This document shows positions 1 to 64,000 of a DNA stretch of 64,000 nt, piece by piece. The translations under genes and the position numbers were made by a program. Below the pieces are notes generated by a model. That model did not search any database. It was not told the origin of the DNA and saw nothing but the letters and a program-made list of their open reading frames with translations. The DNA comes from Planctomycetota bacterium. GTDB lineage: Bacteria > Planctomycetota > SZUA-567 > H5-PLA8. How positions within the stretch are numbered: position 1 is the stretch's first letter; each line of letters starts with the position of its first letter. The stretch covers positions 128,001-192,000 of the forward strand of contig JBBRPR010000002.1 of the NCBI GenBank assembly GCA_038227875.1, in the 5' to 3' direction.

Positions 1-1336
1 GCAGCGTCGCGAAGCGCAGCGGGCAATGCCCGGTGGCGCTGCGCGTCACGGAGAGCAACGAAATCTGTTCGGCCTGGCTCAGAGTCTCGCGCGGCGTGCG
101 CGTGCGCGAGATCTGAATCCACCACGGGTATACTTCCGGCGAGCGCGGCGACGGCAGCGCGAGCGTGGCGTAAACGCTGTTCAGGGGAATCGTGAGATCG
201 ACGGTCCACGCATCCGCGCCGCGCACGACTTTCGCGCTGACGCCGGGTGGGATCGGAATCGGTTTCACATTCTTGCCGCCGGTCTTGCCGCGCGACGTTT
301 CCACTTTTTCAAATGGATTGAACGCGACCTGCAGGTAGCCGAAGCGCTCCGGACCCACGAAGACTTCGAGGTTGTCCTGATTCCAGACGCCGCCGTCGCC
401 ATCCTTGAGCAGCTCCGGATGGTCTTCGTGGCAGACGATGCGCAGCAGCAGCGCGTCGCGGGTCAGCGCGGCGCGGACTTCGGTGGTTTGGAATTCGGGA
501 TCCAGCGGCGTGTTGCCGCTGTCCTCGCGCAGCAGCGTGGCCGGGAGCATCGACCACGCGGCGGCATCGGCCGGAGCCGCGTTGCACCGCCCGGCGTCGA
601 TGACCGCTGCGCCGAAAAAGTGTTCGGGCAGCGCCGCGGTGACGCGCACGGTCTTCGCGAGTTCGGCTGTCGGAAGCGGTACGAGCAACGACTGGTTGCT
701 CGGAGGAACGCTGGTCTCTTCAAACGGCGTCAGGCCGCGCTGCTGGCGCTGGCGGTAAATCCGCAGCGTGGTGTTGGCGGGAAACTGGCCGTCTTTTTCC
801 AACTCGCGCAAGTCCACGGCGACTTCCGCGCGCCAATGACCTTTCGTGATGCGCGCCGAGGAGAGGATCGCCGAACGCAGGATCGGCGCGGCATCGGTCG
901 TGCCGTTCACATTACACCAGAGCGAACCCAGCGGGTTGACCAGGATCTCGACGGACTGCGAACCCTTCAGTTGGATGCCGAACGAATCGTCGAACCAGAG
1001 GTCCGCGCCGTGAAGCGACTCCTGCGCGACGATGCCGTCGGGTTCGTTGGCGTCGAGAGCCAGCAGCAACCAGCTTCCCGCACGCACGGCCCGCACCGTG
1101 GACGTGCGATCGGCACGCTCCGGCTTTCCGGCGCTCAACATCAATGGCGGCAGAGTGCGCGCGCGCGACCAGACGGCGTCGTGACCCGCGCCATCCAGCA
1201 GCACGGCGTTGGTCACTTCTGCAATGGGGATGTCAAAACCAGGAGGCGTCATCGATTCATTCGTGTCTTCGGCCCAGGAATTCATGGCCGCCAGACAGAG
1301 GACGGCCAGCCCTACCCATCGATGTCCACGGCTCAT
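1..1336 (-). CDS. Secreted protein with CBM9-like sugar-binding domains (partial, runs off left edge)
   Basis: Own translation from ATG at 1336: MSRGHRWVGLAVLCLAAMNSWAEDT (signal peptide). Two CBM9-like segments (LWFDDSFGIQL...NPLG; WNQDNLEVFVG...YLQVAFNP). Absent from the ORF track because there is no stop in the window. Confidence 0.65.
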   Translation of the reverse strand, partial: MSRGHRWVGLAVLCLAAMNSWAEDTNESMTPPGFDIPIAEVTNAVLLDGAGHDAVWSRARTLPPLMLSAGKPERADRTSTVRAVRAGSWLLLALDANEPDGIVAQESLHGADLWFDDSFGIQLKGSQSVEILVNPLGSLWCNVNGTTDAAPILRSAILSSARITKGHWRAEVAVDLRELEKDGQFPANTTLRIYRQRQQRGLTPFEETSVPPSNQSLLVPLPTAELAKTVRVTAALPEHFFGAAVIDAGRCNAAPADAAAWSMLPATLLREDSGNTPLDPEFQTTEVRAALTRDALLLRIVCHEDHPELLKDGDGGVWNQDNLEVFVGPERFGYLQVAFNPFEKVETSRGKTGGKNVKPIPIPPGVSAKVVRGADAWTVDLTIPLNSVYATLALPSPRSPEVYPWWIQISRTRTPRETLSQAEQISLLSVTRSATGHCPLRFATL

Positions 1337-1339
1337 GGA

Positions 1340-3424
1340 CTACTTTCCGCCGGCGGAGATGATGACTGCTTCGTTGGTCTCCATCGCGCCGCCCTTCACG
1401 GTGTACTCCTTGGACTTCTCGGCAGCGTCGATCTTCTCGACGTGTTCGCCGCCGGTCCATTTGTGCGTGATGGTCAGCGGCAGCGCGCCGGCCTTCTTGT
1501 AGTGAACGTAGATGCCGAAGAGGTGATTGAGCGCACCGTTGCCGCCCTTGGTGTAGAACTTGACCAGCACCGAGCGCGTCGGCTGGGCTTCAAACGGGCT
1601 GGAACGGATGGCGGTCTTCGACGGCGTGCAGCCGGGGCTGTAGGCCTTCTTCTGCTCGAAATCCAGGATGCCGTCGACGCACTGCATCCAATGTTCTTCC
1701 TGGTACTTCTCGCCTTCTTCGCCGGCGGAGACGACGCCCTGTTCGCAGGCGGTGACCCACGTCTTGCCGTCGTCGATGGAGAACGCGACGCCGTTGCGCG
1801 TGCTCTTGGATCGGCAGCCGAACTTCGCGCCGGTTTGCACGCGGACGATGTCGCCGGGCGCGTCGACCTTGAAGATCACCGCGCCTTCGTTGCCTTGGAA
1901 CGTGTAGTGTTGGCTGATGTTCTCTGCGAACGCGGCCACGCGTTCAGTCTTGTACGCGGTGCGGTCGAGTTCCTCCTTGCTGATGGTGATGTCCGGTGCG
2001 TAGAGCAGGCAATCCGTATCGCTGCGGGTGAAGGTCATCTTCGTCGGACCATCGACGTACGGCAGCGATGCCGGCGAAACCGTGCCGCGCACCACGCTCT
2101 TGAACGCGGAAACTCCAGAGCCCGCGCCCTGGAAGCTCAGCTTGATCATCCAATCGTACTGCGACTGCAACTGAGGCGTGAGATCGAGCGAGAACTTGCC
2201 GCCCTTGTCGTGGACGACCGACCACGACTTGCCGAGGTCCAGCGAGAGCGAAACGGTGCCCTTATCGTTGGCGAATTCGCCTTCGAACTTCGCGCCGTCG
2301 TTGTCGTCCTTGGGATCGTTGAGGGCGTTGGGGCAGCCCACGCAGCCGTAGGGGCTGTAGTAATGGTAGACGACCTCCGCCGGAGCGGCCGCGTCTTCGG
2401 GACGGAAGAACGGAGCGGCGGGGTTGTAGGCCACGTTGGTTTTCTGGAAGAGGCCGTCGAGGCTCGACTTTTTGTTCAGCGGCGGTTCATACGTCATTTC
2501 GAAATTGCCGTACCGCGCCATGCCGCCGTCTTTGAAAATGTACCAGGTCTCGGGGCGTTCGGGGCCCTGCTTGTGCTGATTGACCAGCGTCTTGTATGAG
2601 TCGCTGTCGGCGTTGGCCGGCACGGCGAAGTGGAACTTCGGCGCCCACTGCCGCTTGAAGTAGCGCGCGAGCGTCTCGCCTTCGCGCAACGAGAGGTTCA
2701 TGGAATGCGCGCTGACTTTGCGGCCGTACATCAGGTCGTGGATGCCGCCGTTGAGGCAGCCCCATTCGCCATTCGGGGAATCGTACTTGAAGTAACCTTC
2801 CGGCTGCTTCTCGTGCTTTTCCAGGAGCAGATTCTTGTTCGCGTTGATTTCATCGACCGAGGGGACGGTGCCGTCTTCCTTGCGGCGGCAGAAGCCCATC
2901 ATGTCGACGTCGAAGTGATGCCATTTGCCGTCGTACTTGGCTTCGCAGACGGTGTGGCCGTCGACGCCGCCGATGCGTCCGGTCATGCCGGCCGCGTTGA
3001 AAAAGTAATCTTCAATCCACGAGATCGAACCGCAGATGGCGTAGCCGTAAACGTTGAGCAGTTTGGTGGCGTCCATGACCTTCGCGTTTTCGTTGTTGTA
3101 CTTGCGCGACTTCAACGTGTCGGCCATGGGCTCTTCCGGCGGCATGTGATGGTAGGAGTGCCGGATCAGGTAAAAGTAAATCGCTTCCGCCTTTTCCTGG
3201 TCCTTCATCTCCGGCTTGAGAATGGTTTTGAGCACGTTCTCAATGTTGGAGAGATCGGGGTTCTTCTCGCTGACCACCTTGACGCCGTTGGCGCCGGCCT
3301 CGTCTGCGCAGAAAGCTGTGGTACACACGGAAAACGCCAGGGCGAAGGCGAGCGCCGAAAATCCAAGATTACGCAAGGGAGATCTCCACAAACCAGAGAA
3401 AAGCGATGCTTCAAAATCAAACAT
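1340..3424 (-). CDS. Secreted transglutaminase-like domain protein
   Basis: 694 aa ORF with signal peptide. YGYAICG...GHTVCEAKYDGKWHHFDVD fits a Cys-His-Asp transglutaminase-like triad. Confidence 0.65.
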   Translation of the reverse strand: MFDFEASLFSGLWRSPLRNLGFSALAFALAFSVCTTAFCADEAGANGVKVVSEKNPDLSNIENVLKTILKPEMKDQEKAEAIYFYLIRHSYHHMPPEEPMADTLKSRKYNNENAKVMDATKLLNVYGYAICGSISWIEDYFFNAAGMTGRIGGVDGHTVCEAKYDGKWHHFDVDMMGFCRRKEDGTVPSVDEINANKNLLLEKHEKQPEGYFKYDSPNGEWGCLNGGIHDLMYGRKVSAHSMNLSLREGETLARYFKRQWAPKFHFAVPANADSDSYKTLVNQHKQGPERPETWYIFKDGGMARYGNFEMTYEPPLNKKSSLDGLFQKTNVAYNPAAPFFRPEDAAAPAEVVYHYYSPYGCVGCPNALNDPKDDNDGAKFEGEFANDKGTVSLSLDLGKSWSVVHDKGGKFSLDLTPQLQSQYDWMIKLSFQGAGSGVSAFKSVVRGTVSPASLPYVDGPTKMTFTRSDTDCLLYAPDITISKEELDRTAYKTERVAAFAENISQHYTFQGNEGAVIFKVDAPGDIVRVQTGAKFGCRSKSTRNGVAFSIDDGKTWVTACEQGVVSAGEEGEKYQEEHWMQCVDGILDFEQKKAYSPGCTPSKTAIRSSPFEAQPTRSVLVKFYTKGGNGALNHLFGIYVHYKKAGALPLTITHKWTGGEHVEKIDAAEKSKEYTVKGGAMETNEAVIISAGGK

Positions 3425-3639
3425 TTGTTCTGTATTTAGTACACCGTGCTCGAATTTCTGTTAAGGCCATTTTCACGCGATTTTGCACGCATTGCTGCGG
3501 AAATACTGGTGTATCGTAAACAGTCCGCATGTTCTGTTCTATGTACAGTACAACAACGAGGTGAAAATCCACGTTTGCACGATGGGTGTGGGAGTTGGAG
3601 CCGGTGCGCCGGCTTCAAATGGGGCCAACAGGAGCGATA

Positions 3640-5802
3640 ATGAAGACGTTTCAAATCGGCATGGTGCTGTTGCTGGCGGCGGCTCTGGCGGCCGTCTCGG
3701 CGCGGGCGGAAGAGGATGACCTGTACTACCTCTATGTGAAAAACGCACCGGAATTCAAACCCGTCAAGCAGGATCCCGCCGGCTGGACCGCGCGCTGGGA
3801 TACCTGGATTTACATGCCCTGGCGTTACCAGTGGGGCATTGGCACCGGCGACGAAGGCGGCCAGTTCTGCAAGGATTACGGCTTCAACGGCGGCTTCACC
3901 GATCACGGCGATCCCGGTCCTCTGCCGTGGCTGGAAAAGTGGAATTTGAAATTCTACAACGATCACACCGCCTCCAAGGGCTGGCTCCATCTGGGCACCG
4001 GCGATTTCAAAAAATACATGCGCGATCCGCGTGTCATTCGCACCGGTTCCAACGGCCCGGCGCCGCTGAATGAAGCGATGATGACCAAACTCAAGAAGAT
4101 CGTCACCGACGGCGTCAACAATCTGAAGAAGAGTCCCGTCCGCGCCGCGTATTCGCTGGACGACGAAATCTCCACCGGCTCGTTCGTGAAGCCGCTGGCC
4201 TGGCGCGTCAACGACGACGACAAGGCCTACGAAAAGTGGCTGGAAAGCTACTACGGCAAGAATCCGCCGAAGGCGCAGTACGTCACCGCCGATTCCTTCG
4301 CCAGCCAGTACGGCAAGGCGCTCAAGGATCTGGATTTTTCCCCGCTGCTGGATCGCATGACCTACAACGATTCGGTCTGGGCCAACTTCCTGGGCGAACT
4401 GGTGGAATGCTCCAACGCCGCCGATCCGGACACGCCGTGCGGCTTCGTGGGCGGACAGTCGCCGAACACCTTCGGCGGTTACGACTACGCCAAGCTCTGC
4501 AGAAAGATTCAGTTCATCGAAGCGTACCTGGGAACCGCGCAGTCGATCATTCGCTCGTTCAATCCCAACATCCCGCAGGTGACGACGCATTTCCACAACG
4601 ACAAGCTCGGCACGGTCAATGATTTTTGGCAGGAATGGTGGTGCCTGGCGCACGGCAACCGCGGCATGATCGGCTGGGTCGAAGGCTGGTTCGACGGCAA
4701 GACGCCGCGCAAGTGGCTGGAAGACTGGAAGGGCCCGAACAAGGAACTCTGCACCGTCCAGGGGCCGAAAGTGGTCGGCAGCAAATGGGTCCACGACGGC
4801 ATCGCGATCTACTACTCGCAGGCGTCGATCCAGGTGTCGTGGTGTCTGGACATTGAAGCGCATGGCAAGACCTGGCCCAACCGCGGCAGCGACGACGCGC
4901 ACGGCACGTGGCATCTGGTGCGCAAGGCCTGGGAGGAGATCCTGACGGATTCCGGACTGCAGTACAATTGGATCAGCTACGATCAGGTGGTGCTCACCGG
5001 CGTGCCCAAGGATTACAAAGTCCTGATCCTGCCGGCCAACTACGCGCTGTCGGACATCGAAGCCAAGCACATCCGCGAATTCTGCGAAGGTGGCGGCACG
5101 GTGATCGCCGATTTCGCCTGCGGCATCTTCGATCAGCACGGCAAGGGCCGCGCCAAGGGCGCGCTGGATGACATGTTCGGCGTGGCGCACGACGGCTCGG
5201 AAACCAAGAAGGATTTCTTCGCCGGCTCACTGTGGGTCGAGACCGATCAGGATTCCGGCTTCAACGCTGGCATCAAGAAGCTCCTGGCGACGCTCAGCCC
5301 CAAGCTGCAGGACGGCTTCGCCATCGCCGAGCCGAAGATCAAGGTGAACAACGTCAAGAAGGTGGGCACGGGCTCGGCGGTGTACCTGAACCTTTCTCCT
5401 CAGCGCTACCTGCTCTACCGCGAAGAGAAGACCACCGACGACGCGCAGCGCGCGGTCTTCACCAAGGCGATCACCGATGCCGGCGTGAAGCCCTGGGTGA
5501 AAGTCACCGCCAACGGCAAGCGGCCGGTGAACTGCGAAACGACGTACTTCACGAAGAACGGCCGGACGTTTGTCTTCATCGTTCAGAACGCGACGGTGAC
5601 GTCGACGTCACTGGGCGACACGAAGACCGAAGGCCTGGGCGCCGGCAAGCTCAACGTCGACGTGGAATTCTCCGGCGCCGTGAAAGACGCCATCGACGAA
5701 CGCGCCGGCAAGAAGCTCGGCGACGGCGCGAAGTTCCAAGTCGAGTTCAACACCGCCGAAGCCGCGCTGTTGAGCTTTGACGGCAAGCCTCCGGGGAAGT
5801 GA
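3640..5802 (+). CDS. Secreted glycoside-hydrolase-like protein with beta-galactosidase trimerisation (GH42 middle-type) domain
   Basis: AGGAG RBS before ATG 3640; signal peptide MKTFQIGMVLLLAAALAAVSARA; motif YKVLILP..ALSD.EA..IREF.EGGGTVIAD. Confidence 0.65.
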   Translation: MKTFQIGMVLLLAAALAAVSARAEEDDLYYLYVKNAPEFKPVKQDPAGWTARWDTWIYMPWRYQWGIGTGDEGGQFCKDYGFNGGFTDHGDPGPLPWLEKWNLKFYNDHTASKGWLHLGTGDFKKYMRDPRVIRTGSNGPAPLNEAMMTKLKKIVTDGVNNLKKSPVRAAYSLDDEISTGSFVKPLAWRVNDDDKAYEKWLESYYGKNPPKAQYVTADSFASQYGKALKDLDFSPLLDRMTYNDSVWANFLGELVECSNAADPDTPCGFVGGQSPNTFGGYDYAKLCRKIQFIEAYLGTAQSIIRSFNPNIPQVTTHFHNDKLGTVNDFWQEWWCLAHGNRGMIGWVEGWFDGKTPRKWLEDWKGPNKELCTVQGPKVVGSKWVHDGIAIYYSQASIQVSWCLDIEAHGKTWPNRGSDDAHGTWHLVRKAWEEILTDSGLQYNWISYDQVVLTGVPKDYKVLILPANYALSDIEAKHIREFCEGGGTVIADFACGIFDQHGKGRAKGALDDMFGVAHDGSETKKDFFAGSLWVETDQDSGFNAGIKKLLATLSPKLQDGFAIAEPKIKVNNVKKVGTGSAVYLNLSPQRYLLYREEKTTDDAQRAVFTKAITDAGVKPWVKVTANGKRPVNCETTYFTKNGRTFVFIVQNATVTSTSLGDTKTEGLGAGKLNVDVEFSGAVKDAIDERAGKKLGDGAKFQVEFNTAEAALLSFDGKPPGK

Positions 5803-5837
5803 GGGAATGTCGAGAAGTGAATGTCGAATGTCGAAGA
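5803..5837 (+). repeat. GAATGTC heptamer-based dispersed repeat, copy 1
   Basis: gggaatgtcgagaagtgaatgtcgaatgtcgaaga; 34/35 identical to 12707-12741; related reverse copy at 38081-38105. Confidence 0.85.
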
Positions 5838-5843
5838 TCGGAG

Positions 5844-5872
5844 AACTCCCCGCGGAAGCGGGGAGTTTTTTT
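5844..5872 (+). terminator. Rho-independent terminator
   Basis: aactccccgc-ggaa-gcggggagtt followed by a T run. Confidence 0.85.
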
Positions 5873-6011
5873 GAACGTGCTCAGTCCCGCGAATATTGCT
5901 CCTGAATGACAACGATTGTCCTGGAGCTTCTTGTCGCAAGCGATCCGGCCCGAGGGGCCGGGCCACCCCTCGCGGGTTGGTCGCTCGATTTTACAGAATC
6001 GTGGCCGTCAT

Positions 6012-9000
6012 TCAGGGCTTGAAGACTTCGACCTTGTCCTGGTCTTCTTCGCTGCCGTCGAAGGAATAGAACTGCTGCTGGGTCTGTTCGAGTTCTTCCT
6101 TGGTGGGCGTGGGGATGTTGAACTTGAGTTCGCCGAGTTCGAGCTTCTCGCCGTTCTTCACGGAGAACTCCTTCAGCGGCTTGCCACCGATCAGGCTGTT
6201 GGTTCCGGTGATCGAGTTGGTGCCGAGCTGGTAGAGCTTGTAGTCGCCCGGCGGCAGGTGGTCGATGTTGAAGAGATCGAGGTGGTTGTTCTGCAGTTCC
6301 TTGGGCGGTGTGCCGATCACCACGGGTTCGAGCGTGGGCTGCTGCTGGCGGGCCTGCATGTTGTAATAAAACGTGGCCAGGATGTCGGAGCTCACGAGCA
6401 CGAAGCTCACCGGCTGGACCAGTTTGTCCCGTGGCACATCGGGCGGGAATTGCGGCACCAGCGAGACGGCGACCGAGCCGGTCGACGGGGCGATCGTAAT
6501 GGCCTTCGCCTCGAGCTTGGCGATCTGGGCGGCGTTGTCCAGCGGCTGTGAGGCGACGCTGGCGATGCTGCGCATGATCGTGACGTTGTTGCGCTGGCCG
6601 TATTCCGGATCGTAATAGTTCTCCATGTCGGAGACGAGCACGCGGTACGAGTCCTCCGGGGCAATGAACTCGATGCGGCCCGCGCCATCGACGGTGTCGT
6701 TGGGCAGGTTTTGCATCCAGAGGTCCTCAACGCGGCCGTTCTTGAAGAACGATTCGCGATAAAGATGCGCCGTTCGGCCGGCCTGCGCGGGGCCGACGTT
6801 GAGGACGATGCCCGCGTTGCGCACGAACTGGAGCTTCACGTTTGCGGGCTCTTTCTGATCCTTGGTCAGGGTCAGGCGCGTGGCCGGTTGCGTCGGGCCG
6901 CAGCCCGGCACGTCGACAGCCACGGTGTAAATGCCCGGCGGCAGGCCTGAATACGTAAATTTACCATCGGCGCCGACGCAGGCGACCATGCTGCGCCCGG
7001 CGTGGTCGTTAAGCACGACGTTGGCGTTGACCACGGTCACTCCGGCGGGAAGTTCCAGTTGCCCGCTGATCTTCAAGCCGGTGTGCAGCGTCGCAGTGAA
7101 GAGCGACTCGTCTTCGCCGGCCACGACCGTGGCGGTGGCGTCAGGGTCGGTGAAGTAGCCGTTGAGTTCGATCTGGAGTTTGCGCGGGCCATCGGCCAGG
7201 CCCTTGAAGTGGACTTCTCCCGCCGCGTTGGTGCGCTGCATGCGGTTGCCGCCCTGCCGGCCGAAGGGATTGAAATTCGCGTTGGGCGCGGTGGGCCAGA
7301 CCTGCACGCCGGCCATCGGTTTGCCGGCCTCATCGACGGTCTTCACACGGAGCTTGCCGTAGTCGCGCTTGCGCAGGTTGACGACGATCTCGTCCACCTT
7401 CAAGTCCGGCACAGTGAGATCGAGCGTTACCGGATGGTACCCGGCGAGCGCGACGCGGATGCGGTTGGGCAGGTAGCCCATGTTGTAATAGGACATGTTG
7501 AAGTCGAACTCGCCTTTTTGATTGGTGTTGATCCCGCTGGAACTGCTGCCGAAGGCGCTGACGGTTTCCAGATTGACGGTGGCTCCTTGAGCGGGCGCTC
7601 CGGTGGGGAGCAGGATCTTGCCTTTGATGTCGCCGAACGCCTTCTTGGGCGTGGGGAGTTTCAGTTCGGGCAGGTCGGTGGCCTTGCCCGCGGCAACGTC
7701 GATGCCGTAGACGACCGCCGATTCGCCGTTGCGGCCGTGCGCCGAGAGGGCGTACTTGCCCGGGCGCAGATTCTTGATTTCGAACGTTCCGTCCTGCTTA
7801 TCCTGGGCGTAATGCGAATGCATGCCCGCGGGGTCGTAGTAGTTTTGCGTGAAGACCTGGACGCCGGCGATGATCAGGTAGTTCTCTTCGATCAGCGCGA
7901 GGGAGATGTCGTGGCAGGGCTCGCCCTTCTCGTTGACGATCTTGCCTTTCAGTGTGCTACCAGCGGAGGGCTTGAGGCTCATTTCCACCGGCGCGCCGGC
8001 CTTGATCTCAATGTCGCGCAGAGAATATTCGACCGTGTTCTCCGCCGACTGATCGTTGCCGTTGCCGCGGAAGAAGATGCGGCCCTGATTCTCTGTCGTG
8101 GTGGTGCGGAGGAGAATGTGGAACTTGCCGGGCTTGAGATTCTCCAGCGTCACTTTGCCCTTTTCGTCGGTCTGTTGAAGTGCTGCGCCGTTGTCGTACA
8201 TGCGCTGCTGGTATTCGGTTTTCAGCGCGGCCCGGGCGACAACCGGGTCGTCGGAGACTGGCACGATGCTCATGTAGAAGTGCATTTTCTCGAGCGGCTT
8301 GCCGTCTTCCTTGGAGAGCGTCAGCTGCAATGAACCGCGGGACTTGGGAGTCAGCGTGGTGTCGGGGACCTGGGTGACCTGGCCTTCGTGGATGCGGACG
8401 ACGGGGCCGAGCGTCGGTTCGCAGGATTCGTGCGTCCAGACCAGACGGTAGACGCCATCGAAGACGTTTTCGAGCTTTGCGTTGCCCTTCTCGTCGGTGG
8501 ACTGGGTGAGCTCCGGGCGTCCGCCGAAGCGGTTTTGAAAGGTCGGATCGTCGATGTATTCGCCGATATCGATCACGGTGGAGAGGAGCAGTTTGGCATC
8601 CTTGAGCGGCTTGCCGGCGGCGTCGAGGGCGCGGGCTTCGCACGTGCCGCCCTGGGTGAGCTGAACGGTGATGCGGTTGGGACCGGGTACCAGGTTGAGG
8701 CGCGAAACGTATGAGAAATTGCCCACCACCGCGCACTTCTTCCAGTTGAAGTAAACGTTGTAAACGGACGGTTCGGTCTTGAGCAGGAGCTCGGTGCCGT
8801 CGGCCTTGGTGGTGACGGCCTGGGGCTGCTGGTTTCCGCCGCCCATTTCCTTGCTGAGCGTCAGGTCGGCGCCCACGCCGGGGAGCGGCTTGCCGCTCCG
8901 GTCGAGCGTGAGCAGGGTCAGCGTGGCCTGACTGAGCTTGCCGAGCAGATCGGTGGCGGCGGCTTTGATTTCCGGATCGCTGCCGTTGGCGCCTTTTTCC

Positions 9001-9254
9001 AGCGCTTCGCGGGCGGCTTCGCCGAGGTTGGCGAGATTGGTGGAGGCGGAATTGCGTTCGTCGAAGTCTTCACTGTTGAGCCTGGAGACCCATGTGGCCG
9101 CATCGCCAGCGGCAGGCGCGGTGGTCGCGGAGGGGGATTCTTCCGCGCCAGCCGAGCCAGCCATGAATGCAAACGCAATGAGCGGCCCTGCGGACAGGAG
9201 CAGTCCGCTGGACAACTGAGAGCGCAAAGACGTGTCAGACTTTCGCAAACGCAT
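6012..9254 (-). CDS. Large secreted protein: N-terminal HEAT-like helices plus multiple carboxypeptidase-regulatory-like beta-sandwich repeats
   Basis: 1080 aa; signal peptide; repeated D..GKP..G/A.V ... TD..G ... L.PG.Y motifs. Confidence 0.75.
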   Translation of the reverse strand: MRLRKSDTSLRSQLSSGLLLSAGPLIAFAFMAGSAGAEESPSATTAPAAGDAATWVSRLNSEDFDERNSASTNLANLGEAAREALEKGANGSDPEIKAAATDLLGKLSQATLTLLTLDRSGKPLPGVGADLTLSKEMGGGNQQPQAVTTKADGTELLLKTEPSVYNVYFNWKKCAVVGNFSYVSRLNLVPGPNRITVQLTQGGTCEARALDAAGKPLKDAKLLLSTVIDIGEYIDDPTFQNRFGGRPELTQSTDEKGNAKLENVFDGVYRLVWTHESCEPTLGPVVRIHEGQVTQVPDTTLTPKSRGSLQLTLSKEDGKPLEKMHFYMSIVPVSDDPVVARAALKTEYQQRMYDNGAALQQTDEKGKVTLENLKPGKFHILLRTTTTENQGRIFFRGNGNDQSAENTVEYSLRDIEIKAGAPVEMSLKPSAGSTLKGKIVNEKGEPCHDISLALIEENYLIIAGVQVFTQNYYDPAGMHSHYAQDKQDGTFEIKNLRPGKYALSAHGRNGESAVVYGIDVAAGKATDLPELKLPTPKKAFGDIKGKILLPTGAPAQGATVNLETVSAFGSSSSGINTNQKGEFDFNMSYYNMGYLPNRIRVALAGYHPVTLDLTVPDLKVDEIVVNLRKRDYGKLRVKTVDEAGKPMAGVQVWPTAPNANFNPFGRQGGNRMQRTNAAGEVHFKGLADGPRKLQIELNGYFTDPDATATVVAGEDESLFTATLHTGLKISGQLELPAGVTVVNANVVLNDHAGRSMVACVGADGKFTYSGLPPGIYTVAVDVPGCGPTQPATRLTLTKDQKEPANVKLQFVRNAGIVLNVGPAQAGRTAHLYRESFFKNGRVEDLWMQNLPNDTVDGAGRIEFIAPEDSYRVLVSDMENYYDPEYGQRNNVTIMRSIASVASQPLDNAAQIAKLEAKAITIAPSTGSVAVSLVPQFPPDVPRDKLVQPVSFVLVSSDILATFYYNMQARQQQPTLEPVVIGTPPKELQNNHLDLFNIDHLPPGDYKLYQLGTNSITGTNSLIGGKPLKEFSVKNGEKLELGELKFNIPTPTKEELEQTQQQFYSFDGSEEDQDKVEVFKP

Positions 9255-9344
9255 ACCGGCCGTGCCTCCAGATATGTTCCGCGTACGGTTAAGCCGGGCC
9301 CAGGATTGAACGCTGACACCATGGACGTGTCAACGCGCCGGGCA

Positions 9345-10001
9345 TTACGCTTTCGTTGACGCAGAAACAACCGGAGCCGGAGCGGCGGCAGCGACTGGCG
9401 CGACCGGAGCAGCAGCGGGAGCCGGGCGCGGAGTGGCCGCGGCCGAAGGCCCGCCACCGGTGCGTTCCGGTTTTGCCGGTTTGTCGGGCACGGCCTGTTT
9501 CGGAGCCAGGATGAGACCGACACGCTTTCCTTCGCGGAAGGGAGGGCGTTCAACCTTGGCCGAATCGGCGAGCTGCGTCACGACGTTCTTCAGGATCTGT
9601 TCACCGATCGACTGATGGGCGATTTCGCGGCCCTTGTAGATCATGGTGAACTGCACGCGGTGGCCTGCTTCCAGGAACTCCTTGGCGTGCGTGACCTTGA
9701 TGTCGAGATCGTGCTTGCCGATCTTGAAACTCAACCGTACTTCCTTGAGATCGTGGGCGTGCGCCTTCTTGCGCGCCTTCTGTTCCTTCTTCTGTTCGTG
9801 GTAGATGTGCTTGCCGTAATCCATGATGCGGCACACCGGTGGTTCGGCCGTCGGCGCGACTTCCACCAGATCCAGTTCCAGTTCTGTGGCCTTCATGCGT
9901 GCCTGGTCGGCCAGCATGATTCCCAGCTGTGCACCTTCCGGTCCGATCACGCGGACGGTCTTCGACTTGATTTCCGCGTTAATTTTCAGTCTCTCTGAAA
10001 T
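9345..10001 (-). CDS. infC: Translation initiation factor IF-3, ATT start, Ala/Pro-rich C-terminal tail
   Basis: INAEI..VRVIG...LDLVEVAP.AEPPVCRIMDYGK and KEVRL..KIG.HD motifs; AAGGAGG lies 8 nt before ATT at 10001. Confidence 0.97.
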   Translation of the reverse strand: MSERLKINAEIKSKTVRVIGPEGAQLGIMLADQARMKATELELDLVEVAPTAEPPVCRIMDYGKHIYHEQKKEQKARKKAHAHDLKEVRLSFKIGKHDLDIKVTHAKEFLEAGHRVQFTMIYKGREIAHQSIGEQILKNVVTQLADSAKVERPPFREGKRVGLILAPKQAVPDKPAKPERTGGGPSAAATPRPAPAAAPVAPVAAAAPAPVVSASTKA

Positions 10002-10085
10002 GGCCGTAGCCTCCTTGTTCCTTGAGTATCCCCCTGCGTGGCCCGGGCACATACCCGGGTTTACAACACCTGCCTGCTCCGTCGT

Positions 10086-10229
10086 TTACTGATTCTGTCC
10101 CAAGTACAGATGCGCAACGTCGACCCGGGCCTGGGTGGTGCGCATAATGCCCGCGAATTGACCATCCGGTCCAATCAGACGGACCATCGCTGTCTTGATT
10201 TCATCGTTCATCCGTAGTCGTTCAGTCAT
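10086..10229 (-). CDS. 47-aa small protein paralogous to the IF3 N-terminus
   Basis: MTERLRMNDEIKTAMVRLIGPDGQFAGIMRTTQARVDVAHLYLGQNQ; AAAGGAGGT SD; gap-free alignment to InfC residues 1-36. Confidence 0.7.
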   Translation of the reverse strand: MTERLRMNDEIKTAMVRLIGPDGQFAGIMRTTQARVDVAHLYLGQNQ

Positions 10230-10291
10230 CTGCACACCTCCTTTCGTCTGTTCTTTCGTCAACGCCTTCGCTTACGCAAATCGCTCTCCCA

Positions 10292-12280
10292 TTATGTCAA
10301 TTTGCGCTCGGTAATTTCCTGTTTCGCCCGGGCGATGAATTCCGCCACCGGCATCGTGCCCAGGTCCTTCCGTCCGCGGCCGCGGACTGCGACGCTGTTG
10401 TTGGCCGCTTCGCGTTCGCCGATGACCAGCAGGTACGGGATCTTCGCGGCTTCCGACTCGGCGACCTTGGCGTTGATCTTGTAGTGGCCGAGGTCCTCTT
10501 CCACGCGCATACCGATGGCGCGCAGTTCGGCGGAAACGCGCCGGACTGCCTCTTCCTGCTTGTCGGTGATGTTCGCCACGCGCACCTGCACGGGAGACAG
10601 CCACAGCGGGAACGCGCCGGCGAAGTGTTCGATCAGGATGCCCACGAAGCGTTCGAAGCTGCCGAACGGCGCGCGGTGGATCATCACCGGACGGTGGCGC
10701 GCGTTGTCCGCGCCGACGTATTCCAGCTTGAAGCGTTCGGGCAGATTGTAATCGAGCTGAACGGTACCCAACTGCCATTCGCGGCCGATGCAGTCCTTGA
10801 CCATGAAGTCGAGCTTCGGACCGTAGAAGGCCGCTTCGCCGGGCATTTCCTCGTGCGGCAACTTCATGTCCTTGGCGACACGCTTCAAGGTTTCTTCCGC
10901 GCGGTCCCAAGTCTTCGGGTCGCCGGTGTATTTGTCGCTCTTCGGATCGCGCAAGCTGACCTGCACGCGGTAGTCGTTCAAGCCCAGCGCGGAGAAGATC
11001 GTCTGGACCAGCCCGACGGTGCTCTGGAATTCCTGCTCGACCTGCTCGGGAGTACAGAACAGATGCGCGTCGTCCTGAGTCAATCCGCGGACGCGGGTCA
11101 TGCCGTTGAGCTCACCGGACTGCTCGTAGCGGTAGACGGTCCCGAATTCCGCCAGGCGCACCGGCAGATCGCGGTAGCTGTGCTGCTCGGCCGCGTAGAT
11201 CTGAATGTGGTGCGGGCAGTTCATCGGCTTGAGCAGGTACTCTTCGTTGCCTTCGCCTTTGAGCGTCGGGTACTGGCTGTCTTTGTAGAACGGGAAGTGG
11301 CCGGAGATCTTGTACATCTCGACGTTGCCGATGTGCGGGGTGAAGACCGGCTGGTAACCGCGCTTGAAGAGCTCCGACTGCATCAGGTTCTGCAGTTCGG
11401 TGCGCATGATCGCGCCCTTGGGCATCCAGAGCACCAGGCCCTGTCCGACCAGTTGCGACATGGTGAACAGACCCATCTGCTTGCCGATCACGCGGTGGTC
11501 GCGCTTCTTGGCTTCGTCGATGCGGTCGAGGTGTTCCTTCAGGTCCTTGGCATCGTTGAAGGCGGTGCCGTAGATGCGCTGGAGCTGCTTGAGTTTCTCG
11601 TCGCCGTGGAAGTAGGCGCCGGCGACGGCAGTGAGCTTGTACGCGCCGATGCGGCCGGTGGCCGGGACGTGCGGTCCCATGCACAGGTCTTCGAAATCCT
11701 TGCCGACGTTTGAGCCGGTGACGTAGAAGGAGAGGATCTCGCCTTCCGCGCGCTGGGCGTTGTCGAGCTTGTAGGGATTGCCTTCGGCTTCGAGCTTCTT
11801 GATGCCTTCGGCGCGCGACAGTTCGTAGCGGGTCATCGGCCGGTTTTCGGCGACGATCTTGGCCATCTCTGCTTCGATCTTGGGGAAGTCGTCGACGGAG
11901 ATTTTGTAGTCGAGATCGATGTCGCCGTAGAAGCCTTCCGACGTCGGCGGACCGTAGACCAGCTTGGCTTCGGGCCAGAGGCGGATGATGGCTTCGGTCA
12001 TCACGTGTTCGGCGGTGTGGCGGATGCAGTAGAGCGCATCGGAGTCGAGCTTGCCGTCGCGGGACTTCGGAGTCACGACCGCGAACTTTCCGCTCTTGTC
12101 GAGGGGCCTGTTGAGGTCGTGGATCTGTCCGTCGATCTTGACGGCGATGGCATCGGCGGCGAGCCGTTTGCCGATCGACGCGGCGACCTGGTATCCGGTG
12201 GTTCCCGCGCTGAATTCGTGCTGCGATCCGTCGGGGTAGGTAAGAGTAATGTTGTGTGCTCCCGGGTTAATGGTGTTCAT
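10292..12280 (-). CDS. thrS: Threonine--tRNA ligase
   Basis: TGS domain, HxxxH editing motif, KPMNCPHH, YRYEQSGELNGMTRVR, AFYGPKLDF, MIHRAPFGS. Confidence 0.99.
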   Translation of the reverse strand: MNTINPGAHNITLTYPDGSQHEFSAGTTGYQVAASIGKRLAADAIAVKIDGQIHDLNRPLDKSGKFAVVTPKSRDGKLDSDALYCIRHTAEHVMTEAIIRLWPEAKLVYGPPTSEGFYGDIDLDYKISVDDFPKIEAEMAKIVAENRPMTRYELSRAEGIKKLEAEGNPYKLDNAQRAEGEILSFYVTGSNVGKDFEDLCMGPHVPATGRIGAYKLTAVAGAYFHGDEKLKQLQRIYGTAFNDAKDLKEHLDRIDEAKKRDHRVIGKQMGLFTMSQLVGQGLVLWMPKGAIMRTELQNLMQSELFKRGYQPVFTPHIGNVEMYKISGHFPFYKDSQYPTLKGEGNEEYLLKPMNCPHHIQIYAAEQHSYRDLPVRLAEFGTVYRYEQSGELNGMTRVRGLTQDDAHLFCTPEQVEQEFQSTVGLVQTIFSALGLNDYRVQVSLRDPKSDKYTGDPKTWDRAEETLKRVAKDMKLPHEEMPGEAAFYGPKLDFMVKDCIGREWQLGTVQLDYNLPERFKLEYVGADNARHRPVMIHRAPFGSFERFVGILIEHFAGAFPLWLSPVQVRVANITDKQEEAVRRVSAELRAIGMRVEEDLGHYKINAKVAESEAAKIPYLLVIGEREAANNSVAVRGRGRKDLGTMPVAEFIARAKQEITERKLT

Positions 12281-12314
12281 TTTGAGCGCTCGCTTAAGAG
12301 TGTGCGACCTGCGG

Positions 12315-12339
12315 AAAAAGCAGACTCACAAGAGTCCGC
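12315..12339 (-). terminator. Terminator-like hairpin in the thrS leader (possible attenuator)
   Basis: Minus strand GCGGACTC-TTGT-GAGTCTGC-TTTTT about 35 nt upstream of the thrS ATG. Confidence 0.55.
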
Positions 12340-12491
12340 GTTGGCCGACACGCGTCGCGCGGCTTGAGCGATTCCATGCCGGAGGGCTTGCAGAGCAAAA
12401 CGCGAACGCGTAGTGCCACAGGCAGCCGCCCGGACCCACAGGCTTGATACGACTGGCGCAGAAGCGCTTGCAGGGGGAATACGAACGATCA

Positions 12492-12575
12492 TCAAGAGTC
12501 GAGACGCGTCAGTACCGTGAGAACCACGGCGGCGCTTCTCGTCGACCGCCTGGCTGGTGAAGCCAGGCGTGTCAT
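12492..12575 (-). CDS. Putative thrS leader peptide (27 aa, 4 Thr)
   Basis: MTRLASPARRSTRSAAVVLTVLTRLDS; contains a perfect 9-bp hairpin at 12547-12569. Confidence 0.35.
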   Translation of the reverse strand: MTRLASPARRSTRSAAVVLTVLTRLDS

Positions 12576-12706
12576 ATCCTTAGTGAAGTAAAAAGAGTGG
12601 CGCATTCAGTCAAACTTTCCGAACCTTGGATTACGAAACGTTCACCTCATAAAGATAACTCGCGGCGGAAGGGTGTGCAACCGAATTCCTAACAAAGTGC
12701 ACCTGC

Positions 12707-12741
12707 GGGAATGTCGAAAAGTGAATGTCGAATGTCGAAGA
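12707..12741 (+). repeat. GAATGTC heptamer-based dispersed repeat, copy 2
   Basis: gggaatgtcgaaaagtgaatgtcgaatgtcgaaga. Confidence 0.85.
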
Positions 12742-13009
12742 ATGTGGGCGGCGCTCGCAGGTGTAACATTCGAGCTGGATTGCACGGGGTGAGGTACCAC
12801 ACGGTTTCATAGGTGAATGTTACCAAATGTGACAGAATGTTACGCGGACCGGGAGTGGGGCTGTTTTCCGGTACAACAGCGCGGGTGTACGGCGCGGACC
12901 CTCCGGCCGAGATGCCCGGTCTATTTATGACCGGGCACTTCTGGCCTGGCGCGTCGTTGCGCTCGGGGTCCGCTGGAGGCGTATGAGGTTGTCAAAGAGC
13001 GGGAACAGA

Positions 13010-13043
13010 GTCATTGGTCATTGGTCATTGGTCATTGGTCATT
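13010..13043. repeat. GTCATTG heptamer tandem repeat (about 4.9 copies)
   Basis: gtcattg x4 followed by gtcatt. Confidence 0.9.
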
Positions 13044-13189
13044 TTTCATTTACGAGGGGCGGATGGGGCGCGTCGTGGAGTGAGGGCGGGCCGCGGCTGA
13101 CTTTGGCACAAGGGGAACGCGAGGTTGGTGATTGGCGCATTGCGATTGCAATTGGGATCATTGGGTGTCTCTTGGAATTTGGGGCGTTG

Positions 13190-13234
13190 GAGTGTGCCAC
13201 TGGTGGCTTGTCCACCAGTGCCGCGCTCGCGGAC
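13190..13234 (-). repeat. REP-like palindrome, copy A
   Basis: gagtgtgccactggtggcttgtccaccagtgccgcgctcgcggac; matches the reverse complement of 15186-15230 with 4 mismatches. Confidence 0.85.
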
Positions 13235-13519
13235 CCACGTGGATGGTTCGTGAAGGTTGAGAGCGCGGGGCGCGTGTGGTTCATGCTGTTGCCGTTGCTG
13301 TTCACGCTGTTGCTTGGGAGCTCGGCGAGGGCTGGGGTGTGGCATTAGATGGCCTGATCACTGGAAAGGCGGCGAGGGTTGCGCGGAAATCGGGCGCCCT
13401 TTCAGGGCGCGGGGCATCGAGTCGAACCGAGGGCTGCCGCCCTCGGCTATTGACGGGCGGCCTTCCAGGCCGTGGGGCTTCGCGCGATCGGTGGCGACTC
13501 GGACGGGCGGGCTTTGTTT

Positions 13520-13565
13520 GCGAGGTCGGCACTGGTGGCTATACAGCCAGCCACCAGTGGCACAC
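13520..13565 (+). repeat. REP-like palindrome, copy B
   Basis: ggcactggtggct-atacagcc-agccaccagtggcacac. Confidence 0.8.
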
Positions 13566-14000
13566 AACTGCAGGCGAAATTGCAAACGAGGCGCGTCTCT
13601 CGCCTGTTCGAAAAGCTCAGGGCAGGCACCCTGACTTGTGAATGGGAGCAAGTGGGCGCGGGGCGTGGGTGCTCCGGGGGATGGGGTGTTCACGGGGATG
13701 GCTCCTGGCGGACGGGACTTGAGTGTTGCAGATGATAAAAGACTGGGGGGTTCGGGCGTTGGTGCGGGATAGTGGATTTCCTTTATATATCTATGCGCTT
13801 GAGAAATGAAAAAGTCAAGTAATATCTTGAAACTTCGTATATAAAAGTTAAGTATTTTTATATTTATAGTGAGTTATGAGTTTCAGTTCGCATGGGGCAG
13901 TATTCGGTTTCCGTTGGCCGGGGACGCGCGATGAAGCTTCGTCGTGTGAAAAGTGTCCTTATATAAAGCAACTCTCGACACTGAAAATCAAGGGAAATCT

Positions 14001-14120
14001 GGCGAATGAGCTAATTTGAGCAGGAATGAGAGCGAATGATAGCAAATGAGCGCGAATGAGCAGGAATGATTCAAAATGAGCGTGATTGAACAAGAATGAG
14101 CACGAATGAGCTGAAATGAG
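14001..14120. repeat. Twelve degenerate 10-bp tandem units, consensus cNNgAATGAG
   Basis: ggcgaatgag/ctaatttgag/caggaatgag/agcgaatgat/.../cacgaatgag/ctgaaatgag in exact 10-nt phase. Confidence 0.9.
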
Positions 14121-14254
14121 CGGTTTTGTGTTGGATGGGCGGGGGGCAATGGATGGTGTTGGCGAAATCGTGGTTTGCAGAAAAGGGTGCAGCGTTCATA
14201 CAATTCCATGCTGGTCGCTGTCTGTGGAACTCGCCTCAAACGGAGGTCGCTGAC

Positions 14255-15109
14255 TTGAGTGAGACTGAGGATAACTCGTACGAGGCTCACGAGCGGCGCA
14301 AGCGCGCTTTAACGGAGCGCTTGCGCGCCTGCCAGCAGGATGAGATCGTGGGTGTGGTTGATCCGAGCGGGGGTGGTGTGGTGCGGGTACGCTCGGGTGA
14401 CGAGACAGAATGGACTCTGGTGGCATGTCTCTGCCCGTGGCGGATAGCCGGACAGGCCATGAAGGAAAGCAAACTGCATCTGGAGTTGAAAGCGGATGCC
14501 GCGACACTGGACGAGACCCAGAACGCGCTCAAGGTCCATGACGTTGTGCGCCTTCGCGCGCAAATAATTGAAGACGCTTCGGGACAGCGCGCCGATGGTT
14601 TGTTGAAAGTGGTGATCGGAACGGAAACTCGCGACGAGGAACTTTCCGCGCAAGCTTTGGCAAGACAAAAGCCAGTCACATTTACTGATGATCTGCTCGG
14701 AGAATTTACGCTGAATCGCAGTGTCGGCTGGTTTGGGGGCAAGCCACTTTGGATGGGCAAGCGGATCCGGTTGTCGCTTTCCGTTGATACTTCTGTCAAT
14801 GCGGATGCATTCCTGAAGACTGCGCATTTGATTTGGAGCGCGCAGAAGGAGTGGGATCAACGGGCGCGTGCGGTGGCGGTCCGCGATCTGTTGAAATTGA
14901 AAAACTCGGCATGGCTCGACACGGATGAAGGCGAGACGGAATTATCCGCGGCGCAGTTCAGTGCCAAAATTGAGTGTGAAAGCGTGAACATCAGCGACGA
15001 TGAGGACATCACGTTTTACTACAATGACGGGGATCTCTTTCTCGGGCATTCAATCCAGATCAGCGCAACGATTTCGGACGGGCCGACGGATGCGCAAATT
15101 GTCGGGTGA
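14255..15109 (+). CDS. DUF2262 family protein
   Basis: GGAGG before TTG 14255; LGEFTLNRSVGWF and C-terminal FYYNDGDLFLGHSI motifs; lower GC than neighbours. Confidence 0.75.
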   Translation: MSETEDNSYEAHERRKRALTERLRACQQDEIVGVVDPSGGGVVRVRSGDETEWTLVACLCPWRIAGQAMKESKLHLELKADAATLDETQNALKVHDVVRLRAQIIEDASGQRADGLLKVVIGTETRDEELSAQALARQKPVTFTDDLLGEFTLNRSVGWFGGKPLWMGKRIRLSLSVDTSVNADAFLKTAHLIWSAQKEWDQRARAVAVRDLLKLKNSAWLDTDEGETELSAAQFSAKIECESVNISDDEDITFYYNDGDLFLGHSIQISATISDGPTDAQIVG

Positions 15110-15185
15110 GGAGTAGATCGGCATTGCCCATCCCAAAAGGCCAATGCACTCCGCGCATTCAATGCCTCACGGACCGGCAGCCATT

Positions 15186-15230
15186 GTCCGTGAGGGCGGC
15201 ACTGGTGGACGAGCCACCAGTGGCACATTC
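15186..15230 (+). repeat. REP-like palindrome, copy C
   Basis: gtccgtgagggcggcactggtggacgagccaccagtggcacattc. Confidence 0.85.
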
Positions 15231-15384
15231 CGGCGCTTTGATTGCAAGAGGAGCGTGATGGTCCAGATTGCAAGCGCGGTGGCGCTCTTGACCGGTCCGC
15301 GCGTAAGCTTCTCACCCCGGTCTCGCTGCGCTCGCTCGACCTGCTCCCCAGAGGGGGCGAGGGGACCAATGATTCCGTCCCGTT

Positions 15385-16221
15385 CTACGTCCACAACTGC
15401 GCGAAGGTGTAGGGCATGCCTTCGATTTGGCGGACGCCGAACCAGCAGACGTTGTCGCCGTTGACTAATTCGACGCGGCGGTTGCGGACGGCGGGGATGT
15501 CGGAGTAAGGGGCGAAGTCGGCGAGGTGTTTTTCTTTGAAGCGATAGGGCTCGGACGGGAGCCAGATCACGTCGGGTTGCGCGGCGCGGATCTGGTCCAT
15601 CGTGACGGTGGGGTAGCGCGAAGACGCGTCGGCTCCGAAGACATTCTCGGCGCCGACGACGCGGAGATGATCGTGGATGAAGGTGTCGGCGTTGGTCGTC
15701 ATCCACGGATCGCGCCAGATGGCGTAGAACAGGCGCAGCGGTTTTCGCGCGGCGAGTTTTTCGGCGGCGCGGCGGCGGACTGATTTCAGTTGTTCGTCGG
15801 CTTCGCGGGCGAGCGATTCGGCGCGTTCGGTGGCGCCGATCAGGGCACCGAGTTCGCGGATCGAGGCGATGCCGTCGTCGAGCGTTTTCACGCCGTTGCA
15901 GTAGGTCTCGAGGCGCGACTTGAACCAGTCGATGTCCTCGAGCTGATTTTCTTCGAGATTGGTGAGCAGGAGGTCGGGATTGAGGCTCATCACTTTTTCG
16001 CGGAGGACTGTCTTGGTGCCGCCGACTTTGACGACGCGCGGGTCTTTGAGCAGGTCCTTGGGTTCGATGCAGAAGGCGGTGCAGCCGACGAGTTCTTCGC
16101 GGCCGCCGATGGCGCAGAGCGATTCGGTCAGGCTGGGCACGAGCGAGACCACGCGGCGGTTGGGGCGTACCGTTGCGGGGGTGTGCACCACGTTACCGGC
16201 GTCGGTCCACGGACTGTTCAT
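15385..16221 (-). CDS. Helical-backbone metal/cobalamin-binding protein (BtuF-like)
   Basis: RVVSLVPSLTE, VGGTK, EEN, PWMT, RYP, LPSEPY.F motifs. Confidence 0.85.
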   Translation of the reverse strand: MNSPWTDAGNVVHTPATVRPNRRVVSLVPSLTESLCAIGGREELVGCTAFCIEPKDLLKDPRVVKVGGTKTVLREKVMSLNPDLLLTNLEENQLEDIDWFKSRLETYCNGVKTLDDGIASIRELGALIGATERAESLAREADEQLKSVRRRAAEKLAARKPLRLFYAIWRDPWMTTNADTFIHDHLRVVGAENVFGADASSRYPTVTMDQIRAAQPDVIWLPSEPYRFKEKHLADFAPYSDIPAVRNRRVELVNGDNVCWFGVRQIEGMPYTFAQLWT

Positions 16222-16420
16222 GGATTTTAGAATAACAATAGGGCGCTGAAAAATACAGCGCGCACCTAACTCCCGAACCCCCGAACCCCTTACCTAAAAG
16301 GGAGGGGGCCGGGGGTGGTGTTTGCGATTGAAGGTTTTTTGCCAACCTGCGTCCTAAAATGTAGAGCGGCGCTTGGACCCGCGGCTACGGATGGACATTT
16401 TTTGCAGGAGGTCATCGACC

Positions 16421-17635
16421 ATGAATAAATTACGTCTCAGTATTCCGCTGGCGCTTGGATCGCTATTTCTGGTTCCGCAGCTGAGCCAGGCGGCGGATGC
16501 GAATACTCCCCCGGCGGAGAAGCCGGCGCCGAATACGACCGAGCTTGAAAACCGCATCCGGACGCTGGAGGCGCGCATTCACGATCTCGAATCGCAGCTC
16601 GACGACCGGGCCACGCAGAACAACAACCACAGCATGCGCCAGTTCCGCGATCGGATGAAGCGCGACCTGGGCAACAACTTCGACGACATGTTCGATCAGA
16701 TGCGCCGCGAGCTGGAACAGGGTGGCTTCAATTTCAAATTTGATTTCACGCCGGATGGCCAGATGGCGCCGCCGCGGCTTAATAGTCGCGGATTCGGGAT
16801 GAATGCGCCGAGCCAGGAGCGGCCGCGCCTGGGCGTGCAGTTGCAGCCGTTGAGCGACGAACTGCGCGAACGCTTCAACAACAAGCCGACGCAGGGCGCG
16901 TTCGTGACGTCGGTGGTGCCGGATTCCCCCGCGGAGAAGGCGGGCCTCGCGGTGGGCGATGCGATTATCAAAGTGGACGGGAAGGACGTGGCGACTGCGG
17001 CGGAGGCGATTGACGCGGTGCGCAACGCGGCCGACGGGAAGCTCAGCCTGACCGTGCTGCGCCAGAACAAGGAAGTGACGCTGACGGCCGAACTGCAGGC
17101 GGAACTGTCGATCGACGATGACGCGAACCAACCGCCCAACGGCCGCTGGCTGCGCAAAGGGGATCTGAACCGCGGTCCGAAGAGCCTGGGCAACAACGGC
17201 ATGACCGGCAATGGCGCGAACGGACATTCGGAATCGAAAACGGTGCTGAAGGCATCGGCGCTGGAAGTGACGGATGAACTGGCGACGACGCTGAAGCTCA
17301 ATGACGAGCAGCGCAAGAAGATGAGCGACGTGCTGGCCAGGCAGTCGCAGGCGGCGAGCGACGAAGCGTCGGCGCCGGTTCAGCCGCGGGCGACTACGCG
17401 CGGCGGCTGGAATAATCTTTCGTTGAACGCGGACATCAGTGGCATCATCGAGAAACACGTCGCGGCCGCGGAAACGGAATTGAAGGGGACGCTTAACGAC
17501 GAGCAGCTGCGCGCGTGGAAGGATTATCGCGCGACGCACAATACGATTCAGTTCTCGCGGTCGATGACGATCGAGAATGGCGGAACGGTTCCGGCGCCGT
17601 CGAACGGCGGTGCTTCGGGCGGGAATGGCTTCTAA
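16421..17635 (+). CDS. Secreted PDZ-domain protein with coiled coil
   Basis: GGAGG RBS; signal peptide; RPRLGVQL...VVPDSPAEKAGL.VGD.I.KVDG; no protease domain seen. Confidence 0.8.
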   Translation: MNKLRLSIPLALGSLFLVPQLSQAADANTPPAEKPAPNTTELENRIRTLEARIHDLESQLDDRATQNNNHSMRQFRDRMKRDLGNNFDDMFDQMRRELEQGGFNFKFDFTPDGQMAPPRLNSRGFGMNAPSQERPRLGVQLQPLSDELRERFNNKPTQGAFVTSVVPDSPAEKAGLAVGDAIIKVDGKDVATAAEAIDAVRNAADGKLSLTVLRQNKEVTLTAELQAELSIDDDANQPPNGRWLRKGDLNRGPKSLGNNGMTGNGANGHSESKTVLKASALEVTDELATTLKLNDEQRKKMSDVLARQSQAASDEASAPVQPRATTRGGWNNLSLNADISGIIEKHVAAAETELKGTLNDEQLRAWKDYRATHNTIQFSRSMTIENGGTVPAPSNGGASGGNGF

Positions 17636-17665
17636 GCCGTCGCCTGGGACGTGAGTGAAGACGAG

Positions 17666-17702
17666 ACGGGCAGAGCGTGAAAGCTCTGCCCGTTTCTTTT
17701 TT
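17666..17702 (+). terminator. Rho-independent terminator
   Basis: acgggcagagc-gtgaaa-gctctgcccgt followed by a T run. Confidence 0.85.
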
Positions 17703-17764
17703 GTGGGTCGAAATCGTACGGTCATCCGTTTGCATCTCTATGGATAGGGCACGGAGAGATTGAT

Positions 17765-18886
17765 ATGTATAGCCATCGACTTTTCACGGCACTGACGGTG
17801 CTGACCTTGGCGGGAATAGCGCAGGCACGAGCGGAAGACCGCGTTTTTGATCAGCCGGGTGTGGAAGTGCGGATCAGCGCGACCGATCTGGCGCCACGCA
17901 TAAATACGGTGGTCGAAGGAATCGTGACAGCGGTTAACGGAGAGGCCGGCGCATTTTCGGTCAGTGGGCGGCGGGTGTTGTTCCAGAGCTCCCGCGAGGA
18001 CCAGCCGCCGGTGGATACGACGCTGGTTCCGGCGGAAGTTGTGCAACTGCCGCCGGGCATTCGAACGGGTGCGATTGTGCTGGGCAAATCCGCGAGCCCC
18101 GGGCTGAACATTTATGCGAGTGTCGCGGGCTTTAATATTCTTCTGCGCGACACGCCGCGGCCTCCGGTGGTGGGAGACGGCGTTGATCACCGCTTCGAGC
18201 AGGGACCGTTTACGAGCACGGTCACGCCGCAGCCGTTGCCGCCTGTGCATCTGGTTCCACCTCCGAATCTGGCGCAGACAATGCCGGCTGCCGCGGCCAG
18301 TCATCCGTGCGTGTGCACGCGCATTGTCGTGCAAGCTCCCATGGTTGGAAATGGAGCAGGGACAGTCGCAGGGACGGGGGCGACGCGAGCAGGTGGCGCA
18401 GCGGGTGAGGAACAGTCAACGCGCGAGCCTGCACCGATCCTGGACTACAAGTTCTTCCCGACCGATCATGGTATGACGGTGATCAACAGCATGGATTTGA
18501 AGCAGCCGATTGCGCTGGCGAAGGACAATGTGTTGCATCCGGTGGAAGATCCTGATCACGCCAAGCGCCCGTGGGATGCGGCGTGTGTGTGCGACGCGAC
18601 GTTGGTGATCCGGCCCTACGGCGACGATTTTACGCAGAACGCCGAGACGTACACCAATCCGCGATCGCGGACGGGTGAACGGGTTGCGTACGAGAAAGAG
18701 CCGGTCGCCGATCCGCTGCCGCCGGAAAACAAGCGCGATTCGATTTTGAACATCAAGAACACGCCGCCCCGCGCCGTTCGCGCGCTGAGAAAAGGCGATC
18801 GCGTGCTGGTCGGATATTCGTCGGGCGAAGTGGCCGAGCCGGTGTTCGTGATTCGCGCTCCGGGAATCGACGTACCTTCACGGTAG
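17765..18886 (+). CDS. Secreted hypothetical protein
   Basis: 373 aa; GGAG RBS; signal peptide ending AQARA; CVC occurs twice. Confidence 0.7.
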   Translation: MYSHRLFTALTVLTLAGIAQARAEDRVFDQPGVEVRISATDLAPRINTVVEGIVTAVNGEAGAFSVSGRRVLFQSSREDQPPVDTTLVPAEVVQLPPGIRTGAIVLGKSASPGLNIYASVAGFNILLRDTPRPPVVGDGVDHRFEQGPFTSTVTPQPLPPVHLVPPPNLAQTMPAAAASHPCVCTRIVVQAPMVGNGAGTVAGTGATRAGGAAGEEQSTREPAPILDYKFFPTDHGMTVINSMDLKQPIALAKDNVLHPVEDPDHAKRPWDAACVCDATLVIRPYGDDFTQNAETYTNPRSRTGERVAYEKEPVADPLPPENKRDSILNIKNTPPRAVRALRKGDRVLVGYSSGEVAEPVFVIRAPGIDVPSR

Positions 18887-18905
18887 TTGCACGGTAGTTC
18901 GTTCG

Positions 18906-20408
18906 TTACCGTGAGCGGACGAAGCGGGTTTTCATCAGCCAGACATTGTACGGCGTCCAGGTCGAGAGCACGAAATAGACTGTGACGGAGCCATCGGCGT
19001 TGACGGTACTGGTATCGAGCATGTAGGGGCCATAGGTCGCGCCGGAATTTTCTGGAGCGAGGAAGGGCTTGCCATCGGGGCGTAGCACGGGGTAGCTGTT
19101 TTGGGTGATCGGATCCTTGCCCGGGTGGTGGATGAATTTGTCGGCCCACGGATCGAAAAGGCCGAAGACGCGCATCTCTTTGGACCACGTTCCCCACGGC
19201 GTTGGCGCGGTGCGGAAGATCACGTCGATGTAGCGGTCCTGGTAGCTTAAGACGAACTGGCCGAGCGCGGCATTCCAGGCGACGGAATGTTCGCCGATGC
19301 ACGGCTCGCCGTTGGGACGCCAGGTGTCGAGCAGCGGAATGGCGGCGGCCTCGTCGTGCGACCAGGCGGGCTGACCGCCGGTGACTGCGGAACAGAACCA
19401 CCATTTGGTATCGTCACGTTTGCCTTGCGCGGTGGCCTCGATGTCTTCACCGGCGACAGCGGCAAGATAGAGATTGCTGTGAACGTAGCGCCACGAGCTC
19501 CCCCAGATCAGGAGGACCGATTTGGCTTTCTGCAGAGGTGGCGGCAGCAGCGGCAGAAGTTGTGCGGACTGCAGCGCGGCGTGGTCCATCAGCACCGGCG
19601 CGGCGTGAATGAATTTTCCGGCGTCGTGGAGGTCGGAGGGCGGCGCGTCGACGTCTTGAACGCTCGCGTGCTCCGAAACATCGTACAGGCGCGTGAAGGT
19701 GGGCGGGGCGTCTTCTTTCCACTGGGTGTAGGTCTGGTCGGAACGGGCGAGCACGGAGTTCAGGAAAAAGGTGATCTTCTTTCCTGACGCGCCTTCCTGT
19801 TCCTGATGTTTGACGTTGTAGAACAGGTAGAGGTACCCGTTGAGCGCGAAGGCGCCGGTGGGGACTTCGTAGGAGCCGAGCGCCTGGCCGGGAAGCAGAT
19901 CTTTGATCGCGGTGGGCGCGAAGCGCGGCTCGGTCTCGACGGGCGTGGGGCGGAGGAAGAATTTCAGCAGCGGCGCGTCGCGGTTGTCGCTGTCCGGCGC
20001 ATTTTTGCTCGTGGCGAGCTGCTGGTCGACGCGTTCGATGGTGTGGCAGGCGTTGAAGTCGAAGGGGAGATTGATGTAGCCGATGCTGTCATCTTTTCCC
20101 CAGCCGGGGTGCCAGACGTATTGCTTGTCCTTGAGCGTGTAGCCCCAACTGTCGCCGAAGAGGAAGACCATTTTGTCTGGGAACGAAACGGGGATGCCGA
20201 GGTCGGCGCCGTTTAGTCCGGCTCGCGAGAGTGTCTGGGCGGGCGTCGCGGCTTTGTAGTGCTGGCCTTTGGCGAAGAATTGAAACGTCTCACCGGTCAG
20301 TTGCACCAGCGGGACCGTTGATCCTTTGACCCAGGTGGTGGCGGGCGTGGCTTCGTCGGCGGCGGCGAGGGTGCAGACCAGCAGAATGACGCAGAACTTC
20401 AAACACAT
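18906..20408 (-). CDS. DUF4185 family secreted beta-propeller (putative glycoside hydrolase)
   Basis: GADLGIP...FLFGDS, R.APTPWG.WS, YGPY, YFVLSTW.PYNV.LM motifs. Confidence 0.75.
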   Translation of the reverse strand: MCLKFCVILLVCTLAAADEATPATTWVKGSTVPLVQLTGETFQFFAKGQHYKAATPAQTLSRAGLNGADLGIPVSFPDKMVFLFGDSWGYTLKDKQYVWHPGWGKDDSIGYINLPFDFNACHTIERVDQQLATSKNAPDSDNRDAPLLKFFLRPTPVETEPRFAPTAIKDLLPGQALGSYEVPTGAFALNGYLYLFYNVKHQEQEGASGKKITFFLNSVLARSDQTYTQWKEDAPPTFTRLYDVSEHASVQDVDAPPSDLHDAGKFIHAAPVLMDHAALQSAQLLPLLPPPLQKAKSVLLIWGSSWRYVHSNLYLAAVAGEDIEATAQGKRDDTKWWFCSAVTGGQPAWSHDEAAAIPLLDTWRPNGEPCIGEHSVAWNAALGQFVLSYQDRYIDVIFRTAPTPWGTWSKEMRVFGLFDPWADKFIHHPGKDPITQNSYPVLRPDGKPFLAPENSGATYGPYMLDTSTVNADGSVTVYFVLSTWTPYNVWLMKTRFVRSR

Positions 20409-20549
20409 GTGCTTTCCTCCAGTGGTGGCTCAACCTACCCGCCAGACGCCAGCCTGTGAATGGGGCGGCGTTGCAAAAACATGTGTTTTATTGATGTCGG
20501 GACGCAATCCGATGTTCAAAGGTCCAGGCGATCGTGCTAAACTTCTGAC

Positions 20550-21356
20550 GTGAAAACAGAGAAGCGATTCTTTCCGCCGGCGGCGACTTCACGCAGCGAT
20601 CTGCGCCTCCTCGGCCTGGCTATTCGTGAACGGCTGCGGCCGTGGACGGTCCGCCGCGACGTTGGGCCGGAACATTTTATCATCATGTTTTTTCATGATG
20701 CTGCTGTGATCAATGGTGTGCGCGCTCCGGAGAATACGCTGGTGATCTGGCCGCCGCGCACGGCGCACACGTATGGCCGCGAAGATCGAGCGTGGTCGCA
20801 TTCGTGGTTGGTGGCGGACGGACCATTTTTGCGCGCGCAGCTCCGGGCGCTGAAGTTGCCGCTCAACCGCGCGCTCACGGGCATCGATGCGGCGACGTTC
20901 GAGCACGGGGTGGGGGAGCTCAACCGGGAACTTCACGAAGCGGCGCCGGATGGCGTGATCGTCAAAAATCTGCTGGTGAACTGGCTGCGCGAATTGCAGC
21001 GCGCGGTAGCCGGACGCAGCAGGGCTCAGCGCGTGCCGGCGGCTTACCGCGCGTTGCGGCAGTTTCTGGAGGAGCACCACGACCAACCGGTGACGCTGGC
21101 GTCGCTGGCGCGGCGGCTCCATGTTTCGCGTAGTCATCTCAGCCGCGAGTTTCAGCGCCATTTTGGCGTCGCGCCGATTCACTACCTGCTGCGCCTGCGG
21201 TTGCAGCACGCCGCGCATCTGCTGCGCGAGCAGAATTTCAACGTGACGGAAGTCGCGCGCGCGGTGGGCTACGAGGACGTCTTTCACTTTTCGAAACTTT
21301 TCAAAAAGCATCACGGCCTCAGTCCGCGCGCGTTTCGGCGGCCGTCGCGAATTTGA
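20550..21356 (+). CDS. AraC family transcriptional regulator
   Basis: C-terminal double HTH (VTEVARAVGYED..HFSKLFKK..G.SP..FR). Confidence 0.93.
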   Translation: MKTEKRFFPPAATSRSDLRLLGLAIRERLRPWTVRRDVGPEHFIIMFFHDAAVINGVRAPENTLVIWPPRTAHTYGREDRAWSHSWLVADGPFLRAQLRALKLPLNRALTGIDAATFEHGVGELNRELHEAAPDGVIVKNLLVNWLRELQRAVAGRSRAQRVPAAYRALRQFLEEHHDQPVTLASLARRLHVSRSHLSREFQRHFGVAPIHYLLRLRLQHAAHLLREQNFNVTEVARAVGYEDVFHFSKLFKKHHGLSPRAFRRPSRI

Positions 21357-21366
21357 GCGAAAAGTT

Positions 21367-21411
21367 TTGACAGGGGCATGAACTGGGCTTATATATCTGT
21401 CGCGGATATAT
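21367..21411 (+). promoter_or_regulatory. Sigma70-like promoter overlapped by a palindromic operator
   Basis: TTGACA-17 nt-TATATA; ATATATC-N7-GATATAT at 21391-21411. Confidence 0.55.
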
Positions 21412-21588
21412 CCGTGAGAGAGTGAGTCGCGGGTGACGGTGAAGACGGCACCCATTCTATAAAGAGGGGAATTTTTTTCGCGCTGACGCGACTACTTTGC
21501 AGCGACTCGGGAAATCGAAGCCCATGCCTCTGCGGTCGGGTGGTGCAGTTGACGCATAACAGCGCGTTGGCCAAGGACAGGATTCTTC

Positions 21589-22206
21589 ATGGGCGAACAC
21601 GGCAGACTGCTGGAGTATTCGAAACGGCTGTACGCGTGTTTGTTGCGCGCGTATCCGGCGGAGTACCGTCGCGAGTACGGCGCGGCGATGGCGCAGACGT
21701 TTGGCGATCTCTGCCGCGCGCGGTTTCGCGAGCGCGGCGCGTGGGGATTGTGTGCGGTGTGGTTGCGTGTGCTGGGCGACACGGCGGTCAACGCGGTGCA
21801 TGAGCGCGGAGGAGTTCTGGCCATGCTGAAAACCATGCTGACTTCAAAACTCTCATCGGATGCGGCGGACCGGCGCTTCGGTCTGATGTTTTATGTACTG
21901 AGCTCGCAGTTGGTCATGCCGCTGGTCGTCCACTTCACGACCAAACTGGGCTGTTCCATCGACCAGATGGTGTCGTGCATTGTACTCTCTTGCATCCTGC
22001 AAATACTCCTGGCGTACTGCGGATTAGCGTTGCACTATCGCGACAAGAGCATTGAGTGGTTTAGCCGAATGCTGACTGCCCGATGGTTCTTTGCAAAGCC
22101 TGATTTGACGCTACGGCAGTACGCGTTTTTCGGCGCATGCATGGTCTCGCTGGTCCTCGGAGTCCATCTTGTAGACTGGCTGAAGCTGTCGGAGGCGAGC
22201 TGTTAA
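21589..22206 (+). CDS. Membrane protein with LY..LLRAYP..YRREYG N-terminus (type usually downstream of PadR regulators)
   Basis: 205 aa ORF; several hydrophobic segments. Confidence 0.65.
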   Translation: MGEHGRLLEYSKRLYACLLRAYPAEYRREYGAAMAQTFGDLCRARFRERGAWGLCAVWLRVLGDTAVNAVHERGGVLAMLKTMLTSKLSSDAADRRFGLMFYVLSSQLVMPLVVHFTTKLGCSIDQMVSCIVLSCILQILLAYCGLALHYRDKSIEWFSRMLTARWFFAKPDLTLRQYAFFGACMVSLVLGVHLVDWLKLSEASC

Positions 22207-22361
22207 TGGCGGTCCTGGCGGTGGTGTGCGTATCGCTATTTCAGTTGCTTTGCGGTCTGATTATTTTTGGAGCGAACGACGCCTGGCGAAAAGAGCCCGT
22301 CCGCGTGAAGACAACGTAATTCATCACTCATCATTCCGTGAGCATCGCTTAAACTGCGCGC

Positions 22362-22940
22362 ATGATTTGTTTGCGCAAACCGAGCGCGGCGGCGATCGAC
22401 GATTTCATCGCCGCGCAATCGCAACTGGAGTTCACGCAGCCGTCCGTTGGCGCGACGTTGCGGGTGCCGTTCAAGCCGCCCGCGGGGTTTGACGTCGACC
22501 ACACGCGTGTGAAACTCGGGTCGGGCGCGCAGACATTTGCCGCAGCGAAGAAGAGTCTCGCCGCGTGGCGGCACTACAAACTCGGCTGGCTGGAGATCTG
22601 CCCGGAGTGCCCGGCGCCAGAGCGCGGGCGCACGGTCGCGAGCCGGATTCGCTACGGCGGCCTGTGGTGGCTGAACGCGTGCCGGATCATCGATGTGATT
22701 GACGAACCAGAGCGGCGTTTTGGTTTTGCGTTCGGCACTCTGCCCAGCCACGCGGAGTGCGGCGAGGAGCGGTTTTTAGTGGAGTGGGATCGGACTGACG
22801 AGAGCGTCTGGTACGACATTCTTGCGTTCTCGCGGCCGAATTTCTGGATCTGCCGGATCGGGGCGCCGCTGGTGCGGCGGTTGCAGAAACAGTTTGCACG
22901 GGATTCGGTGGCGGCGATGACGCGCAATCCTCCCGCGTAA
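22362..22940 (+). CDS. DUF1990 (UPF0548) family protein
   Basis: NACRI...FGFAFGTLP.HAECGEERF.VEW...VWYDI.AFSRP. Confidence 0.9.
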   Translation: MICLRKPSAAAIDDFIAAQSQLEFTQPSVGATLRVPFKPPAGFDVDHTRVKLGSGAQTFAAAKKSLAAWRHYKLGWLEICPECPAPERGRTVASRIRYGGLWWLNACRIIDVIDEPERRFGFAFGTLPSHAECGEERFLVEWDRTDESVWYDILAFSRPNFWICRIGAPLVRRLQKQFARDSVAAMTRNPPA

Positions 22941-22953
22941 AGATGGAGAGGAT

Positions 22954-22988
22954 AAAAAAAGCGTGGCCCGGTTGATCCGGGCCACGCT
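22954..22988 (-). terminator. Rho-independent terminator between convergent genes
   Basis: gcgtggcccgg-ttgat-ccgggccacgc with an A7 run on the left. Confidence 0.85.
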
Positions 22989-23015
22989 GAATGACATTTC
23001 GACGTTTTGAAAGAA

Positions 23016-23879
23016 TCAACCCGAGAGTTTTTTCAGCAGCGCGTACGCATCCTTCAGGCGCGAATATGTGGTCTCGTGTTCGGTGTGGCCTTCTTCAATC
23101 AGCCAGCCCTTGTAGCCGTGAACTTTCAGCGCGGCGACAATTTCGGCCCAGTTCACGCAGCCGTCGGCGAGATTGGAATTGGCGGTCTTCCACTTCTTGG
23201 TGCCGCGCGGGTCGTCGGCGTCGCGGACCCACTGCACGTTCTTGACGTGAACTTCCGCCAGGTACGCGCCGAGCACGTTCAACGCCACCTTCGGCACTTC
23301 CCAGCCGTCGGCGATCATGTTGGCCGGATCGTAGAGCACGCCGACTTCATCCGGCGACATGCCCTTCAGATACGCCACGGCTCCGGACGCGCCGGGGAAG
23401 GCGGTGCCCATGTGGAGCTCCAGGCAGGGACGCACGCCGACCTTCTTCGCTTCGGCGACCAGTTCCTTGTACGTCCCCCGGCTGCGTTCCGTGAACGCGG
23501 CGAAATCGAAGACGTCTTCCTTCGGCATGGGCAGTCCGCCGATGCGCACATTCTTGATGCCGGCCTTGCCGCAGGCTTTGACCATGTTGAGCGCGCGGTC
23601 CATGTCGGCCGTCGAGGTGTAGCTGGCGACGCTGGTGATCGTGAGTCCCAGGTCGGTCGCGGGTTTCAGCACGCCCTTGGGATCGGCGAAGAAATCCGTC
23701 TCCGAAATGCCGCCCTTATTGTTGCCCCACGGATTGTACGGCTTGGCCGGGTCGAAGCCGACCGAAGCGGGCGGAACGATGCGCGGCTGCACGCCTTCGT
23801 AGCCGATCGATTTGATGCACTGACACGCTTCCGCAAACGTGTACTCGGGCAGAAACGTCGTGAACGCGCCAATCTTCAT
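23016..23879 (-). CDS. Sugar phosphate isomerase/epimerase (xylose-isomerase-like TIM barrel)
   Basis: ELH, YDPANM, VHVKN, G.VNW, GY.GW..EE motifs. Confidence 0.88.
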   Translation of the reverse strand: MKIGAFTTFLPEYTFAEACQCIKSIGYEGVQPRIVPPASVGFDPAKPYNPWGNNKGGISETDFFADPKGVLKPATDLGLTITSVASYTSTADMDRALNMVKACGKAGIKNVRIGGLPMPKEDVFDFAAFTERSRGTYKELVAEAKKVGVRPCLELHMGTAFPGASGAVAYLKGMSPDEVGVLYDPANMIADGWEVPKVALNVLGAYLAEVHVKNVQWVRDADDPRGTKKWKTANSNLADGCVNWAEIVAALKVHGYKGWLIEEGHTEHETTYSRLKDAYALLKKLSG

Positions 23880-23995
23880 GAATCGTCGATCTCCTAAGTA
23901 AATGAGAAATGATGTCCGACAAAAAGTGCATTCACTTTGCCGTGTTGGCGCGGATATTCAACATTTTTCCGGAGCAACGGCAGGAAGGAATTCGA

Positions 23996-25429
23996 TCAGC
24001 GCTGGTATTTGGCGACGCCCGGCGGCAGTCCCGGCTGGGTGGCGGTGTTCGCGCCGCGGCTGTCCGGCGGAGCGTCCGCGCGCGGCGCGCTGAGCATCTG
24101 GGTGTTGGCGCCCGGCATTTTCAATTGGTGGAGCAGTTCCTGCGTGAAGGCGACCTTGGTGACTTCGTCGCGCTGCGCGGTGTCGGCCAGCAGGGTCACG
24201 TCGATGTCGCGGACCGTCGGGCGGATGTCGGAGACGAAGCGCGCCAGCCGCGTCGCTTCTTCCTTGGCAGGGTCGCGATTGGGGCCGCCCTGCCCGGCCG
24301 CCGCCATCGATTCCGCCGGAAGCACCGCCGCGAGGCTCACCCGCGCGTCGTCGACCTTGACATTCGAGAAGCGGCGCGAGCCGGCGGCGGTCTTCTCGCC
24401 GTAGGTCATGATCAGCCGCAGCAGGAGTTCCTTGTCGGAGGGCTTCATCGCGCCATAGGCGTGTTCGTACCACGCGTCCACTTCCTGGGTCAGCGCGTCG
24501 GCCCAACTGGCGGCTTCGGGGCTGACGAATCCAGCCTCTTTGGAATCCTTGGCCGTCGCGGAGCTCTTGAAGGCGGTCAGCGCCTGTTGCGCTTCGATGC
24601 CGCGGTCTTCCTTGATGAGTTGCCGGACTTTTTCCACGTCGACGGCCAGAGCGGCGTTGGCGCGGCGCGTTTCCTTTTGCGCGTTCACAGCCATGATCGC
24701 CGCGACGGAGACGCCGATCAGCACCGTGCCGCCAAGCGCCAATCCCGCGCGCGTGCGTCCGCTGAGCGTGAAGCCCAGCACGCCGATGAGGACGGCGGCG
24801 CCGCCGCCGATGACCAGGCCCAGCAGCAGCAGCGACGGAAAGAAGACGCCGACAATCAGCGCCACGACGCCCGCCCCGATCGCCATTTGCAGCGGCAGTG
24901 TGCTGTGCTGGCGGGCGACCTGGCCCTTCTTCTGACAGAACGAGCAGACCAGGTTGCCGTTCACAATTTCAGCGCGGCCGGAATGAATGTCATCGCGCGT
25001 GAGCACCCGGCCGCACTCCACGCATTTGGACGGTCCGATCTGGAGCAGCGGCGACTTCTGATGGATCGACGAGGGCGGCTTGGGATTCGTGCCGGACGGA
25101 ATCCTATTGGCAGGGAGCGTGGTTGGCGGAGGCGGCGCCACCGACAGCACGGGACGCGGCGGCATGGCTACCGGCGCCTGCATCGGCCGGGGCGGAAGCA
25201 GCGGCGTGCCGGGGGCGCGCTTCTGCGGTTCGACGGGTTTTGGCGTCGGGGTGGTATTCACCGTCACGCCCGAGCCCACGGGCGGACGCAGCCCGGCAAT
25301 ACGGGTGGGAATTTTGACGTGCTTGACCGCGGGCCTCTTGCCCGACCCGGGCTTTTCAGGATTTCCGGAGTTGGAGTTGCCGCCTGAAGACTGTGGAGGT
25401 TGCGGCATCTCCTCGTGTTCCTTCGTCAC
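23996..25429 (-). CDS. Pro-rich zinc-ribbon transmembrane protein, paralog 1
   Basis: CVECG..CSFC followed by about 3 TM helices and a soluble C-terminus; GTGA overlap with the upstream gene's stop. Confidence 0.75.
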   Translation of the reverse strand: MTKEHEEMPQPPQSSGGNSNSGNPEKPGSGKRPAVKHVKIPTRIAGLRPPVGSGVTVNTTPTPKPVEPQKRAPGTPLLPPRPMQAPVAMPPRPVLSVAPPPPTTLPANRIPSGTNPKPPSSIHQKSPLLQIGPSKCVECGRVLTRDDIHSGRAEIVNGNLVCSFCQKKGQVARQHSTLPLQMAIGAGVVALIVGVFFPSLLLLGLVIGGGAAVLIGVLGFTLSGRTRAGLALGGTVLIGVSVAAIMAVNAQKETRRANAALAVDVEKVRQLIKEDRGIEAQQALTAFKSSATAKDSKEAGFVSPEAASWADALTQEVDAWYEHAYGAMKPSDKELLLRLIMTYGEKTAAGSRRFSNVKVDDARVSLAAVLPAESMAAAGQGGPNRDPAKEEATRLARFVSDIRPTVRDIDVTLLADTAQRDEVTKVAFTQELLHQLKMPGANTQMLSAPRADAPPDSRGANTATQPGLPPGVAKYQR

Positions 25430-28044
25430 GGGTTATTCAGCGACCAGAACGATCGGATAATAACGCGCGTCGTCGTCTGCGGCGACGTGGCGCCACCCGT
25501 ATAGTAGCTTTTCTCGTCGCCGGGCGCAACGCCCCGATAATCAAACCAGTCGCGAGGAACGGAGGTCGGCGCCATGGCTCCGTTCGTGGTCGCCACGGGA
25601 ATTTTCAAGCCCGTGTCGTAGCGGTAATCGTTGGGCAGCGTCTTGCAGTTCAAATCCATCACCAGCGGATCGGTCTTGCGCTGATGGGGCATGGCGTCGC
25701 GGTAATAGTGCAGCCCGCGGAACGTGCCGTCGCCGGCGCCGTCCTTGGTGCCGTCGCCGCCCTTGTCTTCGACCAGGATGTCCGGCGCGACTTCGACCAC
25801 GACCTGGCGCTGATGATGGAAGAGCACGCGCGGATTGGTGGGATCTTTTTTCGCCGATTCGGCGTCGACCAACTGCGCGTTGACGATGCAGACAAAGGTC
25901 GTCGTGGCGGTGGTCAGCTCCGTCGAAAACCAGTCGGGCCCGAACGTCAGTTGCCGCTGCGGCACGGGTTTGCCATTGGTGGCAGTGTTGATGTCCTTGC
26001 CGACGTCCGGCGAGCCCACGGTCCCCCCGGGAGGGGTGCCGACCTTGAATGGCGGTTCGAAAGGAATCATGCCGAAGTAATTGTAGTCGTTGTGCTGATT
26101 TTCATCGCGACCCCAGCCGGCGGCATAAAGCTGCCCCAGCGGGTCCTTGATTTCAGGATTGGGTTCGCCGGGAAAGAGATAAACCTTGCCCGGAATAATA
26201 TTGTCGTAGATCGCGCTGGCCGTGCGGCGGTCGAGTTTTCCCGGCAGGATTTCCGGAACACCGTTGAGCGTGTACCAGGTGTTGAGATAGTTGTGATAGA
26301 CATTGCGGTATGCGGCGCTGCGCAGTACGGGTGGGCCGAAACAGACCTTCTCGCCGCCGTCGCGCGCCACGCCGCGGTCGATTTCGCCCTTCCATCCGGG
26401 ATCGGCGGCGATGTTGTTGTTGAGGGTCATCGCGATCAGATCCTTCTTCACTTCGTCGCGGAATTCCAGCAGGCCGACGGGAAAGCGCGTCTGCGTGTCA
26501 TCGAATTTCTGCGCCGCGAACTTCACGCGGTTGGCTTCGGCGCTGTTCAGCGGGCCGTTGGGCACGGTGTAGGTTTTGAAGTAGTTGAGATTCTGCGGAT
26601 TGGGCGTGCCCCAGACATCCCAGTTGAACGGGACTTCCGGATGATACAGGCTGTGGCAGAACGGCCGGATGGGGTAGGTCGCCTGAAAATAGCGGCAGAG
26701 CGTCTGCTGATACTGGAACGCCATCTTGGTCTTCAGCATTTCGACAAACAGCCGCATCGCATTGGCCACATCCTGCTTGGTTTTCAGATCGGTGGTCTGA
26801 ACCAGGTGCGGGTCGAGCAGTGCGGTAATGGTGATCGACGGATTGGGATTGAAGTTCGCGTTGAACGTCGCATCGTTGGCGATGAAATTATCGTCGTAGA
26901 GATTGGCCGTATCCATCTCGGAGTAGGCGTTGTCGATGTCCGTCTGTGTTGACGTGGGAGGATCTTCGTTGGGATTGGGAATCAACTTTCCCGGATTAGT
27001 GTTGTTGCGGAAGTAGAACTTGCCCACTTTCACGATGCGCCGCAGCGATTCGACATTAAAGACCGCCTGCATCGTATTGGGAAAATTCGTGTGTCCGTAT
27101 TCGTTCCACGGGCTGGTAAAATTGTTGTCGACGGTATTGACGTTCACCGGCGAGCGGCCGGTGTCGGGATCGACGTACGACTGCCAGTAAAACGAACCCA
27201 TCACGCTATCGTAGAACCAGCCGATCTGCTGGCCGCCCCCGCCGCCGGGACCATTGCTTGCGGGGACTGCTTCCTCCGAGTGCATCGGATTGAAACACTG
27301 GCTGCTCAGCCACGCGGATTGGTACGACGTGGTGTTGGTGGTGACGCGACTGGGGCTCAGCCAGTTGCCGGACGTGTAGCGCGTCGTCCGCGTCGCCAGG
27401 TAGAAGCAATCTTTGTAGCGCTCGTACTGCAGCGGCTCGTTCCACATCTGCTGGCCGGTCCACGCGCCGTAAAGACCCAGGTACGCGCCGCGCATGGTCT
27501 CGGTGTATTGCAGACCCATGCCGTCCATCGCCATGTGCGCCATCTGGGTCTGCGTGGGCATGCAGTTCTCGCCCCAGTTGTTGATGTTGATTTTGCTGTT
27601 GGGATCGATCACCAGAACGCTGAAGCGGCCGCGCACGCCGCCACCGGGGTAGTAATCTTCAGGCAGATAAACCCACGGCGCTTCGTACGCGGTCTGGTTT
27701 CCGCCGCCGCCCATCCAGCTGCCCCAGTCGGGGCTTTTATCGATGCCATTCTCCAGCGGGCGGTACCACCAATGGCCATCGGCGCCCAGCGATTTTGAAA
27801 TGTAGCGGTCGGGGCGAAACTGCTGCGTCGCCGGATCGACGGCCCAGTCGGCGACTTGAGCGACGATGTAATCGGTGGCGGAATCGGCGAGGTCAAACGT
27901 GTCGGACTTGTCGCGCAGATGCGAAACGGCGCCGAGTTCCGCGCGCGTGTACGACAGGAAGCCCAGGCACAGCACCAGCAGGATGGCCAGGATGCCAATG
28001 ACCACCAGCAGCAGAAATCCGCGCTTCTTCAGGAGATTGGTCAT
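25426..28044 (-). CDS. Large PilX/GspK-like pseudopilin, paralog 1
   Basis: KKRGFLLLVVIGILAIL type III signal lacking Glu+5; D..SKININ and VNVNT motifs; last pilin-like gene of the cassette. Confidence 0.75.
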   Translation of the reverse strand: MTNLLKKRGFLLLVVIGILAILLVLCLGFLSYTRAELGAVSHLRDKSDTFDLADSATDYIVAQVADWAVDPATQQFRPDRYISKSLGADGHWWYRPLENGIDKSPDWGSWMGGGGNQTAYEAPWVYLPEDYYPGGGVRGRFSVLVIDPNSKININNWGENCMPTQTQMAHMAMDGMGLQYTETMRGAYLGLYGAWTGQQMWNEPLQYERYKDCFYLATRTTRYTSGNWLSPSRVTTNTTSYQSAWLSSQCFNPMHSEEAVPASNGPGGGGGQQIGWFYDSVMGSFYWQSYVDPDTGRSPVNVNTVDNNFTSPWNEYGHTNFPNTMQAVFNVESLRRIVKVGKFYFRNNTNPGKLIPNPNEDPPTSTQTDIDNAYSEMDTANLYDDNFIANDATFNANFNPNPSITITALLDPHLVQTTDLKTKQDVANAMRLFVEMLKTKMAFQYQQTLCRYFQATYPIRPFCHSLYHPEVPFNWDVWGTPNPQNLNYFKTYTVPNGPLNSAEANRVKFAAQKFDDTQTRFPVGLLEFRDEVKKDLIAMTLNNNIAADPGWKGEIDRGVARDGGEKVCFGPPVLRSAAYRNVYHNYLNTWYTLNGVPEILPGKLDRRTASAIYDNIIPGKVYLFPGEPNPEIKDPLGQLYAAGWGRDENQHNDYNYFGMIPFEPPFKVGTPPGGTVGSPDVGKDINTATNGKPVPQRQLTFGPDWFSTELTTATTTFVCIVNAQLVDAESAKKDPTNPRVLFHHQRQVVVEVAPDILVEDKGGDGTKDGAGDGTFRGLHYYRDAMPHQRKTDPLVMDLNCKTLPNDYRYDTGLKIPVATTNGAMAPTSVPRDWFDYRGVAPGDEKSYYTGGATSPQTTTRVIIRSFWSLNNP

Positions 28045-29051
28045 CAGATATTCGGCTCCAGCAGCTTGAGATTTTTGGTGCGGTTGTACGGATACGACGG
28101 ATTGGCGAAGTCGGCGTCGCGGGTGTCCTGCACCGCGCCCATGCCATTGCCGACGGGAATCTTGATCACGCGGCTTAACGTCACGCGATCGCGTTTCTCG
28201 CGATCGCAGACGGTGATGGTGACGCGCACGGCCTTGGGCGGCGGCGCGAAGTAGACGGACGTGAAATCAGGCAGGTTCAAAAATTTCTGGACCGTGTCGT
28301 CCCAGTAGGCAATGTCCAGATCCATGATATTGCCGCCGTTATTGTATTTACCCCAGATTGACGTCACGGGATCGTTGGGCGCATTTTTTTCAGCGCCGGG
28401 CGAGAATTCGGTCATCAACTCATTGCTGGCCCAGCCCACGTTGCGGCCGGTGGAACCATCCCAATAACTGCCGGTGTTGGCCCAGCGCATGTCCATGTAA
28501 AAACCGGAGTCGATCTGCGAAACGTCCGCCAGCACCGTGTTGCGAAAACCGGTCACCGTGTACGGCCACTGCAGCGAACCGTAGAGCACGTTGGGCCGCA
28601 GGTACGAGCGGAACAAATCCGGATAGTAGACCTGGCTGGGCTCCGCGAACGGATGCCACGCGCTGCCGCTGTACGGACTGATGCTCCACCGCGCGCCAGC
28701 CGTCCGGCGCAGGTAGTAGAGCGCATCGAATTCACGCCGCGACTGATAAAACTTGCCGTCCGATCCCGCGGGGTTCGCCGCCGGAGTAAACGGATCGGTA
28801 TCGAGAAAGTTCACTGCTTTGATACAGAATTGATCGCCCTTCTCGTTGACGAACGCGGTCAGAATTTCGCATTCGTAGCGATCGAGCGTGTTGCGCGCCG
28901 CTTCGTAAACAGCCAGGCGGCGTTCCACGTGCTGAATCGTGCGCGTCGAGACTTTAAAGATGGAAAGCGCCATCGTGACCAGCATCAGGCTGATCAACAG
29001 CACGACCATCATTTCCACCAGAGTGAATCCGTGAGACCGCATCACGCGCAT
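28044..29051 (-). CDS. Prepilin-type N-methylation protein (PilW/GspJ-like)
   Basis: HGFTLVEMMVVLLI; C-terminal PKAVRVTITV; TGATG overlap with the next gene. Confidence 0.85.
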   Translation of the reverse strand: MRVMRSHGFTLVEMMVVLLISLMLVTMALSIFKVSTRTIQHVERRLAVYEAARNTLDRYECEILTAFVNEKGDQFCIKAVNFLDTDPFTPAANPAGSDGKFYQSRREFDALYYLRRTAGARWSISPYSGSAWHPFAEPSQVYYPDLFRSYLRPNVLYGSLQWPYTVTGFRNTVLADVSQIDSGFYMDMRWANTGSYWDGSTGRNVGWASNELMTEFSPGAEKNAPNDPVTSIWGKYNNGGNIMDLDIAYWDDTVQKFLNLPDFTSVYFAPPPKAVRVTITVCDREKRDRVTLSRVIKIPVGNGMGAVQDTRDADFANPSYPYNRTKNLKLLEPNI

Positions 29052-29063
29052 TGTCGCTCTCCC

Positions 29064-29870
29064 TTAACTGTCCGGCGCCAGTTGCGAGAGCAATTTGGGC
29101 AGATCTTTTTGATTGGTCAGCGGTTTTCCGCCCACGGTTTTAAGACGATCGGGAATCAACTTCGGCCGCGTCGCCATGCCGCCGGTCGCGACCTGGATCA
29201 ACTGGTAATCGCCGCTGACTTCTTCGTAGACGATGATCAAGTCGTAGCTCTGATAGGCCAGCGCGCCGTTGCGGCCGTAGGCAATTTGATGGCGTTTGAG
29301 TTCTCCGATCGGATCCTGGCGGTAGCCCAGGCAGCGGAATTCGTGATCGAAATTGGTCGGCGGCAACCAGTAGACGTAGCCGTTCAGAAATGTGCCGCAC
29401 ATGATCCGCACGCCGTCCGGCAGCGTTCCGGCGACGGGGGTCAGATCGTTCATCTTGGTGCGGTGCGGATACCAGTTGGGGCACTGCGAGGTCGGATTCT
29501 CCACCCAATACGGCGGAGCTTCGTCCCAGAGCCGGTCGTCTTCGGTCGCGTTGATGCCGCGCTTGCAGGACCAGATTTCCATCCGGCCCTTGGCCGGCAT
29601 CACGCCGGCAATCGGCTGCACGGGCAGCAGCGCCGGATCGTCGCCGAAAAACACGACCACCGGATCGCGGTACCGTTCCGCTTCGCTGCGGGCGTGCCAG
29701 AGCATCGTCAGCACCTGCTGCGATGCCTGCTGCACGCGGCTGGTCTTGGTCATCAACGCAAACTACGGCACGGCCACGACCGACAGCAGCGCCATGATGA
29801 AAATGACCAGCAGCAGTTCCACAAAACTGAAACCGCTCGGCTGCCGGGTTGCGTTGAGAGGGGAGTTCAT
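29064..29870 (-). pseudogene. FimT/GspH-like prepilin interrupted by an in-frame TAG at codon 36
   Basis: MNSPLNATRQPSGFSFVELLLVIFIMALLSVVAVP*FALMTK...ARSEA; TAG at 29765-29763, same frame continues for another 233 codons. Confidence 0.8.
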
Positions 29871-29873
29871 GGG

Positions 29874-30428
29874 TTACCAATCTCCGTCGACGGGCTTCAC
29901 GCGACCGGCGGCATACATGTACTGGCTGAATAAAAATTCCTTCTTGGTGTTCTTCAGATGAACCACGACCGCCACGCGCGCCAGTTTGCTGAGCGGCCGT
30001 CCGCCGGTTTCCACGGGTGTCATGTTGTCGAGCGCCACGAAGACCTGCTTGAAGCGGTCGGGATCGATGCGCCATTCGTAATGATCGATGTCGTCGAAAA
30101 ATTCATAGGTCTCGCCGGGCGCGTGGGCGAAATCGTGCCATGGACCGTTGGCGCTGGCGTTGATCGGCTCCTGCCGCTTGGTCATGTAGGGGCTGCCTTC
30201 CACCAGATCGACCAGCGGATCGACGCGGTCGCGCCGGAATTCGGAGAACTTCGAGTGTGCCAGATGGATCGACGCGTCCTGCAGGATCACCGTCTGCGCC
30301 GACGAAATCGACGGCGGCAACGCCGCCAGCGCGCCGACGACGCCGATCAGAAAAATGAACAGCGCGATCAGCACTTCCAGCAGTGTCAATCCAGAGGCAC
30401 GAAGAAAGTGGCGCGAAGTCCGTCGCAT
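29874..30428 (-). CDS. Prepilin-type N-methylation protein (PilV/GspI-like)
   Basis: SGLTLLEVLIALFIFLIGVVGAL. Confidence 0.85.
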   Translation of the reverse strand: MRRTSRHFLRASGLTLLEVLIALFIFLIGVVGALAALPPSISSAQTVILQDASIHLAHSKFSEFRRDRVDPLVDLVEGSPYMTKRQEPINASANGPWHDFAHAPGETYEFFDDIDHYEWRIDPDRFKQVFVALDNMTPVETGGRPLSKLARVAVVVHLKNTKKEFLFSQYMYAAGRVKPVDGDW

Positions 30429-30687
30429 ACAACTTCTCCGTGGTGTGCACAAGGATGAGGTTCGGGATACATACTCTCATCTAATTGAGCAGTATTCGTG
30501 ATGCCATTTTTTTATGTGCAGAATACGGAAACGAGCCATATTTTTTATGCACCGTGATGCACACGAGCAAAAATGGTTCCATTTTGAACACATGAGTTCC
30601 CCCTATTAAGTATATTTACAGTTGCGTCTTAGCTTCAAAATCCATTAACGTGCGCGGCAGCTCTTCCTGAGTCGATGGAGACAGCGG

Positions 30688-33321
30688 ATGAACTCTGAGG
30701 ACAATGCGCTCGACGCCGCGTTGCGCGATCCGTTGACCGGGCTTTTCAACCGCGCCTATTTTCAACGCGAAGTTGAAAGCACGCTGCGCCGCGCAGTCCG
30801 TTCGCAAAATGCCTTCTCGGTGTTGCTGGTTCGCATCGTACACTTGGAGAAAGTGCAACAGTCCGGCGGCACCGAAGCCGCCGATCGCGTGCGCATCGCC
30901 TTTGCCAACGCCGTTCGGACCACGCTGCGTTCGACCGACGAAATCGCGCGCCACGAAAACGACGACCTGTTGATTCTACTCCCCGACACCGGTGGCCTGG
31001 TCGCCGAGCATGTCGCCGGGAAGCTGGTCGATCCACTGCTTGAGGCGGCTGCGCATCACGAACCGGTGGTGTCATTCGCGATCGGCATTGCGACCTATCC
31101 GGACAATGCCGTCGACGTGAAGAATCTGATGCTTCACGCGCTCGAGGCGCTGACCTCGGCGCTGGAAGCTGAACTCCCCAGCATCGTGCGCTCTGTTTAT
31201 GCCGCGCCGCTGCCGCCGCCGGCCTGGGTCTCGCGACAACTCTCGCGCGAGACCAGCGCTCAGTTGGTTGCGCGGCGGAAAACGCCCGACGTACTGGAGG
31301 CCTGGGAACGCCACACGCTGACCGGCACGGACACGCCATTGCGCGCGGAAGACTGGAAGAGCGTGATGGGCACGTGGCGACTGGACGGTGACGAATGGGT
31401 TTCGGAAGGCAGCACCACCAGCGTGCTGGTCTCGAGGATTCCCATCGTCGGCTCGTTTCAGTTCGTGTGCGAAGCCTGGAACGAAGGCCCCGGTGAAATT
31501 TCAATCCTCGGCCATTCGTTCGAGGGAAAAAACTCGGCGCATTGGGGTTACGCGTTCCACGTCGGCGCCGATGGCAACACCTGCACCAAATTGACGCGGC
31601 TGGGCATGACGGTGATGACGCTCCCCGATTGCACGATCGAACCCAACCGGCATTACCAGCTCGAAATGCATTACGACGACGGCGAAGGCCGCCTGACGTG
31701 TTTTCTCAACGGGCAACGTCTCTTCGACTACCAGGAACGCCGCCGCTTTCCGGGATATCAAATCGGCCTCTACGCCTGGGGTGCCGGCGCGCATATCAAG
31801 CCGCTGGAAATCCGCTGCATCAAACACCGCCGGCTTTCGGCGATGGACCTGGCCGATGAACTGATGCAGGAAGGTTCCCACGAGTTGGCGCTGCAGAGCT
31901 ACACGGCGCTCTATTCCAGTTGCACTACGCCGCTGGAAGCCGCGCAAGCCCGGCTGAAAAGCGCCGTCTGCCTGATTGCGATGAACAAGGCCGTCGAAGG
32001 CCGGCGCATCCTGCAATCGTTCCGCGATACGGAGCTGGAACCCTACGCCCTGGCCGAAGAGGGCTCGCTGAGTTTCAGGACCGGCGAACGCCGCGTCGCC
32101 ATTGAAATCTTCGAAGATCTGTTCCGTCGCTTTCCGGAGAGCAATGCCCGCCACATGGCGCTCCAATACGTCGGCCTGGCACGGAGTCGCGAACTCTGGT
32201 TCGATGACACCCGCCGCTCCGACCTGGATTTGCGCGGCAGGTTTAACAAGCTGGCTCAGGACAGTTGCGTCCCGCCCTCGTATGCGCAGAGTCGCGCTGC
32301 GATCGAGTGGGCGCGCGTCAACTGGCAGCTCGGCGCCTGGCCGGAGGCGCTTGAAAATCTGCTCCAATTTCAACGCCGCTTGTCGCCGAGCCAGTACGAC
32401 GTCGCCGACTTCCGGCAGACGCTGTTTGTTTCCGCGTTGGCCAATGGTCGGGAAGATCTGCTTCCCGCCGACCCGTCCATCTCGCAGACCTGGTCGCTCG
32501 ATTGGGCGCCGGATTGGTGCAGCGGGATTCTGCTTCATGCCGTGGTGCGCAAAGGCAATCCGGCCCAATTCATAGAGGAATACCTGGCCGCCGCGAAGGT
32601 CTATCCGCAGATCGATCAGCTCCGCGATCTGCGCAAAGGCGTCGTCGCGCTCTACCTGGCGCAGAGCCGCGTGGCGGAGGCCGCGCAGTTCCTGAATACG
32701 GAGATCTATCCCAAGTTCAATTTGTCGGCGCCCTTCGAAGATTATTTCTGGTGCTACTGGCTCGGCGGCGTCGTGGTGGAATCCGGCGACGCGGGCCTCT
32801 TCAACGATTTCCAGAACGTGATGCGCCCGCTGCTCGCGCAGGCCGGCGCGCGATCGCCCATGGCCAGAGCGCTGTCGATTCTCGACGCGCGCTGGAACGT
32901 TGAACACGGCGAGTTTGACGTCGCGGCCGCCGCGCTCGACGGCTGGGACGAGCCGGCCCTCGTGTTTCATTTCTCGGAAGGCCTGGTCCTTCAGGCGCTG
33001 CTGGCGTCGCTCAAGGTGCTGAAGGCGCCGTCACTGGACATGCTGAACGTCAGCTTGGATCACCGACTGGCGGGAGTTGAACTGGAACTGGCGGAAATTT
33101 TCCTGCGCCACAAGGAGCCATTGCCCAACGCGCGCTGGCCTCACGCCAGGTGGCGGCCGGAGTTCCGGGTCTGGCTGGCGCGCTGGCTGCTGGCCAACGG
33201 CAGACCCGACGCCGCTCGCGCCATCGCCGAACCGGCCGTGGATGCACGTTATGGCCTGACCCATTCGCAAGCTGCGCTCGCCGCCGTGCTGCAGGGCAAG
33301 GATAAGCTCGCCGTCGGCTGA
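30688..33321 (+). CDS. Degenerate GGDEF domain + lectin-like beta domain + TPR-like protein
   Basis: RDPLTGLFNRAYF; RSTDEIARHENDDL in place of RxxDxxxRxGGDEF; GIATYP; beta-rich middle; helical C-terminus. Confidence 0.8.
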   Translation: MNSEDNALDAALRDPLTGLFNRAYFQREVESTLRRAVRSQNAFSVLLVRIVHLEKVQQSGGTEAADRVRIAFANAVRTTLRSTDEIARHENDDLLILLPDTGGLVAEHVAGKLVDPLLEAAAHHEPVVSFAIGIATYPDNAVDVKNLMLHALEALTSALEAELPSIVRSVYAAPLPPPAWVSRQLSRETSAQLVARRKTPDVLEAWERHTLTGTDTPLRAEDWKSVMGTWRLDGDEWVSEGSTTSVLVSRIPIVGSFQFVCEAWNEGPGEISILGHSFEGKNSAHWGYAFHVGADGNTCTKLTRLGMTVMTLPDCTIEPNRHYQLEMHYDDGEGRLTCFLNGQRLFDYQERRRFPGYQIGLYAWGAGAHIKPLEIRCIKHRRLSAMDLADELMQEGSHELALQSYTALYSSCTTPLEAAQARLKSAVCLIAMNKAVEGRRILQSFRDTELEPYALAEEGSLSFRTGERRVAIEIFEDLFRRFPESNARHMALQYVGLARSRELWFDDTRRSDLDLRGRFNKLAQDSCVPPSYAQSRAAIEWARVNWQLGAWPEALENLLQFQRRLSPSQYDVADFRQTLFVSALANGREDLLPADPSISQTWSLDWAPDWCSGILLHAVVRKGNPAQFIEEYLAAAKVYPQIDQLRDLRKGVVALYLAQSRVAEAAQFLNTEIYPKFNLSAPFEDYFWCYWLGGVVVESGDAGLFNDFQNVMRPLLAQAGARSPMARALSILDARWNVEHGEFDVAAAALDGWDEPALVFHFSEGLVLQALLASLKVLKAPSLDMLNVSLDHRLAGVELELAEIFLRHKEPLPNARWPHARWRPEFRVWLARWLLANGRPDAARAIAEPAVDARYGLTHSQAALAAVLQGKDKLAVG

Positions 33322-33528
33322 CCTTTGTGCTCAAAGGCACAAAGGTTAGCCGCAAAATTCTTAATTAAAGCATTTACGTCACGCCCATATTTCCCGCCGC
33401 TGACCTATATGAAATTTGCCTGAGACACCTCGGCATAAATTTATCCGGTGGTTAAATTCGGACACTTGGAAGCGAATTTCGCTCCCAGGTCAAACGACAC
33501 ACTGCCATCGTGCAGTGCGGAGGTTTTC

Positions 33529-34518
33529 ATGTTGATCGCCGTGACCGGAGCTACCGGGAAAATTGGCCGCTGGCTGGTGCGCGAACTGCTCGACCGCGGT
33601 TACCGCGTCCGCGCGATGACCCGCGCCACGCGCGACGGACATTGGGGCAACACCGCCGCCGCCGTGGCCGAGCTGCGTGGCTGGGGCGCGGAGATCGCGG
33701 TCGCTGAATTCACCGATTACGATTCAATGGCCCGTTTTTGCGCCGGGACCGACGTGCTGATTCACAACGGTTATCATCACATCAACGAGGACGAATTCCC
33801 CGCCGAATGGACCGAGCTGAACATTCTCTCCTCGGTGAAGCTCTACGATGCGATGTGGAAAGCCGGCGGGCGTCAGATCATCTTCATCAGCTCCGGCGCC
33901 GTCTACGGCCGCGGCCCGCAGTACGAACGCGAGCGCTTTCCCGATTCCAAATTGCCCATCGACGAACGCACCATGACCGCCCCGCGCGGCATGTACGCCG
34001 CGTACAAAAGCTGCATCGAGAACGCGACTGTGGCCTTCAAAACCATTCATGGCATGCCTGCCTCGACGAGCATCCGGCCACTGGGCGATGGCATGGGCGA
34101 ACTGCTAGGCTTCCGGCGCTACGACGACAAGGGCGTCCTCGCGCGCGAGATCAAATCCGCGCTCTCCGGCGAACCGGTTACGTTGAACCTTCCGCCGCGC
34201 CTGATCTGCGTGGACGGCCGCGACATCGCCATCGGCTGCGATCTGATGATCCGCAAGGGACTGCAGGAAAACGCCGCGATCGGAGACTGGTACCTCGTCG
34301 GCAACACGCCCATCACGCCCGCGCAACTCGTCGAAACCGCGCAGGAGGTCTTCGGCAAACTGCCGCTGCGCGTGAACGTGATCGACCAGCCGTTCATCTG
34401 TTCCGACGCCGAAGCCATGCGCCTGGGTTACACGCCCCGCGGCTCGCAGGTGACGCTGAAGGAACATTTCCTCGAACTGGCTGATCGCCTGGGCGTCAAA
34501 GCCGGCTCCAAGCGCTAA
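33529..34518 (+). CDS. NAD-dependent epimerase/dehydratase (extended SDR)
   Basis: IAVTGATGKIG, ISSGAVYG, YAAYK; GGAGG RBS. Confidence 0.9.
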   Translation: MLIAVTGATGKIGRWLVRELLDRGYRVRAMTRATRDGHWGNTAAAVAELRGWGAEIAVAEFTDYDSMARFCAGTDVLIHNGYHHINEDEFPAEWTELNILSSVKLYDAMWKAGGRQIIFISSGAVYGRGPQYERERFPDSKLPIDERTMTAPRGMYAAYKSCIENATVAFKTIHGMPASTSIRPLGDGMGELLGFRRYDDKGVLAREIKSALSGEPVTLNLPPRLICVDGRDIAIGCDLMIRKGLQENAAIGDWYLVGNTPITPAQLVETAQEVFGKLPLRVNVIDQPFICSDAEAMRLGYTPRGSQVTLKEHFLELADRLGVKAGSKR

Positions 34519-34763
34519 CTCGAATTCTTGCGAAGGCGTCTGCCGAAAGTGTGTGTCAGGGAGCAAGCAAACGGCCGCTAGCTCCGTGGCACACATACGT
34601 GATCACCTAATGCCACTCCTTTCTGCCGTCCCGCCCTCCTACCGTTTCCACATTCCCTTCAGTCCCACCTCTTCCCTGCCGATGCATATTGACGAGTACC
34701 AAAGCTGAGCTGGGGGGGAAGGCCGGTGGCTGCGCTTGCGGCTGCTGGAGAGGGTGCCCAGTC

Positions 34764-36221
34764 ATGCCTGTATTCAAGGACGATGAGCTTGCTTCCGAAA
34801 TTCTAAGCGGCAAACGAAGGAGCACGACCATGGAGAGCGCACCGGCCAATCCCGGTTCGAAACGCCTGGTGCTGTTCGCGTTGGTGGCGACCGCGTTTGC
34901 CGTGGGCGGATTCACGCTCTTCAAACACCGCAGCGGCATCCATCCGGCCTCCGCCGTCTCCACGTCGGCTGCGACTGAGTCTGCAAAGGCGGCAACCCAG
35001 CCTGCAGCACCAGCGCCCCAGAAAGCGGCGCTGCCCAGCGCGGAAGTGGTGACGCTGCCCGCGCCGGAAACTATCCAAGCGCCAGCCAAGCCCATGCCGT
35101 CACTTCCAGCCGCGGCCGCGCCAGTCAGCTCCAGCGAATTCGGCGCGAGCATCACCGCCGCCCGTGAGTTGCTGAAAGCGGGAAAGAACACCGAAGCGCT
35201 CGATCTCCTCCACACCAACGCCAAAGCCGCGCAGAACGCCACGGCCGACGAGAAGAGCGCCGCCGCCGTGATCGAAGGTCGCGTGCTGCTCGCTCAAAAC
35301 AAAGTTGCGGAAGCCAAAGCCAAATTTGAACCGCTGGCCTTCGCGCCGACGAATACGGAACTCGGCGCCGACGCGCTGCTGGGCAACCTGTGGTGCCAGG
35401 CCGGAGCCCTCAGCCGCTGCCGCGACAGCGAACTCGAACAAGTCCGCGGCGGGCCCGATTCGTGGGCCTCCGCCACTGCGTCGCTGGAAGGCGCACGCCG
35501 CGCCGAAGAAAAAGCCGGCACGAGTGTCGACGCGCTCGAAAAGGCCCGCGCGATGTACCAGCAGGCCTTCGAATCCGGGAAGCTCGACGGCGACGAAATG
35601 ACGCAATGCGTCGCGAAGATGACCGCGCTGGCCAACAAGCTGATTCTCGATCCGAAAGCCGCGTGCACGTCGCCCAAGGCCGTCTTTCATAAAGTTGAAG
35701 CCGGCGACAGCGTCGAGAAGATCGCGCGCAAGTACCATGTGAACACCGGCCAGATCAAGCGCATCAACAAGCTCAACGACAAGCTGATCGTGCGCCTGGG
35801 CCAGAACCTGAAGCTCGTCCCCGGCGAAGTCATCTACAAAGTCGACCGCACCAAGCTGACGGGCACGCTTTACATCGACGGCATCTTCATCCGCCAGTAT
35901 CCCGTCGGCATCGGCCCCGGCAATGCGACGCCGGTCGGCGCGTACACGATCGAAAATAAAGTGATGAATCCCGACTGGTGGTACGACGGCAAGAAAGTTC
36001 CGTTCGGCGATCCGTCCAACATTCTCGGCACGCGCTGGATGGGCTTCGCCAACACCAGCGACAACGGCAACGGCAACGGCGCAGGCCTGGGCGTCCACGG
36101 CACGGCGATTCCGTCGAGCGTCCCCGGCCGCGAAAGTAAAGGCTGCGTACGCATGCACAACGCCGATGTCGAAGAGCTCTACGACCTGATGCCTCAGGGC
36201 GGCAAGGTGGAGATTCAGTAG
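34764..36221 (+). CDS. LysM-containing L,D-transpeptidase (YkuD family) with N-terminal anchor and TPR-like helices
   Basis: HKVEAGDS..KIA LysM; HGT...S.GCVRM catalytic motif. Confidence 0.92.
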   Translation: MPVFKDDELASEILSGKRRSTTMESAPANPGSKRLVLFALVATAFAVGGFTLFKHRSGIHPASAVSTSAATESAKAATQPAAPAPQKAALPSAEVVTLPAPETIQAPAKPMPSLPAAAAPVSSSEFGASITAARELLKAGKNTEALDLLHTNAKAAQNATADEKSAAAVIEGRVLLAQNKVAEAKAKFEPLAFAPTNTELGADALLGNLWCQAGALSRCRDSELEQVRGGPDSWASATASLEGARRAEEKAGTSVDALEKARAMYQQAFESGKLDGDEMTQCVAKMTALANKLILDPKAACTSPKAVFHKVEAGDSVEKIARKYHVNTGQIKRINKLNDKLIVRLGQNLKLVPGEVIYKVDRTKLTGTLYIDGIFIRQYPVGIGPGNATPVGAYTIENKVMNPDWWYDGKKVPFGDPSNILGTRWMGFANTSDNGNGNGAGLGVHGTAIPSSVPGRESKGCVRMHNADVEELYDLMPQGGKVEIQ

Positions 36222-36230
36222 AGCGCGCTG

Positions 36231-36277
36231 ACGCGCGAGGGGTCAGGGGTCAGAGTTTGGTATGGGCGCGTGCGGGA
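36231..36277 (+). repeat. GGGGTCA-based post-stop repeat, copy 1
   Basis: gcgcgaggggtcaggggtcagagtttggtatgggcgcgtgcggga; related copies after pdhB and pdhA. Confidence 0.8.
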
Positions 36278-36403
36278 GCACGCGCTCTGCCGTTGGGGCG
36301 AGTGAGCGTTAACGCTTTAGATAGGCAGTAGAGGACATCTTTGAGTGTTAGAGATCATTGAGGCACCTCAAACTTTCACTGATCCAGAGCGAGCGGTACT
36401 TGA

Positions 36404-37171
36404 TTGAGCATTCAGAGAAGAAAATCACCTTGGCTGAAGCGGCCCATCGGGTGGAAGCCATTCATCAAGAAGCTCAAGCCCAATGTGAAGTTCAACCCGC
36501 CGGCAAAGCTCAAACAAATTGTAGATGCAGAAAAGAAACTGGGCTTACGACTCCCTGCCGATTTGAACAATCTACTGCTGGAAAGTAACGGCATCGAGGA
36601 CTGGTTGCTTCCGGTCGAGGCGATTGTTGAAACCAATTTGGAGTACCGTACCGATCCGAATTACTGCGAAATCTACACGCCCTTGAATGGTCTTCTCTTC
36701 TTTCTTGCGGATGGTACTGGTAGCTACTTTGCTTATCCTATCTGCGGCAATGCCGCCGACACGCGACCTGAAATCTTATATTGGCTCCACGAGACGGATG
36801 AGCGCTCTTTTGCCGGAAACACGCTGGCACACGTCATCCAACGTTATTTGGGCGTTCCAATGAACTCGGTGAAGTGGCCGTCGCTGGAAACGCTCGCGCA
36901 TGTGTCCGGTCGGGTGGCGGTTCCTGCCGATATTAAAAATGGCTCGGCGGCCTTCGCGCTAAATCAAAGTGGTAAACCGACGGCAATTGAAATCGACGTT
37001 CCACAATATGCATTTCAGGTTGATTACATCACTGGCGAGCACATTCCGGTCATTCTGATTCAGGCGGAGAAGATTGGCGACAAGACATTCTTTGGCATTA
37101 GATACGTGAGAGATAACGCTGTTGGAATATGTCTGCGAAACGAATTGAGTTTGCGTGGCAACCAAACGTGA
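36404..37171 (+). CDS. SMI1/KNR4 (SUKH) family protein with an extra C-terminal domain
   Basis: AEKKLGLRLPADL..LL.ESNG ... FF.ADG.G..FAY ... W.HE.D.R; lower GC; start uncertain. Confidence 0.8.
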   Translation: MSIQRRKSPWLKRPIGWKPFIKKLKPNVKFNPPAKLKQIVDAEKKLGLRLPADLNNLLLESNGIEDWLLPVEAIVETNLEYRTDPNYCEIYTPLNGLLFFLADGTGSYFAYPICGNAADTRPEILYWLHETDERSFAGNTLAHVIQRYLGVPMNSVKWPSLETLAHVSGRVAVPADIKNGSAAFALNQSGKPTAIEIDVPQYAFQVDYITGEHIPVILIQAEKIGDKTFFGIRYVRDNAVGICLRNELSLRGNQT

Positions 37172-37323
37172 ACATTGATGCGGATTCCACACCGATTTCT
37201 CGGTTCGATGATCCTGACGGAATTGCCGTATTCGAAGGTGTTCAAAAGCATCGAGCAAGGTGCGTACAATCCAGCAATTCCAATGTTCTTCAAGAATTAA
37301 GACAGTATTACCCCCCGTCACCC

Positions 37324-37353
37324 TTGACGGAGCGAAAGAGGTTGGGGTAAACT
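37324..37353 (+). promoter_or_regulatory. Sigma70-like promoter
   Basis: TTGACG-18 nt-TAAACT upstream of the Phd-like gene. Confidence 0.5.
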
Positions 37354-37436
37354 ACCTTTGGTTTGCGTCGCAGTTCAGTCCGTTTTTCGTGGCTCATCAG
37401 ACGCAGTTTTTAAGTCCGCGTGTCGGGAGGTCTTTT

Positions 37437-37715
37437 ATGGCGTCAGGTCGCTTCGTGGGAACCGCTGAACTACAGCAGAATTCCACCACCTTGCTCGAAG
37501 ATATCATTACCTCTGGTGAGACCTGTTTTATCACCGAGAATGGAAGAGCCCGAGCCGTACTGATGGACATCCACCGCTACAACTGCCTGATGGACGTCAT
37601 CGAAGAAGCCGAATCCCTCAAACACCACCGCCCCGGCGACGAAACCAAGAAACACGTCAGCGTCCGCGCCATCCTGAACCGCTCGACCACGGGAAAGTTC
37701 AAGAAAGCCAAGTAG
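37437..37715 (+). CDS. Phd/YefM family antitoxin-like protein
   Basis: GGGAGG RBS; ELQQN...LLEDI...FITENGRARAVLMDI..Y..LMD.IE. Confidence 0.8.
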   Translation: MASGRFVGTAELQQNSTTLLEDIITSGETCFITENGRARAVLMDIHRYNCLMDVIEEAESLKHHRPGDETKKHVSVRAILNRSTTGKFKKAK

Positions 37716-37717
37716 GT

Positions 37718-37774
37718 CGGCGCCTCCACGGATAGTTTTGAGTTTTGAATTATTAGTGTTGAATTACGTTCGCG
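37718..37774. repeat. Left arm of an ~56-bp inverted repeat (AGTTTTG heptamers)
   Basis: Pairs with 37983-38039. Confidence 0.85.
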
Positions 37775-37782
37775 CGCCAGAG

Positions 37783-37971
37783 CTATTCTTTTGGCGCGAG
37801 TGGTATGCCGGCTTCACGTAAGACATCATCAAATATTTTTTCTGGCGAGCGGTAGATCACAAAGTCCAGCGTGCGTCCATCGCGCGTGGCGTGAATTCCC
37901 AGCCTCGGTTCAAAACACAACGCAATACTCCCAGCACTCAGAAGTAGCACGAGTATAATTCGTCGACGCAT
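37783..37971 (-). CDS. Small protein (62 aa) with signal/TM segment, enclosed by the inverted repeat
   Basis: MRRRIILVLLLSAGSIALCFEPRLG...; lower GC. Confidence 0.5.
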   Translation of the reverse strand: MRRRIILVLLLSAGSIALCFEPRLGIHATRDGRTLDFVIYRSPEKIFDDVLREAGIPLAPKE

Positions 37972-37982
37972 AACACGCCCGC

Positions 37983-38039
37983 CGCAACATAACTCAAAAC
38001 TTAACACTCAAAACTCAAAACTACCCACGCGAGACGCCG
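37983..38039. repeat. Right arm of the ~56-bp inverted repeat
   Basis: aactcaaaacttaacactcaaaactcaaaactacc. Confidence 0.85.
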
Positions 38040-38043
38040 TCAC

Positions 38044-38071
38044 AAAAAAACTCGCCGCATTTCGCGGCGAG
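38044..38071 (-). terminator. Rho-independent terminator of the dksA-like gene
   Basis: ctcgccgc-atttc-gcggcgag with an A7 run. Confidence 0.85.
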
Positions 38072-38108
38072 CCTCTCCGTATTCGACATTCAGTTTTCGA
38101 CATTCGCC

Positions 38109-38735
38109 TCAGCCGTTGTCGCTGTCGTCCGTGCCTTCGGCCAGATCGTCGAGCTCGTCGCCGTCTTCGCGCTTGCGGATTTCGGCGAGTTCCTGGCACT
38201 TGATACACATCGTCACGTACGGCAGGAACAGCAGGCGGTCGGAACCGATGGCCTTGTTGCAGACTTCGCAGACGCCATAGGTGCCGTTGTCGACCTTCTC
38301 GATCGCACGTTCGATCTCGCTGGCTTCAACCGTTTCGCTTTCGGCAATGCGCAACGCCAAGTCGCCTTCGGCGGCGTCGGTGGCCATGTCGGACGTGTCG
38401 TTGATGTGCGCGGCGTCGCGGTCGCTGGCGCCGCGGACTTCATGCTCGATGTCTTTGCGCATGTCGGAGAGCATCTGTACGAGACGCCCGCGGATCTGCA
38501 GCATGTCTGCGCTCAAGTTTTTCGGCGGCCCCATCGGCCGCGGCTTGGTCTCTGAACTCGCGTCGTCAACCTCTCGGACCGGCTTGCTCGTTTTGACAAC
38601 TTTCGCGATTTTCGCGATCTTGGCGGGCTTGCTGGCTTTGGGTTCCGGGCGTTTCACCTTTGCGGGCGTGGATTTCTTGGCGGCGCGCTCGGGCTTGGAT
38701 CGCTTGGCCGCCTTCGTTTTCTTCACTTTTGCCAT
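38109..38735 (-). CDS. dksA: DksA/TraR C4 zinc-finger transcription factor with Lys-rich N-terminus
   Basis: DTSDMA coiled-coil tip; GTYGVCEVC...RL...P....CIKCQ. Confidence 0.85.
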   Translation of the reverse strand: MAKVKKTKAAKRSKPERAAKKSTPAKVKRPEPKASKPAKIAKIAKVVKTSKPVREVDDASSETKPRPMGPPKNLSADMLQIRGRLVQMLSDMRKDIEHEVRGASDRDAAHINDTSDMATDAAEGDLALRIAESETVEASEIERAIEKVDNGTYGVCEVCNKAIGSDRLLFLPYVTMCIKCQELAEIRKREDGDELDDLAEGTDDSDNG

Positions 38736-38933
38736 TGGCTCTCTACGCTCCCTATTGCACTACGTGCATGAACCCAAGCCGCTCGTTGCAACACCGTATG
38801 TAAAGGGCAGGGACGGTAATAGCTATGACGCTATTTGTCAAGTACGGTGATTTTTCAGGTATGCGCTTCGGTGGGTTCGCAGCGTTCCTGCCCTGACTGT
38901 TTCAGCGGATATAAAACACATTTGGGCGCGAAA

Positions 38934-41915
38934 TTATTTCTTCAGCGCGAAGTTTCCGATGCCTTTTTTAGCCGTGTACGTGGTCGAACCATCGCCGCCA
39001 AAAAGAGTGGCCGGCACAATCACGCTGACGTGCGCATTGAGCGCGGCCGGTGGCGATTGTGTGGCCGTCGCGCTGATTCCCTGTGCGGAAAACAGCGTGT
39101 TCCACGAACCCTTGCTCAAATTGGCCTGAAACACCACCGCGCCAGGCAGCAGGTCCATCTTATGCGTGGTTTTGTTGCGCTTGGTCTTGAGCTTCAATGC
39201 GAACATGCCGTTGGCTGATTTGCCGCGCCCTTTCGCATCCAGTGTGAAATGCACCCGCGCCGATCCCACCGTCAGCGTCAGGGCTGTGCCCAACGGCGTA
39301 AAGTTCGCCGGCAGCGCGGAGAGGGAGCCCTGCACGCGGATCGAATCGCTGTTGGCGCGCGTGAGATTCAATTTGCCCTTCAGCGATTTGATCGTGAGCG
39401 GCAGCACCGTCAGCACGGCGGCGGGATTGGTCGGGTCGAGCCCCGCGTCGATCTTGTCCTGATCGGTGATCCCGGATCCGTCGCCGGGTTGTGACGCTCC
39501 GCCAGGTTGCACGACCAGCGTCAACGTACCCGAACTGGCGTGCGCGAAAGTATCGGTGACCGTGACTGTCACCGCATACGTTCCCGCCGCCGAGTATGTG
39601 TGGCTCACCGCGCCGCTGGTGGTATCCGTGGCGCCGTCGCCAAAATTCCAATTCCACAAAAACGGTCCGGAGCCGCTGGCGACACACGCGAACTGCACGG
39701 CCTGACCCGCGACCGCCGGATTGGGCGTGGCCGTCGGCCCACTGCTCAAGACGGGAGCCGGCGCGGCCTTGAACGTCGCCGTCAGCGCCGTCGACGCGGC
39801 CGGCATGGTGATCACCGTGCTCGCCGACTGCGCGTTACCGACGCTCGCACCTGTCCACTGATCGAAGACCTGGCCGCTGGGCGGCGCGTTGGCCGAGATC
39901 GCGACCGATGTCCCCGCCGCGTAGCTGCCGCTGCCGGAGCCGCCGGTGACCGTCAGCGTGTACAGCACCGCCTTGTACGTGGCCGTGACGGTCACGTTCG
40001 ACGCCGGCATGGTGAGCGTTGTCGATGCCGACGTGGCGCTGGCGACTGTTGCTCCGGTCCACTGATCAAACACCTGGCCGGTCGGCGGCGCATTGGCCAC
40101 GATCGCGACCACGTTTCCTGCGCCAAACGAACCGCCGCCGGAGCCGCTGACGACCGTGAGCGTAAACGTCGGCCCGGCTTTGTAGGTCGCCGTCACCGTC
40201 GTGTTGGCGGCGGGCATGGTGATCGTGGTGGTCGTGGCATTGGCGTTGGCGACTGTTGCGCCGGTCCATTGATTGAAGACCTGCCCGGCCGGCGGCGCGT
40301 TGGCCGTAATCGTTACCACCGCTCCGGCGATGTACGTCCCACCGCCGCTGCCGCTGGTCACCGTGAGCGTGTACGTGTTCTGATACGTCGCGGTCACCGC
40401 GGTGTTGGCTGCGGGCATCGTGATCGTCGTCGTCGAGGCGTTTGCATTCGCGACCGTCGCACCGGTCCACTGCTTGAAGATCTGCCCAGCTGGTGCCGCA
40501 TTGGCGGTGATCGTCACCACTGCTCCGGCGATGTACGTCCCGCCGCCGCTGCCGCTGGTCACCGTCAGCGTGTACGTGTTCTGGTATGTCGCCGTCACCG
40601 TCGTGTTGGCCGCGGGCATCGTGATTGTCGTCGTCGAGGCGTTCGCATTCGCGACCGTCGCGCCGGTCCACTGCTTGAAGATCTGCCCGGCCGGTGCGGC
40701 GTTGGCGGTGATTGTCACCACTGTCCCGGCCGCGTAGGTGCCGCTGCCGGAACCGCTGGTGACGGTGAGCGTGAAGCTCGTCGTCGGTGTCTTGTACGTC
40801 GCCGTGACGCTGGAAGCCGCCGCGCCGGTGGTGATCGTCGTTACCGCGGAAAACGCGTTGGCAACGGTGGCGCCGGTCCACTGGTCGAACACTTTCCCGG
40901 CTGGCGGCGCGTTGGCGGTGATCTTGACCGGCGTGTTCGCAGGGTAGCCGCCGCTGCCCGCTCCATTATTCACGGTCAGAGCATAAGTGACCGGCGGCAC
41001 GAGCACTTCAAACGCCGTCCCGGGCACCGACTTCAGCTGATTGAGGTCGTTGTCGTCCCAGCGCGAATCCGACGTTCCGCTGATGTACCAGCCGCTGCCA
41101 CGGTCGGCGTTGATCATGCCGTAAGTTTTCAGCGCCTGCAGAATGATCCTCGACTGCCCGGTGTAGCCGGTAATATCGAAGCTCGCCTTCAACCGCAGCC
41201 GCGTGCCCATCGGCGGCGCGTTGGTGTTGGCCGATGCGCCTTTGTGCGTCGCGGGATACACATACGCCTGCTGCGTTTCCGGCACTGTGAAGCGCAGCGC
41301 GTGTGTGATCGCGCCGGTCGCGACTTCATCGTAGCGCACCAATCCGGGGAGAATCGGCAATCCGCCGGCATCGGCCGACGTCCATCCCGCCGGCCGCAGC
41401 GTGTTGGCGCTCATGTCCCAGATCGCGCCGCTGTCGCAATTCCACGCCGGATTCTGGTACGACGAATTGAACATCTCGTAGAGCAGCGCGTTGTCTTTAT
41501 CGAGCACGATCACGTGGCGGTCGCCGGTCCCGTTGACGCCACCCTCAATCGGCGCAGTCGGCGGCACGGGATACGGACCCGGATCGCTCTCCGCCGGATA
41601 CGCGACGAAGTTGATCGGGACCTTGGCCTGCGTTCCGGAGACGACGACGAACGGAATTCCATACAGCGGATTGGTGCCAAAGTCGGGGTGCAGATTTTTG
41701 TTGGTGCCCTGATTGATATTGGCGACGTACGTCGAGGTCAGCGCCGTGCTGACCGGATCGCCCGAGACATCGCGATTCCACGGATTTTCCGGCGGCAGAA
41801 TCGTACAGCCCGAAATCTGCACCGCCCACGCCGATGCCGGAGCGCTCAACGCCGCCAGCGTTGCGAGGACGAGCAGGCCGAAATGAGCGCGCCGTTCCAA
41901 CACCGATTTTCGCAT
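38934..41915 (-). CDS. Secreted surface protein: N-terminal domain of unknown function, six InlB-B-like repeats, PKD domain
   Basis: NPWNRDVS..ESDPGPYP..GDRHV; six ~67-aa YTLTV.SGSG.G...F.QWTG repeats; WNFGDG...SHTY..AGTY. Confidence 0.85.
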   Translation of the reverse strand: MRKSVLERRAHFGLLVLATLAALSAPASAWAVQISGCTILPPENPWNRDVSGDPVSTALTSTYVANINQGTNKNLHPDFGTNPLYGIPFVVVSGTQAKVPINFVAYPAESDPGPYPVPPTAPIEGGVNGTGDRHVIVLDKDNALLYEMFNSSYQNPAWNCDSGAIWDMSANTLRPAGWTSADAGGLPILPGLVRYDEVATGAITHALRFTVPETQQAYVYPATHKGASANTNAPPMGTRLRLKASFDITGYTGQSRIILQALKTYGMINADRGSGWYISGTSDSRWDDNDLNQLKSVPGTAFEVLVPPVTYALTVNNGAGSGGYPANTPVKITANAPPAGKVFDQWTGATVANAFSAVTTITTGAAASSVTATYKTPTTSFTLTVTSGSGSGTYAAGTVVTITANAAPAGQIFKQWTGATVANANASTTTITMPAANTTVTATYQNTYTLTVTSGSGGGTYIAGAVVTITANAAPAGQIFKQWTGATVANANASTTTITMPAANTAVTATYQNTYTLTVTSGSGGGTYIAGAVVTITANAPPAGQVFNQWTGATVANANATTTTITMPAANTTVTATYKAGPTFTLTVVSGSGGGSFGAGNVVAIVANAPPTGQVFDQWTGATVASATSASTTLTMPASNVTVTATYKAVLYTLTVTGGSGSGSYAAGTSVAISANAPPSGQVFDQWTGASVGNAQSASTVITMPAASTALTATFKAAPAPVLSSGPTATPNPAVAGQAVQFACVASGSGPFLWNWNFGDGATDTTSGAVSHTYSAAGTYAVTVTVTDTFAHASSGTLTLVVQPGGASQPGDGSGITDQDKIDAGLDPTNPAAVLTVLPLTIKSLKGKLNLTRANSDSIRVQGSLSALPANFTPLGTALTLTVGSARVHFTLDAKGRGKSANGMFALKLKTKRNKTTHKMDLLPGAVVFQANLSKGSWNTLFSAQGISATATQSPPAALNAHVSVIVPATLFGGDGSTTYTAKKGIGNFALKK

Positions 41916-42057
41916 AAAGAGAGTGCCCCCGTTGCAGAGTATTGCGAATTTCACTGCGCAGGGGGACAACGAAAAACTTTACAGGCAAGAAATTCCGGTG
42001 CACGTGTGCAGGAGGGGCCTCGCCTTCTTGAAGAGAGATCGGTGAAACCAAGCGGCT

Positions 42058-42486
42058 TTATCGCTTCACCCGACCAAACTCCCAGCCTTCGCGCTTGCAG
42101 ACTACTTTCACGTGCGAATCCCATGTCGGTTCCTTTTTCGGGCGTCCGCCGACGAAGCAATCGACTACGAGGTACCGCATCGGCGTGCGGCTGGTGCTGA
42201 AGATCCGGTGCCACGTCTTCGGCGGGATGCGGACGACATCGCCGGGCTTCACAGCGAATCGCTGCAGCGACTTGCCGATCTGCAGTTCGCCGCGGCCGCT
42301 CAAGATGTAGAAAATCTGCTCGGTGTCGTCGTGCTGGTGCAAGGGCGGCGCTTCGCCTTTGCCCAGCACGGTGATGAAAACCTCCGAGGTCGCCGCGTCT
42401 TTGCGGTCGAGCACCAGGTCGTTCGTGTGCGTCGGAAAGCGGTACCGTTGCAGTGCGCTGGTTTTAAAGACGTACTTCTTTTTCAA
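42058..42486 (-). CDS. Cupin domain protein
   Basis: GGAGG before TTG 42486; PLHQH..TEQIFYILSG.G ... PGD...IP..TWH. Confidence 0.88.
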   Translation of the reverse strand: MKKKYVFKTSALQRYRFPTHTNDLVLDRKDAATSEVFITVLGKGEAPPLHQHDDTEQIFYILSGRGELQIGKSLQRFAVKPGDVVRIPPKTWHRIFSTSRTPMRYLVVDCFVGGRPKKEPTWDSHVKVVCKREGWEFGRVKR

Positions 42487-42508
42487 GATTTCCTCCGCGA
42501 AAAATGAC

Positions 42509-43723
42509 TTACCAACCGAACGCCGAGTATGACGGGTTCCACTCTTTCTCTCCACCGCAGGCCAGCCGCCCGAGCGCCAGGGCGCCGTACGAGGTGCTGC
42601 GCAGCGAGATGAAATCGGCGGCGGTGGAGCCCTGCCGGTAGTGGGTCGCCATGTCTTCGCCGCGGAACGCGCCGGAGACTAGCGGGCGTTCGTCGCGGGT
42701 GATCTGGTGCGCGAAAAACTCCGGCGCGCGTTCGACCAGGTGCTGCAGGTAGCGCTTCTCTCCGGTCGCGCGAGCCACGTCGGCGAGGATCATCGTCAGC
42801 AGCGGCAGCGCCGAGAAGTTTTTCGGCAGCGACGGCCGCGCCAGCCACCAATCGGCGTTGGCTCGCGCCGCGTCCAGAAACGCTTTGCGTCCGGTCTGCT
42901 TGTGGAGCGCGACGAGCGTCAAGACCACGCCATCGTCGTTGTCCAATGTGCCATCGGCGGTGGACGTGTGATGCCCGCTGTTCTTCGCGCAGAGCCGGCC
43001 GTCGGGCTTGAGCAGGTACTCGAGAATATAGCCGCCCAGTTTCTCCGCCGCGGCCGTGTACTTCGCGTCGTTGGTCAGCAGCGCCAATTGCAGCAGCGGC
43101 AGCGCGCAGACGTAATCGCAGAAGCGTTCGGGCACCGTCTGCTTCGGCCACGCCTTGGTGATGAACTGCGAGGGGCTCAGACGCGGCACAACCCAGAGCG
43201 CCACTTCCGGCCAGCTGCCGTTCTCCATCATCGTCAGGAAGCGATCGAGAAACGCCTTCGCGCGGACCAACGAGACCTTGTCCCCGCAGACCAGATGATG
43301 CGCCATCAACGCCTGCGCGCACTCGATGCCATCGCGGATGCCGCAGTGATCGGAGAGCGGCGTTTCCGCCAGGAACAGGCCGTGAGCCTCCGGCGCTTCG
43401 GGGCCGAAGTATTGGATCGACTTCACATACTCCAGCGCGCAGTCAATCGCGTAGAGGTGTTCCGGCTTGCGGAAGACCGTGTACGCCGAGAGCAATCCTT
43501 GAATCATGCGCGCCGTGTTCCACGACGTGGACTGAAAGTGATCGTTCGTCGGCAGGTGAACGTGGTACGGAAAGCGCCCGGTATTCGCTGACCAGCGCGG
43601 CCACGCGTGCCGCCCCTGGTTGCGCGCGGCCCAGTCCGCGACCAGCCCCAAACCCGCGCGCGCCTTGCTTCGCACGTCCTCTCCCACTTCCAACCCCGCT
43701 TCGTTTGACCAGTTCATCGGCAT
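42509..43723 (-). CDS. Six-hairpin (alpha/alpha)6 glycosidase-like protein
   Basis: Repeated L...T....Y..AA helical hairpins. Confidence 0.6.
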   Translation of the reverse strand: MPMNWSNEAGLEVGEDVRSKARAGLGLVADWAARNQGRHAWPRWSANTGRFPYHVHLPTNDHFQSTSWNTARMIQGLLSAYTVFRKPEHLYAIDCALEYVKSIQYFGPEAPEAHGLFLAETPLSDHCGIRDGIECAQALMAHHLVCGDKVSLVRAKAFLDRFLTMMENGSWPEVALWVVPRLSPSQFITKAWPKQTVPERFCDYVCALPLLQLALLTNDAKYTAAAEKLGGYILEYLLKPDGRLCAKNSGHHTSTADGTLDNDDGVVLTLVALHKQTGRKAFLDAARANADWWLARPSLPKNFSALPLLTMILADVARATGEKRYLQHLVERAPEFFAHQITRDERPLVSGAFRGEDMATHYRQGSTAADFISLRSTSYGALALGRLACGGEKEWNPSYSAFGW

Positions 43724-43852
43724 CTCCAGTTTTGAATTTTTAATGCAGCAAGCCCATTTGCATAAAATACACCGTTCAGACCGATCTGGCTTTGGACTGG
43801 AGCCGCTTCATTTGCACTTTTGACGACTCCGCTCCGGCATTAGACTGTGTTC

Positions 43853-44749
43853 ATGACTCACCCACGGCTGGCGAAGTCGGTTCGTTATGTGCGGTTGCCC
43901 AAAGGCATCGCGACCTGTTCGGGAGCCTTCGATCATTATGTCTGGGATTGGCCGGAGCCGCGGCGCATGCTCTTTCCGGATTTTGATCTCTTCTTCATCA
44001 CCGCCGGCAGCATGGCCATCGTCTGGCCCGACGGTCAGCGCTTCGTGGCGAAGACCGGCACGTTCGCGCTGATTCCGCCGCTGGTTCCCGTGCGCATTTC
44101 ACGCGGCGCGGCGACGTTGAAGTACTGGTTCTGTCACTTCAATTTCCGCGTCGGCCCCGGGTCGTACTCCGAACGGATGGAGCGCGATTTCAGCGGTCCG
44201 GCGCCGGACGTGAACGTGCCGTTCCTGTTTTCAGCCGCTCAAGCGCCGGAAGTTCACCGCGCCCACCGCGCGCTGACGCGCCTGCGCTTCGACGCTCCCG
44301 CTCCGCCCTGGCGCTACGAGGCCGCACTGCTGCGCCTGGTCGGCGAGCTCAACTACTTCGGCTGGAAGAACGCGACGCAAGCCGCCGCCGTCGCCCCGGC
44401 CGCGACCGTGCAGGATGCGCGTCTGACCGCCGTGCTCCAGAAAATTCACACCGAACCCGAGCGCCCGTGGACGGTCACTGAACTCGCCGCCAGTGTCGGC
44501 CTTTCGACCGATCGGCTGAACATGATCGCCCGCAGACTGACCAACCGCAGCGTCAAGGAGCTGCAGATCCGCGCCCGCTTCGAGCTGGCCTTCACGCTCC
44601 TGCGCCAGCGCCCGCACGGCGAAACCCCTTCGATCAAGGAAGTCAGCGCGCAATGCGGTTTCAGCTCGCAGCACTTTTTCTGCCGCCAGTTCAAGCAGTA
44701 CTTTCAGATAACGCCGTCGGAGTTCAGGGATGGAGTGGTAGGGACGTGA
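43853..44749 (+). CDS. AraC family transcriptional regulator
   Basis: SIKEVS.QCGFSSQHFF.RQFK....TPSEFR; start could be 43847 or 43853. Confidence 0.92.
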   Translation: MTHPRLAKSVRYVRLPKGIATCSGAFDHYVWDWPEPRRMLFPDFDLFFITAGSMAIVWPDGQRFVAKTGTFALIPPLVPVRISRGAATLKYWFCHFNFRVGPGSYSERMERDFSGPAPDVNVPFLFSAAQAPEVHRAHRALTRLRFDAPAPPWRYEAALLRLVGELNYFGWKNATQAAAVAPAATVQDARLTAVLQKIHTEPERPWTVTELAASVGLSTDRLNMIARRLTNRSVKELQIRARFELAFTLLRQRPHGETPSIKEVSAQCGFSSQHFFCRQFKQYFQITPSEFRDGVVGT

Positions 44750-44761
44750 TCGTCGTTTCCA

Positions 44762-44849
44762 TTTGTCCCGATGTGACAACGGAGCTTAGCCGGGGGCCGG
44801 CCTGAAGGGCCGAGCCCCCGGTGAAGCTCCACTGTCCCTTCGGGACAAA
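44762..44849. repeat. ~88-bp imperfect palindrome (REP/MITE-like)
   Basis: tttgtcccga..ggagctt..ccggggg / cccccgg..aagctcc..tcgggacaaa between convergent genes. Confidence 0.75.
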
Positions 44850-44871
44850 AGGCAGTCTAAAGCAATTTCGA

Positions 44872-46143
44872 CTACAGCAACATCTTGGCCGGATTTTCCA
44901 AGAGCCCCGTCAACGTCTTCATAAACACAGCCGCAACCGCGCCGTCGATCACGCGGTGGTCGCAGGAGAGCGTAATGCCCATCACGTTGCCGACGACAAT
45001 CTGTCCGGCCGCGTTGACGACAGGCTTCTTCTTCACGCCGCCGACGGCCAGGATCGCTGCTTCGGGCGGGTTGATGATCGCGAAGAAATGATCGACGCCG
45101 AACATGCCGAGATTGGAAATCGTGAAGCCGGAGCCCTGCAGATCTTCGGCGCGCAGCTTCTTTTCCTTGGTCTTCTTCGCCAAGTCTTTGATGCCTGCAG
45201 AAATGCCGCTCAGGTTGAGCCGGTCGACGTTGCGCAGCACCGGTGTGTAGAGTCCATCTTCGGTCGCGATCGCGATGGCGATGTTGACGTCGCCGTGGCG
45301 GTGAATCTTTGTCGTCTGGAACGTCGCGTTCACTTCCGGATGGCGGCGCAGCGCCGTCGCGACAACTTTGGTCACCAAATCGTTGACGCTGATCTTCACG
45401 CCGGTCTCTTCCGCCGACGCATTCAGTTCTTCGCGCAAAGCCATCAGGCGATCGACAGTGACTTCCGCGACCATGTACCAATGCGGCAGTTCCTGTTTGC
45501 TCTGGAGCAGGCGGCGCGCGATGGTCTGGCGCAGATTGCTGAGCGGAATGTCCACGCCCACGCCGGGAGGACCGTACGATGCAGCAGCCGAAGCGGCGGT
45601 CGCCGCGGGTGCCGGTGCGCTGGTTGGCACGTCGCGTTCAATGATCCGTCCCGCAGGACCGGTGCCCGCGATGCCCTGCAGATCGACGCCGCGTTCCTTG
45701 GCGACTTTCTTCGCGAGGGGACTGGCCTTGATCCGTCCGCCGTTGGTGTGCACTGCTGGCGCTTCCACGACCGCAACAGCAGTCGCCGCAACCGGAGGAG
45801 GCGTCGAAGCGCCGACGGCCTTCGCCGCAGGAGCCGCAGCCGCCGCTTTCGCGGGCGCAGCAGCGGGAGCCGACGCGCCGGCGAGAATCTTGGAGATGTC
45901 TTCGCCCGGCTTGCCGATCACCGCGACCAGGTCGTCGACCTTCACCGTCTGGCCTTCGCCAACGAGCACCTTCAGCAGCACGCCTTCGTCAAACGTTTCC
46001 AGCGGCATGCTGGCCTTGTCGGTCTCGACTTCCGCGAGCTGATCGCCCGAGGAAATCTTGGCGCCCTCTTTCACCAGCCACCGGTTGATCGTCCCCGTTT
46101 CCATCGTCGGAGAAAGCTTCGCCATGCGTACTTCTGTTGCCAT
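44872..46143 (-). CDS. pdhC: Pyruvate dehydrogenase E2 dihydrolipoamide acetyltransferase
   Basis: Lipoyl ETDKA, ASPLA E3-binding domain, DHRVIDG. Confidence 0.97.
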   Translation of the reverse strand: MATEVRMAKLSPTMETGTINRWLVKEGAKISSGDQLAEVETDKASMPLETFDEGVLLKVLVGEGQTVKVDDLVAVIGKPGEDISKILAGASAPAAAPAKAAAAAPAAKAVGASTPPPVAATAVAVVEAPAVHTNGGRIKASPLAKKVAKERGVDLQGIAGTGPAGRIIERDVPTSAPAPAATAASAAASYGPPGVGVDIPLSNLRQTIARRLLQSKQELPHWYMVAEVTVDRLMALREELNASAEETGVKISVNDLVTKVVATALRRHPEVNATFQTTKIHRHGDVNIAIAIATEDGLYTPVLRNVDRLNLSGISAGIKDLAKKTKEKKLRAEDLQGSGFTISNLGMFGVDHFFAIINPPEAAILAVGGVKKKPVVNAAGQIVVGNVMGITLSCDHRVIDGAVAAVFMKTLTGLLENPAKMLL

Positions 46144-46193
46144 TCTTAAATCCTTTAGTCTCTAAAAAAACCACCCCACCGCACGGCGCTCAA

Positions 46194-46270
46194 TCCCGCA
46201 CGCGCCCATCCCCACCTCTGACCCCGTTGGCTCGCTCGCGGCTGTTTGCGAGCGAACTGACCCCTCGCGC
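46194..46270 (-). repeat. GGGGTCA-based post-stop repeat, copy 2 (with internal hairpin insertion)
   Basis: Matches copy 1 except for an ~32-bp palindromic insert. Confidence 0.8.
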
Positions 46271-46286
46271 TTTAGCGCGCGTAGCG

Positions 46287-47264
46287 CTACGCGTAGCAAA
46301 CTTTCTTCACCGCTGCCAGCACTCGTTCCGTGTTCGGCAGCACTGCATGCTCGAGCTTCGAGGCGTAGGGCATTGGCACGTCCAGCGAGGCCACGCGCAC
46401 GATCGGTGAATCCAATTCGTCGAAGCATTCGGAGTAAATCGACTCGGCGATCTGCGCGCCGACGCCGCCCCAGTACCAGTCTTCTTCCACGATTACGACG
46501 CGGTGCGTCTTGGCCACGCTCGCCTTGATCGTTTCGATGTCGAACGGACGGAGCGTGCGCGGGTCGATCACTTCCGGTTCAATCCCCGCCGCCACGAGCT
46601 GCTCGACGGCGCTCATCGCCGTGTGCCGCGCACGCGAATGAGCCACGATCGTCACGTCCTTGCCGGTGCGCACCACATCGGCCTTGCCGAACGGCACGAG
46701 GTGTTCGCCTTCGGGGACTTCGCCCTTGAACTTATAGAGCACTTCGCTTTCGATGAAGATGATGGGGTCTTCGTCGCGGATGGCCGTCTTGAGCAGCCCC
46801 TTCGCGTCGGCCGGCGTCGCCGGCATCACGACTTTCAGTCCCGGAATGTGCATGTACAGCGCTTCGAGCGACTGGGAATGCTGCGCGCCGAGCTTGCCGG
46901 CCGCGCCGCCGGGTCCGCGGATCACCATCGGAACTTTGAAATGTCCACCGGACATGTAAAGCGTCTTAGCCGCGTTGGAGATGATCTGGTCGATGGCGAC
47001 GAGCGAGAAATTCCACGTCATCATTTCGATCACGGGTTTCAGGCCGTTCATCGCCGCGCCGACGCCGATGCCCGCGAAGCCGTTCTCGGAGATCGGCGTA
47101 TCGATCACGCGCCGCGGTCCGAAGCGCTGCAGCAAGCCCTTGGAGACTTTGTACGCGCCATCGTACTCCGCGACTTCCTCACCCATCAGGAAGACACGGT
47201 CGTCGCGTTCCATTTCCTCTGCAATGGCCTGGTTGAGCGCTTCACGGTACTCGATCAGTTGCAT
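46287..47264 (-). CDS. pdhB: Pyruvate dehydrogenase E1 beta subunit
   Basis: MGEEVAEYDGAYKV, DTPISE, AQHSQ. Confidence 0.97.
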   Translation of the reverse strand: MQLIEYREALNQAIAEEMERDDRVFLMGEEVAEYDGAYKVSKGLLQRFGPRRVIDTPISENGFAGIGVGAAMNGLKPVIEMMTWNFSLVAIDQIISNAAKTLYMSGGHFKVPMVIRGPGGAAGKLGAQHSQSLEALYMHIPGLKVVMPATPADAKGLLKTAIRDEDPIIFIESEVLYKFKGEVPEGEHLVPFGKADVVRTGKDVTIVAHSRARHTAMSAVEQLVAAGIEPEVIDPRTLRPFDIETIKASVAKTHRVVIVEEDWYWGGVGAQIAESIYSECFDELDSPIVRVASLDVPMPYASKLEHAVLPNTERVLAAVKKVCYA

Positions 47265-47378
47265 GTTTGCTTTCCGTTCCAGTATCTCAAAAGATCCCTC
47301 GCCCTCCCCCTCGGAGAGCAAGACCGTACACGGAGGCAGTCTGCCTACTTGCCTTCTGCCACCCACGCGCGACGCGCC

Positions 47379-47425
47379 CGGTCCTGTACGCGCCCGTCCC
47401 CAACTCTGACCCCTGGCCCCTCGCC
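47379..47425 (-). repeat. GGGGTCA-based post-stop repeat, copy 3
   Basis: Minus strand gcgaggggccaggggtcagagttggggacgggcgcgtacagga. Confidence 0.75.
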
Positions 47426-47426
47426 C

Positions 47427-48497
47427 TTAGAACTCAACGCGCGGCAGCAAGCTCTTGTCCCACGGATTGGCATACACGTCCGTTTCGAGTTCGTGCAGTT
47501 CCGGTTCCGGGGAGGCGTGCGAGAACTCCACCGACTTCGCTGCTTCCGCCTTCGCGTCGTCGTCGATCTGCTGCAGCTTTGCTGCGTCGTAGCCGCGTTC
47601 CATCAGGTCGGCCTTCAGCATCAGGATGGGGTCGTTCTTCTTCTCGCCTTCGATCTCTTCGCGCGTGCGGTACTTTTCCGGATCGGACATCGAGTGTCCG
47701 CGGTAGCGATAGGTCTTGGCTTCCAGCAGGGTGGGGGCGTTGAGCGACTTGGCCATGCTCACGGCCGCGGACGTCTTCTCGACCACGTCGAGCACATCCA
47801 TGCCGTTGCAGGTCACGCCGGCCATGTTGTACGAGGCCGCGCGCTGATGCAGTTCAATGATCGCACTGGAACGTTCCACCGACGTGCCCATGCCGTAGCG
47901 GTTGTTCTCGATGATGAAAATCACCGGCAGGCGCCACAGTCCGGCGATGTTCATCGCTTCGTGGACCGCGCCCTGCTGTGCCGCACCGTCGCCGAAGAAC
48001 ACCAGCGTGCACTTCTTTTCGTTGCGGTACTTTTGAGCGAACGCCGATCCGGTCGCGACGGGGACGTGGCTGCCGACGATGCCGTTGCCGCCCATCATCC
48101 CTTTTTCTTTGTCGAAGAAGTGCATCGAGCCGCCCTTGCCCTTGCTGCAGCCGGTGGCTTTTCCAAAGAGCTCCGCCATCAGCGAATCGGCCGTCAGGCC
48201 CATCGCCAGCGCATGGCCGTGATCGCGGTACGCCGTCAGCACCTTGTCGCCTTTTTCAAGGCAGGAGAGCGCGCCGACGCAGACGGCTTCCTGTCCAATA
48301 TAAAGGTGGCAGAAGCCGCCGATGGCCTGTTTCTGGTACTGAACCAGCGCCGCTTCTTCAAAGCGGCGGATGCGCAGCATCATGGAATAAAGCTCCAGCA
48401 TCTTTTCCGTGCTGGTCACTCGCTTCGAGGCATGCGCCACGCCGTTTTCGTCGGCACGGGCCATCTTTTTGGAAATCGTATTTGCGTCGCTCTTCAC
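47427..48497 (-). CDS. pdhA: Pyruvate dehydrogenase E1 alpha subunit
   Basis: GFCHLYIGQEA, GKGGSMH, GDGA..QG, YRYRGHSMSDP. Confidence 0.97.
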   Translation of the reverse strand: MKSDANTISKKMARADENGVAHASKRVTSTEKMLELYSMMLRIRRFEEAALVQYQKQAIGGFCHLYIGQEAVCVGALSCLEKGDKVLTAYRDHGHALAMGLTADSLMAELFGKATGCSKGKGGSMHFFDKEKGMMGGNGIVGSHVPVATGSAFAQKYRNEKKCTLVFFGDGAAQQGAVHEAMNIAGLWRLPVIFIIENNRYGMGTSVERSSAIIELHQRAASYNMAGVTCNGMDVLDVVEKTSAAVSMAKSLNAPTLLEAKTYRYRGHSMSDPEKYRTREEIEGEKKNDPILMLKADLMERGYDAAKLQQIDDDAKAEAAKSVEFSHASPEPELHELETDVYANPWDKSLLPRVEF

Positions 48498-48704
48498 GGT
48501 CTTTTCTCCCCCAATCTACGTTGCGTAGATCGTTAAATCTGTGTTTTGCAGCGATAGGTCAGAGCGCGAGACGATCACCGGCTTCAAAACCTGCGGCTAC
48601 AACAAGGGTCCAATTGCAGGGTCCATCTTAACTTGCATCAATGGTAATCAAACAATATGCTTCCTATTGCGTTGATAACAATTCCTTATGGATAGTGTAA
48701 TGCC

Positions 48705-49604
48705 ATGGACATCCATCAGTTACGGTACTTCGCTGAGGTCGCGAAGATTAAAAATTTTACGCGCGCGGCGGAAAACTGCCATGTCGCTCAGCCGGCGTTG
48801 AGTCAACAGATTCGCAAACTCGAACAATTGCTCGACCTCAAGCTGCTCAAACGCCTGCCCCGCGGCGCCGAATTGACCTCAGAAGGTGAAGTTCTGCTGC
48901 CGTATGTTCTCAAGGTTTTACACGCCGTCAAGGAAAGCGAACAGGTCGCCGCCGAGCTCCGCGGCCTGTCGCGCGGCTCGGTGAAAATCCTTAGCCTCCC
49001 GTCCGCGTGCGTCTATCTGCTGCCGCCAAAAATCGCCGCCTTCCGCCGCGACCACCCCGGCATCGACATCATCCTCGAAGAAAAAATCGCCACCGACATC
49101 CCCGAGCACGTCCTCAACGGCGACTTCGACCTCGGCGTCACGCAAACGGTCACGCCCGTCACTGGCATGACGCGCGCGCTGATTCACGAGGAAGATCTGC
49201 TCCTGGCCGTGCCCCAAGGCCACGCGCTCTCGCACAAGACCGAATGCGATCTGGCTGAAGCCGCCAACGAACCGTTCGTCTGCACGAAACTGAAAACCGA
49301 ATTCCGCAACCTCGCCGTCGATCTCTGCCGCCGCGCCGGTTTCGAAATGCACGCCGCGTTCGAAGCCGATCATTTCGATTCGCTGCAGGCGTACTGCGCC
49401 GTCGGCATGGGCGTGGCGCTGATCCCGAGCTCCGTGGTCCTGAAAACCCTGACCCCGCGCCCGCACTATCTAAAAATCACGCGCCCCAACGCCAAGCGCC
49501 GCGTCTGGGTCCTCTGGCCCGAAGACGGTCTGCGCAACAAAGCCGCCGAAGCCATGGTCCCGTACCTCACCGGCCACGCCGAAGACGGAAGACCGCGGCG
49601 GTAA
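48705..49604 (+). CDS. LysR family regulator, divergent from pdhA
   Basis: FTRAAENCHVAQPALSQQIRKLE; ATAA-N7-TTAT box upstream at about 48675-48689. Confidence 0.95.
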   Translation: MDIHQLRYFAEVAKIKNFTRAAENCHVAQPALSQQIRKLEQLLDLKLLKRLPRGAELTSEGEVLLPYVLKVLHAVKESEQVAAELRGLSRGSVKILSLPSACVYLLPPKIAAFRRDHPGIDIILEEKIATDIPEHVLNGDFDLGVTQTVTPVTGMTRALIHEEDLLLAVPQGHALSHKTECDLAEAANEPFVCTKLKTEFRNLAVDLCRRAGFEMHAAFEADHFDSLQAYCAVGMGVALIPSSVVLKTLTPRPHYLKITRPNAKRRVWVLWPEDGLRNKAAEAMVPYLTGHAEDGRPRR

Positions 49605-49685
49605 ATCCCGTCTCCCTTACTTAAGAGGCCGTGCGAACGCTTGCGATACCTTGAGGTTGGCAACTGGGACTGGATTGGCAAAGGT

Positions 49686-49817
49686 ATGCTTGAAGACGTA
49701 GCAGTCGCCGTGCTGATTCTCGTCGCCTCCGCCATCATGATGGAGATGCTCCACGCGCCGCCCGGCCTGCCATCGCCTTGGCTGACACTGCGACGTCGAG
49801 TGAGGCGCAAGGCATGA
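49686..49817 (+). pseudogene. C-terminal remnant of an HLSTA-family membrane protein
   Basis: Frame reads ..NWDWIGKGMLEDVAVAVLILVASAIMME..RRRVRRKA, resembling the family's C-terminal TM; ATGA overlap with the next gene. Confidence 0.45.
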
Positions 49818-50320
49818 ACGACTCGGTTGTGAAGCGCCGCGTCTGGCGCATTCACCTTAGCAGCGCGCTGTTGATGACGCTGGCGGCAGGGGCTTTGGTG
49901 GGCATGAATATACGCCAACAACCGTCGGCCGAGATTCACACCCGGCTTAGCGGAGGCAGAAACCCGTGGCAAATCGCGTCCGAAAATCTCTACACTATTG
50001 GCTGGCCAACGCCGTGTCTTGAGATCCACAAGCAAGGCGGATCGCTCTGGGATGAATTGAAACTGAGATACCACGTTGAGCAATGGAGACTCGGCTATGC
50101 TAAGATACTTCCACCATTGGATGACGTGGAAACAGACATATCGGCACGAGGTACTGCGATTTTTGTGCCACCGCCATCTCCGAAACCGTCAACTTTTCAG
50201 TACGGATGGCTTTGGGTCCGCGCCCTCACCCCGCTAGGCATTGATGTGCTCGTCGGCTTCGCCGCAATGCTCCTCGTCGCCATCCCCAACGAATGGCGCA
50301 TCCGGCGGAAACACGCATGA
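49814..50320 (+). CDS. Two-TM membrane protein, HLSTA family
   Basis: KRRVWRIHLSSALL..., GWP, ...LLVAIPNEWRIRR. Confidence 0.75.
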   Translation: MNDSVVKRRVWRIHLSSALLMTLAAGALVGMNIRQQPSAEIHTRLSGGRNPWQIASENLYTIGWPTPCLEIHKQGGSLWDELKLRYHVEQWRLGYAKILPPLDDVETDISARGTAIFVPPPSPKPSTFQYGWLWVRALTPLGIDVLVGFAAMLLVAIPNEWRIRRKHA

Positions 50321-51291
50321 ACTTTGACGATAAATTGGATCGCAGCACGCCCTGCGTGATCCCCGCCACGGAACTCCTCGCCGACGCGCTGAAGCCGTTC
50401 CTGCAGGGACGAAGCGTGACGCGCTTTGAACCGCTGCCGGGCGGATTCGTCAACGTGAATCTCAAGTTCCAGCTCGGCGACACACCGCTGGTCTTGCGCC
50501 TCTCCACAAAGCCGCGCGGGGAAGTCGAAGCCGAAATGGCCGTGATGCAACGCCTTGCTCCAGATGTTCCGATTCCGAAAATTCTGTACTCGGACCTCGA
50601 CCATCCCGTCGTCGGCAGGCACCTGCTGGTTCTCGAATTCATGGACGGCCAGCCGCTCCATCAGGTCGAAGACGCATGGGAGCGCGCGCAGGTCGAAGCC
50701 TTCGCGCGGGAATTGGGCGCGACGCTGGCGGCGATCCATCGCCACGAACTGCCGCAGGCGGGATTGCTGGGACCACACTTAAGTATCGCGGTGCCGTTTC
50801 CCAAATTTGGATCCGCGCTGGTCGCGCAGATGCGCGTGTGCCTGGATGCGGCCGAACAGAAGCGTGGCGTAACCGCAGACGAAGCCGCGCGTATTCGCGC
50901 ATTCATCAACCAGAACGCCGGACTGCTGGAGCCCATCGAGCAGGACCGGCGCATCGTTCACGCCGATTTCAACCAGAAGAATATTCTCGTGCGGCCAACA
51001 GCTCGCGGGTGCACGGTGAGCGCCATTCTGGATTGGGAATTCGCCTGCTCGGGAAGCCCGCTGCTCGACTTCGGCAATTTCTTTCGCTTCGAAGACGAAA
51101 TGCCGGCCGGTTACCAACCGGCGCTGGTGGAGGGCTACCGAGCCGCCGGAGGCACGCTGCCCGACGACTGGCGCCGCATGGCGAAATTCACGGACCTGGT
51201 TAATCAGTTGCAGTTTCTGGCCGAAACGGATCGGCAATCGCGAACCTTTGCCACGGCGCTGAGGGTGATCCGGCGCACGTTGGACGCGTAA
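50317..51291 (+). CDS. Aminoglycoside phosphotransferase / choline-kinase-like protein
   Basis: VHADFNQKNIL, ILDWEFA..G.PL.D. Confidence 0.9.
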   Translation: MNFDDKLDRSTPCVIPATELLADALKPFLQGRSVTRFEPLPGGFVNVNLKFQLGDTPLVLRLSTKPRGEVEAEMAVMQRLAPDVPIPKILYSDLDHPVVGRHLLVLEFMDGQPLHQVEDAWERAQVEAFARELGATLAAIHRHELPQAGLLGPHLSIAVPFPKFGSALVAQMRVCLDAAEQKRGVTADEAARIRAFINQNAGLLEPIEQDRRIVHADFNQKNILVRPTARGCTVSAILDWEFACSGSPLLDFGNFFRFEDEMPAGYQPALVEGYRAAGGTLPDDWRRMAKFTDLVNQLQFLAETDRQSRTFATALRVIRRTLDA

Positions 51292-51371
51292 TGCTCAACG
51301 GGGAAAAGTCATGAAGCTGGCCGATCGGTCAACGTCCAACGCATATTCGGATTCCGAACCGAGGGTGACCC

Positions 51372-52013
51372 ATGACCAGGCCCAAACGGCGCTTCTGGCG
51401 TATTCACTTAAGCACCGCGCTGGTGCTGATGGTCGAGTCCGCGGTGATTCTATTCCTATTTCTGCGCGCGATGGGATACGTCGATCTTCCCGCGTTCGGG
51501 GCAAACGGCGAGAGCAACGGGGCGAGTGTCAACGAGCCCGTCGCGGTGGTGCATCCTCAACATGTCGATTTGAAACCCAGCGCCAGAGGCTCACCCAGCA
51601 ATTATAGCGACCTGGTGATTCTGGACGGATCGGACAGCAGGGCGAATTCCGCGAATGCGTCGACGACGCTCACTTATCAATGGAGACAGATCCGGGGTGA
51701 CGATCTGAACCTCGACGAAACCCGGCTCGCAAAAACGAGAGTTGGACTTCGTATCTATCAACCGGGCGACTACGCGTTTGAACTGGTTGTGACCGCCAAT
51801 GGTGTAAAGAGCAAACCGGCCGTGATGACTGTCAGCGTGACCGGCAATCCGTGGGACCGCATGCGGCGAATCGGCGCCACCTATTCCGGCATCGCTGCGC
51901 TCGTACTTTTCCTCACCGCTGTCGCCTTGGAATGGCGCATCCAGCGGTCGGAAGAAAGGTGGGATCACTGGGAGGAAATTGTTCGCAGCAATGAATCTGT
52001 ACAAAGTGAGTGA
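51372..52013 (+). CDS. Two-TM HLSTA-family protein with a PKD-like insert
   Basis: KRRFWRIHLSTAL; LDGSDS...LTYQWRQ...PGDY.FELVV; AVALEWRIQR. Confidence 0.75.
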   Translation: MTRPKRRFWRIHLSTALVLMVESAVILFLFLRAMGYVDLPAFGANGESNGASVNEPVAVVHPQHVDLKPSARGSPSNYSDLVILDGSDSRANSANASTTLTYQWRQIRGDDLNLDETRLAKTRVGLRIYQPGDYAFELVVTANGVKSKPAVMTVSVTGNPWDRMRRIGATYSGIAALVLFLTAVALEWRIQRSEERWDHWEEIVRSNESVQSE

Positions 52014-52153
52014 ACAGAAAACGGGAAGTGATCTCAAAAGAGTTGTAATTTCAGGGGAACGTGCGTCGTAATTGTAGAAAACGATGTTGCACTTCACTCC
52101 AGCCCCGGAAGGCGACCGCTACCATGGCTGGAAAAATCTCCACACCCAACCCG

Positions 52154-52181
52154 TTGACATTCCCAAACCGCAGGATATAGT
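52154..52181 (+). promoter_or_regulatory. Sigma70-like promoter
   Basis: TTGACA-16 nt-TATAGT upstream of the GH116 gene. Confidence 0.6.
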
Positions 52182-52231
52182 CCCCGTGTAGTTACACGGA
52201 AGCCTGAAAGGCCCACTTGGAGACTTTCCTC

Positions 52232-54712
52232 ATGCCCGCCGTTACCGACCCCTTCCATCGCACCTACACTGACAAAAGCCTCGCCTTCGTCGCGTTCCCC
52301 ATGGGCGGCATTGGCTCTGGGACCATCTGCTTGGAGGGCACCGGCGCGCTCTCGCATGTCTCGCTGCGGCACAAGCCAGAGGTCTGGAACGAACCGCAGG
52401 TCTTCTCGGCGCTCTGCATCAAAGGCGCCCCGGGGCAGGAGAACATCGCCCGCGTGCTCGAAGGCCAGGTGCCGCGGCATAAGATTTTTACTCAACAGGG
52501 TTCCGGCAACGGCCTGGGCTCGCGCGCGTACGGGCTGCCGCGCTTTAAGAAAGCCTCGTTCTCTTCGCGCTTCCCGTTTGGAACTGTGCGGCTGGAAGAT
52601 CCGAAAATTCCGCTGCAGGTCATGATCACCGGTTGGAGCCCCTTCATTCCCGGCAACGCGGATGCGTCGAGCCTTCCCTGCGCGGCGCTGGAATTCAATT
52701 TTAAGAACCCAACCAATAAAACCATCGACGCCGTCTACTCCTTCAACGCACGCAATTTTCTCGGGATTCACAAGGACCAGCAGGCGGTGCTCGGCATGCC
52801 CGGCGGATTCCTCCTGCGCGCCACCGGCACGGCCGAGAAGCCCCACGAAGAAGCTTCGTTCGCAGCGGTGACCGACGACAGCGCGGCGAAGACCAGCTAC
52901 TGGTTCCGCGGCGGTTGGTTCGATCCGATGACCGTGGCGTGGAAGCGCGTGCAGGAAGGTTACTGCGACGAGCAGCCACCCGTGACCGGTGCGCCGGCGC
53001 CCGGCGGGATGCTCGCCGTTCCGTTCACGTTGAAGCCCGACGAGCAGAAAACCATCCGGCTGATGCTCAGCTGGTACACGCCCTACACCGATCAGCGTTA
53101 CGGTCCCGAAATTCCTGCGCCGGCTGCCGCTGCGGCCGCGTCGTGCTCCGATGCTTCCTGCGATTGCAAACCCGCAAAGCCGGAAAGCTATCGCGCCTGG
53201 TACACCGGCGCGTTTCCGGACGTCACATCCGTCGCGCAACACTGGCGCACGCAGTATGCGACGTTGCGGGAGAAGACGAAGCAGTTCACCGATTGTTTCC
53301 ACAACACGTCGCTGCCTGAAAGTGTGGTCGACGCGATCGCCGCCAATCTCTGCATCCTGAAATCGCCGACCGTGCTGCGCCAGCGCGACGGACGCATGTG
53401 GGCGTGGGAAGGCTGCGGCGACAACCACGGTTGCTGCACCGGCTCGTGCACCCACGTCTGGAACTACGCGCAGGCCATCCCGCATCTTTTCCCCGATCTG
53501 GAACGCACGCTCCGCGAAACGGAGTTCATTGATTCGCAGAACGAAGCCGGGCATCAGAATTTCCGCGCGTCGCTGCCGATTCGTCAGCCCGATCACAAAT
53601 TTCACGCCGCGGCCGACGGGCAGCTCGGCGGCATCATGAAGATGCACCGCGAGTGGCGCATCAGCGGCGACACCGCGTGGCTGAAGAAACTCTATCCGGC
53701 CGTGAAGCAGAGCTTGAATTACTGCATTGAAACGTGGGATCCGAAAGAGAAAGGCGTACTCGAAGAGCCCCATCACAACACGTACGACATCGAATTCTGG
53801 GGCCCCGACGGCATGTGCTCGAGTTTCTACCTCGGCGCGCTGGCCGCGGCGATCAATATGGGCGCGGCGCTGAACGATGACGTCTCGCGTTACAAAACGC
53901 TGCTGGCGAAGGGCCGCACGTACCTCGAAGAAAAACTGTTCAACGGTGAGTACTTCTTCCAGGACGTCCAGTGGGAAGGCCTGAACGCCAAAAATCCAAT
54001 CGACGGTGGCGCCGGAGCCACGAACACGCCGATTGCGATGAACTCCGATTACTCGCCCGAAGCAGTGGAAATTTTGAAGCGCGAAGGGCCGAAGTACCAG
54101 TACGGCAAAGGCTGTCTGGCCGACGGGGTGCTCGGAATCTGGATCGCGGCGATGTGCGGCATCGACAACGTGCTCGATGAACGCAAAGTCGAAAGCCACC
54201 TGCTCTCTGTCTATAAATACAATCACAAGACGGACGTGAGCGAGATTCCCAATCCGCAGCGGCCGGGTTACACGCAGGGCATCGACGGCGGGCTGCTGAT
54301 CTGCACGTGGCCGAAGGGCGAACGTCTAACGCTGCCGTTTCCGTATTCCGACGAAGCGTGGACGGGCATTGAATACCAAGTCGCCAGCCACCTCATGCTC
54401 GCCGGCCACGTTGAAGAAGCCCTGGAAATCGTCCGCGTCGCGCGCCTGCGCCACGACGGCTCCGTCCGCAATCCGTACAATGAATACGAATGCGGAAGCT
54501 GGTACGCGCGCGCAATGTCCTCCTACGGCATGATCCAGGGAATGACCGGACTGTTCTACGATGCCGTGACGAAAAAGCTGACGTTCCAGCCGCGGATCAA
54601 AGGCGACTTCCGCGCGTTCCTATCAACTGCGACGGGATTCGGCTACGCGGGCATCAAGAACGGCAAGCCCTTCGTCGAAGCCGTCGCGGGTACGATCGAC
54701 GCGAAATTCTGA
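52232..54712 (+). CDS. GH116 family glycoside hydrolase (GBA2-like)
   Basis: FPMGGIGSG, WEGC, GSCTHVWNY, HNTYD, E.WTG.EY, ECG..YAR.MSS. Confidence 0.92.
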   Translation: MPAVTDPFHRTYTDKSLAFVAFPMGGIGSGTICLEGTGALSHVSLRHKPEVWNEPQVFSALCIKGAPGQENIARVLEGQVPRHKIFTQQGSGNGLGSRAYGLPRFKKASFSSRFPFGTVRLEDPKIPLQVMITGWSPFIPGNADASSLPCAALEFNFKNPTNKTIDAVYSFNARNFLGIHKDQQAVLGMPGGFLLRATGTAEKPHEEASFAAVTDDSAAKTSYWFRGGWFDPMTVAWKRVQEGYCDEQPPVTGAPAPGGMLAVPFTLKPDEQKTIRLMLSWYTPYTDQRYGPEIPAPAAAAAASCSDASCDCKPAKPESYRAWYTGAFPDVTSVAQHWRTQYATLREKTKQFTDCFHNTSLPESVVDAIAANLCILKSPTVLRQRDGRMWAWEGCGDNHGCCTGSCTHVWNYAQAIPHLFPDLERTLRETEFIDSQNEAGHQNFRASLPIRQPDHKFHAAADGQLGGIMKMHREWRISGDTAWLKKLYPAVKQSLNYCIETWDPKEKGVLEEPHHNTYDIEFWGPDGMCSSFYLGALAAAINMGAALNDDVSRYKTLLAKGRTYLEEKLFNGEYFFQDVQWEGLNAKNPIDGGAGATNTPIAMNSDYSPEAVEILKREGPKYQYGKGCLADGVLGIWIAAMCGIDNVLDERKVESHLLSVYKYNHKTDVSEIPNPQRPGYTQGIDGGLLICTWPKGERLTLPFPYSDEAWTGIEYQVASHLMLAGHVEEALEIVRVARLRHDGSVRNPYNEYECGSWYARAMSSYGMIQGMTGLFYDAVTKKLTFQPRIKGDFRAFLSTATGFGYAGIKNGKPFVEAVAGTIDAKF

Positions 54713-54967
54713 AACAAAATATGAGGGTGGAGCGGAGAACCGGCGTTTCTCCGCTTCACCCGACCCTAATTGTTCGCTCTCAAAACCTACCGAAGATTAA
54801 TTCCTAGTAATCCGCTAGACATTGTGGAAAATATTTGCAATCCGTGGCCCGGATGCAACTTGCTCCCATCGCTCCTTCAGCGATAATCCACTTCATCAAG
54901 ATGGGAATGCGCGGGCCAATTGGCCCGCGTCGTCTTACTGTACCTTAAAGAAGGGAACGGTCGGTTC

Positions 54968-55777
54968 ATGGATCACCTGGAAGAGTTGGAAAATCAGAGC
55001 GTCTTCATCATGCGTGAAGCGTTCAATAAGTTTGAAAATTTGGCGATGCTCTGGTCGATCGGCAAGGATTCGACGGTGCTGTTGTGGCTGGCGCGCAAGG
55101 CGTTCTTCGGCCACGTGCCGTTCCCGCTGGTCCACATCGACACCTCCTACAAAATCCCGTCGATGATTGAGTACCGCGACCGCGTGGCTCAGGAATGGAA
55201 CCTGAACCTGATCGTCGGCAAGAACACCAAGGTGCTGGAAAGCGGCATCACCTATCCCAACGGCAAAGCCACGCGCGTGGAATGCTGCGGCACGTTGAAG
55301 AAAGACGGCCTGAAGAAGGTGCTCGACGAACACAACTACACCGGCGTGATCGTCGGCGTGCGCCGCGACGAGGAACCGACGCGCGCGAAGGAACGCTACT
55401 TCTCGCCGCGCGACAAGAACATGGAATGGAACGTCGAAGACCAGCCGCCGGAGTTGTGGGACCAGTTCAAGACCGACTTCGATCCCGGCACGCACATCCG
55501 CATCCATCCGCTGCTCCACTGGACCGAGCTGAATGTGTGGGAGTACATCCACAAGGAAAACATTCCGATCATCCCGCTCTATTTCGCCAAGAACGGCCGC
55601 CGCTACCGCAGCCTCGGCTGCGCCCCCTGCACCGGCGACATCGCCTCAAACGCGACGACGGTGGCGGAGATCATCGAAGAACTGAAAAACACGAAAACCG
55701 CCGAACGCTCGGGACGCGCGCAGGACCAGGAGAGCGAGGATGCGTTCGAGAAGCTCAGGCGCGATGGGTACATGTAG
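54968..55777 (+). CDS. cysD: Sulfate adenylyltransferase subunit 2
   Basis: WSIGKDS, HIDT, RRDEE..RAKER.FS.R, RIHPL..WTE, YRSLGC, GYM end. Confidence 0.97.
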
Positions 55778-55779
55778 TC

Positions 55780-55818
55780 GCTTTTAATCGCACGCAAAGC
55801 CGCTAAGACGCAAAGAAC
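55780..55818. repeat. Left inverted repeat flanking the GxxExxY gene (CGCWAAGN octamers)
   Basis: gcttttaatcgcacgcaaagccgctaagacgcaaagaac. Confidence 0.9.
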
Positions 55819-55830
55819 AGCAACTGCTTT

Positions 55831-56223
55831 ATGACTGAGAATGAGATCGCGAAGGTGGTTGTCGACGCGGCGTTTAAAGTGCATTCAAAGTTGGGGCCGG
55901 GGTTGCTTGAATCGGTGTACAAAGTCGCGCTTGCATATGAACTTCGAAAGCGCGGATTGAAAACTGAACGAGAGGTACCTGTACCGTTCAGGTACGAAGA
56001 CATTGTTTTTGAAGAGGGATTCCGGGCCGATCTCGTCATCGAAGATAAGGTCGTGATCGAGCTGAAGAGTGTCGAGGAAACCGCGTTGGTCCACAAAAAG
56101 CAATTGTTGACCTACCTGCGCCTCATGGACAAGCGATTAGGATTGCTAATCAATTTCGGCGAAGCAATGTTCAAAGACGGAGTTTCCCGAGTCGCAAACA
56201 AACTCGAGGAAGAAAAGAAATAA
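55831..56223 (+). CDS. GxxExxY protein (PD-(D/E)XK-like fold)
   Basis: LGPGLLESVY; RADLVIEDKVVIELKS; QLLTYL; GLLINF. Confidence 0.95.
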   Translation: MTENEIAKVVVDAAFKVHSKLGPGLLESVYKVALAYELRKRGLKTEREVPVPFRYEDIVFEEGFRADLVIEDKVVIELKSVEETALVHKKQLLTYLRLMDKRLGLLINFGEAMFKDGVSRVANKLEEEKK

Positions 56224-56261
56224 ATGAGAAGCCGGGCCGCAGAACTTAATAGTAATCAGCA

Positions 56262-56301
56262 GTTCTTTGCGACTTAGCGTCTTTGCGAGAGATTAAAAAG
56301 C
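56262..56301. repeat. Right inverted repeat flanking the GxxExxY gene
   Basis: gttctttgcgacttagcgtctttgcgagagattaaaaagc; 4 mismatches and 1 indel versus the left arm. Confidence 0.9.
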
Positions 56302-56326
56302 AGTGCCTAACGAGGAGAGCTCAAGA

Positions 56327-58213
56327 GTGTCCGCCAAGACCGAAACCAAGAACGTCGAACAAATGAAGATCGTGATCGTCGGCCATGTCGACCATGGCAA
56401 GTCCACCTTCGTGGGGCGCTTGTTTTACGATACGGGGTCGCTGCCGACGGGGAAGTATGAGCAACTGGTGCGCATCGCCGAACGGCGCGGCGTGCCGTTT
56501 GAGTTTGCGAACTTGATGGACAGTTTGCAGAGCGAACGCGACCAGAATATCACCATCGATACCGCGCAGATCTGGTTCTCCACTCCGCGGCGGCAGTATG
56601 TGATCATCGACGCGCCCGGCCACAAGGAATTCCTCAAGAACATGATCACCGGCGCGGCCAGCGCCGACGCGGCACTGCTCCTCATCGACGCTCACGAAGG
56701 CGTGCAGGAACAGTCGCGCCGCCATGGCTACATGCTCCATCTGCTGGGCATCCGCCAGGTGATCGTGCTCGTGAACAAAATGGACTTGGTCAACTACAGC
56801 GCGGAGACTTTTAAGAAGATCGAAACGGAATACCGCGCGTTCCTGACCCAGTTGGGCGTCGTGCCGAAGCTGTTCATTCCGATCGCAGCGAAAGTCGGCG
56901 ACAACATCGCCAAGAACAGTGAGAAGACGCCGTGGTACGACGGCCCGCCGGTCGTTGGCGCAATCGACACGCTTTTCCAGGTCGCGCCGCCGCCGACGCA
57001 CCTGCCGTTCCGCTTTCCGATTCAGGACATCTACCGCTTCGACCATCGCCGCATCCTCGCCGGGCGTGTGGAATCGGGAACGGTGAAGGTCGGCGATCGC
57101 CTCGTCTTTGGACCGCGCAACAAGGAAGGCATTGTCAAAACGATCGAACGCTGGAGCGCGCCGCAGACGGACACGGCGTCCGCGGGTGAATCCGTGGGCA
57201 TCACGCTGACCGAACAGATCTTCGTCGAACGTGGCCACGTCGCCAGCCACTTGAAAGACGCGCCGATCGTCGGCACGGAATTCAGCGCCAATCTGTTCTG
57301 GCTCGGCCGCCAGCCCATGGAAATGGGCAAGCGCTACAAGCTAAAACTGACCACGCAGGAAGTTGAAGTCGAGATCGCGGCGATCAACAAGATCATCGAC
57401 GCGTCCACGCTGGGCGAAGCTTCGGAGGACCGCAAGTACGTCGCGAAAAATGACGTCGCGCAGATCGTGCTCCGAACCAAGTACCCGGTTGCATTCGACA
57501 ACCACGACCGCGTGCCGGAAGCCGGCCGCTTCGTGATCGTCGATCAGAAAGAAGTCTCCGGCGGCGGCATCATTCTGTACGCCAAGTATCCGGAAGCGCC
57601 GGACAAACCACGCTCCAGCAACGTGACGTGGCACAAGACCAAGATCAGCGTCGATGACCGTGCCATGCGCAACGGCCACAAGGGCGCGGTGATCTGGCTG
57701 ACGGGCCTTTCCGGCTCCGGCAAATCCTCCATCGCGACGGAACTGGAGAACGAGCTCTTCCATCATCAGCTCAACACATACGTGCTCGACGGCGACAACG
57801 TCCGCCACGGCCTCTGCGGCGATCTGGGTTTCACGCCCAAGGACCGCAGCGAGAACATCCGCCGCGTCGGCGAAGTGGCTCATATCATGGTCGACGCCGG
57901 CCTGATCGTGATCACGACCTTCATTTCGCCCTACCGCGAAGATCGCGATCGCGTGCGCAAAATCATCGAAGGCGACTTCATCGAAGTCCACGTGAAGTGC
58001 CCGGTCAACGTCTGTAAGGAGCGCGATCCGAAGGGTCTCTACAAGAAAGCATTGGCTGGCGAGATCAAGGATTTCACAGGCATCGACGCGCCGTACGAGG
58101 AGCCGCTGAAACCGGAGTTGACGATCGAAACCGACAAGCAGAGCCTCGGCGAATCCGTGGCGCAGATCATGGATTACCTGAAGGATTTGATCTACGTCGA
58201 GAAGCACACGTAA
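56327..58213 (+). CDS. cysNC: Bifunctional sulfate adenylyltransferase subunit 1 / APS kinase
   Basis: [17 protein letters not shown] GTPase motifs; [28 protein letters not shown] kinase motifs. Confidence 0.96.
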
Positions 58214-58233
58214 GACGGCATTGTGGATTGCGG

Positions 58234-58270
58234 ATTGGGCGGGGAAGGTGGTCCCGCCCAATTTCGTTTT
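58234..58270 (+). terminator. Probable terminator after cysNC
   Basis: attgggcggg-N9-cccgcccaat followed by ttcgtttt. Confidence 0.65.
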
Positions 58271-58334
58271 AATCCGAGCGTTTGTCTGCCGCTCAATGGA
58301 TGACGGTCGGGCATCTGCGTAGTACAATTCTAGA

Positions 58335-59293
58335 ATGCCCAAAGCCGTTTCGAAACGCTGGCTCCGATTCCATCTGTCGACGGCGTTAGCGACGATGTTT
58401 TTTGCCAGCGGGCTGATTTGGTTGAACACGCGAACAACGCTCACGCTGGGCGACGCTGCTCCTGCTATTCATGCGGTTTTCAATGGTAAGATCGATGTCC
58501 TAGCGAACAACACTCCAGCTCAAGAAGTATTTTCAAGTTGCCTCGAGAATACTTCCGTGGAAATCATCTTTGATGGAGAATTCAAAGATTCGGTGACGTT
58601 ATCGCTCACCAATGTAAAGCCATCCGAAGCGCTCAACCTGTTGCGGAAAAGAGCGGATTGGCTTGGGGCGCGCTGGATGAAAATGCAATTCTTGTGGGCA
58701 AGCCGCGAGACGTTTTCAGAATTTGCTCCGCTATGGAGAACATTGTCGACCCGGCGTTGCGTCAAGGCCTGATGCGCAGAGTCGTAGATTTCTGTTCGCC
58801 AGCAGACCTTGCACCTGCCGATGCAGCAGATTTTCTGAGTAGTACTCGTGTGAAGATTATCTCTCAATTTCCAGAGGAACAGGTCGTTCAACGTTATGCA
58901 TTTTGGTTTAGAGACATGCGGCTGAAAACCGCGCTGAAACGGCTCGCAGTCATATTTAACGCCCATATTGTAGTTAAAGATGGAACGATTGCCTTCGTTT
59001 CACGCCAGACGCAAGACAACGCTACAACCTCTCAGCGTCAACCCGTGGAATCGGACTGGGTCACTCGGCGTACGTTTCGCCGAGGTTGGCCGCTTACCTA
59101 TTACGAATCTGTCGAATGGGATTGGGAAATTATAAATCAGGGCAAAATCGGTACGGGTGCGGTCATCGTGAATATCATGCTCAACGGCGTCGCAGTCCTG
59201 ATCTTTGCCCTTTGCTTCGAACTAGTCCTTCGCCGATGTTTTCGCGTTACCTCCAATGAGCCCACGGGTAGTATTGGCGGGATTGGGGGGTGA
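58335..59293 (+). pseudogene. HLSTA-family two-TM protein with STN-like inserts, frameshifted near 58644
   Basis: First frame KRWLRFHLSTAL...ALNLL; second frame EKSGLAWG...RGWP...ALCFELVLRR. Confidence 0.7.
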
Positions 59294-59296
59294 GCG

Positions 59297-59779
59297 ATGG
59301 ACGTCGACAGTGATGCGAATTCCCGTCCTCTTCAGGGCCTGACCGTCGTCGTCGTCGGGCTGGCCGCTTTTTGCCTGTTGTGGCTGCATTCCCAACACGG
59401 ATACCCGTCGTTCATTCCAGCCGCGGTGCTCTTATTTGTGCTCGGCTTCATCTGTGAATCGCTGCTGCGGCTGCGACACATGGCGTTCACACCGGTTGTA
59501 CGGCCGAAGAATCAATTTGGATTGCGCATGGCCCTGATTTCAGTGCTGCTGGCTGGATGTATGATTCATAATATTGCTACCCTGCAGGTGGAGAGGAACG
59601 ACACGTCATGGCGGATCATGGCAATCCTGGCCACGTTTCTGGCGATGTTCGTTAATTATGCCATTGGCCGCTGGCAGCGTACTCGTGCCATCGCATCTCA
59701 ACGCACGGCGTCGGCGCTGGGGACTCCGCCGATTCCGACCTCGATTTCTGACGCGAGGAATTCCGAGCGGGCGCATTGA
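59297..59779 (+). CDS. Small multi-pass membrane protein
   Basis: 160 aa with four hydrophobic segments. Confidence 0.65.
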   Translation: MDVDSDANSRPLQGLTVVVVGLAAFCLLWLHSQHGYPSFIPAAVLLFVLGFICESLLRLRHMAFTPVVRPKNQFGLRMALISVLLAGCMIHNIATLQVERNDTSWRIMAILATFLAMFVNYAIGRWQRTRAIASQRTASALGTPPIPTSISDARNSERAH

Positions 59780-59780
59780 T

Positions 59781-61361
59781 TTACCGCACGTTCGCGCCTA
59801 GCCGTCCATTGGTCTGCAGCTGCGTTTCCCAATTCGGTTTGCTCAGCACAGCCGCCGGTACGCTGGCGTGGCGGAGGTACTCGTACTGTTGCCGGTTGAT
59901 GCGGACGTCGCGGACGGTTCCCGACGGCGTCTGCACTTCCAGATGCAGCTCGGAAATCGCCGTCATCTGGCGGAAGACGTAGTCGGCAAACAGCCATGCG
60001 TCCTGATAGCTGTTGCTGTAACGCCGCTCGGCTTCCGGTCCGTCGCCGGGTGCGAGAACGTCGGCGTCGTCGCTGGCGATCAGCGCGACGTTGAGCTCCG
60101 CGCCGTTGGCGTTGATCTTCGTGAAGCGTTCCGTGCTTGAGCCGGGCGCAGGCGGAAACGCATCCATGAACGCCAGCACTAGCTGCCGGCCAATCGCGTT
60201 GGAATCGGGATATTTCTTTTCCAGCCAGCCGTTGATCTGACCACGCGCGCGAGTGACGGATTCTTCGGCCGCCGGCGAGGTATAGCCACCCTGCGGCGTG
60301 GACGCTGCGACCTTCAATTTCTGCAGTTCGGCGAGCGCGTCGCGGATCTGGTTTTCTTGGAGACGCGCGGCGATCTGCTTTTCAAATTGTCCCAGATCGG
60401 TGGAGGTCGCGGCGGCGACGCGGGCTTCGCGCAGCTGCGAAATCTGGTAGATGCCAGCGCCCGCAGCCAGGATTCCCAGCAACGCGGCGCTGAGGCGCAC
60501 GGTCCACGGCCAATCAAGCATGCACAGCGCCAGGGCCGACAAGCTCAGCGCGCCGAGCGTCAGGACCACAAAGATCGCGCCCGGAAAGACGACGGCCGTC
60601 GCCGCCCCCAGCAGCGTGACCACGCCGACGGGCATCAGCCAGCTGAAGGTCGCCTTCTTCGGCGCCGCTTCTTTCGCCAGACAGCTCTTGCAGAAGACAC
60701 TGCCGTTGCGAATCTCTGCCGCGCCGCTGGTCAGGTCTTCCGGCTGCAACGGCAATCCGCAGACCTGGCAGAAGTAATGTTTAGGTTGTCGCGCGGAACT
60801 GGACGACGGTGACGCGCCGGGTTGAATCATCGGCCGCCGCGCTGACGATTGCCGCGCCGCCGGAACCGACGTTATTCCCGAAGCTGGCTTGATCAGTACG
60901 CCTGGCAAGGCAGTACTGGTGGACTTGCTGAGCGTCTGCGGCAGGCCGGTAGGGGAGGGCACTTTGGAAATGGTCTTCAGCGGCGACCCACTCGTGGTGG
61001 GTCGAGCTCCGACGGATGACGGGCGCGCTTGGACCGCGGGCGGCGGCTGTTGCGTGGACGATGCGCGCGCGCCGGGGATCGCGCTGGGAACTTTGATCAT
61101 TCGTGTCGAGGGCGATCCCGCCGAACGCGTTTGAGGCAGGACGGGCACGTTTCTGGATTGCGCGGAGTGCGTGCGTTTGGCGCAGCGCTCGCAACGCGCC
61201 TTGGATGCGGCCAGCAGCTGTGCGCGACCTTCCGCGATGTGATCGGCGGGAATTTCGCAGGAACAGATTTCGCACAGCAACGCTTCCATCCGCTCGACTA
61301 CGCCCTTTCCCCGAGCTGGAAGCTCGGCGGTCGCAACGCCCGTGATTCCGATCTGACTCAT
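59781..61361 (-). CDS. Pro/Ser-rich double zinc-ribbon transmembrane protein, paralog 2
   Basis: CEIC..CERC and CQVC..CKSC, about 3 TM helices; C-terminus resembles that of 23996-25429. Confidence 0.75.
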   Translation of the reverse strand: MSQIGITGVATAELPARGKGVVERMEALLCEICSCEIPADHIAEGRAQLLAASKARCERCAKRTHSAQSRNVPVLPQTRSAGSPSTRMIKVPSAIPGARASSTQQPPPAVQARPSSVGARPTTSGSPLKTISKVPSPTGLPQTLSKSTSTALPGVLIKPASGITSVPAARQSSARRPMIQPGASPSSSSARQPKHYFCQVCGLPLQPEDLTSGAAEIRNGSVFCKSCLAKEAAPKKATFSWLMPVGVVTLLGAATAVVFPGAIFVVLTLGALSLSALALCMLDWPWTVRLSAALLGILAAGAGIYQISQLREARVAAATSTDLGQFEKQIAARLQENQIRDALAELQKLKVAASTPQGGYTSPAAEESVTRARGQINGWLEKKYPDSNAIGRQLVLAFMDAFPPAPGSSTERFTKINANGAELNVALIASDDADVLAPGDGPEAERRYSNSYQDAWLFADYVFRQMTAISELHLEVQTPSGTVRDVRINRQQYEYLRHASVPAAVLSKPNWETQLQTNGRLGANVR

Positions 61362-61422
61362 GCGCGTTGCCTCTCATAAGTTTACGGCAAGGACCATCGA
61401 TTACGAGACTTCACTTCCCGCA

Positions 61423-63987
61423 TTAATCGTTGAAACTGAAATCGGTGACGCGCCGGACGACGATGTGCCTCTTGGTTTGAGCCGGCGAATCATAGAACGT
61501 GTTCTCCTGACCCGCAGCCACGCCGCGGAAATCGAACCAGTCCAGCGCGGCGCTGGTGTCGCTGCCCTTGATCTTCTTGCCCGTGCGGTCGTTGCGCGCC
61601 AGCGGCGGCGTCGCCAGCTTGTCGTCGGTCAGGGTCTTGTCCGTCAGTCGCGCGCGTGGCTGGCCGGTCTTGTAATAGGCCAGTCCGGTTGAGGCCCAAT
61701 CGTTCGCGCCCTTTGTTTCGTTCTCGACATCCGGCGCGAGTTCCACCGTGTACGCGACATGCCGGTTGAAGATCACCGCCGGATTGCTGATGCTCTGCGA
61801 GGTGTCGACCATCTGCGCGGCGACCACGATGACATACGTTGTCGTCGAGGTCGTCAATTCCGTGGAAAAGCAGTCGGGGCTGAACATCAGCTGGCGTTCC
61901 GGCACGTGCGATCGCGCTTCCCAGGGTCCAAGCTCCTTGCCGGCGCTGCCAACGCCGGTGGCGTTTTCGAGCGCGATCGTTTTTCCCATCTGGCGCGGAA
62001 TGGTCTTGGGAAATCCAGAACTGGCCGGCGTCGAAGGACCCACCGGGACCGTGCCGCCGCCTTCGGTCTCCGGCCACTCGTACCAGACTTCCGCGTTCTC
62101 ATCGCGCGCGAGTTTCATGTCGTAGAGCTGCTTGATCGGAAATTTCTCCTCCGCCGTCTGCGGGTATTTGCCGGGAGACGTGGTGTCCCAGAGCGTCTGC
62201 TGGCCCGGCACGATGTTGTCATAGATCGCAGTGGCCAGACGCCGGTCGAGCTTGCCCGGGAAGATTTCGAAATTGCCGTTGTCGTCGATGCTGACGGTCC
62301 CGCTCTCCGATTCGGTGCTGGCCGGCGAGCCGTCGTTGAAGGCCGTGTTGCGCGCGTGGACGGTCATCGCCAGCAGATCGGCCTTTACGTTGGTGCGGAA
62401 CTGATCGAGCCCGAACGGAAAGCGCGGCGAGCCCAGGCGATAGCTCGGGCAGAAGTACTTCACCTGACCCGGCCCCGAATTGGCGCTGCCCAGCAGTGTG
62501 CCGTAGCGCTGCGTGTACGTGCCGTACTTCGAGGTGTATCCCGGCGCGACCCACGGGTAGCAGCCCGGGTACCAGTTGGCGTAGTTGTCATAAAACGCGG
62601 TGAAGTATCGCACCAGCGTTTCCTGATACTGGTACGCGACTTTCACGCGGTATTCTTCGACCTTGCGCCGCGCGTTTTCGATCTCCGTCGCCGACCACGT
62701 GCTCAATGGCGCGCCGACCGGATTGACCGTCGAGAGCGGCGATTCCCAAAGCCAATTGGCCTTGACGTGGTAGGTCGTCGCGCCTTTCTTGAACGGAAAC
62801 GTGCCGATGCGGACCAGGTGTTTCATCGAGTTGATATTGAAGACGCCTTTAAGGACGCGGTCGATTTCCATGTAGCTGTTGTAATTTTCGAAGCCGACGT
62901 TCTGCCACGTGTTCCCGGCCCAATAGTAGCCCGGCGGCACGCCGGTATTCACGTTAACGGGACTGCGGCCGGTATCGGGGTCGGTATAGCAGGTGTGATA
63001 GGTCGCGTAGCGGCCTTCTATAAAAAGGTAGTAGCCGAGATCGTACCCCGCGAATCCGCCTTGCAAGCCCTGCTCGGTCTGGCTTGCGGAGTAAATCGTA
63101 TCGATGGTCGTGCCCTGAGCGCCGCCGGGCTGAGCCAGATCCATGAAGTACGGCTCGTTCAGCGTCGACCACTTGTAGTAATTGATGTAATTTCCCGTCG
63201 CGCCCGAAAACGTGCGCGAGCCGGCGCGCCAGCAATCCATGTAGCGCCGTAGTTTCAACGGATACGAATGATACGGACACCACTGCGCCGGCGCCGCGGG
63301 ATTGTAAGCCGCGTGGCCGTTGCCGGGACAATTGAACGTGGTGTACTTTGCCGCCGGGAGAATGGAACCGCCATTAAACGGCGCGGTGCCGGAGTACGTG
63401 GTGAGCAGCGCAGCGCGCTGGCGTTCAGCGAAATTGTAATCGCAGGTTTCCATCAGCATGTTGCCCATCTGGGCTTGCGTCGGGATGCCGCTGTCGAGCC
63501 AGCCGTTGATGTTGATGTTACCGTTGGTGTCGGAGACCTGGACGCGTACTCGCATCCGCGTAGTGCCGTCGGCGGAGAAATTCGCGGGAAGGTAGCACCA
63601 GTCGGTCTGGTCTTCGATGCTGCCCAAATTCTGGCTGCTCATTTCAACGTTGGGCTTGTACCACCACTTGTAGTTGGGATCCTTGCTGTCCCGGCAGATG
63701 GCGACGAACTTCTTCGGATCCATCTGGTCGCCGCTGGCGTCGAAGGTGTCGTGAATGATCGCGCCGAGCGTAAAGTCGAGCCCCGACTGCAGCGCATTGT
63801 TGCATTCCGTCTGGTTACGGAGCCCGGTGACATACGTGACTTCACTGCGCGTATTGGACAGAAATCCGATGACGACGATGAGCATCACGGCCATGAGGCC
63901 GACCATCACCAATAGAATGAAACCGCGGCGAGGATGACGGCGGCTCTTAGCTCGTGGCTCGTGGCTCTTGGACCTGTCGGGTTGCAT
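61423..63987 (-). CDS. Large PilX/GspK-like pseudopilin, paralog 2
   Basis: GAGGA RBS before ATG 63987; RRGFILLVMVGLMAVM; shares DPDTGRSPVNVNT, PGKLDRR...AIYDNI.PG and FSTELTT with 25426-28044. Confidence 0.78.
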   Translation of the reverse strand: MQPDRSKSHEPRAKSRRHPRRGFILLVMVGLMAVMLIVVIGFLSNTRSEVTYVTGLRNQTECNNALQSGLDFTLGAIIHDTFDASGDQMDPKKFVAICRDSKDPNYKWWYKPNVEMSSQNLGSIEDQTDWCYLPANFSADGTTRMRVRVQVSDTNGNININGWLDSGIPTQAQMGNMLMETCDYNFAERQRAALLTTYSGTAPFNGGSILPAAKYTTFNCPGNGHAAYNPAAPAQWCPYHSYPLKLRRYMDCWRAGSRTFSGATGNYINYYKWSTLNEPYFMDLAQPGGAQGTTIDTIYSASQTEQGLQGGFAGYDLGYYLFIEGRYATYHTCYTDPDTGRSPVNVNTGVPPGYYWAGNTWQNVGFENYNSYMEIDRVLKGVFNINSMKHLVRIGTFPFKKGATTYHVKANWLWESPLSTVNPVGAPLSTWSATEIENARRKVEEYRVKVAYQYQETLVRYFTAFYDNYANWYPGCYPWVAPGYTSKYGTYTQRYGTLLGSANSGPGQVKYFCPSYRLGSPRFPFGLDQFRTNVKADLLAMTVHARNTAFNDGSPASTESESGTVSIDDNGNFEIFPGKLDRRLATAIYDNIVPGQQTLWDTTSPGKYPQTAEEKFPIKQLYDMKLARDENAEVWYEWPETEGGGTVPVGPSTPASSGFPKTIPRQMGKTIALENATGVGSAGKELGPWEARSHVPERQLMFSPDCFSTELTTSTTTYVIVVAAQMVDTSQSISNPAVIFNRHVAYTVELAPDVENETKGANDWASTGLAYYKTGQPRARLTDKTLTDDKLATPPLARNDRTGKKIKGSDTSAALDWFDFRGVAAGQENTFYDSPAQTKRHIVVRRVTDFSFND

Positions 63988-64000
63988 AGTTTTCCTCAAG

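Follow-up and report, generated by a model that had tools for sequence, protein, structure and literature searches.

The window, i.e. the whole stretch of 64,000 nt that was analysed, lies on contig 2 of a 9.3-Mb draft genome of a Planctomycetota bacterium (G000; 176 contigs, 88% complete, 4% contamination), and the NCBI names of related IF-3 proteins are those of Planctomycetota MAGs. In the closest metagenomic relatives, long contigs encode InfCs of 92-95% identity (P0006, P0008 and P0024). In this stretch thrS, a small ORF and infC follow each other, all on the minus strand (Table 1), with 62 nt between thrS and the small ORF and 84 nt between the stop of the latter and the ATT of infC. A hairpin in the leader of infC starts 26 nt past the ORF stop and leaves the infC ribosome-binding site (SD) outside. 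It falls within 9830-10077, which is covered by a contig of a ~94% identical relative (X4, see below), and is therefore part of a leader that this relative also has.

Table 1. Features of the thrS-infC region, in window coordinates
Feature	Position	Strand	Description	Basis
thrS	10292..12280	-	662 codons, four Pfam domains; same-strand gene upstream of the small ORF	
Strain-variable 195-nt segment	10078..10272	-	Contains the SD and the whole small ORF; present in G000, precisely missing in the ~94% identical relative X4	
SD of the small ORF, AAGGAGG	10237..10243	-	ATG 7 nt further	Sequence
Small ORF	10086..10229	-	47 codons, ATG 10229-10227, TAA 10088-10086	
infC-homologous block of the ORF, codons 1-35	10125..10229	-	Corresponds to IF3_N profile positions 1-28	
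Polymorphic ORF middle	10114..10187	-	74 nt replaced by 38 other letters in run X2	
ORF tail, codons 36-47 and stop	10086..10124	-	Without detectable infC homology; 15/36 bases identical	
infC leader hairpin	10042..10059	-	6-bp G+C stem, 6-nt loop; between the ORF stop and the infC SD	Sequence and fold
SD of infC, AAGGAGG	10010..10016	-	ATT 8 nt further	Sequence
infC proper	9345..10001	-	ATT 10001 start, 218 codons; IF3_N 99 bits, IF3_C 97.9 bits (Pfam)	

No significant RNA fold was found in the region of the ORF and the infC leader (z = -0.71), which also contains no terminator-like sites and no minus-strand promoter consensus, the single promoter-like site being on the plus strand. Between 8500 and 13500, Rfam gave no match except for an unrelated sRNA, and the reading of the segment as an RNA element was dropped on these grounds. 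The sRNA in question is a full-length match (1-46) to Acido-Lenti-1 (RF01687) at 13427-13472 (+), of 44.9 bits versus a gathering score of 37 (E 5e-8), which lies ~1.1 kb upstream of thrS on the opposite strand. Neither an attenuator nor an SD-sequestering hairpin, an overlap or a short coupling distance, any of which could link the ORF to the infC start structurally, is present at the locus.

The infC start and the thrS-infC spacer in the family

In 15 genomes of the family, infC starts with ATT in 11 and with ATC in 3, behind an AAGGAGG-like SD, the one exception being G004, where an in-frame ATG lies four codons upstream. In E. coli, infC is autoregulated through its non-AUG (AUU) start codon, and since a non-AUG start is kept in 14 of the 15 family genomes, control based on the start codon probably operates on infC here as well. 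PMC11890864 names infC as a cold-shock-induced protein. The InfC of the public record (P0095, 235 aa) starts at an ATG at 10052, in the loop of the leader hairpin and without an SD; this annotated start is probably 17 codons too early, because the ATT/ATC 8 nt behind AAGGAGG is conserved in 14 of the 15 family genomes. Other gene callers begin InfC at Met29 (P0005, 190 aa).

Across the family, the thrS-infC spacer can be as short as about 90 nt or as long as about 1,040 nt, and it is an insertion hot spot. In G003 (L026 895-1355) it is occupied by the gene for a HicA toxin (Pfam E 3e-13) and by a UPF0150-like (HicB-type) partner, and in G008 (L024) a homologous insert with an antitoxin-like ORF occupies the same place. 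The HicB-like protein encoded in G003 begins with residues that resemble the start of IF3, but this was put down to chance, since the homologue in G008 does not share it. The spacer of G013 (L039, ~1,040 nt) is unusually long and A+T-rich, with repeated TTGTCATTTG-like motifs at both ends; it may contain a small hydrophobic ORF and looks like another insertion at the same site.

Two further observations concern infC itself. A G+C-rich hairpin ~25-40 nt before the infC SD is found in G000 (10059-10042), G003 and G001 (L026, L027), with stems that differ in sequence, and is followed, as read by eye, by a similar G-rich stretch and ACTCAAGGAA; possibly, this subclade has conserved it as part of the infC leader. 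In G002, infC (L033 804-1365) is matched in two pieces in different frames (residues 5-58 and 55-199), with the IF3_N match split into positions 2-52 and 54-70; as the gene is essential and the genome a draft, this may be a frameshift or an error of sequencing.

Relation of the small ORF to the N-terminus of IF3

The first-pass annotation had described a 47-codon ORF with SD and ATG that aligns without gaps to the start of InfC with 19 identities, and this alignment was fully reproduced. Over codons 1-35, 19/35 residues and 67/105 bases are identical, and BLASTP against the InfC of the window gives a gap-free match with 21/43 identities (E 1e-11). A different codon is used at 9 of the 19 identical residues (about half had been reported), and the two sequences differ at codon positions 1, 2 and 3 in 11, 9 and 18 of the 35 codons, respectively. 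The comparison with the IF3_N profile (PF05198), which had been proposed as a check, gave a mixed result: residues 7-34 of the ORF match significantly (E 3e-5), but the 24.5 bits remain below the Pfam gathering score of 26.9 bits and only profile positions 1-28 of 70 (~40% of the domain) are covered, compared to 99 bits across positions 1-70 for the genuine InfC. The ORF is also significantly homologous to true IF3 N-termini elsewhere, tblastn matching it to the start of InfC in most relatives with E values of 1e-10 to 1e-4.

The homology has sharp limits on both sides. Beyond codon 35 none was detected (the score of the tail was equalled in 94 of 300 shuffles), only the SD heptamer aligns between the 62 nt upstream of the ORF and the infC leader (444 of 500 shuffles reached an equal score), and the 8 nt after the ORF stop resemble the infC region no better than shuffled sequence does. 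As far as the alignment goes, what the ORF represents is the SD of infC and its first 35 codons, copied and since diverged, in keeping with the paralogy to the IF3 N-terminus that had been claimed, and it presumably originated by duplication. Within its own genome the 195-nt segment has no second copy, the best other match being 29 nt, and a mobile or repeated element was dropped as an explanation for that reason.

A single-sequence AlphaFold2 model of the peptide has strands at residues 13-19, 25-32 and 36-41 and no helix, at a mean pLDDT of 70. The layout of IF3_N, i.e. the hairpin, helix and further strands of the solved N-domain (e.g. 1tif), would place the helix where the likeness of the ORF to IF3 ends. 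The structure prediction that had been called for therefore returned an incomplete N-domain, i.e. three strands without the helix of the complete alpha/beta fold, and judging from this model the peptide probably cannot form the IF3 N-domain alone.

Distribution and strain-level variation

The ORF had been presented as unannotated, but a nameless 47-aa protein with exactly its sequence is on record (P0001, NCBI source). The sole other copy that was found (P0004) comes from a second public assembly in ENA, is likewise 47 aa long and is 94% identical. As to the arrangement, of which the first-pass annotation knew no description, neither an ORF upstream of infC nor an IF3_N fragment was found to be described in the open literature either, judging by titles and the openings of abstracts.

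G000 itself has one complete infC plus the ORF fragment. Among 41 genomes (G000, 16 of the same family and the rest of the same order or class), IF3_N was matched in 40, with a second match, adjoining infC, in G000 only; among 62 genomes of the class (G000 and 61 others, none of the same genus), 59 had a match and again only G000 had two at E <= 0.01. These tallies include G017, an unpublished genome with a single match, which enters no other result given here. The search of the infC loci of relatives that had been suggested did not bring up a counterpart: in 0 of 39 loci did tblastn find a homologue of the ORF in the spacer, only the start of each infC itself being matched, and weak additional matches (E 0.012 and weaker) fell in thrS or elsewhere outside the spacer. 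In a collection of 5.8 billion proteins, a word-based search among proteins of similar length returned only the ORF's own cluster of 2, and the same type of search among longer proteins gave no match, which is weak evidence. Using phmmer against 1.84 billion cluster representatives, the ORF itself and two repeat-rich, surface-type proteins (602 and 2,811 aa) were retrieved, the latter two being unrelated and dropped as IF3 relatives. Pattern scans, which are insensitive owing to the exact 8-residue word they require, yielded one locus in JGI metagenome contigs and two in 185,579 species genomes; all three were rejected as chance 8-residue matches inside unrelated long ORFs. Going by these searches, the ORF occurs only in a single, narrow group of strains within a Planctomycetota lineage.

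Strains were compared using Logan contigs of DNA runs. Over 9807-10600, the window is identical to a contig that was assembled separately from the probable source run. In a rhizosphere run (X4, record 31, 768 nt), 10077 is joined straight to 10273, with flanks at 9830-10077 (248 nt, 11 differences) and 10273-10591 (319 nt, 22 differences). This ~94% identical relative thus lacks exactly the 195 nt that comprise the SD, the whole ORF and 8 nt more, and its spacer would be ~95 nt, similar to the 90-165-nt spacers in most of the family.

A bioreactor run (X2) provides read-length contigs that are identical to the window over 9914-10064 and differ from it once over 10188-10282. In the interval between 10188 and 10113, its record 16 has 38 other letters in place of the 74 nt of the window (net -36 nt). 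Counted by hand from the coordinates, this amounts to an in-frame loss of 12 codons, by which the codons of the IF3-like hairpin are gone and the remainder is very diverged, the first 14 and last 8 ORF codons being unchanged. In a peat run (X3), near-identical flanks (9999-10115 and 10214-10364) and a loose end were found, with 10134-10195 uncovered, and it may carry the same allele as X2. The middle of the ORF is the variable part between otherwise near-identical strains, and the stretches that contain the SD, the ATG and codons 1-14 show 1 difference apiece in X2 and in X3. All three alleles (G000, P0004 and X2) have the same start and a frame that is open to the same stop region, and both full-length copies (G000 and P0004) are intact, with ATG and SD kept and without a frameshift or internal stop. 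The very diverged middle of X2 between near-identical flanks suggests old, recombining alleles and a locus that is older than the strain group.

Constraint on the ORF and its probable nature

Compared to the ORF, P0004 has 3/47 residues changed (V16I, R30H and T32A), versus 1/190 in P0005 (ENA), which corresponds to InfC residues 29-218 and has its one change in the low-complexity, Pro/Ala-rich tail. The two proteins probably lie on one contig, because ENA is the source of both and the longest contig is 3,032 nt in either case. Per residue, the ORF has thus changed ~12 times faster than InfC (Fisher p = 0.025). At 12 of the 35 aligned positions the ORF has a residue that is unseen at that position in 12 InfCs of the family, compared to 0 for the InfC of G000 itself. 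These changes affect 4/14 family-invariant and 8/21 variable IF3 positions (p = 0.72), i.e. both alike, and therefore it seems that the conservation pattern of IF3 is ignored; with 10/14 kept, the invariant positions are not preferentially retained, as selection of the IF3 type would have it.

Based on only 34 codons (2-35), which give little power, the Nei-Gojobori comparison with its own infC gives a dN of 0.36, a saturated dS of ~1.1 and a dN/dS of ~0.3; across all comparisons, synonymous sites are saturated (dS of 0.8 to >3, or undefined). Against the infCs of the six closest genera dN is 0.33-0.36, and against the other five compared it is 0.42-0.49. The synonymous distance between the ORF and its own infC is as deep as that between genera, despite the narrow distribution. 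In its turn, infC is under strong purifying selection (dN/dS of 0.05-0.13 versus its closest orthologues), so that its own branch would by itself be expected to supply the synonymous differences that separate it from the ORF. The first-pass annotation had taken the codon differences as a sign of constraint on the protein, which they do not demonstrate: the observed 11, 9 and 18 of 35 fit a neutral copy about as well, for which a rough calculation gives ~14 third-position differences (versus 18, i.e. within sampling error). If the ORF is only a relic, its main value would be this caution, that a fragment can differ in its codons from a constrained parent without being constrained itself. The pairwise dN/dS of ~0.3 is nevertheless lower than the value of roughly 0.5 that would be expected if one branch were neutral and the other constrained. 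GC3 (0.60 for the ORF, 0.82 +/- 0.05 for neighbouring genes) was rejected as a coding test because it does not discriminate, the first 47 codons of infC itself being at 0.64.

Altogether, the ORF is probably a partial copy of the infC 5' end that is restricted to some strains and under relaxed constraint; its translation may be accidental, and it would have no specific role. The leftover copy would consist of the infC ribosome-binding site and first 35 codons followed by 12 unrelated codons, would sit in a 195-nt insertion/deletion polymorphism of the spacer, and appears to be released from the selection that shapes IF3. Thanks to the strong SD and ATG the 47-residue peptide is probably made, but, holding only the first beta-hairpin of the N-domain, it presumably lacks a function, and any influence of the ORF on infC expression would be incidental. 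Partial-duplication pseudogenes are similar in most respects: the ORF is a truncated homologue beside its intact parent in the same genome, in an indel-prone spacer, with a patchy presence among strains, faster residue change than the parent and an unrelated tail up to the first stop. In contrast to such pseudogenes, it lacks disabling lesions (frameshift, internal stop or lost start), has kept or gained a strong SD and AUG, and is genus-deep in its distance to the parent. The signs that the earlier annotation had named for a decaying fragment are largely there, the ORF being missing in X4 and in the 61 other class genomes searched, having its core deleted in the near-identical X2 and showing the 3/47 versus 1/190 changes. 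Against a pure relic speak the intact ORF in both full-length copies and the frame that was kept in X2 without accumulation of a frameshift or stop, which is weak evidence for a maintained frame, as an in-frame loss of 36 nt is estimated to occur by chance in ~1 in 5 cases. The deep dS (~1.1 versus its own infC), an age signal that contrasts with the narrow distribution, also fits poorly with a recent accident, and a neutral relic should not survive for so long. The pattern of alleles, with its hint at old variants that recombine, likewise speaks against a pure relic.

The retained frame is what would be expected of a young, lineage-specific uORF of infC, in which the copied initiation region has acquired an AUG where infC has AUU and would load ribosomes whether or not IF3 is abundant. 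Translation of the ORF would either keep the 195-nt insert covered by ribosomes (i.e. prevent polarity or cleavage) or tune access to the infC start 84 nt downstream, so that the act of translation matters and the sequence of the peptide does not. This is possible, if rather unlikely. The ORF is short and, like bacterial uORFs or leader peptides, has its own strong SD (7 nt from the ATG) in the leader of a regulated gene; G000, P0004 (3 substitutions) and X2 (exactly 12 codons lost) all keep start and frame, with the well-preserved SD, ATG and first 14 codons in X2 and X3, and a tolerated deletion of the core suits a uORF whose sequence is unimportant. Start-codon control of infC, by the mechanism known from E. 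coli, is moreover probable with the non-AUG start in 14/15 family genomes, and the copy carries the same SD as the ATT/ATC infC. Unlike infC, however, the copy begins with ATG and would escape that control. The ORF is also missing from the ~94% identical relative, from the 61 class genomes and from every other genome searched, which means that infC control does not need it, and its stop, 84 nt before the ATT and 26 nt before the hairpin, is probably too far away for termination-reinitiation or hairpin melting. In contrast to known leader peptides, it occurs in one strain group only, derives from the coding sequence of the downstream gene itself, and has neither significant RNA structure (z = -0.71) nor a terminator-like site for attenuation. 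A eukaryotic analogue, the autoregulation of eIF5 through uORFs, is described in PMC3326321. That a newborn regulatory uORF has formed here from infC's own initiation region, its AUG being translated whatever the IF3 level and modulating the supply of ribosomes to the IF3-sensitive AUU start in one strain group, seems clearly unlikely.

The suggestion that the ORF encodes a modulator of translation initiation (a mini-IF3) would require that the 47-residue peptide, with its copy of the first N-domain beta-hairpin, attaches to the 30S subunit or to initiator tRNA and modulates initiation fidelity. It agrees with the 10/14 retained invariant positions and the predicted hairpin (13-19 and 25-32, plus a third strand, mean pLDDT 70) at the place of the hairpin in IF3_N, and the AUG start would presumably escape IF3 autoregulation. 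It is nevertheless very improbable, as only 28/70 profile positions are present, without the helix and last strands (so that folding alone is presumably impossible) and without a linker or C-domain; four invariant positions are altered and conserved sites not preferentially spared, the hairpin itself is deleted in the X2 allele, the ORF changes ~12 times faster than InfC, and it has no homologue elsewhere in the genomes and protein collections searched. A foreign origin, i.e. the infC 5' region of another family member acquired by horizontal transfer and illegitimate insertion, would account for the deep dS (~1.1) without great age. The ORF is indeed about as far from its own infC as from those of the six closest genera and is narrowly distributed, and it has the ERLR-N-EIK pattern that marks its own subclade within the family. 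On the other hand, no IF3 like the ORF is present at E <= 1e-3 among the 1.84 billion representatives (i.e. no donor-like IF3 is known), 12/35 of its residues are foreign to all family InfCs compared, and the thrS end at the junction is not unusually diverged in X4 (22/319 versus 11/248); such a transfer is quite improbable, and as it concerns the origin only it is compatible with a present relic. An assembly artefact or chimeric join could be imagined in a metagenome-assembled draft of 176 contigs with 88% completeness and 4% contamination, but its probability is negligible: the independently built contig of the probable source run is identical throughout 9807-10600, the second assembly has the 47-aa ORF, a 99% identical InfC comes from a contig of the same length (3,032 nt), and both ends of the 195-nt segment are spanned by reads of X2 and X3.

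If the ORF is only a relic of the infC 5' end, it would be an ordinary by-product of an indel-prone spacer. The age signal and the deeply diverged alleles between near-identical flanks are the only parts that deserve another look. If it were a uORF after all, a natural circuit based on start-codon stringency would be gaining an upstream competitor or helper that is blind to IF3, and selection on it would have left its first trace in the alleles that preserve the frame. In that case, the locus would show the birth of a regulatory uORF from the initiation region of the very gene it regulates, and it would offer a natural way into the study of IF3 autoregulation in bacteria other than the models.

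Follow-up and report, generated by a model that had tools for sequence, protein, structure and literature searches.

Within the window (the whole 64,000-nucleotide stretch of DNA that was analysed), a small gene of the GxxExxY family lies between cysD and cysNC, enclosed by a pair of inverted-repeat arms built of short tandem units (Table 1). This is the layout that the initial annotation had described from the sequence. The cysD open reading frame opens with TTG at 54920 and ends in a TAG stop codon (55775-55777); ATG 54968 is the likelier start, because family matches and relatives begin at about residue 13 to 17. A GAGGAG sequence at 56312-56317 points to GTG 56327 as the likely start of cysNC, which would place initiation outside the right arm. 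The left arm begins 4 nt beyond the cysD stop codon, and the right arm stops 13 nt short of the Shine-Dalgarno sequence of cysNC. In a consensus scan we found no promoter-like or terminator-like sites between cysD and the cysNC start. The hairpin and T-run 3' of cysNC is the first terminator-like site 3' of cysD if a weak 5-pair match within cysNC (56402-56415) is set aside; the scan uses consensus only and found 3 sites where 4.7 were expected, so that its terminator calls are weak.

Table 1. Features of the cysD-cysNC locus, in window coordinates
Feature	Position	Strand	Basis
cysD (sulfate adenylyltransferase small subunit), ORF	54920-55777	+	NF003587 (E 1.3e-111); PAPS_reduct and CysD matches
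Left arm, 40 nt	55782-55821	+	Inverted-repeat search
GxxExxY / PDDEXK_3 gene, 130 aa	55831-56223	+	PF13366 and TIGR04256 profile matches
Right arm, 40 nt, reverse complement of the left	56259-56298	+	Inverted-repeat search
cysNC (fused CysN GTPase and APS kinase), ORF	56303-58213	+	NF004035 (E 2.1e-192); GTP_EFTU, APS_kinase and CysN/CysC matches
Terminator-like hairpin and T-run, 3' of cysNC	58232-58264	+	Consensus scan

The arms are 88% complementary, separated by 437 nt, and built of CGCAAAGN octamers. The left arm reads CGCAAAGC-CGCTAAGA-CGCAAAGA, and the right arm is its complement. From its T-rich outer end the left arm runs through a TCGCA tag (TCTCA in the family consensus) and three CGCNAAGN octamers to AACAGC. 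The local inverted-repeat score of 55 compares with a maximum of 26 among 1000 shuffles of the flanks, and 2 of 300 random small genes from the same genome reach it. A predicted RNA fold of positions 55770-56335 (-181.2 kcal/mol, z -2.73) joins left arm to right arm in its minimum-energy structure and its centroid alike, and none of 100 shuffles was equally stable. A search of 54800-58400 against Rfam returned nothing at E up to 1. The enclosed gene has a GC content of 48.1%, against 58.6% for cysD, 59.7% for cysNC and 59.6% for the genome, in keeping with the lower GC first noted for it. Joints between the arms, drawn from the contigs of four DNA runs, were rejected as signs of excision or of an empty site; they are short-sided (21 to 28 letters) and come from other repeat copies.

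The GxxExxY protein passes the cut-offs of both PF13366 (138.8 bits, cut-off 22, E 1.4e-40) and TIGR04256 (141.9 bits, cut-off 35, E 1.1e-41). PF13366 is the sole domain found, with no transposase domain in the gene, and the gene is single-copy in its own genome, which is 88% complete and has one PF13366 match. Across 43 sequences, G24 and E27 of the motif G24-E27-Y30 are invariant and Y30 is present in at least 90%; among the PD-(D/E)XK catalytic residues, D67 is invariant, and E77 and K79 are present in at least 90%. A structure model of the protein (pLDDT 93.8) finds nuclease domains as its best fold matches, including BpuSI (Z 8.1), 3ijm (Z 8.0), the Cas4 protein SSO0001 (Z 7.7) and Hjc (Z 6.1). 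Foldseek matched the model to Cas4 (E 1.5e-3), and the fold matches extend to tRNA-splicing endonucleases (Z about 5). These scores are middling, and the model suggests only the general restriction-endonuclease-like (PD-(D/E)XK-type) fold. By sequence search, no solved structure was found at E up to 1. PADLOC defence models gave weak Cas4-type matches (best E 3.8e-4, 18.7 bits), as did PHROGs, where the matches are also Cas4-like and weak. In a 2012 superfamily survey, the PF13366/TIGR04256 family is entered as "Unknown" (PMC3424549). PF13366 is carried by 104 of 201 sampled genomes of the host phylum. No phage record contains a relative and 8 of 72,556 plasmid records do, so that no vector is evident.

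The arms are not confined to this gene but are members of a family spread through the genome. This genome has 133 exact arrays of 3 or more units (126 of them CGCAAAG), compared to 3 in the control, and a fuzzy search for the same octamer returned 163 arrays, compared to 1 in the control, yielding 36 hairpin pairs. The consensus of the arm family is tTTTTaATCTCA-CGCAAAGCCGCaAAGaCGCAAAGAACgGCaa. A further 78 arrays have no partner, and the family looks decayed. None of the 36 paired hairpins falls inside crude gene calls, and most begin 12 to 15 nt 3' of stop codons. Their stems have T-rich sequence on the 5' side and A-rich sequence on the 3' side. They do not fit an intrinsic terminator: the 3' side is A-rich with no U-run, and the consensus scan of the cysD-cysNC locus picked up nothing terminator-like at its arms. 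Arms that share a hairpin resemble each other no more closely than arms taken from different hairpins (34.57 of 44 positions versus 34.32, with 382 of 2000 permutations at or above the former), and we detected no pairing covariation between the arms of one hairpin. Thus, it is the sequence of the arms, rather than their pairing, that is conserved.

The loops of 34 hairpins show no match to each other beyond short periodic stretches, and inspection by eye of 35 elements and of a filled/empty pair brought out no target duplication. With no shared loops and no evident duplication, there is no sign of recent copying. Three gene-less hairpins that we checked are absent from the orthologous places in relatives, and one stands between two genes whose counterparts overlap or abut in three related genomes (G003, G009 and G015). 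The gene-less hairpins are lineage-specific insertions just 3' of stop codons. A glyoxalase-family gene is likewise enclosed by CGCAAAG arms, so the arms are able to enclose other cargo.

We searched for homologous loci with the single GxxExxY protein of this genome as the query. Inverted repeats scoring above all 50 shuffles flank 64 of 76 testable close homologues (13 named phyla), and inverted repeats above controls flank 21 of 29 and 16 of 20 copies in relatives. Other GxxExxY copies thus carry such repeats, and the gene with its arms is the recurring unit that the initial annotation had supposed. Among 60 close homologues typed by arm (60 to 74% identical, from 13 named phyla, with at least 2 units on each side), CGCNAAG units occur in 56; several close homologues lie in Nostocales and have the same CGCAAAG arms. 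Among 20 copies of less than 55% identity with at least 2 units on both flanks, none has CGCAAAG and 9 have CACAGAG. None of 85 distal control segments carried arm units. Arm labels change 21 times on the protein tree, compared to 38 to 44 times in 200 shuffles. Arm type follows the GxxExxY protein clade, not the host, and gene and tandem-octamer arms travel together across phyla. The unit common to the clades is C-R-C-N-R-A-G-N, in which positions 2 and 5 depend on the clade and positions 4 and 8 are free. Protein columns such as K40, E62, K89 and S119 correlate with unit positions 2 and 5, in a test that comprises 3 independent pairs on supported branches and has no power; the link between protein and arms is correlative.

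We also observed a strong association between the arrays and the gene across genomes. Among the 201 genomes of the phylum, 47 of 104 gene carriers are array-rich, compared to 1 of 97 non-carriers, and the corresponding contrast among 41 relatives is 19 of 21 versus 3 of 20; both comparisons ignore shared ancestry. The association is independent of Y1 transposases: array-rich carriers of GxxExxY number 35 of 74 with Y1_Tnp and 12 of 30 without it, and among genomes without Y1_Tnp, 12 of 30 GxxExxY carriers are array-rich, compared to 0 of 73 non-carriers. Octamer arrays are nearly restricted to GxxExxY-carrying genomes, and in 37 of the 104 carriers their number is more than 5 above two per gene match. 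The correspondence is imperfect on both sides: the strict array pattern is absent from 32 of the 104 carriers, and arrays occur with no detected gene in G015 (94 arrays), G033 (23), G036 (18) and G050 (33). The three GxxExxY genes of G009 have CACAAAG, CGCRGAT and CGCGAAT arms, but CGCAAAG is the unit seen most often in its arrays, so the main hairpin family of this 89%-complete assembly has no matching gene.

At the cysD-cysNC junction itself, G009, which belongs to a second genus, has an intact copy; in G016 the copy is gutted, and G001 and G013 retain arm remnants. Remnants related to the right arm are found at this junction in G013 and G016. A tree uniting the protein of this genome with that of G009 was not rejected (p-AU 0.69; 47 rows, LG+G4). 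The cysD-cysNC copy therefore looks like an old insertion, inherited since before the two genera split, and not a recent arrival; it is older than the gene-less hairpins. Stable synteny with cysD and cysN, which the initial annotation had named as evidence against its reading, holds in part, through the intact, gutted and remnant copies. The empty sites that it anticipated do exist, as arm-free cysD-cysNC junctions in more distant relatives. Genes of a second small family, Uma2/DUF820, appear in similar places: two lie between cysD and cysN in G003, and one in G001 occupies the place of a gene-less hairpin of this genome. Together, the intact, gutted, arm-remnant, arm-free and Uma2-replaced sites form a natural record of how the cassette ages.

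Based on these observations, our best explanation is that the 0.5-kb unit of arm, GxxExxY gene and arm is a copy of a widespread, REPIN/RAYT-like selfish cassette with a PD-(D/E)XK protein, a reading to which we give about an even chance. The PD-(D/E)XK protein would recognise the octamer arrays, its substrate probably being a folded hairpin or cruciform. By cutting the hairpin it may promote the spread or upkeep of hairpins, as RAYT does for REPINs. The gene, which would have no promoter of its own, could be read together with cysD and cysNC, and the arm stem may shield its neighbours from disturbance by the gene. For the initial annotation's proposal that RNA folding or excision may neutralise polarity, support is limited to the predicted pairing of the arms and the absence of promoter-like or terminator-like sites before the cysNC start. 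Placement fits such an arrangement: as the initial annotation had suggested of operon junctions, the cassette sits in sense orientation between co-oriented genes at 25 of the 27 loci with both flanks callable, against a baseline of 0.433. To our knowledge, a lone PD-(D/E)XK hydrolase is incapable of strand transfer, which counts against reading the unit as a selfish cassette. Also weighing against it are the unmatched main hairpin family of G009, the arrays in genomes with no detected gene, the carriers lacking strict arrays, the missing signs of recent copying, the partnerless arrays and the glyoxalase-family cargo.

We considered whether the unit is instead a passenger like the intervening sequences (IVSs) of 23S rRNA, in which the arms are an RNA stem cut by RNase III to release the cassette, the protein is unrelated to the arms, and the hairpins are relics of gene loss. 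The predicted pairing of the arms, the sense orientation inside operons and the absence of promoter-like or terminator-like sites before the cysNC start are all consistent with this possibility, as are the retention of arms around the gutted gene of G016, the arm remnants in G001 and G013, and the resemblance of solo arms to half-decayed hairpins. The Coxiella IVS has the same stem-plus-ORF layout (PMC4990558). However, a stem requires no set sequence, yet C-R-C-N-R-A-G-N is common to diverse clades, and arms within a hairpin match each other no better than arms drawn from separate hairpins. In addition, no hairpin of this genome was found to contain a gene remnant, loop lengths concentrate at 42 to 153 nt, and 13 of the 36 paired hairpins lie between convergent genes, compared to 1 of 27 gene-bearing cassettes. 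We consider this alternative unlikely.

It is less probable still that the hairpins are a domesticated regulon of useful mRNA 3'-end modules, acting in stability, insulation or termination, with the GxxExxY protein binding or processing them from one vertically inherited copy. Their position just past stop codons and outside crude gene calls would suit such a role, as would arms that are conserved in sequence while loops drift, a single-copy gene at a site common to two genera, and the RNA-cutting tRNA-splicing endonucleases among the fold matches. A regulon is harder to reconcile with a gene that is dispensable, being gutted in G016, gone from G001 and G013 and not found in the array-bearing G015, or with hairpins that are missing at orthologous gene ends in relatives. 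The sequence that follows the stem is A-rich rather than a U-run, and transfer better fits homologues scattered over 13 named phyla and a GC content 11 points under that of the genome. Finally, that another enzyme, such as an IS200-like Y1 transposase (RAYT), moves the hairpins and the GxxExxY gene merely landed in one is highly improbable: this genome has 4 Y1_Tnp matches, two of them set within long inverted repeats (scores 144 and 95), and array-rich genomes make up 36 of 98 Y1_Tnp carriers versus 12 of 103 non-carriers, but the enrichment vanishes once GxxExxY is taken into account (1 of 24 among Y1 carriers without it), the flanks of the RAYT genes are a different palindrome, GACCCCAAAGGGGTC, and arm type tracks the GxxExxY clade across phyla.

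Returning to the selfish cassette, we speculate on a bolder form of it, which we regard as possible but would sooner doubt than accept. GxxExxY proteins might have arrived at the RAYT life style independently, for a second time, as minimal PD-(D/E)XK nucleases that read a C-R-C-N-R-A-G-N code, with specificity at positions 2 and 5 of 8-nt units in tandem arrays, and that seed and maintain families of stop-codon hairpins in at least 12 phyla. If so, the gene-bearing copy would be a self-insulating module able to live inside essential operons. A large family with no assigned function and a set of unexplained intergenic repeats, possibly including the STRRs of cyanobacteria, would be two halves of one system, and the arrays might offer a programmable code for protein-nucleic-acid recognition. 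The octamer-armed GxxExxY cassette and its hairpin family are apparently undescribed; in the openly accessible literature we found no description of the arms. Linking PF13366/TIGR04256 to a defined DNA or RNA partner makes its function directly testable, and the cassette reading would explain intergenic tandem-octamer hairpins that reach more than 100 copies per genome. Hairpins inserted between the stop and the next start of otherwise overlapping gene pairs indicate that these elements can colonise tight operons, cysD-cysNC included, which bears on operon evolution and on genome annotation.

Several known systems resemble parts of this arrangement. The 23S rRNA IVS of Coxiella burnetii, 428 nt long with an S23p ORF, is termed a selfish element in its description (PMC4990558). 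Such an IVS and the unit described here share a short ORF whose complementary flanks fold, or at cysD-cysNC are predicted to fold, into a long stem in the host transcript. The host site here is a protein-coding operon junction rather than helix 25 or 45, the ORF family is PF13366 rather than PF05635, and the conserved repeat unit in the arms and the gene-less copies are features we do not know from IVSs. The genome has two PF05635 ("IVS protein") genes of its own; an inverted repeat that exceeds shuffles flanks one of them but is not built of the octamer. Uma2/DUF820 (PF05685) is another small PD-(D/E)XK family found in the same kind of operon junction in relatives; it is a different family, and its site in G003 has no octamer arms while that in G001 has a degenerate array only.

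Among repeats, MITEs and other non-autonomous inverted-repeat elements are short, gene-less intergenic units with terminal inverted repeats that exist beside a rarer gene-bearing form. Dispersed gene-less inverted-repeat units beside a rarer gene-bearing form are also what we observe, but here there is no transposase family, target-site duplication is not evident by eye and the interiors are not conserved. The STRR (short tandemly repeated repetitive) sequences of filamentous cyanobacteria are repeats that are not known to have a linked gene. They resemble the present arrays as tandem intergenic arrays of a 7- to 8-nt unit, and several close homologues in Nostocales have CGCAAAG arms; the difference is that here a gene is linked to the arrays.

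The REPIN-RAYT systems (REPtrons) of proteobacteria, in which the gene is reportedly flanked by inverted copies of the repeat, offer the broadest comparison. They differ in that the enzyme here is a PD-(D/E)XK protein (PF13366) and not an HUH Y1 transposase, the Y1_Tnp genes of this genome lying elsewhere in another palindrome; in that the arms are tandem octamer arrays and not a single palindrome; and in that the gene-less doublets are not conserved as whole units, their loops varying among the 34 hairpins. What the cassette shares with them is a single-copy, vertically kept gene between inverted copies of a genome-wide repeat, a repeat that also forms many gene-less intergenic hairpin doublets, and the co-occurrence of repeat and gene across genomes with repeat type tied to gene clade.

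In the window, a GxxExxY (PF13366) gene separates cysD from cysNC and is bracketed by inverted repeats of tandem octamers, hereafter termed arms. The initial annotation had described this gene as looped out of the cysD-cysNC operon by its octamer-built repeats, and our ORF calls, family matches, inverted-repeat score, GC content, and RNA folding bear out that observation in all details, from ORF layout and PF13366/TIGR04256 identity to the octamer repeat, low GC, and pairing. The inverted repeat scores 55, compared to a maximum of 26 when the flanks were shuffled 1000 times; the gene has a GC content of 48.1%, compared to 59.6% for the genome; and the arms are predicted to pair in both the minimum-energy and centroid RNA structures. 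Outermost in each arm is a T-rich stretch, followed by a TC(G/T)C(A/T) tag and then by three CGCNAAGN octamers. The cysNC Shine-Dalgarno sequence falls outside the right arm, and consensus scans found no promoter-like or terminator-like sites between cysD and the cysNC start.

Features of the cysD-cysNC region in the window and of the sequence at cysD in related genomes
Genome	Feature	Position	Details
This genome	GH116-family glycosyl hydrolase (PF04685 and PF12215)	window 52217-54712 (+)	ordinary 5′ neighbor of cysD
This genome	cysD ORF	window 54920-55777	
This genome	Inverted-repeat arms, 40 nt	window 55782-55821 and 56259-56298	88% complementary; bracket GxxExxY ORF
This genome	GxxExxY ORF, 130 aa	window 55831-56223	PF13366/PDDEXK_3 E 1.4e-40; TIGR04256 'GxxExxY' E 1.1e-41
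This genome	cysNC fused gene	window 56303-58213 (ORF)	likely start GTG 56327
This genome	Terminator-like hairpin	window 58232-58264	3′ of cysNC; consensus scan
G009 (another genus)	Intact GxxExxY gene	3′ of cysD	62% identical; between CACAAAGN arms
G016	Mid-deleted GxxExxY gene	3′ of cysD	within CGCAAAG arms
G001	Lone left arm	3′ of cysD	in 83-nt spacer
G013	Right-arm remnant	3′ of cysD	next to other palindromes
G003	Two Uma2/DUF820 genes	between cysD and cysN (locus L004:2332-3548)	
G015	>1.5 kb of co-oriented ORFs	3′ of cysD (locus L005:2326-3810)	four without Pfam match; no cysN within fetched 1.5 kb
G017, G005, G034	Arm-free spacers	3′ of cysD	185, 63, and 4 nt, respectively

The structure model of the GxxExxY protein is confident (pLDDT 93.8) and resembles nuclease domains with the restriction-endonuclease fold at a generic level only. 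VIA-align gave BpuSI (Z 8.1), 3ijm (Z 8.0), Cas4 SSO0001 (Z 7.7), TT1808 (Z 6.7), and Hjc (Z 6.1), and Foldseek gave Cas4 (E 1.5e-3). In an alignment of 43 sequences, G24, E27, and D67 never vary, and Y30, E77, and K79 are retained in at least 90%. A sequence search found no solved relative, and a survey of the superfamily gives PF13366 as 'Unknown' (PMC3424549).

Gene and arms recur together across phyla. The family is present in 21 of 41 genomes (40 relatives and this one), and leaving out the focal copy, 21 of 29 fetched relatives' copies are flanked by an inverted repeat that scores higher than the control (95th percentile of mismatched flanks, 36.5). Among 20 further copies, 16 beat all 100 shuffles. 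Scanning one genome for each species gave the 80 closest homologues (60-74% identity, 13 named phyla), of which 76 had flanks long enough for analysis; the repeats of 64 beat all 50 shuffles. The initial annotation had named a lack of inverted repeats at other GxxExxY copies as a refuting outcome, and most copies in all three samples do have them. The relatives' arms are tandem units as well (CACAGAG, CGCAGAG, CACGGAG, CGCCAAG, CACCAAG, CACGAAG, and CACAAAG), and in a divergent protein clade the units are CRCRGAT with a period of 10. At least two units occur on both flanks in 60 of the 76 close homologues (CGCNAAG in 56 of these, CGCAAAG in 42) and in 20 of 38 relatives' copies below 55% identity (CGCAAAG in none of the 20), compared to 0 of 85 distal control segments. 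On a tree of 120 proteins, which has low resolution (stars on 13 of 117 inner branches), the arm label changes 21 times, versus 38-44 times in 200 shuffles. Arm type goes with the protein, not the host, so at least one of two things holds: gene and arms travel together as a unit, or the protein reads its arms. Both neighbors share the orientation of the gene in 25 of 27 loci with callable flanks (from 30 loci of relatives, focal included), against a baseline of 0.433 for genes of this genome. Given the symmetry of the arms, the preferred orientation suggests that the gene depends on transcription of the operon.

At the cysD junction, the initial annotation had looked to empty cysD-cysN sites in relatives. 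Arm-free junctions do exist in three genomes, but G009 holds an intact copy and G016, G001, and G013 retain decayed traces. Placing the G009 gene as sister to the focal one gave a likelihood above that of the free search and was not rejected (p-AU 0.69; 47 rows, LG+G4). Taken together, the junctions are most simply read as a single old insertion, inherited and decaying in several lines; a second, independent insertion at this junction is a possible alternative. The unpublished genome G017 is included in the 41-genome counts, the 30 loci (L046), and the arm-free junctions, and no conclusion rests on it.

The assembly of this genome (9.3 Mb, 176 contigs, 88% complete), in which the window is C2:128001-192000, contains one GxxExxY gene. 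Exact arrays with three or more C-R-C-N-R-A-G units number 133 (CGCAAAG in 126), versus 3 in a reversed-sequence control; allowing up to three substitutions, the counts are 163 and 1. Seventy-two arrays form 36 hairpin-oriented pairs, with loops of 42-153 nt in 34 and 797 nt in one, and 449 nt separate the two focal arrays. For another 12 arrays the partner is weak, and 78 stand alone; judged by gene context, the latter look like halves of decayed hairpins. According to a crude gene caller made for this analysis (6008 genes), no pair lies inside a gene: 20 are between tandem, 13 between convergent, and 3 between divergent genes, where all spacers of at least 150 nt number 1304, 357, and 655, respectively. 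As a rule, the first octamer begins 12-15 nt 3′ of the upstream stop codon. Conservation of the arm family stops about 12 nt outside this octamer, the loops have only short periodic stretches in common, and 13 of 34 loops are self-complementary above 95% of shuffles.

Some hairpins have additional structure. Several loops (e.g., C13:51566-51701, C20:101955-102113, and C31:74208-74352) contain a nested second inverted repeat of GGGATTC-like heptamers, and AACNGC hexamers lengthen stems immediately inside the octamers. At C88:5324-5788, CGCAAAG arms 401 nt apart enclose a long nested inverted repeat (~65 nt) and no convincing ORF. At C2:64773-65280 (L197, outside the window), CGCAAAG-type arms enclose a 114-aa glyoxalase/VOC-family ORF (PF00903, E 5.8e-10), so such arms can hold cargo besides GxxExxY. 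This ORF apparently lacks a canonical start for its first strand; its G009 homologue lies elsewhere without arms, and the G009 and G015 orthologues of its upstream gene are followed by other genes.

We considered whether the arms serve solely as an RNase III stem, like ORF-bearing 23S rRNA intervening sequences (PMC4990558). This main rival appears less likely than the selfish cassette considered below: the unit pattern recurs in most protein clades, and pairing covariation is absent. Within a hairpin the arms agree at 34.57 of 44 positions and between hairpins at 34.32 (observed value reached in 382 of 2000 permutations), so that sharing a hairpin makes them no more similar, and thus the conserved feature is the arm sequence, beyond mere pairing ability.

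We compared three gene-less hairpins, which are paired arrays without a GxxExxY gene between them, with five relatives. Hairpin C3:256653 sits between the TGA and ATG of a gene pair. In G003 the two genes overlap as ATGA, in G009 they abut as TAG ATG, and in G015 the overlap is 8 nt; because these arm-free sites have zero spacer, the loop arrived together with the hairpin. In G001, this place holds a 720-nt insert with a Uma2/DUF820 gene (E 3.4e-27; L190:2782-3366) and a degenerate array. Uma2/DUF820, another small PD-(D/E)XK family, is found at the same operon junctions in G003 and G001. The gene end at hairpin C18:13000 is without arrays in 4 of 4 relatives, and the CGCAAAG hairpin C13:51568 is present in 0 of 4. 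The gene-less hairpins are younger than the gene copy. Beside the orthologue of the gene to the right of C13:51568, G009 has a CACRGAG-unit hairpin (L172, C256) and G001 a small GAGCCAA-like-unit hairpin (L169, C231); gene 3′ ends seem to be repeatedly colonized by different tandem-unit hairpins.

Arrays and gene co-occur, in counts that throughout ignore shared ancestry. At least 24 arrays are present in 19 of 21 GxxExxY carriers among the 41 genomes, and 0-1 in 16 of 20 non-carriers. We also sampled the phylum evenly (201 genomes, all at least 90% complete save this one), scoring a genome as array-rich when it had 6 or more arrays and no fewer than 3 times the number in the control; these comprise 47 of 104 carriers versus 1 of 97 non-carriers. 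In 37 of the 104 carriers there are more than 5 arrays beyond two for each gene match. IS200-like Y1 transposases, which are the REP-element enzymes, served as a control family: 36 of 98 Y1 carriers are array-rich versus 12 of 103 genomes without Y1. The Y1 effect is gone among GxxExxY carriers (35/74 with Y1, 12/30 without), whereas the GxxExxY effect persists among Y1 carriers (35/74 versus 1/24) and non-carriers (12/30 versus 0/73).

This genome has four Y1_Tnp matches in total. Two PF01797 Y1 genes, at C72:36122-36574 (E 1e-26) and C9:158288-158740, lie within long inverted repeats that contain GACCCCAAAGGGGTC (scores 144 and 95); they look like classical RAYT/REP units alongside the octamer hairpins. 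A PF05635 ('23S rRNA IVS protein') gene at C9:109003-109308 (L161; E 5.4e-33), outside any rRNA gene, is preceded by four tandem GAACAGCA units, and its flanks form a 27-nt inverted repeat (score 44, shuffle maximum 31).

We give about an even chance to the reading that this is a selfish cassette resembling REPIN/RAYT systems, in which the PD-(D/E)XK protein acts on the cassette's octamer arrays. The data above document the unit itself, its distribution over phyla, the correspondence of arm and protein, the co-occurrence of arrays and gene, the places of insertion, and the relative ages. Such a protein would recognize and cut the arms and may have a role in their spread. Several points stand against this reading: the commonest G009 arrays lack a matching gene, four genomes have arrays and no detected GxxExxY gene (94 arrays in G015, 23 in G033, 18 in G036, 33 in G050), the octamer hairpins show no sign of recent copying or target duplication, and a lone hydrolase is not known to transpose DNA unaided. 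Full-text literature searches by family names, accessions, and repeat strings gave no account of the arms. For RAYT genes and their REPINs, a hairpin/transposase system, a pattern has been reported in which a gene copy has long stayed at one site and its hairpins are scattered and of more recent origin; the focal gene and the hairpins of its arm type fit this pattern.
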